Assembly (NCBI GenBank): GCA_963717935.1
Contig: CAVQXP010000004.1
Location: 1,440,001 to 1,504,000 of the forward strand
Direction: 5' to 3'
DNA: 64,000 nucleotides
Source: Candidatus Eiseniibacteriota bacterium
GTDB taxonomy: Bacteria; Eisenbacteria; RBG-16-71-46
A program made the translations under genes and the position numbers. Shown piece by piece: positions 1 through 64,000 of this stretch. Numbering within the stretch: the stretch's first letter is position 1; the number at the start of each line of letters is the position of its first letter. The notes under the pieces were generated by a model, which saw only the letters and a program-made list of their open reading frames with translations, was not told the DNA's origin and did not search any database.

Positions 1-2
1 TC

Positions 3-692
3 ACGGGACCGCGCTCCTCGGCCTTCCTCGAGTCGTTCGAGCCGTTTGCGCGCCGCGTGGCGAGGATCGGCGCGGTGAACTCGCTCGCCCAGGTCGTGAT
101 CAAGATCGCTTCGCCCGGCGTGCCCGATTTCTACCAGGGGACCGAGTTGTGGGACCTCAACCTGGTGGATCCCGACAATCGCCGCCCGGTGGATTTCGCG
201 CTGCGCGAGGCTCTGCTGGAGACGCTGGCCCCGGCGCTCGAGGGTTGCGAGACGCCCGCCCAGGGCAGCGCGCGGGCGCGCGGGTTGCTCGAGCACTGGG
301 AGGACGGGCGAATCAAGCTCTGGGTCACGGCCAGCGGCCTGCGGCTCCGCCGGGATCGGCGCGCGCTCTTCCTGGACGGTGACTACGTGCCCCTCGAGGC
401 GCATGGGGAACGGGCCGGGCACGTCCTGGCCTTCGCGCGCGTCTTCGGGACCGAGGTCGTCCTTGTCGTGGCGCCGCGGCTGACGGCGCATGTCGCGGAC
501 GGGGCATGGCCCGTCGGCCCTGCCGTCTGGGGCGACACGCGGCTGAGACTGCCCGGGGACCTGGTCGTACGCGCCTTCGAGGACGCGCTGACGGGCTCGG
601 TCCTGCATCCGGCGCACGCGGACGGATCACTCGCCCTGGCCGAGATCCTGCGCGAGTGCCCCGTCGCGCTCCTGTCGGCCGTGCCAGCGTAG
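3..692 (+). CDS. treY: Malto-oligosyltrehalose synthase, C-terminal part (5' partial)
   Basis: NSLAQVVIKIASPGVPDFYQGTELWDLNLVDPDNRRPVDF is the TreY C-terminal signature; the frame is open to the window edge. Confidence 0.9.
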   Translation, partial: TGPRSSAFLESFEPFARRVARIGAVNSLAQVVIKIASPGVPDFYQGTELWDLNLVDPDNRRPVDFALREALLETLAPALEGCETPAQGSARARGLLEHWEDGRIKLWVTASGLRLRRDRRALFLDGDYVPLEAHGERAGHVLAFARVFGTEVVLVVAPRLTAHVADGAWPVGPAVWGDTRLRLPGDLVVRAFEDALTGSVLHPAHADGSLALAEILRECPVALLSAVPA

Positions 693-772
693 CCCGCCGG
701 CGATCGGGGCGCACCGGACGTGGCAGGAGGCGGGGGACGCCCCGCGGGGCGTCCGACCAGAGCCCCGCGGGG

Positions 773-3220
773 CTACGAGGCGTCGCCGGGAAGACCCTCG
801 ACGTGCACCTCGAGGATGCGGCCGAGCATCGCGGCGTGTTCGAGCCACGCGCGAGCGTCGCCGTCCCCGGCCGCGGCGTGCGCCCGGATCTCGGCCCCCC
901 GGCTGCGGGCGACCTCGTAGAACGCGTTCTGCGGCTGCCACAGGTTCACCGTAAACGGCAGCCGCGCGCATGCGCGGGCCGTGCGCTCGAAGCGCAGCAG
1001 GGCGTCCAGGCTCGCGGAGGAATCCAGCCACGCCCCTGCCACCCTCTCAAGAGTGCGGCGCGCCGCGAACTCCAGAGTCACGGCGTCCAGCCGCGCGCTC
1101 GTGAGCCGCGCCTGGTCACACAGGGTCAGGAGGTGCTCCGTGTCCGGCTCCGTGGCCGTGAGCGCCTCCATGAAGTCCTCGTTGAGCGCGAAATCCGCGG
1201 CCATCTGGAACCGCGCGGGGAGCGGGATGCCCAACTCGGTGATGAAGCGCGCGAGGGTCGAGTACTGACTGTAGACGTTACGGTACACGGAGGCGACTTC
1301 GGCGAGCGCCGAGTCGAGGATGAGGCTCACGATTCGCCGTTGCTCGTCTCGGAACAGGAACCGCAGCGAGTAGGTTCCGGCGGCGAAGTTGCGGTCCACG
1401 GCGCGGATCAGCCCGGGGATGTCCCCCCGCTCGAAGACGCTCGAGATCTCGGCCGTGAGCGTGTCATAGGCCTCTCGGCCGCGGTACTCGCGGACACCCC
1501 CGCTCACGTTCTGGTCGCCAAGGTGGAGCACGCCGTAGCTCATCGTGCCCGACTCCTGCGTGATGCGCGACGACACGTGCACGCGTCCGAGCGCGAGCCG
1601 CGCGTGTCCTTGTTGAAGCACGCGGAAGTCCTCGCGAGTGGCCGTGTACGCATAGACCCCGGTGGACGCCTCATAGTCTTCGAACAGCGAGCTGACGGCA
1701 TAGTGGGCCGCCACCTTCTCGAGATCGACGACGGCGGGTCGTACGAACTTGTCGAAGACGACGCGGCCGTTCACGTGCTCCGGCACGTTGCTGGGCGCCT
1801 TCTCCAGCCGCGAGAGGAACCCCTCCTCGAGGTCCTCGCCGCCGAGCAACCTCGCCAGCTGCAGGGCGCGCCCTGCGTATTGCAGTATCTGCACCGTCTC
1901 GATGCCGGACAGCTCGTCGAAGAACCAGCCGCAGCTCGTGTACATGAGCATCGTCTGGCGCTGGAGCTCGAGGAGCTGGAGCGCACGGACCTTCTCGGGT
2001 GCGGCGAGCGGGCGACGCGCAAGGCGCGAAAGGAATTCGGCGACGTTGTCCGGGGACCGGTCGAGGAGGACGCGGATGTACTCGTTACGCGCCTCCCAGG
2101 GATCGCGGAACAGGTCCCCGCCGGCGGACTCGAAGCGTGGCGCCAGCGTGTCCCGGAGCCAGTCGAGAGCCTCCCGCAAGGGTGCACGCCAGTGTTGGCG
2201 CCATCCACCGTGCATCCCCGAGTTGCAGCCGCACTCGCTGCGCCAGCGCTCGAGGCCATGAGCACAGCTCCACGAGGTGCCGGGGATGATCTCGACCTCA
2301 TGCTTGGGGGCGTGGCGTTCGAGGAACTCCCCGTAGTTCGTCAGGCACGCAAGGCCTGCGCTCTCGATGTGATGGAGCGCATAGGCGAGGGCCATGTCGC
2401 CGTGGGGCCGGTGGTGGCCATACGTCTCGCCATCCGTGGCGATGTGCACGAGTTGCGGCCCGTCACGCTGGTCGGAGAACGCCCCGGCCAGTCGCCGCGC
2501 CAGGTTCTCGCCGCGGACGAGCAGATCATCGAAGGCGATTCCCCAGGAGATCGGGGCGTCGTAGAAGAAGACGTCGATTGCGCGGCCCGACGGCAGACGG
2601 ACGCGGTAGGCCGTCGACGGATCGATCCGAGAGCCGCTGACGTCACGCCAGCTGCGGGCGCCGCTGGCCCTGACCCGGCGCGCCTGGCTCGGCGACAGGA
2701 TCGTGAACTTGACGCCGAGGCCCGCCATGATGTCGAGGGTCTCGAGGTCGACGGCCGTCTCGGGCAGCCACATGCCCTCGGAGGGCCGTCCGAAACGGTG
2801 CTCGAAATCGCGGAGGCCCCACAGGACCTGAGTGTGCTTGTCGCGCGCGCTCGCCAGGGGGAGGATCATGTGGTTGTACGCCTGCGCGATGGCCGAGCCA
2901 TGACCCGAGTACCGCGCCTGGCTTTCGCGGTCCGCGTCGAGGATCGCGCGGTGCACCGCGCGATCCTGGTTCGCCAGCCAGGCCAGCAGCGTCGGACCAA
3001 AGTTGAAGCTCATCGTCGCATAGTTGTTCACGATGCGGACGATGCGGCCCTTGCCGTCCAGGATCCGCGCGGCGGTGTTGGGCCCATAGCACTCGGCCGT
3101 GATCCGCTCGTTCCAGTCGTGGTAGGGGTAGGCCGAGTCCTGCAGCTCCACAGCCTCGAGCCAGGGGTTCTCACGGGGGGGCTGGTAGAAGTGCCCGTGG
3201 ATGCAGATGTAGCGTTCCAC
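773..3220 (-). CDS. GH57-family glycoside hydrolase with DUF3536 domain (~815 aa)
   Basis: HGHFYQPPRENPW, GMWLPET, ATDGETYGHH, SWSCAHG, MYTSCGWFF; GTG start at 3220 preceded by GAGGAGG. Confidence 0.88.
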   Translation of the reverse strand: MERYICIHGHFYQPPRENPWLEAVELQDSAYPYHDWNERITAECYGPNTAARILDGKGRIVRIVNNYATMSFNFGPTLLAWLANQDRAVHRAILDADRESQARYSGHGSAIAQAYNHMILPLASARDKHTQVLWGLRDFEHRFGRPSEGMWLPETAVDLETLDIMAGLGVKFTILSPSQARRVRASGARSWRDVSGSRIDPSTAYRVRLPSGRAIDVFFYDAPISWGIAFDDLLVRGENLARRLAGAFSDQRDGPQLVHIATDGETYGHHRPHGDMALAYALHHIESAGLACLTNYGEFLERHAPKHEVEIIPGTSWSCAHGLERWRSECGCNSGMHGGWRQHWRAPLREALDWLRDTLAPRFESAGGDLFRDPWEARNEYIRVLLDRSPDNVAEFLSRLARRPLAAPEKVRALQLLELQRQTMLMYTSCGWFFDELSGIETVQILQYAGRALQLARLLGGEDLEEGFLSRLEKAPSNVPEHVNGRVVFDKFVRPAVVDLEKVAAHYAVSSLFEDYEASTGVYAYTATREDFRVLQQGHARLALGRVHVSSRITQESGTMSYGVLHLGDQNVSGGVREYRGREAYDTLTAEISSVFERGDIPGLIRAVDRNFAAGTYSLRFLFRDEQRRIVSLILDSALAEVASVYRNVYSQYSTLARFITELGIPLPARFQMAADFALNEDFMEALTATEPDTEHLLTLCDQARLTSARLDAVTLEFAARRTLERVAGAWLDSSASLDALLRFERTARACARLPFTVNLWQPQNAFYEVARSRGAEIRAHAAAGDGDARAWLEHAAMLGRILEVHVEGLPGDAS

Positions 3221-3260
3221 TCGCGTCCCCTCCTCGAGGTCCGCTGCCGCGTGACTGTCG

Positions 3261-4142
3261 CTATTCATCCCCCAGACGCACGACCAGAACCGAGCAGCGC
3301 GCCCGGCGCAGGACACCCTCGGCCACGCTTCCCAGCGCGAGCCTTCCGAGGCCCGACCGCCCGTGTGTCCCCGCTACGATGAGCTCCGCGCGAATCTCAT
3401 CGGCCACCCCGACGATGGCGTCGACGGGTGGATCCTCGCGCAGGATGATCCGCGCTGCGCCCCCGAAGCCCGACGCGATCTCCGCGAGGCGGTCACGAGC
3501 CTCATCGCGACGCGCTTCGGTCAGGCGGTCTATCAGCGACGGAGAGACGATCTCCGGGAGATCCAGGTTCACCGTTCGCAGATCCATCGAATGAACGATG
3601 ACGAAGGGGAGAGAGCGTCGCTGAGCCTCGTCGTGACCCCGGCGGACGGCCGGGAGAGAGGCGTCGGAGAAGTCCGTCGCCGAAAGGACCGCCCCGCCGC
3701 TTCCTGGAACCGCAACGAGCACGGGGCAGCGCGCGTGGCGCGCGATGCGCTCTGAAACGCCTCCGGCCTCATGCGCGTCCGACGGCGGACGGCGCCCGAG
3801 GACGATCAATCCAGCCCCCACCTCCTCCGCCGCCTGGAGCACCATCGTGTGCGGGGAGCCGGATTCGAGACGCATCTCGGGCTTCGGCGCGCCCGGCTCG
3901 AGCACGTGGTCGAGCTGCTGCTGGAGGAGGCCGGCCACCGACTGGCGAACCTTCTCGATCTCCACGCGATCATGAACACGGAGTTGCGGAAAGAGCGGCC
4001 GGATGCCGAACAGCTCCGGCAGCACATGGCAGATCACGAGGGGGACCGCCGCCTCCCGGGCGAAGAGAGCGCCCTGACGCACGGCCTCGTCGGATTCGCG
4101 GCCAAGATCCGAGGCCACCAGGATGGGTCCGGAGAATCTCAT
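3261..4142 (-). CDS. Tandem-domain universal stress protein
   Basis: ILVASD, LIVAGTHGRSGLGRLALGSVAEGVLRRARCSVLVV; two USP repeats. Confidence 0.9.
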   Translation of the reverse strand: MRFSGPILVASDLGRESDEAVRQGALFAREAAVPLVICHVLPELFGIRPLFPQLRVHDRVEIEKVRQSVAGLLQQQLDHVLEPGAPKPEMRLESGSPHTMVLQAAEEVGAGLIVLGRRPPSDAHEAGGVSERIARHARCPVLVAVPGSGGAVLSATDFSDASLPAVRRGHDEAQRRSLPFVIVHSMDLRTVNLDLPEIVSPSLIDRLTEARRDEARDRLAEIASGFGGAARIILREDPPVDAIVGVADEIRAELIVAGTHGRSGLGRLALGSVAEGVLRRARCSVLVVRLGDE

Positions 4143-4246
4143 CGTACGGTCCCTTCGCCCGCGCCGGGTCTGTGGTGGAGATGATCACTTCCTGCGCGCC
4201 ACGGGCGCGGAGGCACATCGACCAAACCCCTCATGCTGCCCATGCG

Positions 4247-4276
4247 ACTCTAGGTCGTCACCGGGAGCGCGGTCAA
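4247..4276 (-). promoter_or_regulatory. Putative sigma70 promoter of the USP gene
   Basis: TTGACC-18 nt-TAGAGT on the minus strand. Confidence 0.5.
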
Positions 4277-4368
4277 GATTCCGGCGGGCCGCGGGCGCGG
4301 TCCCCGCGACGTGCCGCCGCCTTCGGCTCGCGCAGACGGTGTGGCAGCCACTCGTGCCCCGGGTGGAC

Positions 4369-5619
4369 TCACTCCGGTGTCGGTGGCGCGGGCGCGGTTT
4401 CCCGGGCCGCGTTTTGGCGCCGACGCACGAGCGGGAAGCCGACGGCGAAGATCAGCACGGTCGTGAGCACGCAGGCGAAGACGACGGTCGATAGCTGATC
4501 CGTCCCCGGGACCCCGGCAGCGGCGGGGAGCGTCGCGAGGACCCCGGCGGCCATCCCGCGGGGAAGGGCGACCGCGATCAGGTCCCGCTCGTGGGAATCG
4601 AAGGTCCTGCCGAGCGTGACGAGACGCACCACCGGCACCCGGGCCAGGAGAAGCACGACCCCCAGCAGGACGCCCAGGGCCATCAGCCCCCACGGGGGCC
4701 CCAGCATCGCCCCGATGAAGGTGAAGAAGAACGACTTGATGATGAAGGCGATCTGGCCATGCACCCCGCGTACGTCCGCGCCCAGGTCCAACTCCGACTC
4801 CGACTCCATCCCGACCCGGGAGCAGATGACGCCCGCGTTCCCCACGATCACGGCGAACGCGAGGATGCCCAGCGCGGCGCTGCCGCCCACCTGCTGGACG
4901 AAGACGTACAGGACCAGCAGCGCCGACAGCGTGATCGGGTACGCGTGCCCGCGGGCGCGAAGCCATTTCAGGAGGAAGAGCCAGACCACTCCCCCCAGCG
5001 ACCCCGCGCCCAGCCCGATCCCGAAGGACCGCAGGAGGGCCGTGCCCGGCGACGCGGTGCCCGACGGGCCCGCCAGAATGACCTTGATGAGGGCCGTGGC
5101 TCCGACGACGCACAACGCGTCGGTGAAAGCCGACTCCAGATTGAGGAGGTTGCCCACCCGGGGCTCGACCTTGGCCTGGGCCATGGCGGGCATGATGACG
5201 ATCGAGCTCGAACCTCCCAGGATCGTGCCCAGCAGAAGCCCGTGCAGCCAGGTCCACGATCCGGGCAGCCAGCCGATTCCCCTGGCCCCCATGCTCACGA
5301 GCGTGACGGCCGCCACCGCCAGCAAGAAGGTCAGCAGGGCAAGCGCGCCGGAACGGGAAGCCGCCCGGGAGATCTCCCCGAGCCGGAGGCGGATGCCACC
5401 ATCGAACAGGATGACGACGAGCGTGAGGGCAGCGAAGTAGGGGGCGATCGTGACGAGGAGTTCCCGGTGCGCCGCGCCGCTCACGGGGCCGAGGAGGATG
5501 CCCACCACCATCAGCCACACGACGTCTGGAACGCCCGTGCGGCGGAAGAAGACTTCCCCGGCCACGCCGATCAGGAAGATGCCGGCGATCGTGAGCAGGA
5601 AGAGCGCAACGGGGCTCAT
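4369..5619 (-). CDS. Cation:proton antiporter (CPA1/NhaP-like)
   Basis: Polytopic hydrophobic protein with ILFDGG, LESAFTD, PRGMAAGVLA. Confidence 0.85.
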   Translation of the reverse strand: MSPVALFLLTIAGIFLIGVAGEVFFRRTGVPDVVWLMVVGILLGPVSGAAHRELLVTIAPYFAALTLVVILFDGGIRLRLGEISRAASRSGALALLTFLLAVAAVTLVSMGARGIGWLPGSWTWLHGLLLGTILGGSSSIVIMPAMAQAKVEPRVGNLLNLESAFTDALCVVGATALIKVILAGPSGTASPGTALLRSFGIGLGAGSLGGVVWLFLLKWLRARGHAYPITLSALLVLYVFVQQVGGSAALGILAFAVIVGNAGVICSRVGMESESELDLGADVRGVHGQIAFIIKSFFFTFIGAMLGPPWGLMALGVLLGVVLLLARVPVVRLVTLGRTFDSHERDLIAVALPRGMAAGVLATLPAAAGVPGTDQLSTVVFACVLTTVLIFAVGFPLVRRRQNAARETAPAPPTPE

Positions 5620-5821
5620 GGGAGGGTCACTCCGGAGATTGGTTGGATGCCCGGAGCCTGAACGCTGCCGAGGTCCGGGATGCGCACGGCCATGGCGCCC
5701 GGGCGTCCGGGGACGATGCCATCTTGGAAGTCAGCAGGCAAGAGTGTGGATCGGGCGGATGGCGCGAGCCCCGAGGACGGCCGCAGCCCGGGCGCTCGGG
5801 GGCTGCTCGCCGGTCACGTCC

Positions 5822-7048
5822 TCAGTCCCGCGGGTTTCGCCCTCCCGCCGGCTCCACCAGCGCCGCGTGCAGCGCACGCGCCGCGTCGGCGACGCGTTCG
5901 TTCGGCACGCGGAAGACGAGCGCGGCCGGGGAGACCCGCAGCGCGACGACGCGCACGTCCGCGCGCTCGAGTGCGCCTTCGGCCTGTGCGGCCTCGCGCG
6001 CGCCCAGGCCCAGCCCGACGACCGACACGTACGCCGTGCCGTGCTCGACACGCAGCACCCACTCGCCGCCGGGACCACGCAGGGCGTGGAAGCCCCGCTG
6101 CAGCGCCTCCACGTCCTCGCGGGACCCGATCCACTCCAGCGCGTGGTGCGCGTCCGCGGCGCCCTCGTGCGCCACCAGTTCCAACTCGGGGAACGCGTCC
6201 GCCACTGCCTCGATCAGGCCGCGGGCCACGCCACGCCCGCCCGCGTCGCCCTCGGCGATGGCGATCGAACAGTCGCCACGGTGCGCCACCGCCTCCATCC
6301 GGGGTCCTTCCATCTCGAACTCTCCGATCTCGGTACCAGGCGACTCGTCGAACGACGAACGCACCACGAGCGGCACGCGCTCGCGCGCCGCCAGGTCCAC
6401 GCAGCGCGCGTGCAGGACCCGTCCTCCCAGGTGGGCCAGGATCGAGCACGCGCGGTAATCGAGTCTCGGAATCACGCGGGCATCCGGCACCGCGCGCGGG
6501 TCCGCGCTGAAGATGCCGGGAACATCGGTGCAGATCTCGCAGCGCGCCCGGCCGAAGGCCGCGGCGAGCGCCACGGCGGTCGTGTCCGAGCCGCCGCGCC
6601 CGAGGGTGGTGATCTCCTTCGTGACGGGGTTCACGCCCTGGAAGCCGGCGACGATGACGACCTTGCCCTGCTCGAGTTCGCGGCGCAGCCGCTCCGGGCG
6701 CACGTCGATGATGCGCGCCGCCCCGTGACCGCTGTCGGTGAGGATGCCGCTCTGCGAGCCGGTGAAGGAGATGGCCGGGACGCCCAGATCTCCGAGCGCC
6801 ATGGCGAGCAGGGCCATGGTGACGCGCTCGCCGGTGGTGAGCAGCATGTCCAACTCGCGCCGGTTGGGGCTCGCGGAGACCTCGTGCGCGAGTCGCAGCA
6901 GCTCATCGGTGGTCTGGCCCATGGCCGAGACCACGACCAGCAGGTCGTTCCCCGCGGCGCGGGCCGAGGCGACCCGGCGCGCCACGTCGCGGATGCGCTC
7001 GGGGCCCTCGACCGAGGTGCCACCGTACTTCTGGACCAGGACGGCCAT
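5822..7048 (-). CDS. lysC: Aspartate kinase
   Basis: [44 protein letters not shown]-terminal ACT-like region. Confidence 0.9.
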
Positions 7049-7236
7049 GGGGGGAGTTATAAGCGTTCGCGGCTCCGAGCGCATCCCAGGGCGGGGTGGG
7101 AAGAGCGCATCGACGGCCAGAGAGCCGGGACGATGCTCGAGGCGGGCTCCGGGAGTGACCGTGGACGAGCGCATGGCGCCTCTGCTCGCCCACGGTCACT
7201 CCCGGAGCCCCGCGTCCCCGGCAGCCGCCCGCTGCC

Positions 7237-7266
7237 TTGACCTTGCCGCGCCCGGCTGGCTAGAAT
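7237..7266 (+). promoter_or_regulatory. Putative sigma70 promoter of tRNA-Gly
   Basis: TTGACC-18 nt-TAGAAT about 23 nt upstream of the tRNA. Confidence 0.6.
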
Positions 7267-7289
7267 GCTCCGCTCTTGAAAGTCCTTGA

Positions 7290-7366
7290 GCGGAAGTAGC
7301 TCAGCCCGGTAGAGCGCCACCTTGCCAAGGTGGATGTCGCGGGTTCGAATCCCGTCTTCCGCTCCA
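7290..7366 (+). tRNA. tRNA-Gly(GCC)
   Basis: Full cloverleaf: GCGGAAG/CTTCCGC acceptor stem, CCACC-TTGCCAA-GGTGG anticodon arm, GGTTCGAATCC T-loop, encoded CCA. Confidence 0.97.
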
Positions 7367-7459
7367 TTCTGTCGCGGGGCCGGCCGAGGCTCCGGCTTCC
7401 GGGATCGTCCGCCCCGGGGCCTGGCTCGGCCGGCCCCGTGGCTTTTCCGGGAGTCGCGC

Positions 7460-8146
7460 ATGGCCCCTCCTCGCAGGACGAAACCGGCCCCCCGGCGCCC
7501 GAAGACCGCACCCGCCCGCCGCGCCGGCGACCCGAAGGCTGCGCGGCAGGCCGTCGCGGAACTCATCCGGGCGCTCGGCCTCGACCCGGCCGTCGAGCCC
7601 GAACTCCTGGCGACCCCGGAGCGCGTCGCCGACCTCTACGCCGAGATCTTCGCGGGGCTTGATCCGGGCGCTGAGCCCCGGCCTGCGTCCTTCCCCGTGG
7701 CCGACGCGGGCCCCAGGGCCGGAAAGCGGAGCGACGACCTGGTCATCGTGCGCGATCTGCCCTTCTACTCGCTGTGCGTGCACCACTTCGTGCCGTTCTT
7801 CGGCCACGCGCACGTCGCCTATCTGCCCGGGGAGCGCCTGATCGGTCTCTCGGGCGTGGCGCGCATCCTCGAGTTCTACGCGCGCCGCCCGCAACTGCAG
7901 GAGCGCCTCACCGCGCAGGTCGCGGACCACCTCGCCCGGCTGCTCAAGCCCCGCGGCGTGGCGGTCGTCATCGAGGCGCGGCACCTCTGCATGGAGATGC
8001 GTGGCGTGCGCAAGACCGGCTGCTTCGAGACGCACGCCCTGCGCGGCGCACTGGCGAAGCCCGCGTGGGCGGGCGTGCTCGCCGCGGGTCGCGGGAAGGG
8101 GCGGCGGGGCTCGAGCCCGCGGCGGCTCCGCGGGCCCACCGAGTGA
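7460..8146 (+). CDS. folE: GTP cyclohydrolase I
   Basis: TPERVA, SLCVHHFVPF, IGLS, RPQLQERLT, HLCMEMRGV. Confidence 0.88.
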   Translation: MAPPRRTKPAPRRPKTAPARRAGDPKAARQAVAELIRALGLDPAVEPELLATPERVADLYAEIFAGLDPGAEPRPASFPVADAGPRAGKRSDDLVIVRDLPFYSLCVHHFVPFFGHAHVAYLPGERLIGLSGVARILEFYARRPQLQERLTAQVADHLARLLKPRGVAVVIEARHLCMEMRGVRKTGCFETHALRGALAKPAWAGVLAAGRGKGRRGSSPRRLRGPTE

Positions 8147-8895
8147 GCGGCACGGACGTCGACTTCCGCCGCATCTACGAGCGTCACGCGGGCGAGTACG
8201 ACGCGATGGTCGCCGCCGAGGATTGCGACGGCCGCCTCCTGCCTGCCCTCCAGTCCATCGTGCCGCTGGCCGGCGCCACGGTCCTCGAGGTGGGCGCCGG
8301 CACCGGACGCGTCACCCGGCTGCTGCTCGGCGCCGGCGCGCGGGTCGTCGCCAGCGAGCCCGCCCTGGCCATGCTGGCCGTGGCCCGGCGCCACACCGTG
8401 CAGCTGCCCGCCGCGCGCTGCGTGCTGCTCGGCGCCGATGCACTCGCGTTGCCGGTCCGGGCGGGCTGGGCGGATGTCGCGATCGCCGGGTGGGCGCTGG
8501 GGCACCTGCGCTCGTGGTGTGCCGGTACCTGGCGCGAGACGATCGCTCGGGCTCTCGCCGAGATGGACCGCGCAGTGCGTCCCGGCGGCACGCTCATCGT
8601 GATCGAGACGCTGGGCACGGGCGAAGATCATCCCCGGCCGCCCACGGCGGGGCTCGCGGAGTACTATGCGTGGCTCGAGGGCGTACAGGGCATGCAGAGC
8701 GCGGCGTTCCGCACCGACTATCGCTTCCCCGATCCCGAGGCTGCCGCCCGGGCGACGGGCTTCTTCTTCGGCGGGGAGTTCGCGGCTCGTGTCCTGCACG
8801 AGCGTTGGTCGCGCATCCCCGAGTGCACCGGCCTGTGGTGGCGGCGGAGCGGGTCCCGCCACGACCACGAACGTCCGTCCGACCCCGCGAGGTAA
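8143..8895 (+). CDS. Class I SAM-dependent methyltransferase
   Basis: VLEVGAGTG motif I; GTGA overlap with the folE stop. Confidence 0.85.
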   Translation: MSGTDVDFRRIYERHAGEYDAMVAAEDCDGRLLPALQSIVPLAGATVLEVGAGTGRVTRLLLGAGARVVASEPALAMLAVARRHTVQLPAARCVLLGADALALPVRAGWADVAIAGWALGHLRSWCAGTWRETIARALAEMDRAVRPGGTLIVIETLGTGEDHPRPPTAGLAEYYAWLEGVQGMQSAAFRTDYRFPDPEAAARATGFFFGGEFAARVLHERWSRIPECTGLWWRRSGSRHDHERPSDPAR

Positions 8896-8899
8896 GACC

Positions 8900-9904
8900 A
8901 TGACATTGCCTGTCCGTCCGCTTGGAGCGAGCGGGATGCGCATCAGCACCGTCGGCCTGGGCGCCTGGGCGATCGGGGGCGGGGGCTGGGCCTACGGCTG
9001 GGGGCCGCAGGACGACGCGGCCTCGCTCGCGACCATGAGGCGCGCTCTCGAGTCGGGTCTCAACTGGATCGACACCGCCGCCATCTACGGCCTCGGCCAT
9101 TCGGAAGAGGTGGTGGGCCGCTTCCTGCGCGATCTGCCACCGGGCGAGCGGCCGCTGGTCTTCACCAAGTGCGGCATGGCGTGGGACGAGCAGGACCGGA
9201 CGGCGGAGCCCCGGCGCACGCTCGAGCCCGCGTCCATCCGCGCCGAGTGCGAGGCGTCGCTGCGCCGGCTCGGCGTCGAGCGCATCGACCTGTACCAGTT
9301 CCACTGGCCCGACGACACGGGCACGGCGGTCGAGGACTCCTGGGCGGAGATGGTGCGGCTGGTCGCCGAGGGCAAGGTGCGCGCGGCCGGCGTGTCCAAC
9401 TTCGACATCGGACTGCTCGGGCGCTGCGAGGCGCTGCGGCACGTGGACTCGCTGCAACCGGGCTTCTCGATGATCCGCCGGGGCGTGGCCGCGCAGGAGA
9501 TCCCTTGGTGCGCCCGGCACGAGGCCGGTGTCATCTGCTACAGCCCGATGCAGTCCGGGCTGCTGACGGACGGCTTCGACGCGGCGCGCAACGCAGCATT
9601 GGCGCCCGACGATTGGCGCCGCCGCTCTCCCGACTTTCGGCCGCCCGCGCTGGAGCGCAACCTCGCGCTGCGGGACGCCCTGCGGCCCATCGCCCTGCGC
9701 TACCAGACCACGGTCGCCGCCGTGGCCGTGGCGTGGACACTCGCCTGGCCGGGCGTGAGCGGTGCCATCGTGGGCGCGCGCGCCCCGGAACAGATCGACG
9801 GCTGGCTGCGGGCGGCGAGCCTCGAGTTGACGACGGGGGACCTCGACGAGATCGCCGCGGCCATCTCCGCGAGCGGCGCGGGCTCGGGGCCGGTCAGACC
9901 CTGA
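8900..9904 (+). CDS. Aldo/keto reductase
   Basis: GLGAWAIGG, DTAAIYG, SLRRLGVERIDLYQFHWPD, GVSNF, YSPMQSGLL. Confidence 0.92.
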   Translation: MTLPVRPLGASGMRISTVGLGAWAIGGGGWAYGWGPQDDAASLATMRRALESGLNWIDTAAIYGLGHSEEVVGRFLRDLPPGERPLVFTKCGMAWDEQDRTAEPRRTLEPASIRAECEASLRRLGVERIDLYQFHWPDDTGTAVEDSWAEMVRLVAEGKVRAAGVSNFDIGLLGRCEALRHVDSLQPGFSMIRRGVAAQEIPWCARHEAGVICYSPMQSGLLTDGFDAARNAALAPDDWRRRSPDFRPPALERNLALRDALRPIALRYQTTVAAVAVAWTLAWPGVSGAIVGARAPEQIDGWLRAASLELTTGDLDEIAAAISASGAGSGPVRP

Positions 9905-9979
9905 GAGGGGGCGTGGCCCGGGCGATGGTGTCGCGCGACCGCGCGCCGCGTCCGGGGCGGCCCGCCGGGGCCGCTTCGC

Positions 9980-10750
9980 TCATTCCGGCGGCAGCGAGAC
10001 TCCCGGCGGGAGCTTCACGCCCAGGTGCTGGCCGCCGTCGAGCACGATCATCTGCCCGGTGAGGGCGGGTGAGCCCAGGATGAAGCGCACCGCGTCGCAG
10101 ATCTCCCCGGGCGTCGTGCCGCGCTTGAGCGGCGTCATCTCGCACTGGCGGACGAAGTCGGCCTCGGTCTGGCGCGGGCTCTTGAGAGCCGGTCCCGGTC
10201 CGATGGCGTTCACGCGGATGCGCGGCGCCAGCGCCAGCGCCAGCGAGCGGGTCAGCGTCCAGAGCCCGGTCTTGCTCACGGTGTACGAGACGAAGTAGGG
10301 CGTCAGGTTCCAGACGCGCTGGTCGAGCAGGTTGATGACGTTGCCCTCCTGGCCCACGGGCAACTGGCGCGCGAAGGCCTGCGTGAGCAGGAACGGCGCG
10401 CGCAGGTTGGTCTCGAGGTGTGCGTCCCACGAGGCGCGTGTCACGGTGTCGGCGAGGTCCAGCTCGAAGGTCGAGGCGTTGTTGACCAGGCAGGTGAGGG
10501 GGCCCAGCGCTTCGGCCGCCCGGGGCACCAGGGTCTCGGTCTCCGCCTCGCGGGCGAGGTCGGCCCGGACCAGCGCGGCGCGTCCGCCGTCCTGCTCGAT
10601 CCGGCCGACGACCTCGCGGGCCTCGGCCTCGGATTGGTTGCAGTGGACCGCCACTGCCCAGCCATGGCGAGCCAGGTCCAGTGCGATGGCGCGGCCGATG
10701 CGCCGCGCTGCGCCGGTGACGAGCGCGATCCTCGGGGACTCGGGACTCAT
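9980..10750 (-). CDS. SDR oxidoreductase, pteridine-reductase/FolM-like
   Basis: TGAARRIG, LVNNAS, YTVSK (YxxxK), IRVNAIGPG. Confidence 0.85.
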   Translation of the reverse strand: MSPESPRIALVTGAARRIGRAIALDLARHGWAVAVHCNQSEAEAREVVGRIEQDGGRAALVRADLAREAETETLVPRAAEALGPLTCLVNNASTFELDLADTVTRASWDAHLETNLRAPFLLTQAFARQLPVGQEGNVINLLDQRVWNLTPYFVSYTVSKTGLWTLTRSLALALAPRIRVNAIGPGPALKSPRQTEADFVRQCEMTPLKRGTTPGEICDAVRFILGSPALTGQMIVLDGGQHLGVKLPPGVSLPPE

Positions 10751-10758
10751 GCCCGGGC

Positions 10759-10787
10759 ATGATGCGGGAGGGAGGCGGGAGGTTCAA
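10759..10787 (-). promoter_or_regulatory. Putative promoter giving a (near-)leaderless SDR transcript
   Basis: TTGAAC-17 nt-CATCAT, 8 nt before the ATG; no SD. Confidence 0.45.
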
Positions 10788-10860
10788 GCGCAGCTTTCCG
10801 GTGACTTCCGCCCGCACCGGGGCGGATACTCCTCCACGACCCCGATCCCCGGAGGTGAGC

Positions 10861-12528
10861 ATGGACCGAGCCGTGAAGCCGTGCACGGGCATCCCCCTCA
10901 CGAACTATCGCCTCTACCGTGCGCGAAGTGTCCCGCGCACCTACCTCGTGATCTCGACCTATTTCGACCACGAGGGCCGGGCCGAGCAGCCCGGTCCGGC
11001 GGAGTTCGAGGAGCGGGGCGCGATGCAGGCGCTGCTCGCCGACCTCGAGGTGGCGCAGGGCGCGCCCGTGACGGAGCGCGCTCCGGCCCGGGGGCCCGCG
11101 GGGGCGCGCCGGCGCCGCGCACCGGTGACCCTGCGCACGCACGGCTTCAACGTCCGCCTCGGTGACTTCGCGCGCGACCTGCTGCTCGAGACGGCGGCCT
11201 CGCCGGGGGAGACCTTCCGGCCGGGCCGCCGCGTGCTCATCGGTTACCGCTGGCCGAGCGAGGGCGTGCTCTCGATGCGCTCGGCCCGCGATGTGGCGAA
11301 GGCCCTGTTCTTCACCGCCGCGGTGAGCGTGCTGCTCCTGCTGCTGCCGCTGCTGGCGCTCTCGCCGCCCGGGCACCAGTGGCTGGCGGGCGGTGCGGCC
11401 GGGCCCGCGGCGCAGGCGCTGCGGACGCTGTTGTGGCCCTACGCCTCGCGCGTGCTCGCGGCCGTGCTGTTCGGCGCGGGCGCGTCACTGCTCGCGCTGC
11501 GGCTCTCCACCTACCTGCGGGACCGCTACCGCGCGCTCCACTACGGCGTGCCCGACCTGTGCGAGTTCGTGCGCGACCTGGAGACCGGGCTCGAGGCCAC
11601 GGGCATCCGGGTGGCGCTCGACCTGGTGGGCCACAGCATGGGCTGCCTGACGCTCGTGAACGCGGTGCGCCTGATGACGGAGTTCTTCCACCGGCCCGGC
11701 GTCGAGAGCCGCTTCATCGGCTTCGGCCGTGCGATCGGACTGCGCACGCTGGTGCTCGCCGCACCCGACATCCCGGCGGCGCTCGCGAGCCCGGGGCGCA
11801 ACAACTACTTCCTCGCCTCGTTGAGGCGCTTCGCCGCGGTGCACGTCCTCTCGAGCGACCGGGACATCGTGCTCAAGTGGGCCTCGACCCTGGTCAACTG
11901 GGCCAGCGAGCCCCGTCACGACATGGCGGGCCGGCACCTCGGCAACGTCTTCCTGGCGCGCGCCGGGAGCGTGCCGCAGGGCGGGCACGAGACGCCTCAC
12001 GTCGGCGCCTACCTGCCCGTGCTGCGCCCGCAGGTGCGTGCCTTCCCGGTGCTCGATCCGAGGGCCCAGCGGACCGGGCAGCACCGGCTGGCGTGGGTCC
12101 ACTTTCACGACTGCAGCGTGTGCCCCAGCCTCGCGGCCGGCCGCGGCCGGCCCGTGGCGCTGAGTCTCGGCGTGCTCGCGGGCATCGTGGCGCTCCATCT
12201 GTGGATGGGCCTGGGCGTCACGCTCTGGGCGCTGGCGTGGGCCACGGCCCTGTTCGGCCTCGGGGCACTCGCGCGGTGGATCCCGGGCTGGCGCGACCGG
12301 TGGTGGCTCGGCCCGCTCGTCGGCATGCTCGCCGACTGGCCCTCGGTCGTCGGCTTCGGTCCGCACTCGAACCCGCACGGTGGCTACTTCGTCCCCGGGA
12401 GCGAGCCGCGCCGCCTGATCGCGCGCATCCTCCGGCATCCGGCGCGCCGGCCCGTGGCAGGGGAGGCGCCCGCGCTCGTGCGCACGGGCGGGCGCATCCG
12501 CACGAGCGCCGTGGCGCTGGAGGTGTAG
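10861..12528 (+). CDS. Alpha/beta hydrolase (DUF900-like) with membrane-helix insertions
   Basis: HGFN, GYRWPS, GHSMG nucleophile elbow, LAAPD, HGGYF; GGAGG SD before the ATG at 10861. Confidence 0.7.
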   Translation: MDRAVKPCTGIPLTNYRLYRARSVPRTYLVISTYFDHEGRAEQPGPAEFEERGAMQALLADLEVAQGAPVTERAPARGPAGARRRRAPVTLRTHGFNVRLGDFARDLLLETAASPGETFRPGRRVLIGYRWPSEGVLSMRSARDVAKALFFTAAVSVLLLLLPLLALSPPGHQWLAGGAAGPAAQALRTLLWPYASRVLAAVLFGAGASLLALRLSTYLRDRYRALHYGVPDLCEFVRDLETGLEATGIRVALDLVGHSMGCLTLVNAVRLMTEFFHRPGVESRFIGFGRAIGLRTLVLAAPDIPAALASPGRNNYFLASLRRFAAVHVLSSDRDIVLKWASTLVNWASEPRHDMAGRHLGNVFLARAGSVPQGGHETPHVGAYLPVLRPQVRAFPVLDPRAQRTGQHRLAWVHFHDCSVCPSLAAGRGRPVALSLGVLAGIVALHLWMGLGVTLWALAWATALFGLGALARWIPGWRDRWWLGPLVGMLADWPSVVGFGPHSNPHGGYFVPGSEPRRLIARILRHPARRPVAGEAPALVRTGGRIRTSAVALEV

Positions 12529-12582
12529 CGGTCGCGGGCCCCCGCACGCCGCAGCGCGCGGGGGCTCGCCCGTCGGGCGCCG

Positions 12583-13461
12583 CTACTTCTTGATCGGCAC
12601 CACGGTCCTGTCGTCCAGCCCGAGCACGTTCACCAGGTCCGATCCGGCGGGCACGATGAACTTGGTCTGACCGGCCAGCACGTTGTTGAGCACGTCGAGG
12701 CGCTTGCTCATCTCGGCGCGCTCCTTGAAGTACGACTCCGCCGCGTTCGAGACCATCTCGATGGCCTTGGCCTCGGCCGTGGCGCGGGTGATGCGGGCTT
12801 GGGCGTCGCCCTCGGCCCTCAGGATCTCGGACTGGCGCACGCCCTCGGCCTGCAGGATCTGCGCCTGCTTCACGCCCTCGGCCTCGAGGATGTTGGCACG
12901 CTTGTCGCGCTCGGCCTTCATCTGGCGCGACATGGCCTCGGTGATGTCGGCCGGCGGATCGATCTTCTGCACCTCGACGCGCGTGACCTTCACGCCCCAG
13001 GTGTTGGTGGCCTCGTCCAGCACGGCTCGCAGGTTGGCGTTGATGGTGTCGCGCGCCGTGAGGGTCTCGTCGAGCAACTTGTCGCCGATCAGGTTGCGCA
13101 GGTTGGTCTGGGCCAGCGTCGTGGCCGCGTAGCCGAAGTTCTGCACCTCGAAGGTCGCCTTCACGGGGTCGCTGATGCGGTAGTAGATGACCGCGTCCAC
13201 CGTGACCGAGACGTTGTCCTTGGTGATGACCTTCTGCGGCTCGACGTTGATGACCCGCTCGCGCATGTCCACCTTGATCATGTCCTCGATCAGGGGCACG
13301 AGGAAGGTGAGGCCCGAGTCGGCCGAGGCCCGGTAGCGCCCGAGGCGCATGATCAGGCCCTTCTCGTACTGGGACACGATGCGCGCCGAGCGCGCCAGGG
13401 CGATGAGCGCGATGAACAGGACGATGAAGAGCAGGAGCGTGCCGAATTGAGCGACCATCAC
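12583..13461 (-). CDS. SPFH/stomatin (paraslipin-like) protein
   Basis: N-terminal TM helix, [34 protein letters not shown]. Confidence 0.92.
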
Positions 13462-13913
13462 GGGATCCTCCGCACGGTGAGCGTGACGCCGTCGATGCCC
13501 TCGACCAGCACCTCGGCCCCAACTTCGAGCGCGCCCGGCTCATCCGGCGCGGGGCGCGCTCGCCACACCTCGCCGCGCAGGCTCACCTGCCCGGGTTGAT
13601 GGGCCGAGAGGGCCTGCGTCACCAGCGCGCGCTGCCCGAGCAGCGCGTCCGTGTTGGTGGCGATGCCGGGTCGCTTGAGCCGCGCGCGCACCCAGCGGCG
13701 CCCCGCCACGATGTAGAGCACGCACAGCGCGCTTGCCGTCACGAATCCCGCGGCGGCGTTGCCCATCAGCAGGCCGAGTGCTCCGCCCAGCACGAACGAC
13801 GAGCCGATCAGGACGAGGTCGAAGCCGGCGAAGCCGCCGAGCAAGGCCTCGATGAGCACCATCGCGGCTCCCGCCACCACCAGCACCCAGTTCCAGTTCA
13901 GGTTGAGGGGCAT
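13458..13913 (-). CDS. NfeD family membrane protein
   Basis: N-terminal TM helices plus OB-fold [12 protein letters not shown]...[11 protein letters not shown]; overlaps the SPFH gene start. Confidence 0.88.
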
Positions 13914-13968
13914 CTTCATCCTCCCGGCCGCCGGACGTCCGGGCTGGTGCGCCGAAGCGGCCACGGTC

Positions 13969-13996
13969 ACGATAGCAGGACTCCGTCGCGTGACAA
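13969..13996 (-). promoter_or_regulatory. Putative promoter of nfeD-SPFH
   Basis: TTGTCA-16 nt-TATCGT with extended -10 TG. Confidence 0.5.
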
Positions 13997-14079
13997 GTCG
14001 AACTGCGGGCGGCGGCGTCCGGGGCCGGGGGGCGGTGGGGAGGGGGACCGGCGTCCGCGCAGGGCTGCCGGCGCGGGGC

Positions 14080-15491
14080 TCAGCGCCGCGCCGGTCCGGC
14101 GGTGCCCCGGAGCCGCGCGGTGGCGGCCTCGAGGTCGAGCCCCAGCAGATCGGCGATCAGGCGCGCCACTTCCGTGTTCTCATGCAGGCCGATGAAGCGC
14201 TCGCGGCCCGGCCCCCAGGCGTAGAGCCCGACGTCGACGCCGGTGTGCCCGCCGGTGCTCCAGCCGACGCGCGCCCGCCGGCTCTCGATCTCGCTCAGCG
14301 CCCGCAGCAGGCCGAAGCGGCGCACCGAGTCGGGCGCGGCGGCGGCGGCGACCAGGACCGCTCTCTCCTCGTCCTCGAGCGGGCCCAGCGCCCGTCCCGC
14401 GCTCCGCCACGGTGACCGGGTCGCCGCCATCCACGATGTCGCCGGACATCCGCCAGACCGAGGCGCGGGCGGCGAGGAGCGACTCGGGGTGCATCACGTA
14501 CGGGCTCGCGCGTCCCACGCGGCGCCCGAGCCCGAGCCCGCCGGTCTCGTGGTCCGCCACGGACACGACGAGCGTGTGCCCGTCGCGGCGGGCGAAGGCG
14601 AGCGCGAGCCCCACCGCCCGGTCATAGGCGAGCACCTCGCGGGCCACCGCGGCCGGGTCGTCGTCGTGGCCAGCGTCGTCGATCCGGCCGCCCTCGACCA
14701 GGAGGAAGAAACCGCGCGGGGAGGGCCCCAGCAGCTCGAGCGCCTTCGCGGTCATCTGAGCGAGCGAGGGCTCGCGCAGCGTGTCGCGATCGATCTCGAG
14801 GGCGATCTGATCCGTGCCGATGCCGAAGAGCCCGAGCAGCGGCAGCCCGCGGGCCGCCGCCAGCTCGGCGGGAGTCGTGACCACGGTGCCACCGCGTGCG
14901 CGGTGCTCCGCGAACAGGTCGCGGCTGTCGCGGCGCCGGCCGCCCGCCGAGACCGGGCGCCAGCGCGACAGGTCGCCGCCGAGCAGCACGTCCACGTGGT
15001 GCTGGAGCATCTCGACCGCGATCGAGTCCTGCAACGTGCGCCGGGTGACGTGCGCCACGAAGGCCGCGGGCGTCGCGTCGGTCAGATCGGCGGTGGTGAC
15101 GAGCCCGGTTGCCATGCCCCGGGCCTCCGCGGCTTCGACCAGCGTGCCCACGGGACGGCCCTCGGGGTCCACACCGACCATGCGGTTGCGGGTCTTCACC
15201 CCGGAGGCGTAGGCGGTGCCGCCCGCGGCCGAGTCGGTGACGTGCGAGTCGGCGGAGTGCGTCTCGACCGCGCCCACCAGGAGGCTGTCGAGCACGAGGG
15301 GACGCCCCGACACCAGCCGGGCGAGCGTGATCGCCGCCGGGCCGCAGCCGTCGGGGATCATGAGGATGACGTTGCGCGGCCGCGCCGTCGCGTCGGCCGG
15401 GGCGCCCGCGGCGCGCGTGTGCCGCCGCGGCGCCGAGAGCGAGCGCCAGCGCGAGCAGCGAAGGCAGGACGAGACGGCGGAGCCCGGGCAT
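14080..15491 (-). CDS. Alkaline phosphatase (PhoA type), exported; two apparent +1 indels (~15413, ~14390)
   Basis: Signal peptide ending AHA, PRNVILMIPDG, VTDSAAG, ATPAAF, VEGGRID, ADHETGG, GHTGVDV; pieces lie in three frames. Confidence 0.8.
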
Positions 15492-15499
15492 CCTGTGGC

Positions 15500-16717
15500 C
15501 TACTTCCAGGTCCTCACGCAGCGGCGCTGGCCGATCTGGATCTCGGCGGGGGAGGACGGGTCGAGCGCCCATCTCAGGCGCGCGATGGCCTCCACCAGGT
15601 CCTGCCGCGCGCCGGCGTAGGAGAGCCGCAGGTGCCCCTCCATGCCGAACTCGCGGCCGGGCACGGTGACCAGCAGGGCCTGCTTGAGCAGGAACTCCGA
15701 CAGCCGCATCGAGTCTCCGTCATGGGCGCTGAAGTCGGGCAGGCAGTAGAACGTGCCGTCCGGTTTCGCGCACTCGACCCCGGGGATCGAGGCGAGCCCA
15801 TGCATCACCACGTCGCGGTTCTCCTGCATGGCGCGCCGCAGCGTCTCGACCACGCCCTGGTCGCCGTTCAGCGCGCCCTCGGCGCCCGCCTGGAGCACCG
15901 TGGAGCTGCAGGTCGTGGTCTGGCTCTGGATGTTGGTCATGACGGCCACCAGCTCGCGGCTTGCGACGGCCCAGCCGATGCGGAAGCCGGTCATGCCGTA
16001 GGTCTTCGCCACCCCGTTGACGAGCACGACCTTGGTGCTCTCCACGTCGCGGTCGGTGAAGCGCCAGGCCGACACGGCCTGGCGGCCGTCGAAGACGAGC
16101 TTGTGGTAGATGTCGTCCATCAGCAGGTAGATGTCCCGGCGCTCGCAGAGCTGCACGAGGGCCTGGATGAAGCCCTCGTCGTACATCACGCCGGAGGGGT
16201 TGTTCGGGCTGTTGCAGAGGATGGCCCTCGTGCGGGGAGTGAGTGCGCGCTCGATCTCCGCCAGGCTCGGACGGAAGCCGCCGTCCGCGGCCGTGACGAC
16301 CACCGGCACTCCGCGGCACATGCGCGTGATCTCCGGGTAGCTGACCCAGTAGGGCGCCAGCAGGACGACCTCGTCCTGCGGGTCGAGCAGGGCATAGAGC
16401 AGGTTGAAGAGCGACTGCTTGGCTCCCGAGGAGACGATGACGTTGGCCGGCGTGACCTTCCGGCCGTAGTTCGTCTCGGTGTAACGGACGATGGCCTGCT
16501 TGAGTCCGGGCGTGCCGTCGGTCGAGGAGTACTTGACGTCGCCCTGGTTCAGCACGGCCGCCGCGCCGGCGATGGCGGCTTCAGGCGTCTTGTTCTTGGG
16601 TTCGCCGATGCCTAGGTGGATCACGGCTTCGCCCCTCGCCCGCAGGACGCGGGCTTCCTCGTTCAGTCTGAGGGTGGGCGACTCGGCGATGGACGAAGCG
16701 AGCTGGCTGAGGCCCAT
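15500..16717 (-). CDS. Class I PLP-dependent aminotransferase (AspC-like)
   Basis: GAKQSL, NSPNNPSG, DDIY, KTYGMTGFRIG. Confidence 0.9.
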   Translation of the reverse strand: MGLSQLASSIAESPTLRLNEEARVLRARGEAVIHLGIGEPKNKTPEAAIAGAAAVLNQGDVKYSSTDGTPGLKQAIVRYTETNYGRKVTPANVIVSSGAKQSLFNLLYALLDPQDEVVLLAPYWVSYPEITRMCRGVPVVVTAADGGFRPSLAEIERALTPRTRAILCNSPNNPSGVMYDEGFIQALVQLCERRDIYLLMDDIYHKLVFDGRQAVSAWRFTDRDVESTKVVLVNGVAKTYGMTGFRIGWAVASRELVAVMTNIQSQTTTCSSTVLQAGAEGALNGDQGVVETLRRAMQENRDVVMHGLASIPGVECAKPDGTFYCLPDFSAHDGDSMRLSEFLLKQALLVTVPGREFGMEGHLRLSYAGARQDLVEAIARLRWALDPSSPAEIQIGQRRCVRTWK

Positions 16718-16777
16718 CGGATATTGACCTCCTGAGCGCGGACGCGGTGACTCCACCGCAGGAAAGAGATTCGCGGC

Positions 16778-16807
16778 AGTATAGGCTCGGCCTTCGGTGC
16801 CGGACAA
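16778..16807 (-). promoter_or_regulatory. Putative sigma70 promoter of the aminotransferase
   Basis: TTGTCC-18 nt-TATACT. Confidence 0.5.
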
Positions 16808-17052
16808 CACACGCGGGACACTCCGGTCGGTCGGCCGCCGGACGATCTTCGGCGGGAGAGGAGCGCACGGCGGCTCGTGGACGCGCCGTCCCCGGGTCCG
16901 CGCGCCCCGGGGGCGGCGGGGCGGCCTTCCGCGCCCCTTCGGCAAGCGGGCCGCGCATGCACTAGAATGTCAGGGTCCTTCGCACTGTCACCATCGGGCG
17001 GGCCGCGTCGCGCGAGCCGCCCTTCACGAACCTCTCAACCGGAAGGTCGCAC

Positions 17053-17946
17053 GTGGAATTCCGCAAGCTGGGCATCGTCGGCGGGGGCACGATGGGCAAG
17101 TCCATCGCCGAGAAGGTCGCGTCCAACGGCATCGACGTCATCGTGGTGGAGATCTCCCAGGCGAAGGCCGACCGGGCCCGCGAGGAGCTGGTCGGCACGC
17201 TGGACCGCGAGCTCGAGAAGTGGGCCATCACGGCGTCCGAGAAGAAGGTGGTCCTGTCGCGCGTGCGCTTCACCGCCGACCTGGCCGAACTCGCCGCGAC
17301 GGACATGGTCATCGAGACCGTGAACGAGGACCTCGAGACCAAGAAGGACGTCATGCGGCGGCTCGGCTCGGTCTGCCCGCCGGACCGCATCTTCATCACC
17401 AACACCTCGACCCTGAGCATCACCGAGATCGCGGCGGCTTCCGGGCGGCCCGACAGGGTGCTGGGCATGCACTTCATGCGTCCCGTGACGCGCACGCCGG
17501 TGGTCGAGGTGATCCGCGGGGTCGAGACCTCGGACGAGACCTACGGTCAGGCCCTGGCTCTGGCGCGGGCGCTCGAGAAGACGGCGGTCACGGTCTTCGA
17601 GTACCCGGGCTACATCGTGACGCGCGTCATCCTGCCGATGCTGAACGAGGCGATGTATGTCGTCATGGAAGGCGTGGCCAGCGCCGAGGATGTGGACCTG
17701 GCGATGAAGCTCTCCTACGAGTTCCGCGTGGGGCCGCTCGAATACGCCGACCGCGTGGGGCTCGACAAGATCATGGGCTGGATGGATCACCTGTTCCGCG
17801 AGCTGGGGGACATCAAGTACCGGCCCTGCCCGCTGCTGCACAAGCTGGTGCGCGCCGGGCACCTCGGCCGCAAGACCGGCCGCGGCTTCTTCGTCTACGA
17901 CGGACGCCAGCGCGTGAGCGGCACCGGGAAGGAGGCGTCGCTGTGA
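17053..17946 (+). CDS. hbd: 3-hydroxybutyryl-CoA / 3-hydroxyacyl-CoA dehydrogenase
   Basis: [34 protein letters not shown]. Confidence 0.85.
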
Positions 17947-19184
17947 AGGTCCTCGTCATCAACTCCGGATCCTCGTCCGTCAAGTACCAGCTCATCGAGA
18001 CCTCGCTCGAGTTGATCGAGCAGGACGCCGACCACGCCATCGCCCGCGGCTCGGTGGAGCGCATCGGGACGTCGAGCGCCGTCCACACCTACCGCCCGGC
18101 GGGGCGGGACAAGGTGAGCGTGGTCAAGGAGATCCTCGAGCACCGGGTGGCGATCGCCGAGATCATCCAGACGCTCACCGCCCCGAAGACCGGCGTGATC
18201 CACGAGGTCGCGGAGATCGAGGCGGTGGGCCACCGCATGGTGCATGGCGGCGAGAAGTTCACGCAGTCGGCCCTGTGCACGCCCGAGGTGGTCCAGGAGA
18301 TCGAGGACTGTTGCGAACTGGCGCCGCTGCACAACCCGCACAACCTGCGCGGCTACCACGCGGCCCGGCAGATCCTGCCCGACGTGCCGCACGCGGCGGT
18401 GTTCGACACCTCCTACCACCAGACCATGCCGCCGTACGCCTACCTGTACGGCCTGCCCTACGTGCTCTACACGCGGCACGGCATCCGGCGCTACGGCTTC
18501 CACGGCACCTCGCACCGCTTCGTGGGCTGGCGCTCCCGCAAGCTGCTGGGGCGGCCGCGCGAGGAGACGCGCCTGATCACCTGTCACCTGGGCAACGGCG
18601 CCAGCATCTGCGCGATCGACCACGGGCGCTCGGTGGACACCTCGATGGGCTTCACGCCCCTCGAGGGGCTGCTCATGGGCACGCGCTGCGGTGACCTCGA
18701 CCCGGCAGTCCTCTTCTACGTGATGCACAAGGAGGACCTGACCGAGTACGAGGGCAGCACCATGCTGAACAAGCACTCGGGCCTGTTCGGCGTCTCGGGC
18801 CTGTCGAACGACATGCTCGAACTGGAGAAGGCCGAGGCGCAGGGGCACGAGCGCGCGAAGCTCGCCATCGACATCTTCTGCTACCGCGTGAGGAAGTACA
18901 TCGGTGCCTACGCCGCGGCCATGGGCGGCGTGGACGCGATCATCTTCACGGGCGGCATCGGCGAGAACTCGTCGATCGTGCGCGCCCGCTCGATGGCGGG
19001 GCTCGAGTTCATGGGCGCCAGCCTCGACCCGGCGGGCAACGAAGCCGCGGTGAAGGGCAAGGAGGCCGACATCTCGACCGCGGACGCGAAGGTGCGCACG
19101 CTCGTCATCCCCACGAACGAGGAGTTGATCATCGCCCGCGACACGCTGCGGCTGATGAAGGGGAAGCTTCAGCCGACGGGGTGA
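17943..19184 (+). CDS. ackA: Acetate kinase
   Basis: [58 protein letters not shown] overlap with hbd. Confidence 0.95.
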
Positions 19185-19208
19185 GCACCGTTTGCTCGTC
19201 CCCTGGGT

Positions 19209-19283
19209 GGCGGGGGGCTTGCACGGGCCGGAGGACGGCTAGGTACGGACACGCTCGCCCTCCGGCCCGTGCAAGCCCCGCCG
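19209..19283 (+). repeat. Structured intergenic repeat, copy A (perfect 21-bp stem, 24-nt loop)
   Basis: GGGGCTTGCACGGGCCGGAGG (19214-19234) is the exact reverse complement of 19259-19279; related to 33509-33600. Confidence 0.75.
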
Positions 19284-19398
19284 CTCGTCTGATGGGGGTG
19301 GACGCCGGCCCCGCCGCGCTCGATGGGCAGCCGGCCGCTCGTGAAAGAACGCCCCGGGTCCTTCGTAGGGACCCGGGGCGTCGCGTGAGCGGAACGCT

Positions 19399-20547
19399 TC
19401 AGCCGACGTCGGCCGTGACCACCACCGGGTGGCGGATGATCCCGAAGGCGATGCTTGCCGAGAGCCCGCCGCCGAAGCCGAAGAGCCCGAAACGGCGTCC
19501 CACCGTGAGCGCGTCCGCATTCAGGGACAGCGCGAGCGGGACCGAGGCGCTGGTGGTGTTGCCGAAGCGCCCGCTGGCAGTCAGCACCTGGCCGCGGAAG
19601 CCGTCCTTCTTCCACTGCGCGATGATCGCGTCGTTGAGCATCAGGTTGGCCTCGTGCAGGGCCACGAGATCGAGCTCGTCGAGCTTCCAGCCGGCCTTGC
19701 CGAGCGCTGCCGCGACCCCGGGGCCGCCCACGAAAGGCACCAGAACCTCCTTCACCGCGCGCCCGTCCATCGCCAGCAGGTGCTGGCCCTCCTGGATGTC
19801 CTCGGCCGAGCGCAGCGGGGCGCGCGAGCCGCCCATGGGTGTCTGGATGATGTCCGCGTGGCGGCCGTCGAGCCAGGACCAGAAACGCTCCGGGGCGAAC
19901 CAGTCCTCGTCCGCGGGGACCGCCTCGCAGAGCGTGGCCGTGCCGGCGTCGCCCAGCACGGTGGCGAAGGAGCGGTCGCGCCAGTTGATGGTGCAGCTCA
20001 TGCGGTCCGCGCCGACGACCACGATGCGCCGTGCCATCCCCGAGCGGATCAGGGCGTAGGCGAGCGTCAGCGCCGCCACCCACGAGGAACAGGCGAGCGA
20101 GACGTCCGCGCCCTTCAGCTCGCGCGGCAGGCCGCCCTGGAGGATCGGGATGCCGAGCGCCTCCTGCAGCAACGCCGCGTCGGGCGGACTGTAGAGGTAG
20201 GAGTGCGTCACGCTGGCGAACAGGATGCCGTCCACGTCCGCGGGCGCGGTCCCGGTGCTCTCGATCAGTCGTCGCGCGGCCAGGGTCGCCAGGTCGATGG
20301 TGCCCTGGCCCTCGGCGCTGAAGCGACGTTCGCTGAAGCCGATGAAGCGGCGCACCCAGCGATCGCTGGTCGCGAATTCGCGGGCCTCGTCGGGGGTGAG
20401 CCCGTGTCCACGTTCCTGTCGAAGCTGGGCGTTGCGCCGGATCCGTGCCAGGCGCAGCCGCGCCGCCACCTTCTCGTTGCTCCACACCTGGCGCGGAGCG
20501 TAGGAGCTGATCCCGGCGAGACGCATGCCAAAGGGATGGGTCGTCAC
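19399..20547 (-). CDS. 3-oxoacyl-ACP synthase III family protein
   Basis: Cys-His-Asn triad: SLACSSW, HEAN, FGNTTSAS; also LGDAG, MDGRAV, GFGGGLS. Confidence 0.85.
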   Translation of the reverse strand: MTTHPFGMRLAGISSYAPRQVWSNEKVAARLRLARIRRNAQLRQERGHGLTPDEAREFATSDRWVRRFIGFSERRFSAEGQGTIDLATLAARRLIESTGTAPADVDGILFASVTHSYLYSPPDAALLQEALGIPILQGGLPRELKGADVSLACSSWVAALTLAYALIRSGMARRIVVVGADRMSCTINWRDRSFATVLGDAGTATLCEAVPADEDWFAPERFWSWLDGRHADIIQTPMGGSRAPLRSAEDIQEGQHLLAMDGRAVKEVLVPFVGGPGVAAALGKAGWKLDELDLVALHEANLMLNDAIIAQWKKDGFRGQVLTASGRFGNTTSASVPLALSLNADALTVGRRFGLFGFGGGLSASIAFGIIRHPVVVTADVG

Positions 20548-20663
20548 GTCAAGACTCCTTGGCGGGGCCGACTAGCGGCCATGGAGACACACGATGAAAA
20601 GCGGCGCGACCTTACCACCGCGCGCGCGCCGCACCAACTTGCGCAGCGGCACCGGCGCCGCGC

Positions 20664-21872
20664 CTACCTCCGCGCGCTCCCCACCGCGCCCGGGATGGCC
20701 GCGAACGCCTGCTCGAGATCGGCGATCAGGTCCTCCGCGTCCTCGATGCCCGTGGAATAGCGCACCAGCCCGTCGGTGATGCCCGCCTCGAGCCGGGCCT
20801 CGCGCGACATCCCCGCGTGCGTCATCGAGGCCGGATGCTCGATGAGCGATTCGACGCCGCCCAGGGAGACGGCCAGGATGGCCAGCTTCACGTTGTCCAT
20901 GACGGTCCGTCCGGCCTCCAGGCCGCCCTTGAGCTCGAAGCTGATCATGGTGCCGAAGCCCGACATCTGCCGCTTCGCCAGCTCGTGCTGGGGATGCGAC
21001 GGCAGGCCGATGTAGCGCACCCAGTCCACCTCGGGCCGGGCCTCGAGCCAGCGCGCGATCTCGAGCGCTCCCCGTTGGGCGCGCTCGATGCGGATGCCCA
21101 GGGTCTTCAGGCCGCGGTACGCCATGAACGCCTGGTGCGGGTCCATGTTGCAGCCCAGCGCGATCATCAGCGGGCGCAGGCGGCGGTCCATCTCCTCGGT
21201 CTTCGCGATCACGATGCCGCCGACGATGTCGGCGTGACCGTTGAGGAACTTGGTCACCGAGTGCAGCACGACGTCGGCGCCCAGGTCGAGGGGCTTCTGC
21301 AGGTAGGGGGAGGCGAAGGTGTTGTCCACCACCAGCGGACAGCCGTGCGCGTGCGCGATCTCGGCCACCGCCTTGACGTCGGTGACCTGCATGGCCGGGT
21401 TGGAAGGGGTCTCGATGTAGACCAGCTTCGTGTTCGGCCGCAGGGCCTTCCGTACGTTCGCCACGTCGGTCGTGTCCACGAAGGTGGCCTCGACGCCGAA
21501 GCGGGAGAGGTGCTTCTCGACCAGGCCGCGCGACGGCCCGTAGACCGAGGCCGTGCTCACCATGTGGGCGCCCTTCTCCAGCAGCGCCATGTAGACGATC
21601 GAGACCGCGCCCATGCCCGAGCTCGCGGCGATGCCGCGCCGGCCGTTCTCCAGCTCGCCGACGCACTCCTCCAGCGCCCTGATCGTCGGGTTGCCCAGGC
21701 GGGTGTAGATGTAACCGTCGTCCGCGCCCCCGAAGAGAGCTGCCCCGTGCTCGGCGTTGCGGAAGGCGAAGGTGGAGGTCTGGTAGATGGGGACCGTCAC
21801 GGCCCCGGTGGGGTCGCCATGGAACCCGGCGTGCACCAGCCGGGTGTTGATTCCCTGTTTCTTCGACTTCAC
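20664..21872 (-). CDS. Trans-sulfuration PLP enzyme (methionine gamma-lyase / cystathionine gamma-synthase family)
   Basis: PIYQTSTF, YTRLGNPT, ETPSNP, DNTFASP, HSVTKFLNGH, AVSLGGVESL. Confidence 0.9.
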   Translation of the reverse strand: MKSKKQGINTRLVHAGFHGDPTGAVTVPIYQTSTFAFRNAEHGAALFGGADDGYIYTRLGNPTIRALEECVGELENGRRGIAASSGMGAVSIVYMALLEKGAHMVSTASVYGPSRGLVEKHLSRFGVEATFVDTTDVANVRKALRPNTKLVYIETPSNPAMQVTDVKAVAEIAHAHGCPLVVDNTFASPYLQKPLDLGADVVLHSVTKFLNGHADIVGGIVIAKTEEMDRRLRPLMIALGCNMDPHQAFMAYRGLKTLGIRIERAQRGALEIARWLEARPEVDWVRYIGLPSHPQHELAKRQMSGFGTMISFELKGGLEAGRTVMDNVKLAILAVSLGGVESLIEHPASMTHAGMSREARLEAGITDGLVRYSTGIEDAEDLIADLEQAFAAIPGAVGSARR

Positions 21873-22019
21873 GACGGCCTCCCTCGGGGCGGAGTGGTCC
21901 GGGTCACGAGCGGTACGGTGGAAGGGACGGCGAGATTACAGGTTCGCCCCGGCGAGGCTCAAGCGGGGTGGGGGTGGGCGCGCGGCGCCGCGGGCGCGCG
22001 CGGCGCGTTGGCCGCGTGC

Positions 22020-22250
22020 CTACGCCGGCCGGACGAGGATCTCCCCGGCCACGGCGTCGTCCAGCGAGATCTCCGTCTCTCCCACCCGCAGCACCAGCGC
22101 CGGTTTGCGCTGCAGGACCACGAGCCAGGAGCCCGGCATGAGCCCGAGCGCCCCGAGGCGCGCGAGCCGGGCGTGGTTGTCGGACTTGAGTTCGACCACC
22201 TGGGCCCGCTGGCCCGACTTCAGGCGATGCAGCGGCACGGCGCGGTTCAC
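22020..22250 (-). CDS. feoA: Ferrous iron transport protein A
   Basis: 76-aa SH3-like protein, RLGALGLMPG, EISLD; downstream of feoB. Confidence 0.85.
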   Translation of the reverse strand: MNRAVPLHRLKSGQRAQVVELKSDNHARLARLGALGLMPGSWLVVLQRKPALVLRVGETEISLDDAVAGEILVRPA

Positions 22251-22459
22251 GGGCTCGGCTCCTTTTTGTCGGGTTCACCGGGCGAGTGCATCAGGCGGCG
22301 CAGCAGCTTCGCGGCACCCGACTTGCTCTCGTCCACCATCTGGTAGCCGCAGTTCGGGCAGCAGAGGAGGCTGCAGCCCTGGATCGCGGCCATCGGGCAC
22401 TCGCTGGCGCAGGAGTGGTCGGTCTCGTCGAAGTCGCAGCCGCAGAGTGGACAGTGCAT
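22247..22459 (-). CDS. Small Cys-rich protein (70 aa, 9 Cys) between feoB and feoA
   Basis: MHCPLCGCDFDETDHSCASECPMAAIQGCSLLCCPNCGYQ...; starts 8 nt after the feoB stop; its stop overlaps the feoA start. Confidence 0.8.
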   Translation of the reverse strand: MHCPLCGCDFDETDHSCASECPMAAIQGCSLLCCPNCGYQMVDESKSGAAKLLRRLMHSPGEPDKKEPSP

Positions 22460-22467
22460 GGTGCGCC

Positions 22468-24411
22468 TCAGAAGTGGACGCCGAAGGCGAGCAGCCCGAA
22501 GTGGAGCAGCACGCCGACGGCGAAGGCGAACGGGAAGACGAAGCCCACGACCCAGAATGCGACCCTGGCCCCGTACTCGCGCGCGATGACGAGCACGTTG
22601 GCGAAGCAGGGCACGAACAAGGTGATGACGACCAGGCTCACCAGCACCTGCGGCACGTTGAGCGCGCCAGCGCGGGCCATCGCGAACAGCCCGGCGGCGC
22701 CATAGTCCCGGCGCAGGAAGCCGACGACGAAGGAGGCGGTGGTGGCGCGTGGCAGGCCCAGCCCGCCCTCGACCAGCGGAGCGGCCCAGCGTTCGAGCTG
22801 ATGCAGGGCCCCGGTGCGGTCGAGCACGAAGAGCAGCAAGGTGCCCAGCGCGAAGAGCGGCAGCACCTCCTTGAGGTACCACTCAAGGCGGGCTACGGTC
22901 TTCACGATGATGTTGACGAGCTGCGGCCGGCGGATCGGCGGCAATTCGAGGATGAAATCGGAGCGCTCGCCGGGGATCACCCGCGAGGCGGCCCAGCCGA
23001 CGGCGAACATCACGCCGGTGACGACCCCGCCCCAGACCACGACCGCCGCCGGGGGCAGGTAGGCGATCATGCCCATGATGACCCCGAGTTGCGCCGAGCA
23101 GGGCACCCCCAGTGCCAGCAGCAGCGTGACCATCAGGCGGTCCTTGCGGGTCTCGAGGATGCGTGTCGTCATCGTGGCCATGGTGTCGCAGCCCAGGCCC
23201 AGCACCATCGGGAGCACGGCCTTGCCATTGAGACCGAGGGCCTTGAAGGGGCGGTCCATCATCACCGCGAGCCGCGGCAGGTAGCCCGAGTCCTCGAGCA
23301 GCCCGAAGGCGATGAAGAAGGTGAGCACGATGGGCATGACGATGGCGACGCCGTAGGTGAGCGCCATGGTGATGAGCCCGTACGGGCCCACGAGCAGGTC
23401 GCGCACCAGCGGCACGGGGATGAGACCCGCCAGCCGGACGGCGAGCGGATTCACGCCGTGGCCGAAGAACACGTGCTCCATCCAGTTGACGCACACGCCC
23501 GCGCCCAGGCGCCCGACGAAGAGGTAGAAGAGGGCAAGCACGGCGATCAGCACGGGCACGCCCCAGACCGGGTGCAGGGCCAGGCGCCCCAGGGTCTCGC
23601 CCGCGTGCGCCTGCCGGGTCTCGGGGTGCCGGACGACCTCGGCGACCAGTTCGTCCACGGCATGCAGCCGCTGCTGGGTGAGCACGAAGTGGAGCGGCCG
23701 CGGGTAGCGCTCCGCCGTCCGGGCGACGAGCGCCTCGATCTCCGCGCGGTGCGCCCTCCCGTAGCGTTCCGTCAGCTCCCCATCGCCGGCCAGGATCATC
23801 AGCGCGATGGCCCGCTCGTCCCCGCTGCGTCCTTCGAGCAGGGGCTCCAGCCGGTCGACCGCAGCCTCGATCGTCGGGTCGTAGCGGACCCGGTGACGCG
23901 CGGGGCGCGCGGCCTGGAAGCGCGAGCGGAGCGCCTCGATGCCCTCGCCCGTCACGGCCACGGTGGGCACCACCTGGGCGCCCAGCAACTGCTCGAGGCG
24001 CCCGGTGTCCACCTGGATGCCGCGCTCGCGGGCCTCGTCCACCATGTTGACGTCGAGCAGCAGGGGCCGGTCCAGCTCCGCGAGTTGCACGGTGAGCAGC
24101 AGGCTGCGCCGCAGGTTGCGCGCGTCGGCCACCTGCAGCACCAGGCTCCCGCCGCGTTCGAGCAGGAGGTCGCGGGTGACGCGCTCGTCGTCCGAGCGGG
24201 CGTGCAGGGACTGGATGCCGGGCGTGTCCACCAGCGGCATCCCGTCCGTGTGCCCGGTGCTCAGCTCGACGGTCGTGCCGGGGAAGTTCGAGATCTCGAC
24301 GTAGTGCCCGGTGAGCGCGCCGAACAGGGCGCTCTTGCCCACGTTCGGGTTGCCGACGAGGATGACGTGAGCGTCGTCCTCGAGGGAGGAGGCGATCGGG
24401 AATCGGGTCAT
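22468..24411 (-). CDS. feoB: Ferrous iron transport protein B
   Basis: GNPNVGKS, NFPGTT, DTPG, NMVD, LEDSGYLPR, GLGC, PCSAQL, ELP. Confidence 0.95.
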   Translation of the reverse strand: MTRFPIASSLEDDAHVILVGNPNVGKSALFGALTGHYVEISNFPGTTVELSTGHTDGMPLVDTPGIQSLHARSDDERVTRDLLLERGGSLVLQVADARNLRRSLLLTVQLAELDRPLLLDVNMVDEARERGIQVDTGRLEQLLGAQVVPTVAVTGEGIEALRSRFQAARPARHRVRYDPTIEAAVDRLEPLLEGRSGDERAIALMILAGDGELTERYGRAHRAEIEALVARTAERYPRPLHFVLTQQRLHAVDELVAEVVRHPETRQAHAGETLGRLALHPVWGVPVLIAVLALFYLFVGRLGAGVCVNWMEHVFFGHGVNPLAVRLAGLIPVPLVRDLLVGPYGLITMALTYGVAIVMPIVLTFFIAFGLLEDSGYLPRLAVMMDRPFKALGLNGKAVLPMVLGLGCDTMATMTTRILETRKDRLMVTLLLALGVPCSAQLGVIMGMIAYLPPAAVVVWGGVVTGVMFAVGWAASRVIPGERSDFILELPPIRRPQLVNIIVKTVARLEWYLKEVLPLFALGTLLLFVLDRTGALHQLERWAAPLVEGGLGLPRATTASFVVGFLRRDYGAAGLFAMARAGALNVPQVLVSLVVITLFVPCFANVLVIAREYGARVAFWVVGFVFPFAFAVGVLLHFGLLAFGVHF

Positions 24412-24657
24412 GGATTGCCGGAGGCAGGCTCCTGGTGGGGTCCGGCCGCGTCATGGCCGTGGGTCGGCCCCCATGTAACCACGTCGGGTCCGGGAGCGAA
24501 AGCGAGTGGCCGCGGGCGCTCGTCGTCTCCTTTTGCCGCTCCGGTCGCCGGAAGACGTACCGCTCGAGGGTCGCATGGCCTAGAATGCCCGCCGTCTGTG
24601 CCCGGCACTCGCGCCACCCGGCGCGCCAACCCCCAACCGGAAGGTGGGAGCAGGACG

Positions 24658-27600
24658 ATGAGACGATCCCTTGCCGCGTTGCTCGCGCTCGTGACTCTGG
24701 TGGCTCTGCCCGTGAACGCCGCCGAGGTCAGCCGCAAGCCGGCTCAGCCGGCCAAGGCCAGGCCCGCCGCGTCCGCGAAGTCCGCGGCGCGCGCGGGGTC
24801 CGACAGCCTGCTCAAGCCCGGGACCTTCACCGGGCTCGAGTTGCGCGCGATCGGACCCGCCATGAACTCGGGGCGCATCAGCGACCTGGCCGTGCACCCG
24901 GGGCAGCGGGCCACCTGGTACGTGGCGGTGGCCTGCGGCGGTGTCTGGAAGACGGTCAACGCCGGCAACACCTTCACACCCATCTTCGACCAGCAGGGTG
25001 TGTACTCGATCGGCTGCGTGGCCGTGGACCCGAAGAACCCCCTCGTCGTCTGGGTCGGCACCGGCGAGAACAACAGCCAGCGCTCGGTGGGCTACGGCGA
25101 CGGGGTCTACAAGTCGGAGGACGGCGGGAAGACCTGGGAGAACGTGGGCCTCAAGGCCTCCGAGCACATCGGCAGGATCGTGATCGACCCGCGCGACCCG
25201 AACACCGTCTACGTCGCGGCGCAGGGCCCGCTCTGGGCCGACGGCGGCGACCGCGGGCTCTACAAGAGCGTGAACGGCGGGAAGGACTGGAAGAAGGTGC
25301 TCGAGATCAGCCCGCGCACCGGCGTGTCGGACCTCTGGTGCGACCCGCGCGACCCCGACGTGCTCTACGCGAGCGCCTACCAGCGCCGCCGCCACGTCTG
25401 GGCGATGCTGGACGGCGGCCCCGAGAGCGCGATCTACAAGTCCACCGACGCCGGCACGACCTGGAAGAAGCTCGAGAACGGGCTGCCGAAGGAGGACATG
25501 GGGCGCATCGGGCTCGCGGTCTCGCCGGCCGACCCCGACGTCATCTACGCCGTCATCGAGGCGGCGAACAAGGCGGGTGGCACCTTCCGCTCGACCGACG
25601 CGGGTGCGAACTGGGAGAAGGTGAACGACTACGTCTCGCCGAGCGCCCAGTACTACAACGAGCTGATCCCCGACCCGAAGGTCGTGGGGCGCGTCTATTC
25701 GATGGACACCTGGATGATGGTGACCGAGGACGGGGGCAAGACCTGGCGGCGCGTGGGCGAGAAGTACAAGCACGTGGACAACCACGCCCTGTGGATCGAC
25801 CCCGATGACACGAAGCACCTGATCGCCGGTTGCGACGGCGGCCTCTACGATTCCTTCGACCGCGGGGCCAACTGGCGCTTCTTCGGCAACCTGCCGGTGA
25901 CCCAGTTCTACAAGGTGGGTCTGGACAACGCGACGCCCTTCTACAATGTCTACGGCGGCACGCAGGACAACAACACGCTGGGCGGCCCGTCCCGCACCCT
26001 CAACCAGCACGGCATCATGAACCAGGACTGGTTCATCACCACCGGCGGCGATGGCTACCAGACCCAGGTGGACCCCGAGGATCCGGACGTCCTCTACTCC
26101 ATGTCGCAGTACGGGGTGCTGGTCCGCTACGACCGCAAGACCGGCGAGCAGACGGACATCCAGCCGCAGCCGGGCGCCGACAACGCGCCGTTGCGCTGGA
26201 ACTGGGACTCGCCGCTCTTCATCAGCCCGCACTCGCACACCCGCCTCTACTTCGCGGCGAACAAGCTGTTCCGCAGCGACGACCGCGGCGACTCGTGGCA
26301 GGCGGTGAGCTCCGACCTCACGCGGCAGATCGACCGCAACAAGCTCAAGTTGATGGGCCGGGTCTGGAGCGTGGACGCGGTCGCCAAGAACGCCTCGACC
26401 TCGCTCTACGGCAACATCGTGGCCATCGCGGAGTCGCCGCTCAGGGAAGGCCTGCTGTTCGTCGGCACGGACGACGGGCTCATCCAGATCAGCGAGGATG
26501 GCGGCGGGACCTGGCGGAGGATCGAGAAGTTCCCCGGGGTGCCGGAGCTGTCGTACGTCTCGCGGGTCACGCCCTCGCAGCACGACGTCAGCACGCTCTA
26601 CGCCACCTTCGAGAACCACAAGCAGGCCGACTTCAAGCCCTACGTGCTCAAGAGCACGGACCTGGGACGCAGCTGGACGCCGATCGCGGCGAACCTGCCC
26701 GAGAACGGTCCGGTCTGGGTGGTGCTCGAGGACCACGTGAACCGGAACCTGCTCTTCGCGGGCACCGAGTTCGGAGTGTTCTTCACCAACGACGGCGGGA
26801 AGAAGTGGGTGCAGCTCAAGGGCGGCATGCCGCCGATCTGCGTGAAGGACCTCGCCATCCAGAAGCGCGAGAACGACCTGGTCGTGGCCACCTTCGGCCG
26901 CGGCTTCTATGTCCTCGACGATTACTCGCCGCTGCGCACGGCCGACGGGGCGATGCTCTCGCGGGAGAGCGCGCTGCTGCCGCCGCGCCCCGCGTGGGCC
27001 TACATGGAGTCCTATCCGCTGGGCGACCCCGGCAAGAGCCAGCAGGGTGACGGCTTCTACACGGCGTCCAATCCGCCCTATGGCGCCGTCTTCACCTACT
27101 ACCTGCGCGACGAGATCAAGAGCCGGAAGGAAGCGCGCCACGAGCAGGAGAAGGAGATCCAGAAGAAGGACGGCGACACCTTCTATCCGCCGTGGGACGC
27201 GCTGCGCACCGAGACGCGCGAAGAGGACCCGGCCATCCTGCTCACCGTGACCGACGAGGCGGGCGGCGTGGTGCGCCGCATCGTCGGGCCGGTGTCCGCG
27301 GGATTCCACCGCGTGGCCTGGGACCTGCGCTACCCGGCCGCGAATCCCACCTCGCTCGCCAAGCCCGCTGAGTTGGCGCCCTGGGACCGTGCCCCGGCGG
27401 GCCCGCTGGCGGCTCCGGGCACCTACCAGGTCTCCCTCGCCAGACGGGTCGAGGGCAAGGTCGTCCCGCTCGCCGGCCCGGTGGGGTTCTCGGTGGACGT
27501 GCTGGGCGTCTCGGCCCTGCCGCCCGCCGACCGGAGCGCCACGCTCGCCTTCCAGAAGAAGATCGCGCGCCTGCAGCGCGCGGTGCTGGGCGCGGGTGAG

Positions 27601-28005
27601 AGCGCCCGCGAAGCGCAGCGGCGGCTCGACCACCTCAAGAAGGCGCTGCTCGACACGCCGGCGGCCGACCCGCGGCTCTCCGACGAGGCGCGTGCGATCG
27701 AGTCGCGGCTCAAGGACCTGCAGGTGGCGCTCGGTGGGGACGACCTGCTCGCCGAGAAGAACGAGCCGGTGCCGCCGGCGGTGCAGGACCGCGTGAGCCA
27801 GGTCGTGGGCGGGGCGTGGTACTCGACTTCGGCGCCCACGAAGACGCACCAGCAGTGCTACGACATCGCGGCGGCCCAGTTCGCCCCGGTGCTCGAGAAG
27901 TTGCGCGCGCTGATCGACGTGGACCTGAAGCGGCTCGAGGAGCAGGCGGAGTCGGCGGGCTCGCCGTGGACGCCAGGCCGCGTGCCGACCTGGAAGCCGG
28001 AGTAG
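24658..28005 (+). CDS. Secreted sortilin/VPS10-like BNR-repeat beta-propeller protein (~1115 aa)
   Basis: Signal peptide, GP-SGRI, about 11 Asp-box repeats (SxDGGKTW type), HVDNH, GGTQDN, GGDG, C-terminal helical tail. Confidence 0.88.
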   Translation: MRRSLAALLALVTLVALPVNAAEVSRKPAQPAKARPAASAKSAARAGSDSLLKPGTFTGLELRAIGPAMNSGRISDLAVHPGQRATWYVAVACGGVWKTVNAGNTFTPIFDQQGVYSIGCVAVDPKNPLVVWVGTGENNSQRSVGYGDGVYKSEDGGKTWENVGLKASEHIGRIVIDPRDPNTVYVAAQGPLWADGGDRGLYKSVNGGKDWKKVLEISPRTGVSDLWCDPRDPDVLYASAYQRRRHVWAMLDGGPESAIYKSTDAGTTWKKLENGLPKEDMGRIGLAVSPADPDVIYAVIEAANKAGGTFRSTDAGANWEKVNDYVSPSAQYYNELIPDPKVVGRVYSMDTWMMVTEDGGKTWRRVGEKYKHVDNHALWIDPDDTKHLIAGCDGGLYDSFDRGANWRFFGNLPVTQFYKVGLDNATPFYNVYGGTQDNNTLGGPSRTLNQHGIMNQDWFITTGGDGYQTQVDPEDPDVLYSMSQYGVLVRYDRKTGEQTDIQPQPGADNAPLRWNWDSPLFISPHSHTRLYFAANKLFRSDDRGDSWQAVSSDLTRQIDRNKLKLMGRVWSVDAVAKNASTSLYGNIVAIAESPLREGLLFVGTDDGLIQISEDGGGTWRRIEKFPGVPELSYVSRVTPSQHDVSTLYATFENHKQADFKPYVLKSTDLGRSWTPIAANLPENGPVWVVLEDHVNRNLLFAGTEFGVFFTNDGGKKWVQLKGGMPPICVKDLAIQKRENDLVVATFGRGFYVLDDYSPLRTADGAMLSRESALLPPRPAWAYMESYPLGDPGKSQQGDGFYTASNPPYGAVFTYYLRDEIKSRKEARHEQEKEIQKKDGDTFYPPWDALRTETREEDPAILLTVTDEAGGVVRRIVGPVSAGFHRVAWDLRYPAANPTSLAKPAELAPWDRAPAGPLAAPGTYQVSLARRVEGKVVPLAGPVGFSVDVLGVSALPPADRSATLAFQKKIARLQRAVLGAGESAREAQRRLDHLKKALLDTPAADPRLSDEARAIESRLKDLQVALGGDDLLAEKNEPVPPAVQDRVSQVVGGAWYSTSAPTKTHQQCYDIAAAQFAPVLEKLRALIDVDLKRLEEQAESAGSPWTPGRVPTWKPE

Positions 28006-28015
28006 CGACTGGGTG

Positions 28016-28044
28016 GGGGCCGGTTCCCGACGGGGGCCGGCCCC
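28016..28044 (+). terminator. GC hairpin after the VPS10-like gene
   Basis: GGGGCCGGTTCCC...GGGGGCCGGCCCC; no U-tract. Confidence 0.35.
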
Positions 28045-28168
28045 GGCCGCATCGGGCGTGTGCATCGCCGCGGGCTTGACCCCGCCCGCGACTTGGTCCG
28101 TAATAGTCTCGGGGTGCGTTTGAGACGCGTGGCCCCACGAGCCGCTTCGCGATGACAGGGGAGAGCCC

Positions 28169-29758
28169 ATGACCGAAGAAGAGAAGCAGAGCGCCGAGTC
28201 CGCCGCGGCCGCCGCCGTGGTGAAGCCCAATCCGTTCCAGGAGATCGTCCAGCCCTTCGTGGACGTCTGGCACGCGCCGCGCGCCCTGTGGGGCGTGAAC
28301 CTCGGCTACATGCTCGAGGGCCTGGCCTACTTCGGCGTGCTCGGCTACCTCGCGATCTACTTCTCGCAGGAGGTGTTCGCGGGGGTGGCGAACCCCGACA
28401 CCTACGCGCACAGCATGGTGGCGGTGCTTACCGGAGGCATCACCATCGCCATGCTCTTCCTGGGCTTCGTGCCCGACAAGTGGGGCGTGCGCCGGGCGCT
28501 CATCTGGTCGTTCGTGCTCCTCATCCTGGGACGCGTGCTGATCGCCGCGGCGCCGACGGTCCTGCACCTGCGCGCCGGGCTCTGGTCGCCGCTCCATGTG
28601 GCCACCATGGCGGGCATCCTGATCGTGGTCGTCGGCTACGGCATGTACCAGCCGGCGGCCTACGCCGCGGTCCGGCAGTTCACCACGCCCAGGACCTCGG
28701 GCATGGCGTACGCGATGCTCTACGCCCTCATGAATCTGGGCGGCTGGTTCCCCACGTTCGCGTTCCTGCTCCGCGACAAGGACTTCGCCAACCTCGGCAT
28801 CCCGGGGACGTTCTGGTTCTACGTCGGGATCACGGTCGTGGGGCTGGTCTCGACCGTCGTCCTCCTCACCGGGCGGACGGTCGCGAACGCCATCCAGAAG
28901 GCGAAGGAGCAGACCGCGCTCGAGCAGGGCGAGGCGGAGAAGGCGGGGGAGAAGCCCGCCGAGGCCGCCGCAGGGACCAGCGGCCGTTACCCGCCGATCC
29001 AGATGTGGGTGCTGGTGGCGGCCCTGGCTGTCGCGGTGTATCTCAAGGTCCCGGCGCCGACGAACCTCTACAGCGCCGTGCTCGTGGTCGTGGCCTGGGT
29101 CGTCCTCGCGATGGTACCGGCGAGCGGCCGTTTCCTGGCGCGGCATCCGCTCGCGGACCTCAAGTTCTTCTTCTTCATCTTCGCCCTGATCCCGGTGCAG
29201 ACGCTCTTCACTTACAACTGGCTCGTCCTGCCCGAGTACATTTCGCGCGCCTACACCGGCGTGATCGGCAAGTACTTCGAGATCGGCTCCAACTTCAATC
29301 CCATTCTGATCTTCATCCTCACCCCGATCATCGCGGCCCTGACGCTCAAGCGGAGCGTCTACAACATGATGGTCTGGGGCACCTTCATCATGGCGGCGCC
29401 GGCCTTCCTGCTCGCGCTCGGGCCCTCGCCGTGGACGCTGATTTCCTATCTCGTCATCATGACCATCGGCGAGGCGATGTGGTCGCCGCGCTTCCTGCAG
29501 TACGCCGCCGAGATCGCGCCCGAGGGCCGCACGGGCGAGTACATGGGTGTCGCCCAGTTGCCGTGGTTCCTCACCAAGGTGCTCGTCCCGCTGCTCTATT
29601 CGGGCTGGATGATGGACCGTTACTGTCCGGCGCCGCCGCAACCGGTGAACACGCAGCCCATGTGGCTCATCTTCGGCGTCATCGCGATGGGTTCCACGGT
29701 CCTGCTGATGCTGGCGAAGGGCTGGCTCGGCAAGGACTTCAAGACGAAGGCGGCGTAA
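28169..29758 (+). CDS. MFS transporter, POT/peptide-transporter-like
   Basis: Polytopic; PDKWGVRR, YALMNLGG, GEAMWSPR, GEYMG. Confidence 0.8.
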   Translation: MTEEEKQSAESAAAAAVVKPNPFQEIVQPFVDVWHAPRALWGVNLGYMLEGLAYFGVLGYLAIYFSQEVFAGVANPDTYAHSMVAVLTGGITIAMLFLGFVPDKWGVRRALIWSFVLLILGRVLIAAAPTVLHLRAGLWSPLHVATMAGILIVVVGYGMYQPAAYAAVRQFTTPRTSGMAYAMLYALMNLGGWFPTFAFLLRDKDFANLGIPGTFWFYVGITVVGLVSTVVLLTGRTVANAIQKAKEQTALEQGEAEKAGEKPAEAAAGTSGRYPPIQMWVLVAALAVAVYLKVPAPTNLYSAVLVVVAWVVLAMVPASGRFLARHPLADLKFFFFIFALIPVQTLFTYNWLVLPEYISRAYTGVIGKYFEIGSNFNPILIFILTPIIAALTLKRSVYNMMVWGTFIMAAPAFLLALGPSPWTLISYLVIMTIGEAMWSPRFLQYAAEIAPEGRTGEYMGVAQLPWFLTKVLVPLLYSGWMMDRYCPAPPQPVNTQPMWLIFGVIAMGSTVLLMLAKGWLGKDFKTKAA

Positions 29759-29812
29759 GCCGGCGCCGGCGGCCGGCGTCAACCCGGAATCCCTGGAGGA
29801 CTGGTCCACACC

Positions 29813-31138
29813 ATGACCGACGCAATTCAGGCTCCCGTCGGCTTCTTCCACCCGTCGCGGGGCACCTACCGCTTCGTGGTGCTGCTCATCGCCGGGCTCC
29901 TCACCTTCGGCAGTTACTTCGCCTACGACTCGGTCGGCGCGCTGGTGGACACGCTGCTCAAGGCGTGGAACACGGACCGTCAGGCCATCGGCGGTCTCTA
30001 CACGCTCTATTCCGTGGCGGCCATCGTGGTCGTGTTCCTGGGCGGGATGCTCATCGACCGGATTGGCACCCGCTGGGCCAGCCTCATCTTCTCGGTGTTG
30101 ATCGTGATCGGCGCGTGCATCGTGGCGGTGGCGCCGAACGTCATGGTGGCGGGCCTCGGCCGGCTGGTCTTCGGCGCCGGAAGCGAGTCGCTGGTGGTGG
30201 CCCAGAGCGCCATCCTCGCCCGCTGGTTCAAGGGCAAGGAACTGGCCTTCTCGTTCGGCTTCACGCTCGCGATTGCGCGGCTCGGGACGCTGTTCAGTTT
30301 CAACACCGAGGAGCTCATCGCCAGCCGCCTGGGCTGGCAGACCGCGCTCTGGGCGGCGGCCGGGTTGTGCCTGTTGAGCCTGCTCGCGAACCTCGTCTAC
30401 TACGCGATGGACCGGCACGGCGAGAGGGTGCTGGGCCTGGCCGAGGCCGGCTCTGGCGACAAGATCGTCTTCGCCGACATCAAGAAGTTCGGCGCGTCGT
30501 ACTGGTACGTCGTGCTGTTGTGCGTGACGTTCTACTCGGCCATCTTCCCGTTCACGGCGCTTTCCACCGACTTCTTCCACGAAAAGTGGGGCCTGCCGCT
30601 CACCGCCGGTGCGGGGGGCAGCTTCTTCTCCGCGGTGTTCGCGAACCTGTTCCACATGTTCTCGACCGCGCCCGGCACCTCGTCCATCATCATCTTCGCC
30701 TCGATGTGCCTGGCGCCGTTTGCGGGCACCATGGTGGACCGGATCGGGAAGCGGGCGGGTCTGATGATGGTGGGCGCGCTGCTCATGATCCCGTGCTACC
30801 TGATCATGGGCTTCACGACCATCCCGCCGATGTTCCCGATGCTCCTGCTCGGCGCGTCGTTCGTCCTCGTGCCGGCCGCCATGTGGCCGGCCGTGCCGCT
30901 CATCGTCGAGGAGAACCGCGTGGGCACGGCGTTCGGCCTGATGACCATGATCCAGAACATCGGCCTCGGACTGTTCCCCTGGCTCAACGGCAGGCTCCGC
31001 GACGTGACGCACAACTACGAGTCGAGCATGGTCATGTTCGCGCTGCTCGGGGCCGCGGGCCTCGTGTTCGCCGTTCTGCTCAAGCGCAGCGACGCGCGCA
31101 GCGGCGGGGTGCTGGACCGCGGGCGTGCCGGGGCCTGA
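29813..31138 (+). CDS. MFS transporter, MFSD1-like
   Basis: FGSYFAYD, GRLVFGAGSESLVVAQ, WFKGKELAFSFG, FYSAIFPF, GTAFGLMTMIQNIGL. Confidence 0.85.
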   Translation: MTDAIQAPVGFFHPSRGTYRFVVLLIAGLLTFGSYFAYDSVGALVDTLLKAWNTDRQAIGGLYTLYSVAAIVVVFLGGMLIDRIGTRWASLIFSVLIVIGACIVAVAPNVMVAGLGRLVFGAGSESLVVAQSAILARWFKGKELAFSFGFTLAIARLGTLFSFNTEELIASRLGWQTALWAAAGLCLLSLLANLVYYAMDRHGERVLGLAEAGSGDKIVFADIKKFGASYWYVVLLCVTFYSAIFPFTALSTDFFHEKWGLPLTAGAGGSFFSAVFANLFHMFSTAPGTSSIIIFASMCLAPFAGTMVDRIGKRAGLMMVGALLMIPCYLIMGFTTIPPMFPMLLLGASFVLVPAAMWPAVPLIVEENRVGTAFGLMTMIQNIGLGLFPWLNGRLRDVTHNYESSMVMFALLGAAGLVFAVLLKRSDARSGGVLDRGRAGA

Positions 31139-31222
31139 GGGGGGACGGGTGACGGCCCGGGGTCATCATCCCCGGGGAGACGGACCGGGCGGCAGGTCGT
31201 GCGAGCGACCGGCCGTCCGTCG

Positions 31223-31252
31223 TTGATTCGGGCGTGGGCGCTGCTGTAGCAT
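31223..31252 (+). promoter_or_regulatory. Putative sigma70 promoter of OPT1
   Basis: TTGATT-18 nt-TAGCAT. Confidence 0.45.
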
Positions 31253-31284
31253 CGCGCGGATTCCACCCACCAGGAGGGCCGAGA

Positions 31285-33411
31285 ATGAGTCCGAGCCAGC
31301 AGGAAGGACAGGGAGCCGGGGAGCGGAAGCTGCACCCGGCGGCCTACCGCGAGTTGCAGCCCGGTGAGACCTACGAGCCGTTCGTGCCGCCCACCGCCAC
31401 CGTGCCGGAGTTCACCGCGCGGTCCGTGATCACGGGCATCATCATGGTGATCATCTTCGCCGTGGCCTCGACGTACTCGGGCCTCAAGGTCGCGCAGGTG
31501 ATGGAAGCGGCGATCCCCATCAGCATCCTGGCGGTCGGGGTCTCGGGCCTGTTCAAGCGGCGCAACTCGATCCTCGAGAACGTCATCATCCAGAGCATCG
31601 GCGGCGCCTCGGGGCTGATCGTGGCGGGCTCGATTTTCACGCTCCCCGCGCTCTACATCATGGACGTCGCGCCGGGCACCCTGTCCATGCTGCTGACCAT
31701 CTTCATCGTCTCGGTGCTGGGCGCGTTCCTCGGCCTGCTGTTCCTGATCCCGCTGCGGCGCTACTTCGTCGTCGAGCAGCACGGCAAGCTGCCCTTCCCC
31801 GAGGCCACCGCGATCAACGAGGTCTACGTCACCGGGGAGAAGGGTGGCGAGCAGGCCAAGACCCTGATCATCGCGGCCATCGTCGGCGGCCTGTACGACT
31901 TCCTGGCCGTCACCATGCGGGCCTGGAACGAGATCGTGAACTTCCGCTTCATCCCGATGATCGAGGACCTGGCCACCCGGTACCGGGCGACCATCAGCGT
32001 CAACGCCGTCAGCCTGATCCTCGGGCTCGGCTACATCACGGGGCTGCGGTTCTCGGCCATCATCTGTGCCGGCGGGTTCTTCTCCGCCCTCATCGTGGTG
32101 CCGCTCATCTACCACTTCGGGCAGCACATTCCGGCACTCATGATCCCGCCGTCCCCGTTGCCCGGTTTCAGCACCTTCATCCCCGAGATGAGCGCGAACG
32201 AGATCTTCCGTCTCTATGCCCAGCGCATCGGCGTGGGTGCCATGGCGGGGGCGGGGATCATCGGCATCATCCGGGCCCTGCCGACCATCGTCCGGGCCTT
32301 CTCGCTGGGCTTCCAGCAGGTCTTCCAGCCCCACGCGCACGCCGACAGCGTGCCCCGCACCGACCGCGACTTCAAGATGAGCACGGTGCTGGGCGGGATC
32401 GTGCTGTGCGCCATCGCCATCGGCCTGTTCTTCTACGTCCTGCTGAGCAAGGGCGATCCCGCGGTGGCCTCGAAGGCGCCGCAGATCGCGCTCACCGGGC
32501 TGGCGATCGCCTTCATCTTCGCCTTCCTGTTCACCACCGTCGCCGCGCTCGCCACGGCGATGACCGGCAACAACCCGATCTCCGGCATGACACTGGTCAC
32601 GCTCATCATCGGATCGAGCGCGCTGGTCGCGGTCGGCCTGCAGGGCGAGTTCGGCAAGTACGCCGCGATCGTGATGGGCGCGGTGGTCTGCACGTCGCTC
32701 TCGATGGCCGGTGGGTTCGTCACCGACCTCAAGGTGGGCTACTGGCTGGGCTCGACGCCGCGCAATCAGCAGATCTCGAAGGTGATCGGGACGCTGTTCG
32801 CGGCGGTCGGTGTGGCGCTGACGGTGCTGCTGATCCACAAGGCCTACGGGCACGCCGACCCGGCGACCGGCAAGTTCATCTCCGGGTTCATGAACACGGC
32901 GATCGTGCCGGCGCCGCAGGCCAACCTGTTCGCGACCATCCTGGGCGGCATCTTCGACAAGGCTCCGGTCACCTGGCTGCTCTACTCGGTCGGGCTGGTG
33001 CTCTCGCTGCTGCTCGTGATGATGGGCATCCCGCCGCTGGCGTTCGCGATCGGCATGTACCTGCCGCTGCAGATCAACACGCCGCTCTTCATCGGTGGCC
33101 TGATCTCGCACTGGGTCGGCAAGTCCAGCAAGGACCCGAAGCTCTCGGAGGCCCGGTCCCAGCGGGGCACGCTGCTGGCGAGCGGCTTCATCGCGGGCGG
33201 GGCCCTGATGGGGGTCGTGGGCGCCCTGCTCAACCTCATCAGGACGAAGATCCCGAACCCCGAGGTGCCCGGGGACTTCAAGGCGCTGGCCATGCTGGTC
33301 GACCTGAAGGTCCCGGATCACTATGCGACCGCGGCGCAGGTCATCTCGATCGTGATGTTCGTCGGGCTCTGCCTGTTCCTGTACCTCGACTCGCGGCGCG
33401 CGAAGGCGTAG
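31285..33411 (+). CDS. OPT family oligopeptide transporter
   Basis: EFTARS, YSGLK, ILENVIIQ, IFTLPA, LPFPEATA, NNPISG, DLKVG, APQA, GMYLP. Confidence 0.92.
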   Translation: MSPSQQEGQGAGERKLHPAAYRELQPGETYEPFVPPTATVPEFTARSVITGIIMVIIFAVASTYSGLKVAQVMEAAIPISILAVGVSGLFKRRNSILENVIIQSIGGASGLIVAGSIFTLPALYIMDVAPGTLSMLLTIFIVSVLGAFLGLLFLIPLRRYFVVEQHGKLPFPEATAINEVYVTGEKGGEQAKTLIIAAIVGGLYDFLAVTMRAWNEIVNFRFIPMIEDLATRYRATISVNAVSLILGLGYITGLRFSAIICAGGFFSALIVVPLIYHFGQHIPALMIPPSPLPGFSTFIPEMSANEIFRLYAQRIGVGAMAGAGIIGIIRALPTIVRAFSLGFQQVFQPHAHADSVPRTDRDFKMSTVLGGIVLCAIAIGLFFYVLLSKGDPAVASKAPQIALTGLAIAFIFAFLFTTVAALATAMTGNNPISGMTLVTLIIGSSALVAVGLQGEFGKYAAIVMGAVVCTSLSMAGGFVTDLKVGYWLGSTPRNQQISKVIGTLFAAVGVALTVLLIHKAYGHADPATGKFISGFMNTAIVPAPQANLFATILGGIFDKAPVTWLLYSVGLVLSLLLVMMGIPPLAFAIGMYLPLQINTPLFIGGLISHWVGKSSKDPKLSEARSQRGTLLASGFIAGGALMGVVGALLNLIRTKIPNPEVPGDFKALAMLVDLKVPDHYATAAQVISIVMFVGLCLFLYLDSRRAKA

Positions 33412-33508
33412 CGACCACGATCATCCAGCCGGCCGCGGTCCCCCCGGGGGCCGCGGCCGGCGCTCGTGGCGCCGGGTGCGCGGTCCGCGCGGTAGCCTGA
33501 GATGACGG

Positions 33509-33600
33509 CGGCGGAACTTGCACGGACCGGAGGCCGGCCGAGTACGGGCACGCTCGCGACCCACCCTCGGTGGGTGCCCGGGCCCATGCAGGCTCCGCCG
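33509..33600 (+). repeat. Structured intergenic repeat, copy B
   Basis: 33517-33557 matches 19218-19258 at 35/41 nt; imperfect long stem plus an extra ACCCACC/GGTGGGT hairpin. Confidence 0.7.
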
Positions 33601-33609
33601 CGTGCGGGG

Positions 33610-34104
33610 CTACTTCTCCTTCGTCCCCTCGAAGTGGCCCGTGGAGCGGTTCTTCCTCACGTCGTCCCAGTCGAAGCAGCACCCGTTCATGACGACGTAG
33701 ACGCCGTGCGGCAGGGTCTGGACGAAGGCGAGCGCGCTGCCGAGATTGAAGAGCCCGTCGGAGCTGCCGAAGGTGTAGGGCACCATGGCGCCCGTGAGCA
33801 CGATCGTCTTGTCCCTGATGCGCTCACCGAGGTAGCGGGCGGTCTCGGTCATCGTGTCGGTGCCGTGGCTGATGACGATCCGCTCGCGGGCGGACTCGGC
33901 GCAGCTCTTCAGGATCACCTCCCGGTCCACCTCGCTCATCTCGGTGCTGTCGATCATCATCAGCGTACGGAGCTCGAGGTCCAGGCTGCAGCGGCCGAGC
34001 CGGAGCATCTCGCGGACGTGCGTGTCCTTGAAGAAGAGCGCCCCGGTGAGCTCGTCGTACTCCTTGTCGAACGTGCCACCGGTGACGAGAAAGCGGATTT
34101 CCAT
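33610..34104 (-). CDS. Short asparaginase (N-terminal catalytic domain only, 164 aa)
   Basis: TGGT and HGTDT motifs, LTGAMVP, SDGLFN. Confidence 0.85.
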   Translation of the reverse strand: MEIRFLVTGGTFDKEYDELTGALFFKDTHVREMLRLGRCSLDLELRTLMMIDSTEMSEVDREVILKSCAESARERIVISHGTDTMTETARYLGERIRDKTIVLTGAMVPYTFGSSDGLFNLGSALAFVQTLPHGVYVVMNGCCFDWDDVRKNRSTGHFEGTKEK

Positions 34105-34319
34105 GGCCCGGACCTCCTTCGTGGGGCTCTCAGTACCCACCGCCGGGCGCTCCTGTCAAGTGGCGACCGGCCGGGGCCGGGTTGCGGGCGGGCGGGCAGC
34201 GGTGGCAAACTGACGCTGAGGAAGCAGACTCTCGCTGGAGGAAGCTTCCGGCTGGACGCAGGCCCCAAGTGACGCGAGTGCAGTTTATCCCCCATCGATC
34301 GCTCGGGCTGGAGGTTGCG

Positions 34320-35051
34320 GTGGCAGGGAAGGTCGAGCTCTTTGGCGTGTCGGTCGATCTGTTGACGATCGATGAGACCGTAGAGCGTTGCCAGGAGCTG
34401 ATCGAGTCGCGACGTCCCGTCCAGCACGCCTTCATCAATGCGGCCGTGACCGTGATGATGGAGGACGTTCCGGGCTACCGCGAGATCCTCGCGGGCTGCG
34501 ACATCGTGAATGCGGACGGTCAGTCGATCGTCTGGGCGGCCCGGCTCCTGGGAGTGGCCTTGCCGGGGCGCGTGGCCGGCCCCGACCTGATGGATCGGCT
34601 CCTCGAGCTGGCGGAGTGCAGGGGGTACTCGGTCTACTTCCTCGGGGCCAGGGCCGAGGTGCTGAAGGAGTTCGAGATCGCCATGCTGAAACTGCACCCG
34701 CGCCTCCAGGTCGCCGGGCGGCACCATGGCTACTTCGACGATGATGCAGCGGTCGCCGACGACATCCGCGGATCCGGTGCCCGGCTCGTCTTCGTCGCGA
34801 TCTCCAGCCCCCGCAAGGAATGCTTCCTGTCGCAGAACCTCGCCCGGATGGGTCCCCTCTTCGCGATGGGCGTCGGGGGCAGCTTCGACCTGTGGGCAGG
34901 AAGGACGCGGCGCGCTCCCCATTGGATGCAGAACGCAGGCCTGGAGTGGCTCTTCCGCCTGATCCAGGAACCCCGCAGGATGTGGAAGCGCTACCTCATC
35001 GGCAATGCGAGGTTCCTCGGGCTGACCTTCAGGGCATGGTGGCGCTCGTAG
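34320..35051 (+). CDS. WecB/TagA/CpsF glycosyltransferase
   Basis: ADGQS, RVAGPDL, HHGYF, SPRKE, GVGGSFD, RAPHW, GLEWLFRLIQEPRR. Confidence 0.92.
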   Translation: MAGKVELFGVSVDLLTIDETVERCQELIESRRPVQHAFINAAVTVMMEDVPGYREILAGCDIVNADGQSIVWAARLLGVALPGRVAGPDLMDRLLELAECRGYSVYFLGARAEVLKEFEIAMLKLHPRLQVAGRHHGYFDDDAAVADDIRGSGARLVFVAISSPRKECFLSQNLARMGPLFAMGVGGSFDLWAGRTRRAPHWMQNAGLEWLFRLIQEPRRMWKRYLIGNARFLGLTFRAWWRS

Positions 35052-35136
35052 CGCGGCAGGGTCCGGTGCGGAGGATGGTCGTCCTCGTGGCCGGGCGCGC
35101 GCGGCCACAGCCGCCGGTGAGGAGGCGAAGGGGCAT

Positions 35137-36240
35137 ATGCGCGTCCTGATGCTCACGGCCTTCCCCACGATCGGTGGCCCGCTGCCCAAGCTGGCCCCTC
35201 TCGTGGCGGACGGGCTTTCTCGCTGCGGCTGCGAGGTCGTGATCGAAGGATGGAGTACCCACCGCGCCGGTCGCGAGTCCCTGGTCGCGAAGCTGTTCGG
35301 GCGTTCCGCCGACCTGTTGCGGGTGCAGCGACGCATCCGGGAGTGGCGACCAGACGTCATCTACGTGGCGACGGCTCACAACTGGCCGGCTCTGCTGCGG
35401 GACGTGCCGCTTGCCCTGACGGTGGCTCGCGGCCGTCCGCCCCTGGTCGTGCATCTTCACGGCAGTGAATCCGATCGGCTCGGGACCCGCGGGAACGCGC
35501 TGTTCAAGGCGTGTTCGGCATACGTCGCACGGCGCTCCGCCGCAGTGCTCCTCCTCTCCACCGAAGAACAGCGCGAGTGGATGGCGTTCTTCCCGCAGGG
35601 GCGGTTCGAGGTGGTCGACAACCCATTCGTTCCGACCGCTGCTCGACCTGTGTCGGACACCGCTGCGGCCGCCGATTCCCGCCCGCCCGTTCTCCTCACC
35701 GTGGCCCGATTGATCGCGCAGAAGGGCGTATTCGACCTGCTGGACGCGTTCGCGACGGTGCATCGGCGACGGCCGGCCCGGCTGCTGATCGCGGGGACCG
35801 GGCCAGCCGCAGACGACCTGCGGCACCGGATCCGACTCCTGGGTCTTGACGGATCGGTCGATCTGCTGGGCTACGTCAGCGGCGTCGATCTGGACCGCGC
35901 TTACCGCGATGCCACGGTCTTCGTGCTGCCGACCTATTTCGCCGAGGGCTTTCCGCTGGCGGTCATGGAGGCCATGAGCTACGGACTCCCGGTCGTGACC
36001 ACCGCGATTCGTGGCTGCGCCGACCATCTGCGCCCCGGCGAGAACGCCGTGTTCGTGCCGGCGCGTGATCCGGAGACGCTGGCCCGCGAGCTCGAGAGGC
36101 TGCTCGACGACGACGCCTTGCGACGGCGTATGGGCGCGGCCAATCGCGACAAGGTCGCCGACTTCGCGCCGGACAGCGTCATGCCGCGCTATGCCGAGAT
36201 CCTGCGCAGCGTCGCGACGGGCAGGAAGGGTGGAGCGTGA
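35137..36240 (+). CDS. Glycosyltransferase family 4
   Basis: HLHG, ARLIAQKG, EGFPLAVMEAMSYGLPVV. Confidence 0.9.
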   Translation: MRVLMLTAFPTIGGPLPKLAPLVADGLSRCGCEVVIEGWSTHRAGRESLVAKLFGRSADLLRVQRRIREWRPDVIYVATAHNWPALLRDVPLALTVARGRPPLVVHLHGSESDRLGTRGNALFKACSAYVARRSAAVLLLSTEEQREWMAFFPQGRFEVVDNPFVPTAARPVSDTAAAADSRPPVLLTVARLIAQKGVFDLLDAFATVHRRRPARLLIAGTGPAADDLRHRIRLLGLDGSVDLLGYVSGVDLDRAYRDATVFVLPTYFAEGFPLAVMEAMSYGLPVVTTAIRGCADHLRPGENAVFVPARDPETLARELERLLDDDALRRRMGAANRDKVADFAPDSVMPRYAEILRSVATGRKGGA

Positions 36241-36575
36241 ACCTCGGCGGGACCGCGGTTCTCACGGCTCGCGTGCCGCCGATCGGCGGGGAACTCGCGG
36301 GGGTGGGCGGGGGCGTGAGGCCGCGTCTCTGAGCGACGGTCCGGGCTAGTGCAGCACGACGCGCGTGGCGGCCTGACGGCCTGCCAGACGGGCACGCACG
36401 AGGTACGTGCCGGGAGCCGGCGCGGTGGCCGCCGCCGCGGGGCATCTACCTAGCCCGCGGCGGCCACTTGCAGCGCCTGGTGCGGATCGTGCGGCTGCGG
36501 TAGGGGATCGTCGACCTCTCCATCCCGCGTGGCCCGCTGGCTTCCGCCACGCGTTCGGGGCATCCTGCCTGCCCC

Positions 36576-37982
36576 ATGGCCGCTCCTTCCAGCATCCCGG
36601 CGCGCGTGCGCGCCCACCACCTGTTCCCGACGCGGGACGATCTGCAGCGCCTCTGGTCGCTGGCGGCGCCCGTCGTGGTGGTCCAGCTGGGCATGATGCT
36701 CATGGGGGTCGTGACCACCGTCATGGTGGGCCACGTCTCGGCCGCCGACCTTGCGGCTGCGGCACTGGGCAACCTCTGCGTCGTCTGGCTGACCCTCGGC
36801 GGCTGGGGCACGCTGATGAGCCTCGACCCGATCGTGGCGCAGGCGCACGGGGCGGACGATCGCGAGGGCGTGGCCCGCGGGGTCCAGCGGGGCCTGGTGC
36901 TGGCCACGGTGGCGGGGGTCGTGACCGCGCTCTTCTTCCTCCCGGTGCGGCCCGTGCTCATCCTCCTGCGCCAGCCCGCGGACGTCGTGCCGCTCGCGGC
37001 GCGCTACGTCGAGGTCTCGATCCCCGGGATCTTCCCGTTCTTCTTCTTCCTGGTGCTGCGGCAGAGCCTGCAGGCGATGGCGCGCATGCGCGCCATCGTG
37101 ATCACCATCCTGGGCGCGAACGCGCTCAACGCGGCGCTGGGGTGGGCGCTCATCTTCGGACACCTGGGCAGCCCGGCTCTGGGCGCGGTGGGAGCGGGGC
37201 TCGCCGCCACCGTGAGCCGTTTCGCGCTGGCGCTGGGCCTGCTCGCGCTCGCCTGGCGCGAACTGCGGCCGCTCCTGCTGCCCCTCCGGCGCGAAGCGCT
37301 CGATCGGGCCGCGCTCGCGCGCATGGCGCACCTGGGGTTCCCGATCGGCCTGCAGATGCAGCTCGAGTACGGGATCTTCGCCCTCGTGGCCCTGCTCATG
37401 GGCCGGCTCGGCACGGTGCCCATGGCGGCGCACCAGATCGCCCTCACCGTGGCTTCGGTCACCTTCATGGTGCCGCAGGGCATCGGCGGGGCGGCGGCCG
37501 TGCTGGTCGGGCAGGCCGTGGGCGCGGGCGACGGCGCCCGGGCGCGCCGGGCGGCGGCGGCTTCGCTCGGGGCCGGGGCCGTCTTCATGCTGCTCTGCGG
37601 CCTCGCGCTCACGACCCTCCCGGGGCCGATGGCGCGGCTCTTCTCCACCGAGGCCCCCGTGCTTGCCGTCGCCACGCTGCTCCTGCCCATCGCGGGGGTG
37701 TTCCAGGTCTTCGACGGGATCCAGGTGGTCTCGATCGGGGTCCTGCGCGGCGTGGGGGACACCCGTGCCCCCGTGCTCCTGAACGTGCTCGGCTTCTGGC
37801 TCATCGGGCTGCCGGCCAGCCTGTGGTTCGGCTTCGGGCTCGGCGGGGGCGCGGCCGGGCTGTGGTGGGGGCTCGTGGTCGGTCTCGTGGTGGTCGCCCT
37901 GTCCCTGCTGGCGCGCGTGCGCCAGCGGTTGAGGCGCTCGCTGGCCCGGGTCGTCGTGGACGGGGCTCCGGCGCCGGTCTGA
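36576..37982 (+). CDS. MATE family efflux transporter
   Basis: About 12 TM; LIFGHLGSPALG, AAHQIAL, FQVFDGIQ, GVLRGVGDT. Confidence 0.9.
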   Translation: MAAPSSIPARVRAHHLFPTRDDLQRLWSLAAPVVVVQLGMMLMGVVTTVMVGHVSAADLAAAALGNLCVVWLTLGGWGTLMSLDPIVAQAHGADDREGVARGVQRGLVLATVAGVVTALFFLPVRPVLILLRQPADVVPLAARYVEVSIPGIFPFFFFLVLRQSLQAMARMRAIVITILGANALNAALGWALIFGHLGSPALGAVGAGLAATVSRFALALGLLALAWRELRPLLLPLRREALDRAALARMAHLGFPIGLQMQLEYGIFALVALLMGRLGTVPMAAHQIALTVASVTFMVPQGIGGAAAVLVGQAVGAGDGARARRAAAASLGAGAVFMLLCGLALTTLPGPMARLFSTEAPVLAVATLLLPIAGVFQVFDGIQVVSIGVLRGVGDTRAPVLLNVLGFWLIGLPASLWFGFGLGGGAAGLWWGLVVGLVVVALSLLARVRQRLRRSLARVVVDGAPAPV

Positions 37983-38010
37983 GCGCTCGCCGCGCTCGCC
38001 TAAGTAGTGC

Positions 38011-38039
38011 TTGCGCAAGGGAATCCTGACGGCTAACCT
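38011..38039 (+). promoter_or_regulatory. Putative sigma70 promoter of OPT2-pepD
   Basis: TTGCGC-17 nt-TAACCT; implies a ~140-nt leader. Confidence 0.5.
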
Positions 38040-38183
38040 GCCTCGTTCCCTGGGGAGTCCCGTCCGGGACGGATGAACTCCCTGCTGTCGAAGAGCGCCC
38101 CACCGGCACTGGGTCCCGTGCTCCGGGATGGACCAGGCTCGCGCCGGCCGCCTGCCGCAGCTCGTTCGTATGGAGGAGCGACA

Positions 38184-40220
38184 ATGGAGGAGCAGAAGAG
38201 CAAGTCCTACGTCCCGGCCACCTCGACCATGCGGGAAGTCTCGATCAAGGCGCTGTTGATCGGCCTGGTCATGTGCGTGGTGCTGGGCGCGGCCAATGCC
38301 TACCTCGGCCTGAAGGCAGGGATGACCATCGCGGCCACCTACCCGGCGGCCGTCATCGGCATGGCGCTGCTCAAGGTCTGGAAGGGCACGATCCTCGAGG
38401 AGAACTACGCGCGAACCGTCGGGTCGATCGGCGAGTCGGTGGCTGCGGGCGCGATCTTCACGCTCCCGGCCTTCCTGATCGCGGGCGTGTGGACGGAGTT
38501 CTGGACCCCGCAGCACTACTTCGAGGCCAGCGCGATCCTGCTGATCGGCGGCATCCTGGGCATCCTCTTCGTCACCATCCTGCGGCGCGTGATGGTCGAG
38601 GACAAGGAACTCCCGTTCCCCGAGTCCGTGGCGGCGGCCGAGATCCACAAGGCCGGGCAGGGCGGACAGACCGGGGCGAAGTTCCTGTTCTACGCGATGG
38701 GCCTGGGCGCCCTCATCCAGGCGATGCGGTCGCTGAACGTCTTCGCCTCGAGCTGGGAGCGCTTCATCTCCTTCGCCGGGAAGAAGATCACGCTGGGCAA
38801 CGGCGCCTCGGTGCAGGCCGGCGGCGGCGCGCTCATCACGACGCCGGGCGTGAGCCCGGCCTACATGGGCGTGGGCTACATCATCGGGCCCAAACTCGCG
38901 GCGCTGAACTTCACCGGCGGGCTGCTGGCCTGGGGCCTGTTCGTGCCGCTGCTCCTGTATTTCAACGGGCCGCAACTCGCGGCCTCGCTGCAGGGCACGG
39001 GAGTGGACCTCGCCGCCCACGACACCTGGGTGACGATGGCCAACCAGGTCTGGCGCGGCATCGTGCGCCCGATCGCCATCGGCGGCATGCTCATGAGCGC
39101 GGCCTACACGCTCTTCCGCATGCGCAAGAGCCTGGGCTCGGGTCTGTCGCGCGCCATGGGAGACGTCAAGAAGGCCGCAGTCGGCAAGCACGACGTGGTG
39201 CGCACCGACCGTGACCTGCCCTTCAACTGGGTGTTCGTCGGCATCCTGCTCTGCATGATCGCGGTCTTCGCCATCTACCTCTACTTCACGCACCACGTCA
39301 CCGCGGCCCTGGTGGCCACCATCGTGATGGTCATCGCCGGCTTCTTCTTCTCCGCCGTCTCGGGAAACCTGGTCGGGCTGATCGGATCGAGCAACAACCC
39401 GATCAGCGGCCTGACCATCTCCACGCTCATCATCGCCGCGCTGCTGATGGTCGCGCTCGGCGTGAGCGGGATGCCCGGCGTGGCCGCGGTGCTCGGCGTG
39501 GCGGCGATCGCCTGCGTCACGGCCGCAGTCGCCGGCGAGATGCTGCAGGACCTCAAGGTCGGGCACATCCTGGGCGGCACGCCCTGGAAGATGCAGCTCG
39601 GCGACATGGTCGGCGTGGCGCTGGCCGCGGCCGTGATGTTCATCCCGCTCGTCATCCTCAATCAGGGTGACATCGCGATGGGCGGCACCGGGCTGGGCGG
39701 CAAGGCCTACCCGGCGCCCCAGGCCAGCCTGATGGCGATCCTGGCGAGTGGCATCGTCGGCCACGACATGGCCTGGCCGCTCATCATCGTCGGCATGCTG
39801 ATGGCCTTCGGTTTCATCCTGGTGCAGGTGAGGAGCCCGATGCTGGTGTGCGTCGGCATGTACCTGCCGCTCGAGACCTCGTTCGCCATCTTCGTCGGCG
39901 GGCTCATCAAGGGCGTCTTCGACAGCATCGCCAAGCGCCGCGGGTTCAACGAGGCGCAGACCATCCGGAGCGGCAACAACGGCACGCTGCTCGCCGCCGG
40001 CCTGATCGCCGGGGAGGCGCTCATCGGGCTGCTGTTCGCCGGGCTGGCGGTCGCGAATCTCAAGTACGACACGTGGCTGCCCGGGCTGTCGAACTTCTTC
40101 CCGGCGCCCTTCGGCGTCAGCCTGCTGGTGTTCCTGGTGATCGGCTGGGTGCTGATCCGCGTGCCGCTCGCGAACGCGGGGCGCCCGGAGGATCCGGCGC
40201 CGCCGAGCGCGATGGTCTAG
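38184..40220 (+). CDS. OPT family oligopeptide transporter (second paralogue)
   Basis: ANAYLGLKAG, ILEEN, LPFPES, SNNPISG, QDLKVG, APQA, GMYLP; GGAGG SD. Confidence 0.92.
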   Translation: MEEQKSKSYVPATSTMREVSIKALLIGLVMCVVLGAANAYLGLKAGMTIAATYPAAVIGMALLKVWKGTILEENYARTVGSIGESVAAGAIFTLPAFLIAGVWTEFWTPQHYFEASAILLIGGILGILFVTILRRVMVEDKELPFPESVAAAEIHKAGQGGQTGAKFLFYAMGLGALIQAMRSLNVFASSWERFISFAGKKITLGNGASVQAGGGALITTPGVSPAYMGVGYIIGPKLAALNFTGGLLAWGLFVPLLLYFNGPQLAASLQGTGVDLAAHDTWVTMANQVWRGIVRPIAIGGMLMSAAYTLFRMRKSLGSGLSRAMGDVKKAAVGKHDVVRTDRDLPFNWVFVGILLCMIAVFAIYLYFTHHVTAALVATIVMVIAGFFFSAVSGNLVGLIGSSNNPISGLTISTLIIAALLMVALGVSGMPGVAAVLGVAAIACVTAAVAGEMLQDLKVGHILGGTPWKMQLGDMVGVALAAAVMFIPLVILNQGDIAMGGTGLGGKAYPAPQASLMAILASGIVGHDMAWPLIIVGMLMAFGFILVQVRSPMLVCVGMYLPLETSFAIFVGGLIKGVFDSIAKRRGFNEAQTIRSGNNGTLLAAGLIAGEALIGLLFAGLAVANLKYDTWLPGLSNFFPAPFGVSLLVFLVIGWVLIRVPLANAGRPEDPAPPSAMV

Positions 40221-40339
40221 GGATCGAACATAGGGAACCGCGAAGGATCTTCATCGGGAGGACGCGAGGGGGCGGGGCGCGTGACCGGGCGCCCCGGGTC
40301 CCTTCGCGCCTTCCCTGGACCCGAGAAAGGAGCTTGTCT

Positions 40340-41797
40340 GTGTCGAGCGCGATCGAAGGACTGAAGCCTGCCCTGCTCTGGAAGTACTTCGCGGAGATCT
40401 CGAAGATCCCGCGGGGCTCGAAGAACGAGGCGGCGATCACGAAGTACGTGCTGGGAGTGGCGAAGCAGCTCGGGCTCGAGGCCCGGGCCGACAAGTTCGG
40501 CAACGTGGTGGCGCGCAAGCCCGCCTCGCCCGGCCGCGAGCGGGTCCGCACCGTGGTGCTGCAGGGCCACCTCGACATGGTCTGCGAGAAGAACAAGGAC
40601 ACGGTGCACGACTTCCTCAGGGATCCCATCGTGCTCGTGCGCAAGGGCGACGTGCTGATGGCCGACGGCACCACGCTGGGGGCGGACAACGGCGTCGCGG
40701 TGGCGACCAGCCTCGCCATCATGGAGGACCAGAGCCTCGAGCACGGACCGCTCGAGTTCCTGTTCACCGTGGACGAGGAGACCGGTCTGACGGGCGCGAA
40801 CAACCTGGGCCCCGACTTCCTGACCGGCAAGACCCTGCTGAACCTCGATTCCGAGGAGGAGGGCGCGGTCTACGTCGGCTGCTCGGGGGGACGGAACACG
40901 GCGGCGCGCTGGGCCCTGACGACGGACGCGGCGCCGGCGGCGGCGGTGGCGGGGTTGCTCAAGGTCACCGGTCTGCGGGGCGGCCACTCGGGCCTCGAGA
41001 TCGACAAGAACCGCGGCAACTCGATCAAGATCCTGGCGCGCACGCTGTTCGCGCTCTCGGAGCTGGGCGTGCGGATGGCCTCGATCGAGGGCGGCAACAA
41101 GCACAACGCCATCCCGCGCGAGGCCGAAGCGCTGGTGTTCGTGCCGAAGAAGATCTGGCCGGTCGCCGCCGAGCTGGTGGCGAAGTGCCAGGCGACCATC
41201 CGGGCCGAGCTCGGCGTCGCGGACCCCGGCCTGAACCTGACGCTGACCGAGAGCAAGGGCGCGAAGCGCCGCAGCGTGTTCAAGAAGGCCGTGCAGATGA
41301 AGGTGCTGCAGACGCTGGTGGCCCTGCCGCACGGCGTCATCAAGATGAGCTCCGACATCCCCGGCCTGATCGAGACCTCGACCAACGTGGCCACCATCAA
41401 GTCCACGGCCAAGTCGATCGAGCTGGTGAGCAGCCAGCGCAGCTCGGTGGCCTCGGAGATCGACGAGATCTGCGACACGGTGCGCGTCATCCTCGAGCTG
41501 GGCGGCGCCACCGTGAAGCAGTCGGACGGTTACCCGGGCTGGAAGCCGAATATGGACTCCGAGGTGCTCAAGGTCGCCAGGTCCACCTACCAGGCGCTCT
41601 ACGGCAAGTCCGTCGAGGTGAAGGCCATCCACGCCGGTCTCGAGTGCGGCATCATCGGCGAGAAGTACCCCGGGATGGACATGCTCTCCTTCGGGCCGAC
41701 GCTCGAGGGTGTGCACTCGCCGGACGAGAAGATGCACATCAGCACGGTCGAGAAGTACTGGGACTTCCTGATGGGCATCCTGAAGAACGTGAAGTAG
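40340..41797 (+). CDS. pepD: Aminoacyl-histidine dipeptidase (M20C)
   Basis: QGHLDMV, LGADNG, DEETG, NLDSEE, GGHSG, NAIPRE, HAGLECG, HSPDE. Confidence 0.93.
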   Translation: MSSAIEGLKPALLWKYFAEISKIPRGSKNEAAITKYVLGVAKQLGLEARADKFGNVVARKPASPGRERVRTVVLQGHLDMVCEKNKDTVHDFLRDPIVLVRKGDVLMADGTTLGADNGVAVATSLAIMEDQSLEHGPLEFLFTVDEETGLTGANNLGPDFLTGKTLLNLDSEEEGAVYVGCSGGRNTAARWALTTDAAPAAAVAGLLKVTGLRGGHSGLEIDKNRGNSIKILARTLFALSELGVRMASIEGGNKHNAIPREAEALVFVPKKIWPVAAELVAKCQATIRAELGVADPGLNLTLTESKGAKRRSVFKKAVQMKVLQTLVALPHGVIKMSSDIPGLIETSTNVATIKSTAKSIELVSSQRSSVASEIDEICDTVRVILELGGATVKQSDGYPGWKPNMDSEVLKVARSTYQALYGKSVEVKAIHAGLECGIIGEKYPGMDMLSFGPTLEGVHSPDEKMHISTVEKYWDFLMGILKNVK

Positions 41798-41816
41798 CGA
41801 GGAACGACGCGCGTCC

Positions 41817-41846
41817 CCGGCCCGGGTCAGGTCCGACCCGGGCCGG
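41817..41846 (+). terminator. GC hairpin after pepD
   Basis: CCGGCCCGGGTC-loop-GACCCGGGCCGG. Confidence 0.4.
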
Positions 41847-41914
41847 CCGCGCGAAGGCCCGGGCGCCGGGCGGTCGCACGCCGCGGCCCCGGACCGCCGA
41901 GCGGAGCGTGTGCG

Positions 41915-42634
41915 ATGACGCGGAGCCCTGCGAAGGTCGGACCCTTCATCCTGTCCGTCGCGCTGGCGCTGCTCGCTGCGGATGCCCGAGCCGTGCCGAA
42001 GGCGGCGCCTTCCGTCGAGGACCTGCTCGCCGCCCGGGCGAGCTACCCCGCCCACTGGTGGGCGGCGGCTCCGCAGGAAGGCGCTTCCGACTGGGAGGTC
42101 CTGCCGCAGGCGGCGGGGCCCGGCGAGGTGATCGTCTCCAAGCGCAACGAGCTGGGCCTGCTTTCCAACTTCGCGCCGACCCCGTTCACCTTCCGCGACA
42201 GGCGCTACGCCAGCCTCGAGGGGTTCTGGCAGATGATGCTCTACCCGGAGGGCCCCGGCGATCCGCGGGCGCGCTTCCCCGGGCTGGAGTGGGCGCACAC
42301 CCGCGAACAGGTGGCCCAGATGACCGCCTTCGAGGCGAAGCGGGCGGGCGAGCAGGCGGAGCGGAACATGGAGCGCATGGGGATCGGCTGGGTGACGTTC
42401 GAGGGACGCCGCTTCGCCTACCGCCCGGAGCGGCCCGGCAGGCACTGCCGGCTCGTCGTGGCGGCCATGCGCGAGAAGGTGTGGCAGAACCCCGAGGTGA
42501 AGAGGGTCCTGCTCGCGACTGGAGGTCTGACTCTCAAGCCCGACCACCGCCAGGAAGCCGATGCCCCGGACGCCTGGCGCTACTGCGAGATCCTCATGAG
42601 GATCCGGGCGGAGCTGCGGCAGAGAGCGCGCTGA
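41915..42634 (+). CDS. Exported NADAR(YbiA)-like protein
   Basis: Signal peptide ending ARA; LSNF, YASLEGFWQ, EAKRAG, MREKVWQN, LLATG, ILMRIRAEL. Confidence 0.7.
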   Translation: MTRSPAKVGPFILSVALALLAADARAVPKAAPSVEDLLAARASYPAHWWAAAPQEGASDWEVLPQAAGPGEVIVSKRNELGLLSNFAPTPFTFRDRRYASLEGFWQMMLYPEGPGDPRARFPGLEWAHTREQVAQMTAFEAKRAGEQAERNMERMGIGWVTFEGRRFAYRPERPGRHCRLVVAAMREKVWQNPEVKRVLLATGGLTLKPDHRQEADAPDAWRYCEILMRIRAELRQRAR

Positions 42635-42677
42635 GCGAAGTGGCGGCCAGTCAGGTATCTCGAAAGGGTCGAGTCGC

Positions 42678-43232
42678 ATGTTCTCCTCCATAGAAGCCGA
42701 TCGCGTGGTCCTGCGCCGTCTGGAGCCATCCGACGCGGAGGTGGTGTTCGGCTACCGGGCCGATCCGGAGGTCTGGCGCTATCAGAACTGGGTGCCCGCG
42801 TCGGTCGACGAGGTCCGGGCGTTCATCGAGTCCCTTGCCGGGCTCGAGCCGGACTCCCCGGGCAGGTGGTTCCAGGTGGGGATCGAGCTCCGCGAGTCGG
42901 GGGAGCTGGCCGGCGATTGCGGCATCCACGTGTCCGCGTCGGACCCCCGGCAGGTGGAGATCGGGATCACGCTCGCGCCGTCGCATCAGCGCCGCGGGCT
43001 CGGCTCCGAGGCGCTCCGGGCGCTCCTGGGCTACCTGTTCTCGGTGCTCGGCAAGCACCGCGTGTTCGGCTCGGTGGATGCCCGCAACGAGGCGTCCCTG
43101 GCGCTCCTGCGACGGGTCGGCATGAGGCAGGAGGCTCACTTCGTCGAGAACTGCTGGTCCAAGGGCGAGTGGACCGACGACGTGGTGTTCGGGATGCTCG
43201 ATCGGGAATGGGTGGCGACCCACGGCGCCTGA
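42678..43232 (+). CDS. GNAT N-acetyltransferase (RimJ/RimL type)
   Basis: EIGITLAPSHQRRGLG, NEASLALLRRVGMRQEA. Confidence 0.9.
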   Translation: MFSSIEADRVVLRRLEPSDAEVVFGYRADPEVWRYQNWVPASVDEVRAFIESLAGLEPDSPGRWFQVGIELRESGELAGDCGIHVSASDPRQVEIGITLAPSHQRRGLGSEALRALLGYLFSVLGKHRVFGSVDARNEASLALLRRVGMRQEAHFVENCWSKGEWTDDVVFGMLDREWVATHGA

Positions 43233-43384
43233 CTCCCGGCCGGAGCCGGCCGCCGTAAGCCCGTGTCCGCCGCCCCCCCGACTCGCATGCGACCCCTGCC
43301 CTGCGGTAACGTAACCTCGTCGGACCGTGTACCGGGGTGGTCCACGTCCCGGGTCCTCGCGAACCCACTGTCGGGAGGCTCACC

Positions 43385-44653
43385 GTGATCCAAGGTGTCG
43401 CGAAGTTCTTCCGCTCGCTGCGCGAGTACCACGCGTCCTTCTGGACGGCGAACCTCTCGGAGCTGTTCGAGCGCGTCGCCTTCTACGGGATGGCGACCAT
43501 CCTGGTCCTCTTCCTGACGAAGTCGCGGGGGTTCTCGAATTCCCTGGCCATCTACGTCGGGGGCTACTTCGGGCTCTTCACCTACGGGCTCGCGGCATTC
43601 TCGGGCTTCCTCGCCGACCTGCTGGGCTACCGCCGGGCGATGCTCTCGGCCTACGCACTGCTCGCAGTGGGCTACTTCCTGGTGGTGACCGTGCACGGCA
43701 CGGTGCCCATCCTGGGCGCGTTGCTGCTGATCGCCTTTGGCGCGTCGCTCATCAAGCCCTCGATCACGGGCACGGTGCAGAAGGTCTGCACCGAGCCGCA
43801 GCGGGCGCTGGGCTTCTCGATCTACTACACGCTGGTCAACGTCGGCGGCTTCATCGGTCCCAACCTGGGCGGTCAGATCCGCGACCGGATGGGGGTGGAG
43901 CCGGTGTTCTTCTGCAGCGCGGGCGCTGCGGCCCTGGCCTTCCTGCTGGTCCTGTTCGCGTTCCGCGAGCCGGTGGCCGCGGCCGGCAGGGAAGCCCGCA
44001 AGAGCTTCGGCGCGTTCCTCGGGGACTTCGGCCGCGTGCTGATCAACTGGCGGCTCATGACGCTGATCCTGCTGGTCGCGGGGTTCTGGAGCATGTTCTT
44101 CCAGTTCTACGGGCCGTTGCCGCTCTACCTGACCGATGACCTCCATACTTCGACCCGGGCGCTGGGCTTCGTGATCTCGCTCGACGCGCTCGCGATCGTC
44201 TGCCTGCAGGTGGTGGTCGGCTACTTCGTCCGCAACCTCGTGGCGGGGCGGGCCATCTTCCTGGCTGCCCTGGTCGCCGCGGCGGGCATCGCCTTCATCG
44301 GCCTGGCCCCGTCGATCTGGGTCGTGGGGGTCGGGATCCTGATCTTCTCGGTGGGCGAGATGATCTACTCGGCGCACTTCTACCGCTATCTCGGCAGCAT
44401 CGCGCCGCCCGACCAGGTAGGCATGTACATGGGCTTCGCGTTCCTGCCGATCGCGCTGGGTTACTTCCTGGCGGGAGTGATCGGTGGACCGGCCTACGAC
44501 TTCTTCAAGAACACGCTTCACAAGCCGCAGCTCATGTGGTTCGCCTTCGCGGCCGTCGGCGTGGTCTCGGCCTTCGGCCTGCTGTTGATGACCACGCTGC
44601 TCAAGGGCGGGGCCGGCGACCGTCCGGCGGCGAGCGGGACCGGGGCGGCCTGA
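43385..44653 (+). CDS. MFS transporter, POT-like
   Basis: ELFERVAFYG (ExxER), IKPS, FSIYYTLVNVGG, GEMIYS. Confidence 0.85.
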   Translation: MIQGVAKFFRSLREYHASFWTANLSELFERVAFYGMATILVLFLTKSRGFSNSLAIYVGGYFGLFTYGLAAFSGFLADLLGYRRAMLSAYALLAVGYFLVVTVHGTVPILGALLLIAFGASLIKPSITGTVQKVCTEPQRALGFSIYYTLVNVGGFIGPNLGGQIRDRMGVEPVFFCSAGAAALAFLLVLFAFREPVAAAGREARKSFGAFLGDFGRVLINWRLMTLILLVAGFWSMFFQFYGPLPLYLTDDLHTSTRALGFVISLDALAIVCLQVVVGYFVRNLVAGRAIFLAALVAAAGIAFIGLAPSIWVVGVGILIFSVGEMIYSAHFYRYLGSIAPPDQVGMYMGFAFLPIALGYFLAGVIGGPAYDFFKNTLHKPQLMWFAFAAVGVVSAFGLLLMTTLLKGGAGDRPAASGTGAA

Positions 44654-44654
44654 G

Positions 44655-47330
44655 TTGCACCCGCTCGACCGCATCTTCAGGCCCCAGCGCATCGCGCTGA
44701 TCGGCGCCTCGCAGAACCCGAAGAGCGTCTCGGGCACGGTGCTCAAGAACCTGGTCGGCTCGGGCTTCCGCGGGGTGGTCTACCCCGTGAACCCCGCGCA
44801 CGAGTCGGTGCTCGGCGTGCAGTGCTGGCCGGGCCTCGGTGACCTGCCGCGCACGCCGGACTTGGCCGTGATCTGCTCGCCGGCCGGCGAGGTGCCCGAC
44901 GTGGTGCGGGCCTGCGGGGAGGCGGGCATCCGCGGCCTGGTCATCATCTCGGCGGGGTTCCGCGAGACCGGGCCCGCGGGCGCGGCGCTCGAGCAGCGCG
45001 TGCGCGCCGAGATGCGGCGCTTCGACGGGATGCGCGTGCTGGGGCCCAACTGCCTGGGCTTCATCGTCCCGGAGGCGAGCCTCAACGTCACCTTCGCGCA
45101 CGGCATGCCGAAGGCCGGCAGCATCGCCTTCATCTCGCAGTCGGGCGCGCTCTGTACCTCGGTGCTCGACTGGGCGCTCGAGCAGGGGCTGGGCTTCTCG
45201 CACTTCGTCTCGGTCGGCAACCTGCTGGACGTGGACTTCGGCGACCTCATCGACTACCTGGGCGAGGACGAGAGCACCCGCTCCATCCTGCTCTACATCG
45301 AGTCGCTGACCAACGCGCGCAAGTTCCTGAGCGCCGCGCGGGCCTTCGCCCTGGGCAAGCCGATCGTCGCCTACAAGGCCGGCCGTTTCCCCGAGTCCGC
45401 GAAGGCCGCCGCCTCGCACACCGGCGCGCTGGCCTCGGAGGACGAGGTCTTCGACGCCGCGTTCGCGCGCGCCGGCGTAGTGCGCGTCTACGAGATCGCC
45501 GACATCTTCAACGTCGCGGGGCTCGTGGGACGCTACCGCAGCCCGGCCGGCCCGCGGCTGGGCATCGTCACCAACGCCGGCGGGCCCGGCGTGATGGCGA
45601 CCGACGCCCTCATCGCGCGGCGCGGCGCGCTGGCGGACCTCGCCCCGGCGACGATCGCGGCCCTGGACGAGAACCTGCCGCCCGCCTGGTCGCACGGCAA
45701 CCCCGTGGACGTGCTGGGCGACGCCAACTCGAAACGCTACGCGAAGGCCGCCGAGATCGTGGCGGCCGATCGGGGCGTGGACGCGGTGCTGGCCATCCTC
45801 ACGCCCCAGGCCATGACCAACCCGACCGCGACCGCGATGGAGCTGGGCGCCCTGGCGGGGAAGGTGAAGAAGCCCGTGCTCGCCTCGTGGATGGGCGGGG
45901 CCGGCATGCGCGAGGGCGTGCAGGTCCTGGCTCGCGCCGGCGTGGCGACCTACGACACGCCCGACGAGGCGGTGCAGGCCTTCATGACGCTGGTCACCTA
46001 CGCGCGGAACCTGGAGACGCTGTACGAGACGCCCCGCGACATCCCGGTCGAGTTCCCGCTCGACCGGCAGGCGCTCAAGTCGCGCTTCGCCTCGCTGGTG
46101 CCGGCCGAGGGCGACACCCTCTCCGAAGCCGCGTCGAAGACCGTGCTCGAGGCCTACGGCATCCCGGTCGCGCGGCCCGTGCCGGCGGCGGGCGCGGACG
46201 AGGCCGTGCGGGTCGCGGCGGACCTGGGCTACCCGGTGGTTCTCAAGCTCGACTCGCCCGACATCACCCACAAGAGCGACGTGGGTGGCGTGGCGCTGGA
46301 CCTGGAGAGCGCGGACGAGGTGCGCGCGGCCTACGAGCGCATCGTCGCCGGGGCACGGCGGGCGCGGCCCGAGGCGCGCGTCGCCGGTGTGACCGTGCAG
46401 CGCATGGTGCACTCGCGCGACGGGCTCGAGCTGATCGTCGGCGCGCGTCAGGATCCGGTGTTCGGGACCGTGATGCTGGCCGGCATGGGAGGTGTCGCCG
46501 CCGAGGTGCTGCGGGACCGGTCGCTGGGATTGCCGCCGCTCAACGAGCGGCTCGCCCGCCGCATGCTCGAGTCGCTGCGGGCCTGGCCGCTCCTGCAGGG
46601 CTACCGCGGGCGGCCCGGCGTGAACCTGGACCGGCTCATCGAGGCCCTGATGCGCGTTTCGTACCTGGTGGCCGATCACCCCGGGATCAAGGAGCTCGAC
46701 GTCAACCCGCTGCTCGCCACGCCGCACGAGGTCATCGCGCTCGACGCGCGCATCATCGTGGATCGCGAGCGGCTGGCGCACCCGGGGAAGCCGTACTCCC
46801 ACCTGGCGCTGCGGCCCTATCCCGAGGAGCTCGAGCGCCACGTCTCGCTCCCCGACGGCGAGCGGCTGCTGCTGCGGCCCATCCGGCCCGAGGACGAGCC
46901 GCACTGGATGGCGATGCTGGCCGCCTGTTCGCGCGAGACCCTCTACATGCGCTTCCGCTACATGTTCCAGTGGGCTACCCACGAGGCCGCCATGCGCTAC
47001 TGCTTCACCGACTACGACCGCGAGATCGCCATCGTGGCCGAGCGCGAGGGTGGCGAGCCGCGGTTGGTGGGTGTGGGGCGGCTCGTGGCCGAGCCCGAGC
47101 ACGAAGCCGCCGAGTACGCCGTGCTGGTGAGCGATGCCTGGCAGAACCGGGGCCTGGGCGGCGTGCTGACCGACGCCTGCGAGGAGATCGCGCGCGGCTG
47201 GGGTCTCAAGCGCATGGAGGCCCAGACCACCGCCGACAACGCGCGCATGCTGGCGCTGTTCAAGAAGCGCGGCTACACGGTCGAGCCCGACGAGGAAGGG
47301 CTGATGAAGGTGACGAAGGAGTTGCGGTAG
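44655..47330 (+). CDS. NDP-forming acyl-CoA synthetase-like / GNAT fusion (Pat-type lysine acetyltransferase)
   Basis: GPNCLG, SQSGA, ASHTG, TNAGG, NPVD, HKSDVGGV, C-terminal GNAT (DYDREIA, QNRGLG); TTG start 1 nt after the MFS stop. Confidence 0.9.
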   Translation: MHPLDRIFRPQRIALIGASQNPKSVSGTVLKNLVGSGFRGVVYPVNPAHESVLGVQCWPGLGDLPRTPDLAVICSPAGEVPDVVRACGEAGIRGLVIISAGFRETGPAGAALEQRVRAEMRRFDGMRVLGPNCLGFIVPEASLNVTFAHGMPKAGSIAFISQSGALCTSVLDWALEQGLGFSHFVSVGNLLDVDFGDLIDYLGEDESTRSILLYIESLTNARKFLSAARAFALGKPIVAYKAGRFPESAKAAASHTGALASEDEVFDAAFARAGVVRVYEIADIFNVAGLVGRYRSPAGPRLGIVTNAGGPGVMATDALIARRGALADLAPATIAALDENLPPAWSHGNPVDVLGDANSKRYAKAAEIVAADRGVDAVLAILTPQAMTNPTATAMELGALAGKVKKPVLASWMGGAGMREGVQVLARAGVATYDTPDEAVQAFMTLVTYARNLETLYETPRDIPVEFPLDRQALKSRFASLVPAEGDTLSEAASKTVLEAYGIPVARPVPAAGADEAVRVAADLGYPVVLKLDSPDITHKSDVGGVALDLESADEVRAAYERIVAGARRARPEARVAGVTVQRMVHSRDGLELIVGARQDPVFGTVMLAGMGGVAAEVLRDRSLGLPPLNERLARRMLESLRAWPLLQGYRGRPGVNLDRLIEALMRVSYLVADHPGIKELDVNPLLATPHEVIALDARIIVDRERLAHPGKPYSHLALRPYPEELERHVSLPDGERLLLRPIRPEDEPHWMAMLAACSRETLYMRFRYMFQWATHEAAMRYCFTDYDREIAIVAEREGGEPRLVGVGRLVAEPEHEAAEYAVLVSDAWQNRGLGGVLTDACEEIARGWGLKRMEAQTTADNARMLALFKKRGYTVEPDEEGLMKVTKELR

Positions 47331-47581
47331 AAGGGGTTGGCCGCGAGCCATCTGCCCGTGTCCCACGGAGGGGAGGACGGTCCCCGGCACGATCGCGGAG
47401 CCCGGGACGCGTTCGGCGCCCGCCAGCAGGCGTCGGGCGGATTGTCGCGTATCCGATTGGCCTTTCCGTGGCTCCCGCCGTAGGAATCCCCCGTGCGGGT
47501 TCTGCTGCCCTCGCCCCTGGCTGCGCGCCGGAGACGGTCGCGCGGGCCGGGTCGTCTCCAACCCATTTCGAGAGGTCCGAC

Positions 47582-48983
47582 ATGGAAGGAAGTCGCCTGC
47601 GAGCGTCACTCCGCGGCCTGGCTTTCGGGCTCGCGCTGCTGGCGGTCGTCGCCGCGCCGCGCGGGCTCTGGGCCGCCGGCGCGCTGAGCGTCCCCTACAC
47701 CACCTTCACCCTGCCCAACGGGCTCAAGGTCATCCTGCACGAGGACCACGCGCTGCCCATCGTCAGCGCGAACATCTGGTACCGCGTGGGATCCGGCGAC
47801 GAGAAGCCGGGGCGGACCGGCTTCGCCCACCTGTTCGAGCACATGATGTTCATGGGCTCGCAGAACGTGCCGACCGGGGACTTCGACCGGCTGCTCGAGG
47901 CCGCGGGGGCCGACAACAACGGCTCCACCACCGAGGACCGCACCAACTACTACGAGGACGGCCCTTCGAACTCCCTGGCGCTCATGCTCTACCTGGACTC
48001 GGACCGCATGGGCTTCCTGACGCCCGAGATCACCGCGGAGAAGGTGGAGCTGCAGAAGGGCGTGGTGCAGAACGAGCGCCGGCAGTCCTACGAGAACCGG
48101 CCCTACGGGCTCGCCGAGGAGAACATCCTGAAGCGCCTCTATCCGCCCGACCATCCCTACCACTGGCCGGTCATCGGCTCCATGGCCGACCTGCAGGCCG
48201 CCTCGCTCGAGGACGTGCAGGACTTCTTCCGCTCCTACTACACGCCCAACAACTCGGTGCTGGTGATCGCCGGGGACATCGATCCGGCCCAGACCCGCCG
48301 GCAGGTGGAGCGCTGGTTCGGGGACGTCCCGCGCGGCCCGAGGTGGTGCGTCGCCCGCCGCCGCCGGTGAAGCTCGAGGCCGACGTGTTCGGCTGCTGGA
48401 GGACCGGGTGCAGTTGCCGCGCGTCTATGACGTGTGGCACTCGGGGCGCCTGTTCGGCCCGGATGACGCGGCCCTCGACGTCCTGAGCCAGATCCTGGGC
48501 GGCGGCAAGTCGTCGCGCCTCTACCGGCGGCTGGTCTACGAGCTGCAGATCGCCAATCAGGTGGTGGTCTACAACGACGCCGGTAAGAGGGACGGCAAGC
48601 TGATGATGTTCGCCACCGCCACGCCCGGCCACGCGCTGGACGAGCTGCAGCGGGTGATCGACGAGGAGTTGGGGCGGCTCGCGCAGACGGGTCCGACCGA
48701 GCGCGAACTGCAGCGGGTCAAGAACGGCGTCGAGGCGCAGTTCCTCGACGGCATGCAGCAGGTGGGCGGGTTCACCGGCAAGGCGAACCAGTTGAACCAC
48801 TATGATTTCTTCGTCGGCACGCCGGACTACTTCAACCAGGACCTCGAGCGCTACCAGAAGCTGACGACCGCCGACATCCAGCGCGTGGCCCGGGAGTACG
48901 TGACCGGCGCGCACCGGGTGGTGCTCAGCATCGTGCCGCAGGGCAAGACGGAGCTGGCGGTGACGGAAGGGAGGCAGCCATGA
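47582..48983 (+). CDS. M16B zinc peptidase, catalytic subunit, exported; two apparent -1 indels (~48341, ~48392)
   Basis: Signal peptide, LPNGL, GFAHLFEHMMF (HxxEH), NERRQ, HPY, SSRLY; the reading continues across frames. Confidence 0.85.
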
Positions 48984-50445
48984 ACTCGCTCGTCACGAAC
49001 CTCGTGCGGCGCGTCGTTGCGGCGTGCATCGGGCTCGCGCTGGTCGTGGGAGCGGGGTTCGCCGCGGACGCGCCCCTCGACCGCACGAAGCCCCCGACGC
49101 TCGGCCCGCTCAAGCCGCTGAAGGTGCCCGTGGTGCAGACGCAGACGCTCGCCAACGGGCTCCAGTTGGCGGTCGTCGAGATGCACGAGGTCCCGGTCGT
49201 GGACTGCCTGCTGCTCGTGCGGGCCGGCGCGGCCTACGACCCGCAGGGGAGCCCCGGGCTCGCCACCTTCGTCGCGGGCATGCTCGACGAGGGCGCCGGC
49301 AAGCGCAGCGCGCTGGAGATCTCCGAGGAGGCCGACTACCTCGGGCGCGCAGTTCGGCACGGGCGCCGGGATGGAGAACGCGCAGATCGAGCCTGCACGT
49401 TCCCAGGGCGCGCCTGGAGGCGGCGCTCGACCTGATGGCCGACGTCGCACTGCGGCCGGCGTTCCCCGATTCGGAGATCGCCCGGCAGCGGGAGCTCCGG
49501 AAGAACAGCATCCTCCAGCTGCGCGACCAGCCCACGGCCATGGCGCCCCTCGCGCTCCATGCCATCCTCTTCGGTGCGGCGCACCCGTACGGACACTCGC
49601 AGGTGGGGAACGAAGCCTCGACGGCGGCGCTGGACCGCGCCCGGGTCACGCGCTTCTACGAGACCCATTACCGCCCGGCGAACGCGAAGCTCCTGTTCGT
49701 GGGGGACATCACCCCGGCCGAGGCCCGGAAGCTCGCCGAGGCCCGCTTCGGCGGCTGGTCGAAGGGCGAAGCGCCAGCCCCGCGGACGGGCGTCGTCGCG
49801 CCGCCGGCCGGACGCACGTTCTACCTCGTGGACAAGCCGGGGGCGCCGCAGTCGGTCATCATGATCGGCAACGTCGGCGTGCCGCGCTCCACGCCGGACT
49901 ACTATGCGTTGCGGGTGATGAACAACCTCCTGGGAGGGTCGTTCACCTCGCGGCTCATGCAGAACCTGCGCGAGCTGCACGGCTACACCTACGGTGCGCG
50001 CTCGTACTTCGACATGTACCAGCAGGCCGGGCCGTTCCGCGCCGCGTCCTCGGTGCACACGGCGAAGACCGACAGCGCGCTGATCGAGTTCTTCCGGGAG
50101 TTGCGCCGCATCCGCGACGAACCGGTGCCGGCGGAGGAACTGGCCAAGTCGAAGGCCTACATCGCGCTCGGTCTGCCGGGCGAGTTCGAGACCACGCAGG
50201 GGGCGGCCGGCCGGTTCCTCGACCTGCTCGCCTACGATCTCCCGCTGGATTCCTACGACTCGTTCATCGAGCGGATCCAGGCCGTGACGGCCGAGGACGT
50301 GCAGCGGGTGGCGAGGCAGTACATAACCCCGGACCAGTTCACGGTGGTGGTGGTGGGCGATCGCAGCCAGATCGAGGCCCCCATCAAGGCCCTGAACGAG
50401 GGGCCGGTCGAGCTGCGCGACCTGTGGGGGCAGCCGGCGCAGTAG
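48980..50445 (+). CDS. M16B peptidase partner subunit, exported; two apparent +1 indels (~49344, ~49389)
   Basis: Signal peptide, LANGL, no HxxEH, HPYG, GGSFTSRLMQNLRELHGYTYG; ATGA overlap with the upstream gene. Confidence 0.85.
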
Positions 50446-50453
50446 CGCGTCGA

Positions 50454-50536
50454 GGACCGCGGAGCGCAGACGCGCCGTGGTGGCCGAGCGCATGGTGCCT
50501 CTGCTCGGCCACTACGGTGCGCGAGCCCCGCGGTCC
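50454..50536 (+). other. Long intergenic hairpin after the M16 pair
   Basis: 18-bp inner stem 50472-50489/50503-50520 (two G-U pairs) within GGACCGCGG/CCGCGGTCC. Confidence 0.55.
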
Positions 50537-50621
50537 GGGCGCTCGCAGGGAAGACGACGGCCCGGGATACCCAGACGCTCGCTGCCCGGGTCCCGTGCGC
50601 CGTCACCAGAAGCCAGAGCGT

Positions 50622-50662
50622 GGCCCCGTAGCTCGGATGGATAGAGCAGCGGTTTCCTGACC
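50622..50662 (+). pseudogene. tRNA-Arg(CCT) 5' half (no T-arm or 3' acceptor strand)
   Basis: GGCCCCG-TA-GCTC-GGATGGATA-GAGC-A-GCGGT-TTCCT, after which similarity is lost. Confidence 0.65.
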
Positions 50663-50693
50663 ATGGGCTGAGGCGGCCGCCTCCCGGACGCAC

Positions 50694-50725
50694 GAAGGCC
50701 CCGCGGCGCCAGCCGCAGGGCCTTT
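50694..50725 (-). terminator. Hairpin downstream of kbl
   Basis: AAGGCCC.GCGGC-loop-GCCGC.GGGCCTT. Confidence 0.35.
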
Positions 50726-50743
50726 GCGCAATGACCGCCCCCG

Positions 50744-51991
50744 CTACATCCCGTACTTCTCGATGATCTGCTGCTTGTTGAGTCCCAGGATGCCGTACTT
50801 GGCGCCGACCTTCTTGAACGCCGCGATGCCCTTGTCGAGGTGGTGCTGCTCGTGCGCGGCCGAGAGCTGCGTGCGGATGCGCGCCTGCGCCTTCGCCACG
50901 ACCGGGAAGAAGAAGCCGACGACGTAGATGCCCTCGGCGAACAGGTCGCGTGCCACGTCCTGCGCCAGCTTGGCGTTGTAGAGCATCACCGGCACGATCG
51001 GGCTCTCGCCCTTCTTGATGTCGAAACCGGCCTCGGTGAGGAGCTTGCGCCAGTAGGTGGTGTTCCACTCGAGCTTGTCGCGCCGCTCGGTGGTGGCCGA
51101 GATCAGGTCCAGCACCTTGAGCGCGCCCTCGACGATGACCGGTGCCACGGTGTTCGAGAACAGGTAGGGCCGCGCCCGCTGGCGGCACATCTCCACCAGC
51201 TCGCGCCGTCCGCTCACGCAGCCGCCGGAGGCCCCGCCGAGGGCCTTGCCGAGCGTGGTGGTGATGATGTCGATCCGGCCGACCACGCCGCAGTGCTCGT
51301 GCGTGCCGCGGCCGGTCTTCCCGATGAAGCCCGAGGAGTGCGAGTCGTCCACGAACACCATGGCGTCGTACTTCTCGGCCAGCGCGACGATCCCGTCGAG
51401 CTTGGCGATGTCGCCGTCCATCGAGAAGACGCCGTCGGTGATGATCATGCGGAAGCGCTTGTCCTGGTGCTCGACGAGCTTCTCCTCGAGGTGGCCCAGG
51501 TCGGAGTGCTTGTAGGTGTCCTGCATCGCCTTGCACAGCCGCATGCCGTCCACGATCGAGGCGTGCACGAGGCGGTCGGAGATCATCACGTCCTGATCGC
51601 CCAGGATGGCCTCGAACACGCCGGCGTTGGCGTCCATGCAGGAGGGGAAGAGCAGCGTGTCCTCCGTGCCGAGGAACGCGGTCAGCTTCTGCTCCAGCTC
51701 GCGGTGGATGTCCTGGGTGCCGCAGATGAAGCGCACCGACGACATGCCGTAGCCGCGGTGGTCGAGCCCCTTGTGCGCGGCCGCCACGACCTCGGGGTGA
51801 CTCGAGAGGCCGAGGTAGTTGTTCGCGCACAGGTTGATGACCTTGTGGCCGCCGCTGCCGACCGGGAACTCGACCTCGATGTCGGCGCCCTGCGGCGAGT
51901 GGATGAAGCGCTCCTCCTTGAACAAACCCTGCTCGCGGAGGCCTTTCAGCTCGGTCTGGTAGTGCTCGCGGACCCTGTCGGCATAACCCAT
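50744..51991 (-). CDS. kbl: Glycine C-acetyltransferase (2-amino-3-ketobutyrate CoA ligase), alpha-oxoamine synthase family
   Basis: CANNYLG, MSSVRFICGTQDIH, SCMDAN, HASIVDG, FSMDG, TLGKALGGASGG, RQRARPYLFSN, ARIRTQLSA. Confidence 0.9.
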   Translation of the reverse strand: MGYADRVREHYQTELKGLREQGLFKEERFIHSPQGADIEVEFPVGSGGHKVINLCANNYLGLSSHPEVVAAAHKGLDHRGYGMSSVRFICGTQDIHRELEQKLTAFLGTEDTLLFPSCMDANAGVFEAILGDQDVMISDRLVHASIVDGMRLCKAMQDTYKHSDLGHLEEKLVEHQDKRFRMIITDGVFSMDGDIAKLDGIVALAEKYDAMVFVDDSHSSGFIGKTGRGTHEHCGVVGRIDIITTTLGKALGGASGGCVSGRRELVEMCRQRARPYLFSNTVAPVIVEGALKVLDLISATTERRDKLEWNTTYWRKLLTEAGFDIKKGESPIVPVMLYNAKLAQDVARDLFAEGIYVVGFFFPVVAKAQARIRTQLSAAHEQHHLDKGIAAFKKVGAKYGILGLNKQQIIEKYGM

Positions 51992-51994
51992 GGC

Positions 51995-52249
51995 TCAGCC
52001 CTTCTGCTGGAAGCGGGTGACCAGCGCGGCGATGCTGTTGACGTTGTCGAAGGCCTGCGGGCTGGCGTCGGCGTCGGGGATCTTGATGCTGAACTTGCGC
52101 TCGAGGAAGCGCTTGAGCGAGACCATCGAGAAGGAGTCCACGATGCCGCCGGTGATGAGCGGTGAGGCCTCGTTGATGACGCGGTCGTCATCCTCCTCGA
52201 GGTACTCCTTCTTCACGTAGTCGAGGATCAGCTGCTTGAGCTCGTCCAT
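51995..52249 (-). CDS. Acyl carrier protein
   Basis: 84-aa acidic protein; GIVDSFSMV phosphopantetheine-attachment Ser. Confidence 0.9.
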   Translation of the reverse strand: MDELKQLILDYVKKEYLEEDDDRVINEASPLITGGIVDSFSMVSLKRFLERKFSIKIPDADASPQAFDNVNSIAALVTRFQQKG

Positions 52250-52301
52250 GGGTCTCTCCTGTGGGTTTGGGGCGCGGCCCGCGGGTCGCGGGTCTGTGCG
52301 T

Positions 52302-54005
52302 TCAGTCGTCCATCACGGTGGAGATGTCGCCGACCGGCTCGCCCCACTCCTGGGCCCGCAGGATGCGGCGCACGATCTTGCCGCTGCGGGTCTTGGGGAG
52401 GGCGTCCACGAACTCGATCTCCTGCGGCATGGCCAGCGGCGAGAGCCGCTTGCGGATGAAGTTCATGATCTCCAACTCGAGGTCCTCGTCCGCCTGGAAG
52501 GTGGGCTTGACCACCACGAAGGCCTTCACCACCTCCATGTTCACCGGGTCGGGCTTGGCGACCGCGGCCGACTCGGCCACGGCCGGGTGCTCGAGCAGCG
52601 CCGACTCGATCTCGAACGGGCCGACCAGGTGGCCGCCGGTGTTGATGACGTCGTCGTCGCGGCCCACGAACCAGAAGTAGCCGTCGGCGTCGATGCTGGC
52701 GCGGTCGCCCGTCAGGTACCAGCCGTTCTTGAACTTGTTCTCGTAGGCGGTGGGGTTCTGCCAGTAGGAGCGCATCATCGACGGCCAGCCGGGCTTGAGC
52801 GCGATCAGGCCGACGCTGCCGGGATGGCCGACCGGCTCGTAGGTGCGCGGATCGAGCACCGTGGCCGTGATGCCGGGGAAGGGCTTGCCCATCGAGCCGG
52901 GCTTGATCGGCATCCCGGGGAAGTTGGTGATGACCATGCAGCCGGTCTCGGTCTGCCAGTAGGTGTCGTGGAACATGATGCCGAAGGCTTCCTTCGACCA
53001 GAGCACGGCCTCGGCGTTGAGCGGCTCGCCCACGCTCGCCAGGTGGCGCAGCGCGGAGAGGTCGAACTTGCGCGCGGCCTCGGCGCCCTCGCGCATGAGC
53101 AGGCGGATGGCGGTGGGGGCGGAGTACCAGACGCTCACGCGGTGCTTCTGCATGAAGGCGTACCAGCGCTCGGCGACGAAGCCCGAGTCGAGCACGACCT
53201 GGGTGACGCCGTTGGCCCAGGGCCCGATGATGCCGTAGGAGGTGCCCGTGACCCAGCCGGGGTCCGCATTGCACCAGTAGACGTCCTCCGGCTTGAGGTC
53301 GAGCACCCACTTGCTGGTCAGGTACTGCGAGACCAGCGAGGAGTGCACGTGCTGCGCGCCCTTGGGCTGCCCCGTCGTGCCCGAGGTGTAGTGCAGCACC
53401 GAAGGCGTCTCGGCGAGGGCGGGGTAGGCCTCGAACGACTCGACTCGCGGCTCCTGGTCCAGCGCCAGCGGCACCTCGCGCGCCTGCAGGGGCGGGCCCT
53501 CGGCGCCGTCCACCACGATGATGTGGCGCAGCCCGGGCAACGAGTCGCGGATCTTGCGGACCTTGGCCACGTGCTTGCGCTGGGTCAGGATGGCCGCGGT
53601 CTGCGCGTTGTCGAGGCGCGTGTGCAGCGACTCGTCGCCGAAGGCCGAGAACAGCGGCTGGACGATCCCGCCCATCTTGAGCACGCCGAGGAAGCCCAGG
53701 TAGAGCTCGGGGATGCGGTCCATGAAGAGGCAGATGCGCTCGCCGGGCTTCAGTCCCAGCCGCTGCAGGTAGGCCGCGATCGTGTTGGAGAGCACGCGCA
53801 GGTCGTCGTAGGTGTAGGTGCGCGCGTCGCCTGAGCCGCCCTCCCAGATGAGGGCGGGTTTCGCGGCCGACCCGAGCTGGCAGATGCGGTCGCTGCAGTA
53901 CCAGCCGATGTTGATGGGGTCGCCCCGGCGCCAGCCCAGCTCCTTTTCGGCGTTCGCCCAGTCGAACTGCTTCAGCCGCTCCTCGTACGAGTTCGCGTCG
54001 CTCAT
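52302..54005 (-). CDS. acsA: AMP-forming acetate--CoA ligase (AcsA type)
   Basis: [45 protein letters not shown]. Confidence 0.88.
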
Positions 54006-54418
54006 GTGCTGCGTCCTCTCTCCAACGGTGGGGGGTGCACGGAGGTTTCGAGGACCACGGCGGCGGCCGCCAGGTCCCGGGTGTGCGTGAGTGAGACGAA
54101 CAGGCTGCCGGCGAGGCGATCTCCGGCCAGTGCCGCGAGCCGGCCGTGCAGCGTCAGGCGTGGTGCGCCCGATGGCGCGCGCCGCACCTCCACTTCGCGC
54201 CACGAGGCGCCGTCACGATGCCCGGCGCCCAGGGCCTTGAACGCGGCCTCCTTGGCCGCGAAACGCGCGGCGTAGTGCCGGGCCGGGAAGCGCTCGGCCT
54301 CGCAATCGGCGATCTCGCCGGGGGTGAAGAGCCCGGCGACGAAGTCCCGCGGGTCACGCCGGAGTTCCCGCTCCATGCGCGCCACCTCGAGCACGTCCAC
54401 GCCGATCCCGACGATCAT
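54002..54418 (-). CDS. acpS: Holo-ACP synthase
   Basis: [31 protein letters not shown] overlap with acsA. Confidence 0.92.
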
Positions 54419-54593
54419 CGCTTTCCGGTCCCAGCCCTGCCGGGCCCGCTCCCTGGTACGAAAATACCCTCACACGACCATCCGCCCACGCAGGCGCGGG
54501 CGGGTCGGCTGGACATGGTGGCCCGGCCGGGCGGGGGAGTCAAACCGACCCCGGGACCCGCCGACGCGCCGGACGGGAGCCGCGAGGATTTCC

Positions 54594-54622
54594 TTCTCAC
54601 GTGGCCGCCGACTTCCTAGAAT
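54594..54622 (+). promoter_or_regulatory. Putative promoter of the DRG-like GTPase (leaderless geometry)
   Basis: TTCTCA-17 nt-TAGAAT, 7 nt before ATG 54630. Confidence 0.5.
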
Positions 54623-54629
54623 GGAGCCC

Positions 54630-55622
54630 ATGCCCGCGAATCTGACGCCCCAGTACCGTGAAGCCGAGGAGCGCTTCCGCGAAGCCGGGACCCACGAAGA
54701 GAAGCTGGTCGCGCTGCGCGAGATGATGGCGCTCCTGCCCAAGCACAAAGGCACGGAGAAGCTGCAGGCCGATCTCCGCCGCCGCCTCGCGAAGCTTGAA
54801 GAGGAGGCCGAGCACGGTGCCCGGGGCGGTGCGCGCCGCGTCGACCCCGGGCATGTGCGCCGCGAGGGCGCGGGGCAGTGGGTCCTGATCGGACCGCCGA
54901 ATGCCGGCAAGTCGGCGCTGCTCGCCGCCCTCACGCACGCGCATCCCGAGGTGGCGCCGTATCCCTTCACCACGCACGCCCCGCAGCCGGGCATGATGCC
55001 TTTCGAGGACGTGCAGGTGCAGCTCGTGGACACGCCGGCCGTGGCCGCGCAGCACACCGAGCCCTACATGGCGAACCTCGTGCGCAACGCCGACGGTGTG
55101 CTGGTGGTGCTCGACCCCACGGCGGACGACCTGGGGGAGTCGCTGGCCGCCTGCCACGGGCTGGTCGAGCGCGCTCGGGTGTGGCCGCGCGCGAAGCCCC
55201 TGCCGCCCGACGCCTCGCCGCTCCTGGTGGTGCGCCCGGTCCACGTGGTCCTCAACAAGTCCGACCTCGACGGCGATGGCACGTTCGCGACCCTGGCGCG
55301 CGAGTCGGTCGGGGATGAGCTGCCCGTATTCTTCATCTCCGCCGAGCACGGCCACGGGCTCGAGGAGCTGCGCGGGCGGCTCTTCGGCGACCTCGGCCGC
55401 ATTCGCATCTACGCCAAGGAGCCGGGCAAGAAGCCGGACTTCGCGCGGCCCTTCGTGCTGGAGGCCGACGCGACGGTCCACGACCTCGCCCGCGTGGTCC
55501 ACAAGGAGATCGCCGAGAACCTCCGCTTTGCGCGCATCTGGGGTCATGCGCGCTTCGGCGGCCAGCAGGTGGACCGCGACCACGTGCTGGCCGACCGGGA
55601 CGTGGTCGAACTGCACGCCTGA
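54630..55622 (+). CDS. DRG-like (Obg family) GTPase with TGS domain
   Basis: MPANLTPQY, PKHKGTEK, GPPNAGKS, YPFTT, DTP, NKSD; C-terminal TGS (DHVLADRDVVELH). Confidence 0.87.
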   Translation: MPANLTPQYREAEERFREAGTHEEKLVALREMMALLPKHKGTEKLQADLRRRLAKLEEEAEHGARGGARRVDPGHVRREGAGQWVLIGPPNAGKSALLAALTHAHPEVAPYPFTTHAPQPGMMPFEDVQVQLVDTPAVAAQHTEPYMANLVRNADGVLVVLDPTADDLGESLAACHGLVERARVWPRAKPLPPDASPLLVVRPVHVVLNKSDLDGDGTFATLARESVGDELPVFFISAEHGHGLEELRGRLFGDLGRIRIYAKEPGKKPDFARPFVLEADATVHDLARVVHKEIAENLRFARIWGHARFGGQQVDRDHVLADRDVVELHA

Positions 55623-55723
55623 CGCGTGGTCCGGAGCCGGACGCGGCGTCCGGTCATGGTGATGATGACCCGGCGCCCGCGAGGCCGCGGGGACGCCGGG
55701 TCATCTCTGTCGCGCTCTGGCGC

Positions 55724-58480
55724 TCAGTGCCCGCGCAGGTCCTCGAGCAGCTCGCGCTCGACCGCCGGCAGCTGGTGCACGGGCTGCCACGTGGCGATGC
55801 TCGCGCGGAAGGTCCACTCGGGGGGCGCGCGGTTCGCGATGCGCTCCCGGACCGGCGCCCACGCGGCGGCGGCGGCCGCCGCGTTCCCGGCGCGCTGCTC
55901 GGCGCCGCCCAGCACGATGCGCGCGAGGTCCGACCACGGGCCCCACTCCAGCGCCCGCCCGGCGTGCGACCGCGCGGCCGCGACCTCTCCGGTCCGCAGC
56001 GCGAGCAGTCCGCGCAGCGCCTCGGCGGTCGGATCGCCTTCGTCGAGCAGTCTCGCCTCGTCGAGTTGTCCACGGGCCGCGTCGGGCCGCCCCGCGCGCA
56101 GCAGGTCGAAGGCGTAGTCGCAGCGCAGGTCCACCACGCCGGTGCGCAGCCGCACGGCCTTGTCGTACTCCGCGAAGGCATCGTCCCAACGTCCTGCCAG
56201 AGCCAGACTTGAGGCGCGGGCCCGCAGCCCCTCCGGGCTGTCGGACTGGCGCGCGAGAACCGAGTCGGCCGCCGCCAGCGCCGCGGCCGCGTCTCCACGG
56301 ACCCACGCCAGGCGCGCGATCTCGAGGTCCACGAGACGACGGTCGTCGTCGCGCACGTCGGAGCGCATCTTCGCGGCCAGCGCGAGCGCGGAGTCGAGCC
56401 CGCGGCCCCCGTGCCAGGTGGCTTCGGCCGCCTCCGCCACGATGGCACCGCTGGCCGGCAGGGTTGCGAGCGCCCGGTCGGCGGCGGCCAGCATCTCGGG
56501 GCCGCGGTTGCCAAGGTCGAGCGCGCGCGTGAGTGACAGCAACGCGTACTCCTCGTCGGACTTCAGGGTCAGTGCCCTCTGGTAGAAGGGCACGGCCTGG
56601 TCCACCTCGCCGCGCCAGAGGCGATCGTCACCCGCGTTGACGTAAGCCACCGGGTAGCTCGCGTTCACGTCGGTCAGGGCCATGAGCCGCTCGACGAGCG
56701 CCTTCAAGTCGGCGTCCTTGCGCTCGAGCCGGCTGAGCACCTCGGGGCGCGGGTCGTAGGCGTCGCGATCCACGGAGAGCAGGGCATTGGCCCCTTCGGC
56801 GAGGTACTCCTCCACGGCGACGGCGGCGTAGCGGGAGATGAACGCATCGTGGGTCACCTCGTCGCGCGCCTTCGTCCTGCGATAGAGGTCCTGGATCTCC
56901 CGGGACTGGTCCGCCGTGAGCACCGCATGAACCTGGTGGGTCAGCTCGTGCAGGACGGTGTTGTACCTGGCGAAGATCGTCGCCTCGACGTCCTCGATGC
57001 CCGTGACCGTGTGGTAGCCGCCCGAGCCGCGCACGTCGTCCCAGAGGCGCGAGTCGTAGCTGATGCGCTGGTCCTTGAGCGTCTCCTGTCCCGGGACCTC
57101 CGAGAGCAGCATGTACATGGGCTTGATGTAGAAGTCGGCTCCGCCCGCGAGCAGCACGGGGATGAACCGCTGCCAGGGCGCGATGGACAGGGCCACGCGC
57201 TTCTGGTGGCGCGGTGAGAGCGACTTCCAGTTCACGACGAAGCGCTCGATGCCCGCCACCTCGGGCACGGGCGCGGCGGCCAGTCGCGCCTCGTAGCCGG
57301 GGCGGTGCACGTCCACGTCGAAGCGCTGGAACTGGAGCGCCTTGGCGAGGATGGCGTGGCCGCGGCCGTACTCGGGGCAGATGTGGAGCGCCGCGAAACA
57401 CCGGTCGCGCGCGGCGTCGAAGCGGCCGTCCTCGAAGTCGAGCGAAGCCAGCCGCGCGAGCGGGTCCACCCAGCCGGGATGCGCACGGCACACGGCCTCG
57501 TACGCGACGCGCGCGCCGGGGCGGTCGCCGGCGCCGAGCAGGCTGTCGGCGCGGGCCAGCACGCGTCGTCCGGCCGCGTCCGCGAAGGCGTGCGGGTAGG
57601 CGGCGTACAGTTGCGTGTAGTTCCTGCGCACGGTGTAGCCGTTTCCCCGGAGGTAGTGCGCCATGTCGGAGTAGGGGTTCAGCAGGGTGCCCCACTCGGC
57701 CGCGCTGATCGCCTCGTCGGTGCGCCCGACCCGCAGCAGCGCCTGAGCCAGGACCGTCATGGCGTCGCCGCAGGCGTTCGCCCCGACCGCCCTGAGCGCG
57801 GCGGCGAGCGCGCCGTCCCAATCCCGACGCCCGAACCTCACCTGCGTGAGCCCGATCAGGGCCGTGTCGCGGGCGGCTTGGACGTAGCGGCGCCCGGCGG
57901 CCTGCTTCGGCTGCGGTTGTCCGGTGCGCTCGAGCGCGCGGGAGTAGCAGGACTCGGCCCGCGCGAACCGCATCAGACCGCAGGCCAGGCGGCCCGCGGC
58001 GAGCAGGTCGGGGATGCTGGCGTGTTCGGCGGGCGTGGTGAGCGCGCCGCGGGTCAGCGAGTCCACTCGCGCCACGTCGTCGTGCGCGAAGAGCCAGGCG
58101 AGGACGGCCTCGCGCTCTTCCTGGGTCGGATCCGGCTGCGCGGCGATGTTCGCGAACAGCGGCGCGGCGGTGACGAAGTCCTGGCGGGCGAGGAGTGCGC
58201 GCGCCTTCACCACCGTCTCCTCGCGCGCCTCGCCCGTGAGGCGCGGCAGCGATCGGCACGCCTCGTCGATCCTGCCCGTGGCGAGAAGCAGCCGGAGCCG
58301 CCCGGGCGTCACGGGGCCCCTGGCCTGCGTCTCGAGCTGCGCGAGCCGCGCCCGGTACTGCGCCGCCACCGGCGCGAAGAGCCCGGTGTCCGCGGGGGCC
58401 TGGGCCCGCGCGTTCGCGGAAAGCGGGAGTGCCGCGGCAGTGCACATGGCCACGGTGCCGCACAGCAACGCGATCCTCAT
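55724..58480 (-). CDS. Exported TPR protein with central HExxH zinc-peptidase domain (~918 aa)
   Basis: Signal peptide ending ARA, TPR-like Ala-rich repeats, WDDVRGSGG, NTVLHELTHQVH, EEYLAEG. Confidence 0.75.
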   Translation of the reverse strand: MRIALLCGTVAMCTAAALPLSANARAQAPADTGLFAPVAAQYRARLAQLETQARGPVTPGRLRLLLATGRIDEACRSLPRLTGEAREETVVKARALLARQDFVTAAPLFANIAAQPDPTQEEREAVLAWLFAHDDVARVDSLTRGALTTPAEHASIPDLLAAGRLACGLMRFARAESCYSRALERTGQPQPKQAAGRRYVQAARDTALIGLTQVRFGRRDWDGALAAALRAVGANACGDAMTVLAQALLRVGRTDEAISAAEWGTLLNPYSDMAHYLRGNGYTVRRNYTQLYAAYPHAFADAAGRRVLARADSLLGAGDRPGARVAYEAVCRAHPGWVDPLARLASLDFEDGRFDAARDRCFAALHICPEYGRGHAILAKALQFQRFDVDVHRPGYEARLAAAPVPEVAGIERFVVNWKSLSPRHQKRVALSIAPWQRFIPVLLAGGADFYIKPMYMLLSEVPGQETLKDQRISYDSRLWDDVRGSGGYHTVTGIEDVEATIFARYNTVLHELTHQVHAVLTADQSREIQDLYRRTKARDEVTHDAFISRYAAVAVEEYLAEGANALLSVDRDAYDPRPEVLSRLERKDADLKALVERLMALTDVNASYPVAYVNAGDDRLWRGEVDQAVPFYQRALTLKSDEEYALLSLTRALDLGNRGPEMLAAADRALATLPASGAIVAEAAEATWHGGRGLDSALALAAKMRSDVRDDDRRLVDLEIARLAWVRGDAAAALAAADSVLARQSDSPEGLRARASSLALAGRWDDAFAEYDKAVRLRTGVVDLRCDYAFDLLRAGRPDAARGQLDEARLLDEGDPTAEALRGLLALRTGEVAAARSHAGRALEWGPWSDLARIVLGGAEQRAGNAAAAAAAWAPVRERIANRAPPEWTFRASIATWQPVHQLPAVERELLEDLRGH

Positions 58481-58627
58481 GACGGTTCCCTCGGGGTGGG
58501 CGTTCCGGGTGTCCCGGCGCGACGGCGCCAATCTAGGCGCGCGTCCCGGACAGCGTCAACGGGCACGGGGCGCCCGTCCCTCGAAGCGCGGCGCTCGTGG
58601 TTTCCGTGGCCGCCGGGCCGGGCGCTC

Positions 58628-58636
58628 TGCTAGTCT
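58628..58636 (+). promoter_or_regulatory. Extended -10 element of the thioredoxin-TPR gene
   Basis: TG-C-TAGTCT, 7 nt before ATG 58644; no SD. Confidence 0.45.
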
Positions 58637-58643
58637 GCCGGAC

Positions 58644-60023
58644 ATGAAATCCTCTCTGCGTGCAGTCCCGTTGCTGGTGCTGGCCTGCGCGCTCGCGGCC
58701 TCGTCCGCGAGCCCGGCCCGCGCAGCCGCCGGCTCGAAGCCGGCCCGGAACGCCGCCGCTGGACCGCGGATGGTGCTGCCCTTCGTCCAGGACGACTACA
58801 CGCGGGCGCTCGCCGAGGCGCGTGCCCGCAAGGTGCCGCTCTTCATCGAAGCCTGGGCGCCCTGGTGACACACCTGCCGGTCGATGAGGGCCTTCGTCTT
58901 CACCGATAGGTCCCTCACGCGGCACGCCGGGCGGTTCGTCTGGCTCGAGATCGACATCGAGAAGAAGCAGAACGCGGCCCTGCGCAAGCAGCTCGGGGTC
59001 GTGGCACTGCCCACCTACTTCGTCATGGACCCGGCCAGCGAGCGGGTGGCGCTGCGCTGGGTGGGTGGCTTCACCGTCGCGCAGCTGGACCGGCTCCTCG
59101 AGGACGGTGTCGCGGCGGTCCGCGACCGGGCGACGACGAGCGGCCCGGGGGCGGCGCTCGCGCGGGCCGACCGTGCCTACGGTGAAGGTGAGGACAGCCT
59201 GGCGGTCCTCGCGTACCGCGAGGCGCTGGCCCAGGCCCCGCCGGGCTGGCCGCAGTACTCCCGGGTGGTCGAGGCGCTGCTCTTCGCGCTCGATCGCACC
59301 GGGGACTACGCGGCGGAGGCGGAACTCGCTCGCGAGGCCTACCCGCGGCTCAGGGGAACGGCATCGGGCGCGACGGTGGCGGGGAGCGGGCTGGGTGCGG
59401 CGCTCTCGTTGCCCGACTCCGCGCCGGAGCGCGGAGTCCTCGTCGGCGCGTTCGAGGCCGGGGTCCGCGAGGTGCTCGCGGACACGGCGCTGGGCATCGC
59501 GGCCGACGACCGGTCGGGCCTCTACATCGCCCTGCTCGATGCCCGCCAGAACGCGAAGGACGAGGAGGGGGCGAAGCGCGTCGCGACGGAGTGGTCCGCG
59601 TTCCTCGACGGCGCGGCCGCCCGCGCGAAGACCCCCGAGCAGCGCACGGTGTTCGATTCGCACCGGCTCTCGGCCTATCGCGAGCTGGGCCAGACCGAGC
59701 GCGCGATCCCGATGCTGGAGGCCTCCGAGCGGGATCTGCCCGGGGACTACAATCCGCCGGCTCGGCTCGCCGCGGCCTACCTGTGGATGAAGCGCTGGGA
59801 CGAGGCTCTGGCCCCTTCGGACCGGGCGCTGGCGAAGGCCTACGGGCCGCGCAAGCTCGGCATCTACTCGACCCGTGCGGACATCTTGAGCGGCAAGGGA
59901 GACCGGGAGTCGGCGCGCAAGACGCTCGAGGAGGCGATCGCCTACGCGAGCGCTCTTCCGCCCGGGCAGCGCTCGGAGAGCGCGATCGCGGGGCTCAAGA
60001 AGAAGCTCGAAGCGCTGAAGTAG
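58644..60023 (+). CDS. Exported thioredoxin-fold/TPR protein, probable selenoprotein (UxxC; TGA at 58866-58868; 459 aa)
   Basis: Signal peptide; FIEAWAPW-TGA-HTCRSM continues in frame into ORF 58884-60023; cis-Pro loop ALPTY; SECIS-like hairpin follows. Confidence 0.85.
58873..58910 (+). promoter_or_regulatory. Putative bacterial SECIS element
   Basis: CCUG/UAGG, CGGU/ACCG and GAUGAG/UUCGUC stems; apical loop GGCC begins 20 nt after the UGA. Confidence 0.65.
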
Positions 60024-60080
60024 CCGTCGTTCGCATCGCAAGGACGCTCTGCGGCCGCCCCTCGACGGGCGGCCGCAGCG

Positions 60081-60998
60081 TCAGGTGGCGGGGTCGGCCG
60101 ACGGTGGTGGCGCGCTCAGCGCGGCGACGGCGATGCCCGCCAGGATGAGCACCGCGCCGCCGAGCTCGAGTGGGGTGGGGACCTCGTGGAGCAGGCCCCA
60201 GGCGAGGGCGCTCGAGCCCACGGGCTCGCCCAGGAGCGCGATGGCCACGAACGACGCGGGCAGGTAGCGCAGCGCCCAGTTGAAGCTCGAGTGCCCGAGC
60301 AACTGGGGCACGAGCGCGAGCAGCGTGAGCCATAGGTAGGTGGCGGGCGCCAGGCCGAACAGGCTTCGCCCCGTGGCCGTCAGCGCGACCACGAGCACCA
60401 CCGCGGCCATGCCGTAGACCACGAAGACGTAGGGCACGAGCGCGAGCCCCGCGCGCAGGCGGCGCCCCACCATGAGGTAGCCGGCCATCATCCAGGCACC
60501 CGAGAGCGCCATCAGGTCGCCCAGCAGTGCCCGCCCCGCCGGGCCCGCGACCGCGCGCGTCCCGCCGGCGTCGCCGAGTCCCACGATGACGCCGCCTGCC
60601 AGCGCCAGCGCGATGCCGAGCGCGAGCCGGCGCGTGAGCGGCTCGCGCAACACGAGAGGCGAGAGCAGTCCCACCCAGAGCGGCGTGGTCGTCACCAGCA
60701 CCACGGATCTCGCCACCGTGGTGCGCTCGAGCGAGGCGATCCAAAGCGCGAAGTGGGCCGCGAGGAAGATGCCCGCCAGCGCCGCGAGCCGCAGGTCCCG
60801 TGCGGTCAGCCGGGCCAGCGTCCCGCCGTGGCGCGCGAGCGCGAACGGGGCGAGCGCCAGGGTCGCGAACACGAGGCGCCCGGCGGCGATGGTGAGGGAG
60901 GAGGTGGCGGGCTGGGCGTAGCGGATGAGGATCGAGGCCGTCGAGACGGCGACGATCCCCCCCAGGAGGACCAGCAGTTGCACCGGCCGGGCGCGCAC
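60081..60998 (-). CDS. DMT/EamA family transporter
   Basis: About 10 TM; AVSTASILIR, HFALWIASL, GDLMAL, PQLLGHSSFNWAL, GEPVG. Confidence 0.9.
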   Translation of the reverse strand: MRARPVQLLVLLGGIVAVSTASILIRYAQPATSSLTIAAGRLVFATLALAPFALARHGGTLARLTARDLRLAALAGIFLAAHFALWIASLERTTVARSVVLVTTTPLWVGLLSPLVLREPLTRRLALGIALALAGGVIVGLGDAGGTRAVAGPAGRALLGDLMALSGAWMMAGYLMVGRRLRAGLALVPYVFVVYGMAAVVLVVALTATGRSLFGLAPATYLWLTLLALVPQLLGHSSFNWALRYLPASFVAIALLGEPVGSSALAWGLLHEVPTPLELGGAVLILAGIAVAALSAPPPSADPAT

Positions 60999-61098
60999 GG
61001 GCTGATTATCCGTGATTTCCCGCGGGTGCGCGACCGGATGTAGGATGCCCTGCCTTCCGCCGACCCTGGCGCGAGCGCGAAACAAAGGACGGTCCCGG

Positions 61099-61743
61099 AT
61101 GAAGCGAGCCCTCGTACTCGTCGTCTTCCTCGGCGTGACCGCGTCGTGGCTCGCCGGCTGCAGCAGCCCGAAGAAGAACGGTGGGGGCCAGGCGGCGGTG
61201 CCCTCGGACATCGCCAGCGCGCACGGCGACGCGGGATCGGGCGGAGGCGTGCCCCCCGAGAGCGCGCCGCCGTCGAGCGGCTCGCCGACCGTGGCCGCGG
61301 GGCTCACCTGGACGCTGCCCGCGGGCTGGACCGTCGAGACGCCGCGCTCCATGCGGGTCGCGACGTACTCCATCCCCGCTGCGTCAGGCGACGCCGAGGG
61401 GGCCGAGTGCGCCGTGTACTACTTCGGCGCCGGCCAGGGCGGTGGCGTGGACGTCAACCTCGAGCGCTGGATCGGGCAGTTCCAGCCCGCGACCCGGTCG
61501 AAGCGTTCGACCAGGAGGGTGAGCGGCGTCCAGGTGAGCCTGGCAGACGTGTCGGGCTCCTACACGGCGCATGGTGGCTCGATGACCCGGCCGCGGGGCG
61601 GCACACCCGGCTGGCGTCTGCTCGGCGCCATCGCCGAGGGCCCGCAGGGTGCGGTCTTCTTCAAGCTCGTGGGCCCGGCGAGGACCGTCGCCGCTGCGAG
61701 CGAGGACTTCGACACCCTGGTCGGCTCGCTGAAGCAGGAGTAG
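61099..61743 (+). CDS. Lipoprotein of unknown function
   Basis: MKR plus hydrophobic core plus LAGC lipobox; low-complexity linker; NLERWIGQF, FFKLVGP. Confidence 0.75.
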   Translation: MKRALVLVVFLGVTASWLAGCSSPKKNGGGQAAVPSDIASAHGDAGSGGGVPPESAPPSSGSPTVAAGLTWTLPAGWTVETPRSMRVATYSIPAASGDAEGAECAVYYFGAGQGGGVDVNLERWIGQFQPATRSKRSTRRVSGVQVSLADVSGSYTAHGGSMTRPRGGTPGWRLLGAIAEGPQGAVFFKLVGPARTVAAASEDFDTLVGSLKQE

Positions 61744-61768
61744 GGGGCGGGCCTCCGGGCCGAACCCC

Positions 61769-61975
61769 TCAGCCGATCACGGCCTCCGCCTCGATCTCCA
61801 CCTTCCAGCGGGGATCGAGGAGCCTGGCCACGACCACCATGGTGGCCGCCGGGCGCACGTCACCGAACACCTCGCCGTGCGCCCGGCCGATCGCCTCCCA
61901 GTCCGCCGCGTTCGTCATGTACATGCGCGTCCGCACGACGTGCCGCGGCCCGGCGCCGGCGGTGGGACGTTCGAG
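61769..61975 (-). pseudogene. RidA family fragment (C-terminal half only)
   Basis: HVVRTRMY...FGDVRPAATMV...KVEIEAEA; no N-terminal half or start codon before the upstream gene's stop. Confidence 0.7.
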
Positions 61976-61977
61976 GG

Positions 61978-63243
61978 CTACGGCGTCTTCGGGATCGCTG
62001 ACGTGAGCACCTCGGGATCGCCGCTCGTGACCAGCACGTCGTCCTCGATGCGGATGCCGCCGAAACCGAGCAGCGTGTCCACCTTCGCCCAGTTCACGGC
62101 GTCGCGGTAGCGCGAACGGCGCTCCGGATCCTTCAGCAGCGCCGGGATGAAGTAGATCCCCGGCTCGACCGTGATGACGTGGCCGGGCTGGAGCGGGAAG
62201 TCGCAGCGCAGGAAGGCGAGCCCGAAACGGGTGCTGCGCTTGCGCCCGGGCAGGTAGCCACTCGCATCGCGCACCCCGAGCCCCACCAGGTGGCCGAGCC
62301 CGTGCGGGAAGAACAGTGCGTGCGCGTCCTGCTCGACCAGGGAGTCCGGCGAGCCGCGCAGGATGCCGAGCCCGACCAGGCCCTCGGCCAGGTCGCGCGC
62401 GACCGCGAGGTGGACATCGCGCCACTCCGTGCCTGGCCGGCAGCGCCCGATGCCGCGTACCTGCCCGTTCAGCACGACCCCGTAGAGCTCGCGGAAGAAC
62501 CCGCCCTGCGTGCCAGCCTGGTAGGTGCGCGTGACGTCGCTGGCGTAGCGGCCGATCTCGGCGCCGGCGTCGATCAGCACGTTGTCGCCCTCGCGCACCA
62601 CGCGGACGCCGGGCGTGAAGTGCAGCACGCCGGAGTTCGAGCCCGCGCCGACGATGGTGCCGAAGGCGGTGCGCTCGCCGCCGTTCCGGAAGAACTCCGC
62701 CTCGAGCTCGACCTGCAGATCGCGCTCGGTCACGCCCGGGCGGATCAGTTGCCGCACCGCCGCGAAGCCCGCGGCAGTCGCGGCCGTGGCGCGGCGCATG
62801 CGCTCCAGCTCCACCTCGTCCTTGGGCCGGATCGCCTGCTGCAGCTCTTCGCGCGCCCTGGCGGTAACCGCCGCGTCCGCCGCCACGTCAGGAAGCGCCA
62901 CACCCAGCATGGCGATACGGCGCCCGCGGCGCGCCTCCAGCCAGGCCGGGAAGCGCGACAGGGGCGTGCCCTCGGCGTCCGTGCGGCCCTCCCAGACGCG
63001 CTCGTCCTCGGTCACGTCCGGCACGAAATCGGTCCAGCCCTCCTTCGGGTCGAAGGCCACGACGCCGCCCTCGCATTCACGGTCCGCGAGGTAGACGTAC
63101 TCGGAGTGCGAGAGGAAGGGGTAGGTCTGGTCCTGCCCGCCCGGGATGGAGACCGGGTGTCCGGCGCCGACCAGGACGACTTCGTCGGACAGTCCCCAGG
63201 CGGCGGCGACGCGGGCGCGGCGGCGTTCGAGGTAGGTGGTCAT
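61978..63243 (-). CDS. Xaa-Pro aminopeptidase (M24B)
   Basis: LH, IDAG...YASDVTRT, HGLGHLVGL, TVEPGIY, GGIRIEDD. Confidence 0.9.
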   Translation of the reverse strand: MTTYLERRRARVAAAWGLSDEVVLVGAGHPVSIPGGQDQTYPFLSHSEYVYLADRECEGGVVAFDPKEGWTDFVPDVTEDERVWEGRTDAEGTPLSRFPAWLEARRGRRIAMLGVALPDVAADAAVTARAREELQQAIRPKDEVELERMRRATAATAAGFAAVRQLIRPGVTERDLQVELEAEFFRNGGERTAFGTIVGAGSNSGVLHFTPGVRVVREGDNVLIDAGAEIGRYASDVTRTYQAGTQGGFFRELYGVVLNGQVRGIGRCRPGTEWRDVHLAVARDLAEGLVGLGILRGSPDSLVEQDAHALFFPHGLGHLVGLGVRDASGYLPGRKRSTRFGLAFLRCDFPLQPGHVITVEPGIYFIPALLKDPERRSRYRDAVNWAKVDTLLGFGGIRIEDDVLVTSGDPEVLTSAIPKTP

Positions 63244-63500
63244 CCACGGCACTCCATCGGGATCGGGGTGAGAGGGAAGGAGCGCGCGTGTCCCGTCCCC
63301 GCGCGCCGGTCCGGTCATGGTCGGGGCTGTTGCGGTGCTCAGGCCTCCAGGGCTCCGTGGGCCCGGTCGTGTTCCTTTCGGGGTCGCGGGCACGAACCCG
63401 GGCCGGCGCGACCCGCTGCCTTCTTCCGGGTGCGGCGAGAGCGTAATCCCGGCAAGGCCGGTGCGCCAGCGCCCCGCCCGCGCGCATGCCGGTCACGCGC

Positions 63501-63529
63501 TGGAACGGACCCGGGGACGGGCGTAGGCT
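63501..63529 (+). promoter_or_regulatory. Putative promoter of the decarboxylase
   Basis: TGGAAC-17 nt-TAGGCT. Confidence 0.35.
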
Positions 63530-63551
63530 GCGCCGCGAAAGGAGACCGGTC

Positions 63552-64000
63552 ATGGGTATCCGTGAAGACGGCGCCGCCACGCTGGAATGGGTCGCGCGCT
63601 ACCTCGAGCGCGTCGGGGATCTGCCGGTGCTGGCGCAGGTCGAGCCGGGCGAGATCCGCTCACGCCTGCCCGCCGCCCCGCCCGAGCAGGGCGAGCCGTT
63701 CGCGGCCGTGCTGCGCGACCTCGACGAGGTCCTGCTGCCCGGCGTGACGCACTGGCAGCACCCGCGCTACTTCGCCTATTTCGCGAACACGGCCTCCGAT
63801 CCCGGCATCCTCGCGGAGCTGCTCGCGGCGGCGCTCAACTCGGTGGGCTTCCTGTGGCGCACCGGGCCGGCGCTCACGGAGCTGGAGCTGGTGGTGCTCG
63901 ACTGGCTCGCCCAGCTCCTCGGGCTGCCCTCCGGATGGCACGGCCACATCGAGGACACGGCCTCGACCTCCACCTTCGCCGCGCTCGTCGCGGCGCGCGA
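63552..64000 (+). CDS. Group II PLP decarboxylase (aromatic-L-amino-acid decarboxylase-like), 3' partial; absent from the ORF track
   Basis: AAAGGAG SD; VEPGEI, LPG.THWQHPRYFAYF, PALTELE, DWLAQLLGLP, DTASTS. Confidence 0.9.
   Translation, partial: MGIREDGAATLEWVARYLERVGDLPVLAQVEPGEIRSRLPAAPPEQGEPFAAVLRDLDEVLLPGVTHWQHPRYFAYFANTASDPGILAELLAAALNSVGFLWRTGPALTELELVVLDWLAQLLGLPSGWHGHIEDTASTSTFAALVAAR

Follow-up and report, generated by a model that had tools for sequence, protein, structure and literature searches.

A recurrent acpS-ligase-carrier-kbl gene cassette that points to a probable acetyl relay on a private carrier protein

The window, a 64,000-nucleotide stretch of a Candidatus Eiseniibacteriota contig, carries on its minus strand four genes side by side: acpS, an AcsA-type adenylating ligase, an 84-residue carrier and a Kbl-family oxoamine synthase. 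The first cassette gene, acpS (54002..54418), encodes a holo-[acyl-carrier-protein] synthase of 138 aa, and its stop overlaps the start of the AMP-forming ligase gene (52302..54008; 568 aa), the proposed acetate:carrier ligase, as ATGA. The ligase was read from the ATG at 54008; a longer GTG frame extending into acpS found no support in any alignment. A gap of 52 nt leads to the gene for the stand-alone carrier protein (51995..52249), whose Ser39 attachment motif is VDSFSM, and a gap of 3 nt leads from there to kbl (50744..51991), which encodes an alpha-oxoamine synthase of 415 aa. The tight coupling of these genes was described in an earlier note on this DNA, and the overlap and both gaps were read in the sequence as it gave them. 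Directly 3' of the kbl stop, RNA folding identified a GC-rich hairpin (50670..50741, minus strand; -51.7 kcal/mol, z -3.45, 0/200 shuffles as stable) that may be the transcript end. A terminator scan detected no terminator at this hairpin because it is without a T-run. Contigs of relatives (mostly 90-95% alike) from RNA libraries, which may include DNA, span kbl, carrier and ligase (X15 record 6 at 51626-52353, and X16 record 12) and also the ligase-acpS junction (X15 record 8).

Related loci were compared in two sets: the best 80 of at least 472 carrier-encoding stretches in a species-genome collection, and a second set of 80 loci, mostly from Bacteroidota. Loci of the first set carry submitter labels from about 22 phyla, and each comes from a MAG or SAG. 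In this set Kbl was found downstream of the carrier, on the same strand and within 1 kb, in 79/80 loci (median gap 49 nt), the sole exception being a locus that ends 89 nt past the carrier. The ligase lay no more than 300 nt upstream of the carrier in 65 of the 73 loci with room for it, further upstream in three, and was missing in five; an acpS homologue lay no more than 300 nt upstream of the ligase in 55/66 loci with room. The carrier-Kbl pair stayed joined even where the ligase was unlinked, and a cassette-type ligase (69-72% identical) was found elsewhere in three of five such genomes checked. Since this gene order recurs across related loci, the layout is more than chance, and the conservation on which the earlier note had staked its proposal is borne out. 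Mean pairwise identity was 0.78 for Kbl, 0.74 for the ligase, 0.70 for the carrier and 0.46 for AcpS, and the identity matrices are correlated with one another (r 0.70-0.85), which fits genes travelling together; shared ancestry and joint transfer alone would also produce such a correlation. The gene order bears on an unlikely explanation in which both enzymes are of the ordinary CoA-dependent kind, the ligase an acetyl-CoA synthetase and Kbl a glycine C-acetyltransferase that partners Tdh, while AcpS and the carrier are neighbours whose role in this chemistry is a different one (e.g. regulatory) or none. Against ordinary CoA use stands the position of the carrier between both enzymes in the 65 loci above, with Kbl next to it in all but one of 80.

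No Pfam family, including PP-binding (PF00550), was matched by the carrier at E <= 0.001, which weighs against a private relay, and its best NCBIfam match, ACP_for_OlsHI, was sub-threshold (57 bits against a cut-off of 130). The carrier matches solved stand-alone carriers with the serine of the DS motif, at the start of helix II, aligned (6cxt_A, E 4e-10; also PltL, PigG, DltC and Bmp1). Its closest solved relatives are stand-alone peptidyl, prolyl and D-alanyl carrier proteins, and carriers of the PltL, PigG, DltC and Bmp1 type are loaded by stand-alone adenylating enzymes. Among its ESM Atlas neighbours, PF00550 was present on 35-54% of members. The DSF motif pointed out in the earlier note proved invariant in 67 aligned carriers, with D38 and S39 fixed, and the 17-residue stretch around Ser39 was identical in all 67 across labelled phyla, an invariance that also speaks against a carrier incidental to CoA-dependent neighbours. 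The cassette AcpS matches Pfam ACPS and scored 86.8 bits with TIGR00516 (cut-off 59.8); a second acpS-like gene lies in the genome at C4:1157406-1157775. Of five genomes checked, three have two acpS genes, G209 has the cassette copy only, and in G206 the one acpS lies away from the cassette. A dedicated PPTase for the cassette is not universal, a further point against a private relay, and as the sole AcpS-type gene found in G209 the cassette acpS can be a housekeeping gene, as the ordinary CoA-dependent explanation would have it.

The ligase barely passed the NF003313 (acetate--CoA ligase) model, with 746 bits against a cut-off of 729, and scored 566 bits against the solved chain 9g79. With NF003313, cassette ligases scored 735-780 bits; the range for AcsA-type enzymes of the same phylum without a carrier was 913-933, so that by profile score the cassette ligases are a separate class. 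The motifs GWVTG, SVGEP and WQTETG, which the earlier note had read as those of an acetate pocket, were found. Residues W309, V310, T311, V386 and W414 (E. coli numbering), which we take to form the acetate pocket, are retained in 63/64 cassette ligases, and the acetylatable A10 catalytic lysine in 64/64. Arg526 of the A8 motif, which is Arg in 10/10 carrier-less AcsA-type and 3/3 class I enzymes, is replaced by Leu in 63/64 cassette ligases, which also have loop residues of their own. The A8 Arg stabilises the thioester-forming state, according to the available text of PMC10455477. The deviating ligase row, from L034, sits on a branch 2.76 long and was probably mis-extracted. The Leu at position 526, and the fact that both enzymes belong to carrier-linked subfamilies distinct from the carrier-less ones of the same phylum, argue against an ordinary acetyl-CoA synthetase. 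On the other side, R584, which makes one of the contacts to the 3'-phosphate of CoA, is retained in 63/64 cassette ligases, the A10 lysine is kept, and the ligase, like Kbl, lies above an NCBIfam equivalog cut-off for a CoA-dependent enzyme. No other Acs-like enzyme was found in this genome, the next best matches being 24-35% identical, and as the sole one the ligase may also have to make acetyl-CoA. These points, the A10 lysine apart, weigh against a private relay as well.

Kbl scored 586.8 bits with TIGR01822 (cut-off 493) and also passed NF005394 (cut-off 460); tdh-linked Kbls of the same phylum reach about 610-700 bits. Compared with E. coli Kbl (1fc4), it gave 477 bits and 55% identity. 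It failed the serine palmitoyltransferase models (NF047600 and relatives; 322.4 bits, cut-off 640) and the BioF model TIGR00858 (353.5 bits, cut-off 426.45), and E. coli BioA, BioB and BioD queries gave only weak matches in this genome, which is 93% complete. A phylogeny placed 69 carrier-adjacent Kbls in one clade (SH-aLRT 100, stem 0.94) beside the tdh-linked Kbls, with phylum labels mixed inside it. The clade is marked by R140, V142, D158, H167, H175, V259, C269, A273, R303 and W314, an insertion and a conserved C-terminal tail, the short tail of the earlier note, about 13 aa longer than in tdh-linked Kbls. The tdh-linked pattern (E. coli N135, L264, S268, L298 and F309, no insertion near residue 40 and no tail) separates 15 tdh-linked Kbls from the 69 cassette Kbls, which differ at these positions, and is retained in the second, co-operonic Kbls of Bacteroidales.

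K249, H143, D215, H218 and R371 are invariant in 67 Kbls and align to 1fc4; we take them to be the PLP lysine, the ring-stacking His, the Asp/His pair and the carboxylate-binding Arg. V86 is likewise invariant in 67 Kbls. The available part of PMC11906848 describes the carboxylate-binding role of the Arg and reports that Val79 of ThAOS, the equivalent of V86, is conserved in all KBL enzymes and sets amino-acid selectivity. Fixed changes lie near the active site (N135V, A133R, L264C, S268A and T254V), N135V adjoining the residue aligned with E. coli His136. Such changes would fit a cassette whose product is a small, specialised aminoketone, serving as a signal or a secondary metabolite and built on a non-acetyl acyl group such as propionyl or glycolyl, after the pattern of CqsA/LqsA or SxtA-type oxoamine synthases, as would its patchy spread (28/201 and 27/251 sampled genomes in two phyla) and the mixed phylum labels within the Kbl clade, which are common for accessory genes. 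Such a product is nevertheless quite improbable. The acetate pocket is that of acetyl-CoA synthetases in all but one of the 64 ligases, the glycine-selecting Val is invariant, and sequence conservation is very high; moreover, the recurrent neighbours are acetate channels, canonical Kbl and tdh, and the flanks hold no conserved gene of the sort that marks a metabolite cluster, be it for tailoring, export or regulation.

A complex of two Kbl chains and the carrier, a check that the earlier note had proposed for both enzymes, was predicted together with three controls. The prediction scored 0.57 (best control 0.00), on a mark that was reached by 116/157 solved complexes and 2/215 mismatched pairs and that, at 0.60 or below, just 18 of the 157 solved complexes attained, along with both of the passing mismatches. 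Runs agreed in at least 77% of contacts, with a partner pLDDT of at least 83. The model lends weak support to binding between Kbl and the carrier.

No tdh lies within the window, as the earlier note had said; the only tdh-like gene of the genome (C4:2053837-2054854) is about 563 kb from the cassette and reads in two frames. Both in this genome and in the complete relative G032, the cassette Kbl is the only Kbl match and stands beside an unlinked tdh, an arrangement that suits an ordinary CoA-dependent pair. Sister genera have adjacent tdh-kbl pairs, and no Zn-type tdh was found in the carrier-holding genomes G037 and G041 of the same phylum, a lack that weighs against the private relay. The earlier note had set the threonine link aside. 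That step is not upheld in other lineages, where tdh, canonical kbl or both are co-linear with the cassette: tdh in L023, L080, L393 and L327 (2/80 and 1/80 related loci, plus L327), and a Kbl of canonical signature in 39/80 loci of the second set. The sharing of one operon by canonical and cassette Kbls argues against redundancy and so against ordinary CoA use; it also amounts, together with the cassette, to a roundabout way of interconverting acetate and acetyl-CoA that the private relay leaves unexplained. After the cassette, an acetate channel of the SatP family is encoded in 32/80 second-set loci by ORF clustering and in 44/80 by tblastn.

A further recurrent neighbour, outside the core, is a gene for a Pat-like protein with an NDP-forming acyl-CoA-synthetase-like domain and a GNAT domain (44655..47330, plus strand), here at a distance of 3.4 kb from the cassette. 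The protein scored 510.9 bits with TIGR02717, under the cut-off of 567.15, and its C-terminal part matches the acetyltransferase Pat. Homologues occur in 13/80 loci of the second set and 1/80 of the first, and in L009 the gene abuts kbl. The Pat-like protein is a possible regulator of the ligase. Its recurrence, its closeness to the cassette and the existence of carrier-dependent GNATs (described in the available text of PMC11685415) would also suit a scheme in which the acetyl-carrier feeds a third enzyme encoded elsewhere, such as this GNAT, and Kbl is only a co-regulated neighbour. This scheme is very improbable indeed, given that carrier and Kbl form the tightest link of the cassette, in nearly every locus and at a median distance of 49 nt, that they stay paired where the ligase is unlinked, and that most loci are without a Pat-like gene.

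The reading we consider fairly probable, judging from the sequences, is that the cassette encodes a self-sufficient acetyl relay with a carrier protein of its own, the overall reaction being acetate + ATP + glycine <=> 2-amino-3-oxobutanoate + AMP + PPi. AcpS would attach phosphopantetheine to Ser39 of the carrier, and the ligase would convert acetate and ATP to acetyl-AMP and then hand the acetyl on to the thiol of the carrier instead of CoA. The Kbl-like PLP enzyme would then catalyse acetyl-S-carrier + glycine <=> 2-amino-3-oxobutanoate + HS-carrier, coupled to threonine through the unlinked threonine dehydrogenase, and the private carrier would separate this acetyl pool from the cellular acetyl-CoA/CoA ratio. 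Use of the carrier by both enzymes and acetyl as the acyl group are what we infer from gene order, subfamily signatures, the kept acetate pocket, the invariant V86 and the SatP neighbours, which together make this reading a probable one. The earlier proposal of a short acid loaded on a private carrier and condensed with glycine is to that extent supported in part; as for direction, condensation and cleavage are both possible, and we lean slightly towards cleavage of threonine-derived 2-amino-3-oxobutanoate over glycine acetylation.

The earlier note had not recognised the layout as a described pathway, and our search likewise found no published description of the cassette. In the sphingolipid synthesis of Caulobacter and other Rhodobacteria, as the available text of PMC9386255 sets it out, the ANL-family ligase AasR acylates only its own carrier AcpR, SPT prefers the acyl-carrier over acyl-CoA, and the three genes co-occur. 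The cassette shares with that module, so described, the three-part logic of ligase, carrier and alpha-oxoamine synthase with co-occurring genes, but the module joins a long-chain fatty acid and serine into a lipid precursor, whereas the cassette combines a ligase of the acetate type with a Kbl of the glycine type, which fails SPT models; the cassette also includes acpS and occurs in other phyla. On this comparison the cassette would work in the manner of AasR/AcpR/SPT without belonging to that module. Relative to the E. coli Tdh-Kbl pair, the cassette Kbl has lost neither the catalytic residues nor the glycine-selecting Val, and a few related loci carry a co-linear tdh; the cassette Kbl differs in its separate clade, the fixed changes near its active site and its tail, and it adjoins carrier and ligase rather than tdh, the proposed thiol partner being a protein and not CoA. 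The chemistry looks as if the threonine/glycine/acetate reaction were run on a private carrier instead of CoA. BioF is likewise an oxoamine synthase that takes an acyl-carrier, pimeloyl-ACP; its carrier is the fatty-acid ACP and its amino acid is alanine. A carrier thiol is acetylated at the expense of ATP by the acetate:ACP-thiol ligases CitC (citrate lyase) and MadH (malonate decarboxylase), which are not of the ANL family and act on carriers with another prosthetic group. Lysine acetylation regulates AcsA-type AMP-forming acetyl-CoA synthetase, according to the available part of PMC11255334. The cassette ligase resembles AcsA (9g79) in its acetate pocket, its acetylatable A10 lysine and the recurrent Pat-like neighbour, and differs from it in its lower score class, the Leu in place of the A8 Arg, its own loop residues and its constant pairing with a carrier.

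More tentatively, the cassette could be a CoA-independent, ATP-conserving branch of threonine breakdown, a possibility that we hold at well under even chances. Tdh would make 2-amino-3-oxobutanoate, which the cassette Kbl and the carrier thiol would cleave to glycine and acetyl-S-carrier; the ligase, reversed, would convert acetyl-S-carrier, AMP and PPi to acetate and ATP, and acetate would leave through SatP where the gene is present. Where a canonical Kbl shares the operon, it would draw on the same intermediate to provide biosynthetic acetyl-CoA. On this scheme, the private carrier would allow a high acetyl-thioester/thiol ratio, which would power ATP formation whatever the state of the acetyl-CoA pool. 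In Syntrophus aciditrophicus, the AMP-forming Acs1 runs toward ATP with a bias set by its thiol-binding loop, as stated in the available text of PMC13404658. That enzyme, so described, is a precedent for an AMP-forming acetate ligase making ATP from a thioester, AMP and PPi; unlike the cassette, it uses acetyl-CoA without a carrier. Consistent with such a branch are this precedent for reversal, the lone Kbl match that this genome and G032 each show together with an unlinked tdh, the tdh, kbl and satP neighbours of related loci, and the membrane pyrophosphatase homologues present in the genome.

The four genes of the cassette lie head to tail on the minus strand of the window. The acpS ORF (54002–54418) scored 86.8 with the AcpS profile against a cut-off of 59.8, and is followed by an adenylating ligase (52302–54008; 746 against a cut-off of 729 for the acetate--CoA ligase model NF003313), an 84-residue carrier protein (51995–52249) and kbl, encoding an oxoamine synthase (50744–51991; 586.8 against a cut-off of 493 for the Kbl profile). 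Three of the four proteins therefore passed NCBI curated cut-offs. A Pfam search of the carrier returned no match; among solved structures it matched stand-alone carriers of the peptidyl, prolyl and D-alanyl types, with the serine (Ser39) aligned. The junctions were read in the sequence: acpS and the ligase gene overlap by ATGA, 52 nt separate ligase and carrier, and 3 nt separate carrier and kbl. ORFs, junction sequence and family scores agreed in every detail checked with the layout described in the earlier note. Divergent and convergent genes bound the cassette, with a TGS-domain GTPase upstream and M16 peptidases downstream.

Searches for signals that would delimit an operon found no sigma-70 promoter or intrinsic terminator on the minus strand. 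A riboswitch or other known RNA element, sought as a hint to the effector, was not found between 50000 and 56000 at E ≤ 1 beyond chance-level rows; 14 related loci likewise gave no known RNA element at gathering scores. Directly 3' of the kbl stop codon is a strong hairpin (50670–50741, minus strand; -51.7 kcal/mol, z -3.45) whose GC stem is perfect over 13 bp and which lacks a T-run; given the high GC content of the organism, it may act to terminate the operon. In four metatranscriptome libraries, contigs derived from relatives mostly 90–95% alike span kbl-carrier-ligase and ligase-acpS. This fits expression as one unit, with DNA carry-over a possible source of the same contigs.

To determine how widely the arrangement is conserved, a collection holding one genome per species was searched with the carrier, which returned at least 472 related stretches; the best 80 made up the first set. 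In 79 of these 80 loci kbl lies downstream of the carrier gene, on its strand and no more than 1 kb away, and the remaining locus ends 89 nt past the carrier. Where at least 1900 nt were available upstream, the ligase gene lies within 300 nt of the carrier gene in 65 of 73 loci, further upstream in three, and is missing from five; acpS precedes the ligase gene by no more than 300 nt in 55/66. Among genomes in which unrelated genes separate the parts, a cassette-type ligase was found elsewhere in 3 of 5. The gene order on which the earlier note had staked its proposal is thus kept across these loci. Mean pairwise identity was 0.78 for Kbl, 0.74 for the ligase, 0.70 for the carrier and 0.46 for AcpS, and the identity matrices of the cassette proteins correlate (r 0.70–0.85), which fits joint inheritance or joint transfer, although shared ancestry also predicts such correlation.

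The range was widened by a motif scan and a second carrier query, giving three overlapping sets, 280 loci in all, that carry 22 phylum names in the submitters' labels. No cultured host was found: the titles of the 80 first-set and 80 second-set loci are all of MAGs, and the 80 motif-scan rows inspected, out of 120, are all MAGs or SAGs. Two MAGs (L363 and L370) are labelled Draconibacterium orientale, which makes that genus a candidate for a cultivable host. Distribution is patchy within the window's own phylum (28/201 sampled genomes, two of them weak matches, and 5/6 in the window's own genus), and the cassette was present in 27/251 sampled genomes from the phylum of an Acidobacteriaceae MAG. 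Within the Kbl clade described below, rows with different phylum labels are interspersed, which suggests transfer, with the reservation that MAG labels can be wrong. Near-identical cassette Kbls occur under different phylum labels at L019 and L020 (Zixibacteria, Ignavibacteriales), at L018 with L013 and L014 (Latescibacterota, Fibrobacter) and at L048 and L051 (Aminicenantes, Chrysiogenales); each points to transfer in the very recent past or else to mislabelled bins. No published description of the cassette was found in the literature, judged by titles and abstract openings, and literature on the OlsH carrier likewise yielded nothing on it.

A quick IQ-TREE phylogeny of 92 Kbl rows was built from the cassette proteins, 15 tdh-linked Kbls including that of E. 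coli and six members of a third tdh-linked class. In this comparison with canonical Kbl, which the earlier note had proposed, 69 carrier-adjacent Kbls formed a clade of their own nested in the Kbl family (SH-aLRT 100, stem 0.94). Two further rows, flank paralogs that fell outside the cassette clade, were left out of the residue count. In E. coli numbering, N135, the residue adjoining that aligned with His136, is replaced by valine in all 69 when compared with the 15 tdh-linked proteins; the other fixed differences are A133R, T254V, L264C, S268A, L298R and F309W. The catalytic Lys, His, Asp, His and Arg, together with the valine that selects glycine by the criterion of PMC11906848, are invariant in 67 cassette Kbls. 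Cassette Kbls are further set apart from the tdh-linked ones by a short insertion and by a tail about 13 residues long. These two features are not unique to the cassette, because both are also present in one of the tdh-linked Kbls (L109) and in the paralogs encoded downstream in Delongbacteria-type loci.

When two Kbl chains were modelled together with the carrier, the predicted complex scored 0.57, against 0.00 for the best of three controls, with contacts agreeing by at least 77% between runs and a partner pLDDT of at least 83. The mark used was reached by 116/157 solved complexes and 2/215 mismatched pairs, and scores of 0.60 or below comprise only 18 of the 157 solved complexes together with both passing mismatches. 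For the carrier-Kbl pairing raised in the earlier note, the model lends weak support to association of the carrier with the Kbl dimer.

The ligases also form a distinct group. NF003313 scores in the phylum sample fell into three classes, with carrier-less AcsA-type proteins at 913–933 bits, cassette-type proteins at 735–780 and class I Acs at about 480–560; the phylum-sample tallies of ligase classes, tdh and Kbl include one genome flagged unpublished (G015), on which no claim rests. In a FastTree phylogeny of 77 ligase rows the carrier-less classes stayed clades, and one aberrant cassette row (L034) sat on a branch 2.76 long. Of the 64 cassette ligases, 63 retain the acetate pocket, the hinge Asp, G524 and R584, and all 64 retain the A10 lysine. 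Arginine 526 of motif A8 is leucine in 63/64, and arginine in 10/10 carrier-less AcsA-type and 3/3 class I enzymes. Because Arg526 is described as stabilising the thioester-forming conformation (PMC10455477), its loss makes an altered thiol half-reaction plausible for the cassette ligase.

The most economical reading of these features is that the cassette is a closed acetyl relay on a private carrier. AcpS would arm the carrier, the ligase would shuttle acetyl between acetate/ATP and the carrier thiol, and Kbl would shuttle it between the carrier and glycine/2-amino-3-oxobutanoate. Since the carrier would be private, the net reaction would be only acetate + ATP + glycine <=> 2-amino-3-oxobutanoate + AMP + PPi. 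The same design is found in the AasR/AcpR/SPT module (PMC9386255), from which the cassette differs in that its enzymes belong to the Kbl and AcsA families and not to SPT (322 bits vs 640) or the long-chain ligases, in that the unit includes acpS, and in its occurrence in other phyla. Both enzymes may instead simply be CoA-dependent, as their equivalog scores and the lack of another Acs in the genome would suggest; an invariant carrier wedged between them, the subfamily signatures of both, and the coexistence of the cassette with canonical Kbl elsewhere argue against this.

The genome encoding the window (C4:1440001-1504000 of an assembly of 3.0 Mb in 5 contigs, 93% complete) was then inspected. 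One protein neighbouring the cassette has its closest relatives in MAGs labelled Candidatus Eisenbacteria (95% and 93% identity). The cassette Kbl is the only oxoamine synthase, and the cassette ligase is the only Acs-like gene, the next best matches being 24–35% identical. The earlier note had seen no tdh in the window, and a tdh-like gene lies about 563 kb from the cassette (C4:2053837-2054854). This gene, a second acpS-like gene (C4:1157406-1157775) and a further AMP-ligase gene on contig C2 (99004–100588) each read in two overlapping frames; this suggests assembly indel errors and not three pseudogenes. In the complete relative G032, tdh is intact and unlinked to the cassette.

Several other roles were considered. 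As the cassette Kbl is the only oxoamine synthase present, a biotin role as BioF was assessed and rejected: bioA, bioB and bioD were not found and the BioF score was below cut-off. E. coli has a pdxJ-acpS operon, and a vitamin B6 role, with a glycolyl-type product feeding PdxJ, was considered for that reason; neither pdxJ nor pdxA was found in the 93% complete genome and pdxS is present, and this role was likewise rejected. A need for alternative threonine synthesis is not supported, thrC being present in the genome. The PCP-like character of the carrier raised the possibility that the ligase acts on glycine or some other amino acid; this was set aside since the hydrophobic acetate pocket is intact.

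The second set (80 loci), mostly Bacteroidota with Aminicenantes, Delongbacteria and Zixibacteria, was more informative about gene neighbours. An acetate channel gene of the GPR1/FUN34/YaaH (SatP) family follows the cassette on the same strand in 32/80 loci by unbiased ORF clustering and 44/80 by tblastn, for example directly after the cassette kbl at L358:1971-2732; it was found in 0/80 first-set loci and was not found in the window's genome. A Pat-like protein, with an NDP-forming acyl-CoA-synthetase-like domain and a C-terminal GNAT domain, is encoded in 13/80 second-set loci. A Pat-like gene also lies in the window (44655–47330, plus strand), 3.4 kb from the cassette, and its homologue abuts kbl in locus L009; the protein may acetylate the A10 lysine of the ligase. 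Canonical-signature Kbl is co-linear with the cassette in 39/80 second-set loci; it lies upstream of acpS in 34 of the 62 loci long enough to show it, and downstream in 5 of 67. General mutual exclusion of canonical and cassette Kbl, which holds in the phylum sample (a Kbl of at least 612 bits in 2/26 strong carrier holders vs 91/175 non-holders), fails in these 39 loci. The tdh gene is co-linear with the cassette in L023, L080, L393 and L327, the last in the order tdh, kbl, ligase, carrier, cassette kbl, and of five further cassette genomes four have a Zn-type tdh that is unlinked to the cassette. The neighbours, taken independently of the active sites, suggest acetate, 2-amino-3-oxobutanoate/glycine and a ligase regulated by acetylation. 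A different acyl group or a signal-type aminoketone as product is possible; the intact acetate pocket, acetate channels as neighbours and the absence of tailoring genes speak against it.

The available points on whether the relay would run toward condensation or toward cleavage of 2-amino-3-oxobutanoate fall on both sides. Conversion of ATP to AMP + PPi is the usual drive for such ligases, SatP-family proteins are acetate importers and Pat-type control acts on acetate activation, all of which would favour condensation. Cleavage would agree with the single Kbl match, that of the cassette, in both the window's genome and G032, each with an unlinked tdh, and with the adjacent tdh-kbl of sister genera. 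Canonical Kbl and cassette together would amount to a roundabout way of turning acetate and acetyl-CoA into each other, a puzzle for the relay reading; in the cleavage direction the co-operonic canonical Kbl would be explicable if one intermediate were divided, part going to a pool on CoA and part to a pool on the carrier. Running of an AMP-forming Acs toward ATP is known (PMC13404658), and membrane pyrophosphatase homologues are present in the genome. Two full-length copies were found (C2:455486-457600 and C5:41510-43624) with nearly equal scores, one near a contig end, and they may be one gene assembled twice.

In annotation pipelines the cassette genes are called a housekeeping acpS, an acetyl-CoA synthetase, a hypothetical protein and Kbl. 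When the metabolism of the many lineages from sediment, soil and digesters is reconstructed, they are hence taken to make acetyl-CoA and to cleave threonine in the canonical way, which may be wrong. The cassette is found in at least about 480 genomes at species level, under the labels of about 22 phyla. If the relay reading is true, one of the textbook CoA-dependent steps in primary metabolism has a counterpart that runs on a protein, the design of ligase, private carrier and oxoamine synthase reaches from lipid synthesis to two-carbon and amino-acid metabolism, and the cassette offers a natural case for why cells insulate an acyl pool from CoA. Should the ligase run toward ATP, the cassette would represent a novel type of module for substrate-level phosphorylation.

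The only feature common to the flanks of the first 80 loci was a small ORF of about 101 residues directly after kbl, present in 22/80 by clustering and 30/80 by tblastn (e.g. L013:6548-6853 and L015:6711-7016) and absent from the window's genome. It was the sole candidate for a conserved fifth gene of the cassette in this set, an idea that was rejected. It had no Pfam or NCBIfam match, and its AlphaFold model (pLDDT 83.7), three helices and a hairpin, had no PDB fold match at E ≤ 0.001. An acetate kinase homologue in the window (about 17949–19154, plus strand) is 44% identical to E. coli AckA, and the organism therefore has the usual pathway through acetyl phosphate to acetate and ATP as well. 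The AMP-ligase on contig C2 is part of a second pairing of adenylating ligase and PP-binding carrier (C2:96000-104500), whose neighbours are an asparagine-synthase-like gene, a GNAT-like gene and a family-4 glycosyltransferase; this has the look of a surface-polymer cluster with no relation to the cassette.

Follow-up and report, generated by a model that had tools for sequence, protein, structure and literature searches.

The catalogued bacterial families of thioredoxin-fold proteins in which selenocysteine (Sec, U) stands in a UxxC motif include Thioredoxin (PF00085), the 'thiol:disulfide interchange protein' (PF13098), and DsbA-like and DsbG-like proteins (Table 1, PMC13188914), and the same source describes a Trx7/PDZ selenoprotein (NF041199), in which a Thioredoxin_7-type domain is fused to a protein-binding module (PMC13188914). 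As for the RNA signal that recodes UGA, the canonical bacterial SECIS (bSECIS) model of Zhang and Gladyshev has an apical loop of 3-9 nt on a stem of 4-16 bp, a G within the first two loop positions (rule (ii)), a UGA-to-loop distance of 16-37 nt, and a minimum free energy (MFE) of -7.5 kcal/mol or lower (PMC13188914). In the E. coli type of SECIS, the upper stem-loop lies 11 nt from the UGA (PMC8659212).

The locus described here was found in a window of 64,000 nucleotides, meaning the whole stretch of DNA that was analysed. We consider it highly probable that it is one gene, encoding an exported thiol-disulfide oxidoreductase of about 430 residues in its mature form, whose attacking residue is selenocysteine, with recoding through two hairpins (HP1 and HP2) and a redox role in the cell envelope. 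It resembles the catalogued UxxC families in that Sec comes first in a CxxC-type motif on a thioredoxin fold, Cys homologues exist, and decoding would go through selA, selB, selD and tRNA-Sec; several of those families are, by name, also extracytoplasmic. It differs from them in joining a Thioredoxin_7 domain (PF13899) to approximately 290 residues of tetratricopeptide repeats (TPR), and in its motif, W-U-H-[TS]-C. With the Trx7/PDZ selenoprotein it shares the fusion of a Thioredoxin_7-type domain to a protein-binding module, although there Sec is last in the motif (CxxU) and the partner domain is PDZ. Membership in the described families was examined and rejected: the NF041199 model is absent among the NCBIfam matches of the protein (E up to 0.1), PF13098 reaches 23.4 bits, below its cut-off of 27, TsoB (NF045694) 30.7 bits against 805, and WAxxUGC (NF041054) 12.7 bits against 300. 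What is more, no NCBIfam model among those matches is specific for the family, which was also not found in the 2026 inventory of 119 selenoprotein families (PMC13188914), the main text of which contains neither TPR, nor tetratricopeptide, nor PF13899. The main text of the deep-Sep paper uses neither TPR nor thioredoxin words, and our literature search returned no paper on selenoproteins in Eisenbacteria and nothing relevant on bacterial thioredoxin-like tetratricopeptide selenoproteins.

The reading frame, its in-frame TGA and the encoded protein

The gene occupies positions 58644..60023 of the window on the + strand, where translation with TGA read as U gives 459 codons followed by a TAG stop. 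The sole internal stop in this frame is the TGA at 58866..58868 (+), codon 75, in the context FIEAWAPW-U-HTCRSM. The list of open reading frames splits the gene at this point, with the first frame ending at 58868 and the second (379 aa) beginning at the ATG at 58884. An earlier inspection of the letters (hereafter, the sequence-only reading) had recognised the two halves as a single frame and called the gene hidden, which is borne out for public annotation as well: for the same contig, the public protein collection contains exactly this 379-aa truncated product (P0002). The homology match runs uninterrupted through the TGA in 36 of the 45 orthologous loci read. Judging from substitution rates, the coding sequence downstream of the TGA is under purifying selection, with a dN/dS of 0.28-0.47 over 384 ungapped codons in comparison with six same-genus genes, and of 0.28-0.31 in comparison with the two closest relatives, with neither a stop nor a gap over those 384 codons.

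The TGA is no sequence error, since an independent assembly of a close relative keeps it. In particular, a contig from an RNA library (X3 record 12) covers 58651-58962 with 14 differences, none of them at the TGA, and a further record (X4 record 19) is identical over 58860-58955. Among the public runs, all of which are contigs, the best contains at most 0.21 of the sampled words. The RNA-library contig may have originated from DNA in the library.

A further argument comes from the same alignment column in relatives, where TGA is found in 36 of 45 orthologous loci and Cys in the other nine. The first 30 loci comprise 24 with W-U-H-[TS]-C and six with W-C-H-T-C, the 15 further orthologues add 12 Sec and three Cys forms, and all three distant paralogues (approximately 37% identical) read W-U-Y-S-C. 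In other words, the search for WCHTC homologues and for TGA in other genomes, as suggested by the sequence-only reading, returned what is expected of a bacterial selenoprotein gene, namely a conserved UGA column with Cys homologues, and its placement of Sec at the nucleophilic Cys of W-C-x-x-C holds. Of the best 150 cluster representatives, 90 are full-length with WCxxC and about 46 start exactly at the Met six codons past U, which identifies the latter as Sec forms cut short by gene calling. A tree with 124 representatives implies at least 17 switches between Sec and Cys. A separate search for related loci gave 3 Sec against 42 Cys forms, a ratio that is biased because the first search pattern contains Cys, and that was left out for this reason. 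Finally, U75 aligns to the first Cys of WCGPC in 2kuc and of WCVAC in the DsbD gamma domain. There is thus very little doubt that the apparent internal stop specifies selenocysteine, as the first residue of U-H-T-C in the active site of a secreted protein.

The N-terminus (residues 1-27; 58644..58724, +) resembles a signal peptide, as had been claimed, with a charged start, a hydrophobic core and A-R-A ahead of the predicted cut before residue 28; a comparable hydrophobic N-terminal segment is present in 29 of 30 relatives, and residues 1-22 have a pLDDT below 50 in the AF2 model. Residues 48-160 (58785..59123, +) form the thioredoxin-fold domain, which belongs to Thioredoxin_7 with 45.7 bits against a cut-off of 27 (PF13899, residues 49-130) and which the model renders in the beta-alpha pattern with pLDDT above 95. 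Across 119 sequences there is no variation at W74, C/U75, C78 and P123, giving the CxxC-type active site and the conserved Pro of this family, and P123 would correspond to the cis-Pro of thioredoxins. The roughly 300 C-terminal residues that had been read as helical repeats are indeed helical over residues 167-457 (59142..60014, +), with 17 helices in the AF2 model. TPR_19 lies above its threshold (25.6 bits against 25), TPR_12 just below (29.4 against 30.1), with other TPR models likewise just under theirs, and Foldseek matches TPR superhelices at E of about 1e-5, the top ones being 8chy and LGN with a TM-score (target) of about 0.5, which places the domain among TPR proteins. For the chain spanning the TGA, AF2 gives a pLDDT of 93.2 and a pTM of 0.88, and this computation shows, at the level of a predicted structure, one chain across the TGA in which a TPR superhelix comes after a thioredoxin domain. 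Taken together with the machinery discussed below, the Sec/Cys column, the fold, the selection and the relative's assembly strongly support the proposal of the sequence-only reading that annotation splits a gene for an exported, Sec-dependent thioredoxin-fold protein with a C-terminal TPR-like domain.

Two hairpins downstream of the UGA

Computation shows that two hairpins 3' of the UGA go with the Sec state, and that no other element has as close a link with the TGA as the second of them, HP2 (58926..58944, +). HP2 consists of an 8-bp stem and a GTT triloop (58934-58936), and we propose it as the SelB-binding core of the SECIS. All eight pairs are present in 37 of 39 Sec forms but in only one of nine Cys forms; all 39 Sec forms have GTT in the loop; Val is encoded by GTC in 37 of these 39, as against GTG in eight of nine Cys forms; in four of six cases, a CGG-to-CAG change is accompanied by TTC-to-TTT on the opposite arm; and synonymous sites are invariant in Sec forms only. 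With an energy of -11.2 kcal/mol and a pair probability of about 0.75, HP2 agrees with the bSECIS model in loop, stem, G rule and MFE limit, and departs from it in spacing, as it begins its loop 65 nt past the UGA (58869-58933), outside the range of 16-37 nt. In relatives, selD has a canonical SECIS, a triloop hairpin of the form GGTCC-GGN-GGACC located 17 nt past the UGA. Genome-wide, HP2-like motifs have seven strict matches, and when the four others with a TGA up to 110 nt upstream were read, none was seen to lie behind a coding in-frame TGA.

The gap between the UGA and HP2 is filled by HP1 (58875..58924, +), a long hairpin and a proposed structured spacer. Its region has an MFE of -24.5 kcal/mol (z -3.0); folded alone, HP1 reaches -23.8 kcal/mol with pair probabilities of 0.95-0.99. 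Its covariation score over 37 Sec sequences is 0.142 against 0.102 when shuffled, with one of 500 shuffles as high, and does not exceed 0.081 when the hairpin is slid, a signal that emerged only after the addition of 12 orthologues and three paralogues and that should be read with the caveat that related sequences can exceed shuffles without any structure. For the first 24 Sec sequences, RNAalifold gave no consensus beyond a trivial 3-pair stem, and fixed-register pairing in the 24 closest sequences was 82.1% against 81.2% shuffled (66 of 500 shuffles as high).

How might the two hairpins work together? HP2, a G-first triloop on a GC-rich stem of the selD-SECIS shape, would be the element bound by SelB, and HP1 would serve as a folded spacer between it and the UGA. 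With HP1 folded, just six unpaired bases (58869-58874) and one more (58925) would separate the UGA from HP2. In more general terms, bacteria could use a two-part SECIS, in which a conserved spacer hairpin returns a SelB-binding hairpin of ordinary shape, 65 nt out, to the ribosome, a proposition for and against which we see the balance as even. If true, it would explain why SECIS predictors and annotation have missed a widespread family of secreted selenoproteins of soil bacteria, and it would enlarge the search space for bacterial selenoproteins; if confirmed, the arrangement would stretch the accepted rule for the SECIS-UGA distance, with HP2 at about twice the limit.

One can also argue, however, that the SECIS is HP1 by itself, whose base lies 6 nt from the UGA and whose apical loop is about 30 nt out, and that HP2 owes its conservation to something else, for instance mRNA stability or a pause of the ribosome. 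No other element is as stable as HP1, which is far weaker in Cys forms (a mean region energy of -16.2 kcal/mol, against -26.0 kcal/mol in Sec forms), and five of its ten core pairs show compensatory changes (37 Sec sequences); with an apical loop that falls inside the range of 16-37 nt, it agrees with the bSECIS model in both energy and spacing, and could act as a SECIS. That said, this apical loop is variable in sequence and lacks a G at either of its first two nucleotides in the predicted fold, contrary to rule (ii), and it is HP2 whose synonymous sites are fixed, in Sec forms alone, and which resembles the selD SECIS. We consider HP1 alone an unlikely SECIS, if a plausible one.

Decoding machinery and less probable readings

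The genome carries the genes for selenocysteine insertion. The check for selA, selB, selD and tRNA-Sec advised in the sequence-only reading found all four above their cut-offs, at 526, 308, 339 and 71.3 bits, respectively, with tRNA-Sec also called by ARAGORN as SeC(tca), and selD is itself a Sec form. Among related genomes, selA is above the cut-off in 53 of 61, and it was not found in four genomes with the TGA form, G001 (96% complete), G016 (94%), G002 (54%) and G049 (53%). No anticorrelation of Cys forms with loss of selA is seen among the related genomes, because genomes with Cys forms carry selA too. As for further selenoproteins, simply scanning the genome for in-frame TGAs close to a Cys returns 4,069 matches, which at 71% GC is uninformative. 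A filter on codon-position GC left 66 candidates, of which only the thioredoxin-TPR gene is selenoprotein-like; selD was missed by this filter because of a break in its frame. No Sec-type formate dehydrogenase scores above the cut-off in the genome, and none of its four other Thioredoxin_7 genes contains a stop. The thioredoxin-TPR gene and selD are thus the only two selenoprotein genes we could find in a non-exhaustive scan, and if this number holds, the former may be a main reason why the lineage retains its Sec machinery.

Would our conclusions be different if the Sec system were decaying in this very genome? In that case, selD and selB would be truly frameshifted, the TGA would terminate translation, and the gene would be a very recent pseudogene in a family of true selenoproteins. 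Indeed, selD in the assembly carries one additional base when compared with its same-genus orthologue, and selB has its C-terminal end in a different frame, the two breaks lying at about 1909370 and about 50400-50500 of C4 of G000, so that decoding in this particular organism is not assured; selB is a single frame of 639-648 aa in three same-genus genomes, and no break is seen in rpoB or rpoC of the same contig. Against this, the 384 codons past the TGA carry neither stop nor gap at the low dN/dS of the closest relatives (0.28-0.31), both hairpins are intact, as are selA and tRNA-Sec, and isolated indels are common in assemblies, another contig of this one carrying copies of rpoB and rpoC with heavy frame breaks. 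Decay is, in our estimate, improbable.

The SECIS-like hairpin that the sequence-only reading had placed just 3' of the UGA is not supported in that form, and the RNA linked to Sec is HP1 followed by HP2. Namely, its core is a short stem of 6 bp with a GGCC loop (58883..58898, +; pairing 58883-58888 with 58893-58898), and folding alone and in context disfavours it. The two AGG codons that had been pointed out (58887-58889 and 58908-58910) do lie in hairpin stems, but the GGCC-loop hairpin as drawn has only -3.1 kcal/mol when folded alone, short of the -7.5 limit, and a probability of about zero in context, as its bases are taken by the much stronger hairpin at 58875-58924. One might suppose that this stem is nevertheless the SelB-binding element, formed transiently once the ribosome melts the base of HP1: at 20 nt after the UGA, it satisfies the bSECIS model as regards the loop, its leading G and the spacing, 87.3% of its cells are paired across 37 sequences, and the complete set of six pairs is formed by 19 of 36 Sec orthologues. 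Its bases are, however, largely fixed by the conserved peptide M-R-A-F-V, and a compensatory change occurs at one pair only; the folding and covariation analysis that had been recommended favours HP1 over this stem, whose transient role we regard as decidedly improbable. Finally, that the TGA is an ordinary stop, which separates a gene for an exported peptide of 74 residues from one for a cytoplasmic TPR protein of 379 residues starting at the ATG at 58884, matches the gene callers and the conserved Met codon six codons past the TGA, but would cut a thioredoxin fold through its active site where Cys forms are continuous, ignore a TGA column kept in 36 of 45 orthologues and three of three paralogues, and leave the Sec-linked hairpins without a reason to exist, and is for us close to excluded.

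Proposed function and comparison with known systems

Returning to the single exported selenoprotein, we envisage that, after Sec-type export, U75 and C78 would engage the cysteines of envelope proteins in selenylsulfide exchange, the TPR domain would grip a client or partner, and the protein would be kept reduced by the DsbD that the genome encodes as a separate gene with DsbD_N, DsbD_TM and Thioredoxin_7 domains (C4:411102-413300 of G000). Neighbouring genes are kept only inside the genus, and the neighbourhood gives no functional hint. In public records, family members are labelled Candidatus Eisenbacteria, Thermoanaerobaculia and Acidobacteriota; the family is common in uncultured soil and sediment bacteria and is systematically truncated in databases, which conceals its signal peptide, its thioredoxin domain and its dependence on selenium. 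What is more, the repeated switches between Sec and Cys make it well suited, as a natural experiment, to asking under which conditions an extracytoplasmic redox enzyme profits from selenium.

The closest solved sequences are the gamma domain of DsbD (1uc7, 2fwe; E 1e-7) and the Bacteroides 'putative disulphide-isomerase' 2kuc (E 4e-10), although the protein has neither the membrane domain nor the N-terminal domain of DsbD. In the order of its domains, thioredoxin and then TPR, it is like CnoX/YbbN of E. coli and Salmonella (3qou, 3qdn), and the proposed logic of a redox domain beside a client-binding TPR domain is alike as well, CnoX acting as a 'chaperedoxin'. Foldseek aligns approximately 417-421 columns with these structures at E of about 5e-5, but with TM-scores of 0.20 and 0.31 and an rmsd of about 25 A, meaning that the domains are arranged differently. 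The signal-peptide-like N-terminus and the U-x-x-C site set the protein apart from CnoX/YbbN, which is cytoplasmic, and membership in that family was rejected on the low TM-scores and this N-terminus, with none found at the sequence level. As for the RNA, HP2, with its 3-nt loop starting G-U, its 8-bp stem and its energy, is like a canonical bacterial SECIS, and the selD hairpin of relatives has the same shape; the difference is one of distance, with the loop of HP2 lying far beyond the canonical range and a conserved 50-nt hairpin filling the gap.

Reading frame, protein and neighbourhood

The thioredoxin-TPR gene at 58644-60023 (+) runs in one frame, and its sole internal stop is the TGA at 58866-58868 (+), codon 75; with TGA translated as selenocysteine (Sec, U), this region reads FIEAWAPW-U-HTCRSM. 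The mechanical ORF list breaks the gene at this codon and leaves a 379-aa ORF from the ATG at 58884, and the identical truncated product of the same contig (2,138,985 bases) is found in the public protein collection (P0002, 379 aa). The sequence-only reading had claimed a single gene cut by ORF calling, with the stop at the first Cys of a thioredoxin motif, and both points hold. The two halves share one frame, and in comparison with solved structures U falls on the leading Cys of two CxxC motifs, WCGPC of 2kuc and WCVAC of the DsbD gamma domain.

By Pfam, residues 49-130 belong to a Thioredoxin_7 domain (45.7 bits, cut-off 27), and TPR models match residues 347-434. In the AlphaFold2 model, obtained with a 119-sequence alignment (pLDDT 93.2, pTM 0.88), pLDDT is below 50 for residues 1-22, the thioredoxin fold takes up residues 48-160 and 17 helices follow at residues 167-457, in keeping with the C-terminal helical repeats described earlier; the top Foldseek matches are TPR superhelices (8chy, LGN), with a target TM of ~0.5. 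The signal peptide described earlier is also recognizable: the N-terminus opens with charge, continues in a hydrophobic core and has A-R-A ahead of residue 28, and a comparable segment occurs in 29 of 30 relatives, both Sec and Cys (Cys at the position of U). From these features, the protein is probably exported. Since Cys15 is not conserved, there is no lipobox. The genome also encodes a complete DsbD, a possible electron source for the protein.

An extended -10-like motif, TG-n-TAGTCT, lies within 58628-58646 (hexamer at 58631-58636) and ends 7 nt ahead of the start codon (58644), without room for a ribosome-binding site; many orthologues have similar TGnTAnnnT strings immediately before the start codon (16 nt upstream inspected). 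This position suggests that the mRNA may be leaderless. A promoter scan requiring a -35 match did not call the motif. A perfect inverted repeat (60049-60078; arms of 12 bp, loop of 6 nt) lies in the gap between the stop codon at 60021-60023 and the point where the convergent EamA gene ends; as it is without a T-run, the terminator scan did not call it.

The neighbours, a set conserved within the genus only, are a divergent 935-aa TPR protein, the convergent EamA transporter, a hypothetical protein and an M24 peptidase. The TPR-rich 935-aa protein (55724-58531, minus strand), which likewise adjoins our gene within the genus only, starts much like a signal peptide and contains an H-E-L-T-H motif resembling the HExxH of metalloproteases, and Pfam finds nothing in it but TPR repeats.

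The Sec codon among relatives and the Sec machinery

Could the TGA be a one-off sequencing error? As judged by sequence comparison, this is ruled out by public contigs together with 36 Sec orthologues. In the public runs the best share of sampled words is ≤0.21 and all matches are contigs: an RNA-library contig (X3 record 12) covers 58651-58962 with 14 differences, all listed and none at the TGA, a DNA contig (X4 record 19) matches 58860-58955 without a difference, and a 7.3-kb contig in X1 covers the entire gene. These contigs, the RNA-library one included, do not prove transcription.

A set of 61 related genomes, counting that of the window itself, was searched with the read-through protein, and 49 of them have a match. 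Homologues do form Sec/Cys pairs with TGA at the same codon, as the sequence-only reading proposed to check. In particular, the first 30 loci read in DNA, with W-U-H-[TS]-C or W-C-H-T-C, comprise 24 Sec and 6 Cys forms, 15 further orthologues comprise 12 and 3, and three paralogues (~37% identical, W-U-Y-S-C) are all Sec; the Cys counts include L042 from G038, a genome flagged unpublished, and the locus counts leave out pieces in G007 and G011 plus one match in G046. Searched exhaustively, a set of 1.84 billion cluster representatives yielded 498 clusters with E ≤1e-30. Of the 150 top-ranking representatives, 90 carry WCxxC in a full-length protein (54 WCHTC, 26 WCHSC) and ~46 start exactly at the Met six codons past U, which is the signature of truncated Sec-form calls, the Sec label here being taken from truncation and not read in DNA. 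On a FastTree tree of 124 representatives (82 Cys, 42 Sec by this label), at least 17 Sec/Cys changes are required, versus 33-38 with shuffled labels. Across the 119 aligned full-length members, W74, C/U75, C78, P123 and P366 never vary, and at least 90% have H76. Two cluster representatives, P0173 and P0247, have wholly lost the CxxC motif (e.g. W-S-H and W-D-H-S-G instead) and, by their sequence, would be redox-dead versions retaining the TPR domain.

The window's own genome (3.02 Mb, 5 contigs) contains all four components of the Sec machinery, albeit with frame breaks in selD and selB: tRNA-Sec (71.3 bits; called SeC by ARAGORN, anticodon tca), selA (526 bits), selB (308 bits) and selD (339 bits), which adjoins tRNA-Sec and is itself a Sec form (C-S-G-U-A-S-K). 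Among the related genomes, selA is above cut-off in 53 of 61, including genomes with the Cys form of the thioredoxin-TPR gene, and hence the choice between Sec and Cys is gene-specific; no selA turned up in the TGA-form genomes G001, G002, G016 and G049 (completeness 96, 54, 94 and 53%). Sec/Cys switching of selD among relatives (loci L115-L144) is independent of our gene: several family f3 genomes have a Cys-selD yet a Sec form of the thioredoxin-TPR gene.

As for the frame breaks, selD (contig C4, ~1909310-1909430) has one base more than its same-genus orthologue, ~60 nt past the selD UGA, which puts its body in another frame, and the C-terminal end of selB (C4, ~50300-52160, minus strand) also falls in another frame, selB being a single frame of 639-648 aa in three same-genus genomes. 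Such breaks may stem from an error of assembly, or the Sec system may have decayed recently. Decay is at odds with the gene itself, in which the 384 codons past the TGA align gap-free to six same-genus genes (dN/dS 0.28-0.47) and the two RNA hairpins past the TGA, HP1 and HP2, are both intact. The rpoB and rpoC on the same contig as selD and selB are unbroken. A second rpoB and rpoC, heavily broken by several stops and frame changes, lies at ~3367-11010 of contig C3 (120,818 bases), whose GC of 64% is lower than in the rest of the genome; C3 has the look of a contig that is of low quality or foreign to the bin.

RNA structure past the TGA

The SECIS originally drawn, a short GGCC-loop hairpin (58883-58888 with 58893-58898), is not supported: it has -3.1 kcal/mol alone and a pair probability of ~0 in context. 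The minimum-energy fold is instead the long hairpin HP1 (58875-58924; -24.5 kcal/mol, z -3.0, pair probability 0.95-0.99). The 63 nt past the codon fold better in Sec than in Cys forms, with a median z against synonymous-codon resampling of -1.58 (n=24) versus -0.25 (n=6), and the mean energy of the HP1 region is -26.0 kcal/mol in Sec (n=36) versus -16.2 in Cys forms (n=9). Covariation in the 24 closest sequences is indistinguishable from shuffles. With 37 sequences, paralogues included, compensatory changes occur in 5 of 10 core pairs, and the covariation score is 0.142 versus 0.102 shuffled (1 of 500 shuffles as high; slid partners ≤0.081); the paralogues' HP1 is made of different letters. 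HP1 alone as the SECIS is a serious rival to the two-part model that we infer, in which HP1 would act as a spacer and HP2 as a distant SECIS.

The two-part model draws on HP2, an 8-bp stem with a GTT triloop directly 3' of HP1 (58926-58944). All eight pairs are present in 37 of 39 Sec forms and in one of nine Cys forms, the latter a same-genus and presumably recent convert, and the loop is GTT in 39 of 39 versus 5 of 9. The Val codon of the 3' arm is GTC in 37 of 39 Sec forms and GTG in 8 of 9 Cys forms, and the peptide A-G-R/Q-F-V/A-W-L is fixed (four variants) in Sec forms, with seven variants among nine Cys forms. Four of six CGG-to-CAG changes in Sec forms are paired with TTC-to-TTT on the opposite arm, and the mean energy of the region is -13.0 kcal/mol in Sec (n=36) versus -6.6 in Cys forms (n=9).

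The bSECIS consensus model, as outlined in PMC13188914, has a loop of 3-9 nt with a G in its first two positions, a stem of 4-16 bp, a UGA-to-loop distance of 16-37 nt and an MFE ≤-7.5. HP2 passes all of these rules but spacing, which is 65 nt, and the arrangement is thus outside the accepted spacing rule. With HP1 folded, UGA and HP2 are separated by 6 + 1 unpaired bases; the E. coli upper stem-loop is described as 11 nt from the UGA (PMC8659212). In relatives, selD has a canonical hairpin shaped like HP2 at 17 nt past its UGA, GGTCC-GGN-GGACC, always in Sec-selD and absent from Cys-selD (loci L115-L144); accordingly, the lineage's SelB evidently binds G-first triloops.

Relation to known selenoproteins

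In sum, the sequence-only reading was right in its observation and main claim, a Sec-dependent thioredoxin, and not in the particular SECIS it drew; the gene is a genuine selenoprotein gene, and its kind, the thioredoxin-fold UxxC, is known. The family was not found among catalogued selenoprotein families, as far as these are covered by the following sources. A 2026 review lists 119 prokaryotic families (PMC13188914), and a word search of its main text gave no TPR, tetratricopeptide, PF13899, DUF255, Acidobacteri-, periplasm or signal peptide; the protein reaches no model in NCBIfam release 20; and the literature on selenoproteins with Eisenbacteria, or with thioredoxin-like and tetratricopeptide, did not yield the family, which survey supplements could list under another name. 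Export is not new, since the same review already catalogues extracytoplasmic selenoproteins, such as a TonB-dependent receptor and a family of outer-membrane beta-barrels. Finally, the alignment with E. coli YbbN/CnoX and with its Salmonella homologue covers ~420 columns (E ~5e-5), but TM is only 0.20 and 0.31: the domain order is shared, but the domain arrangement is different.
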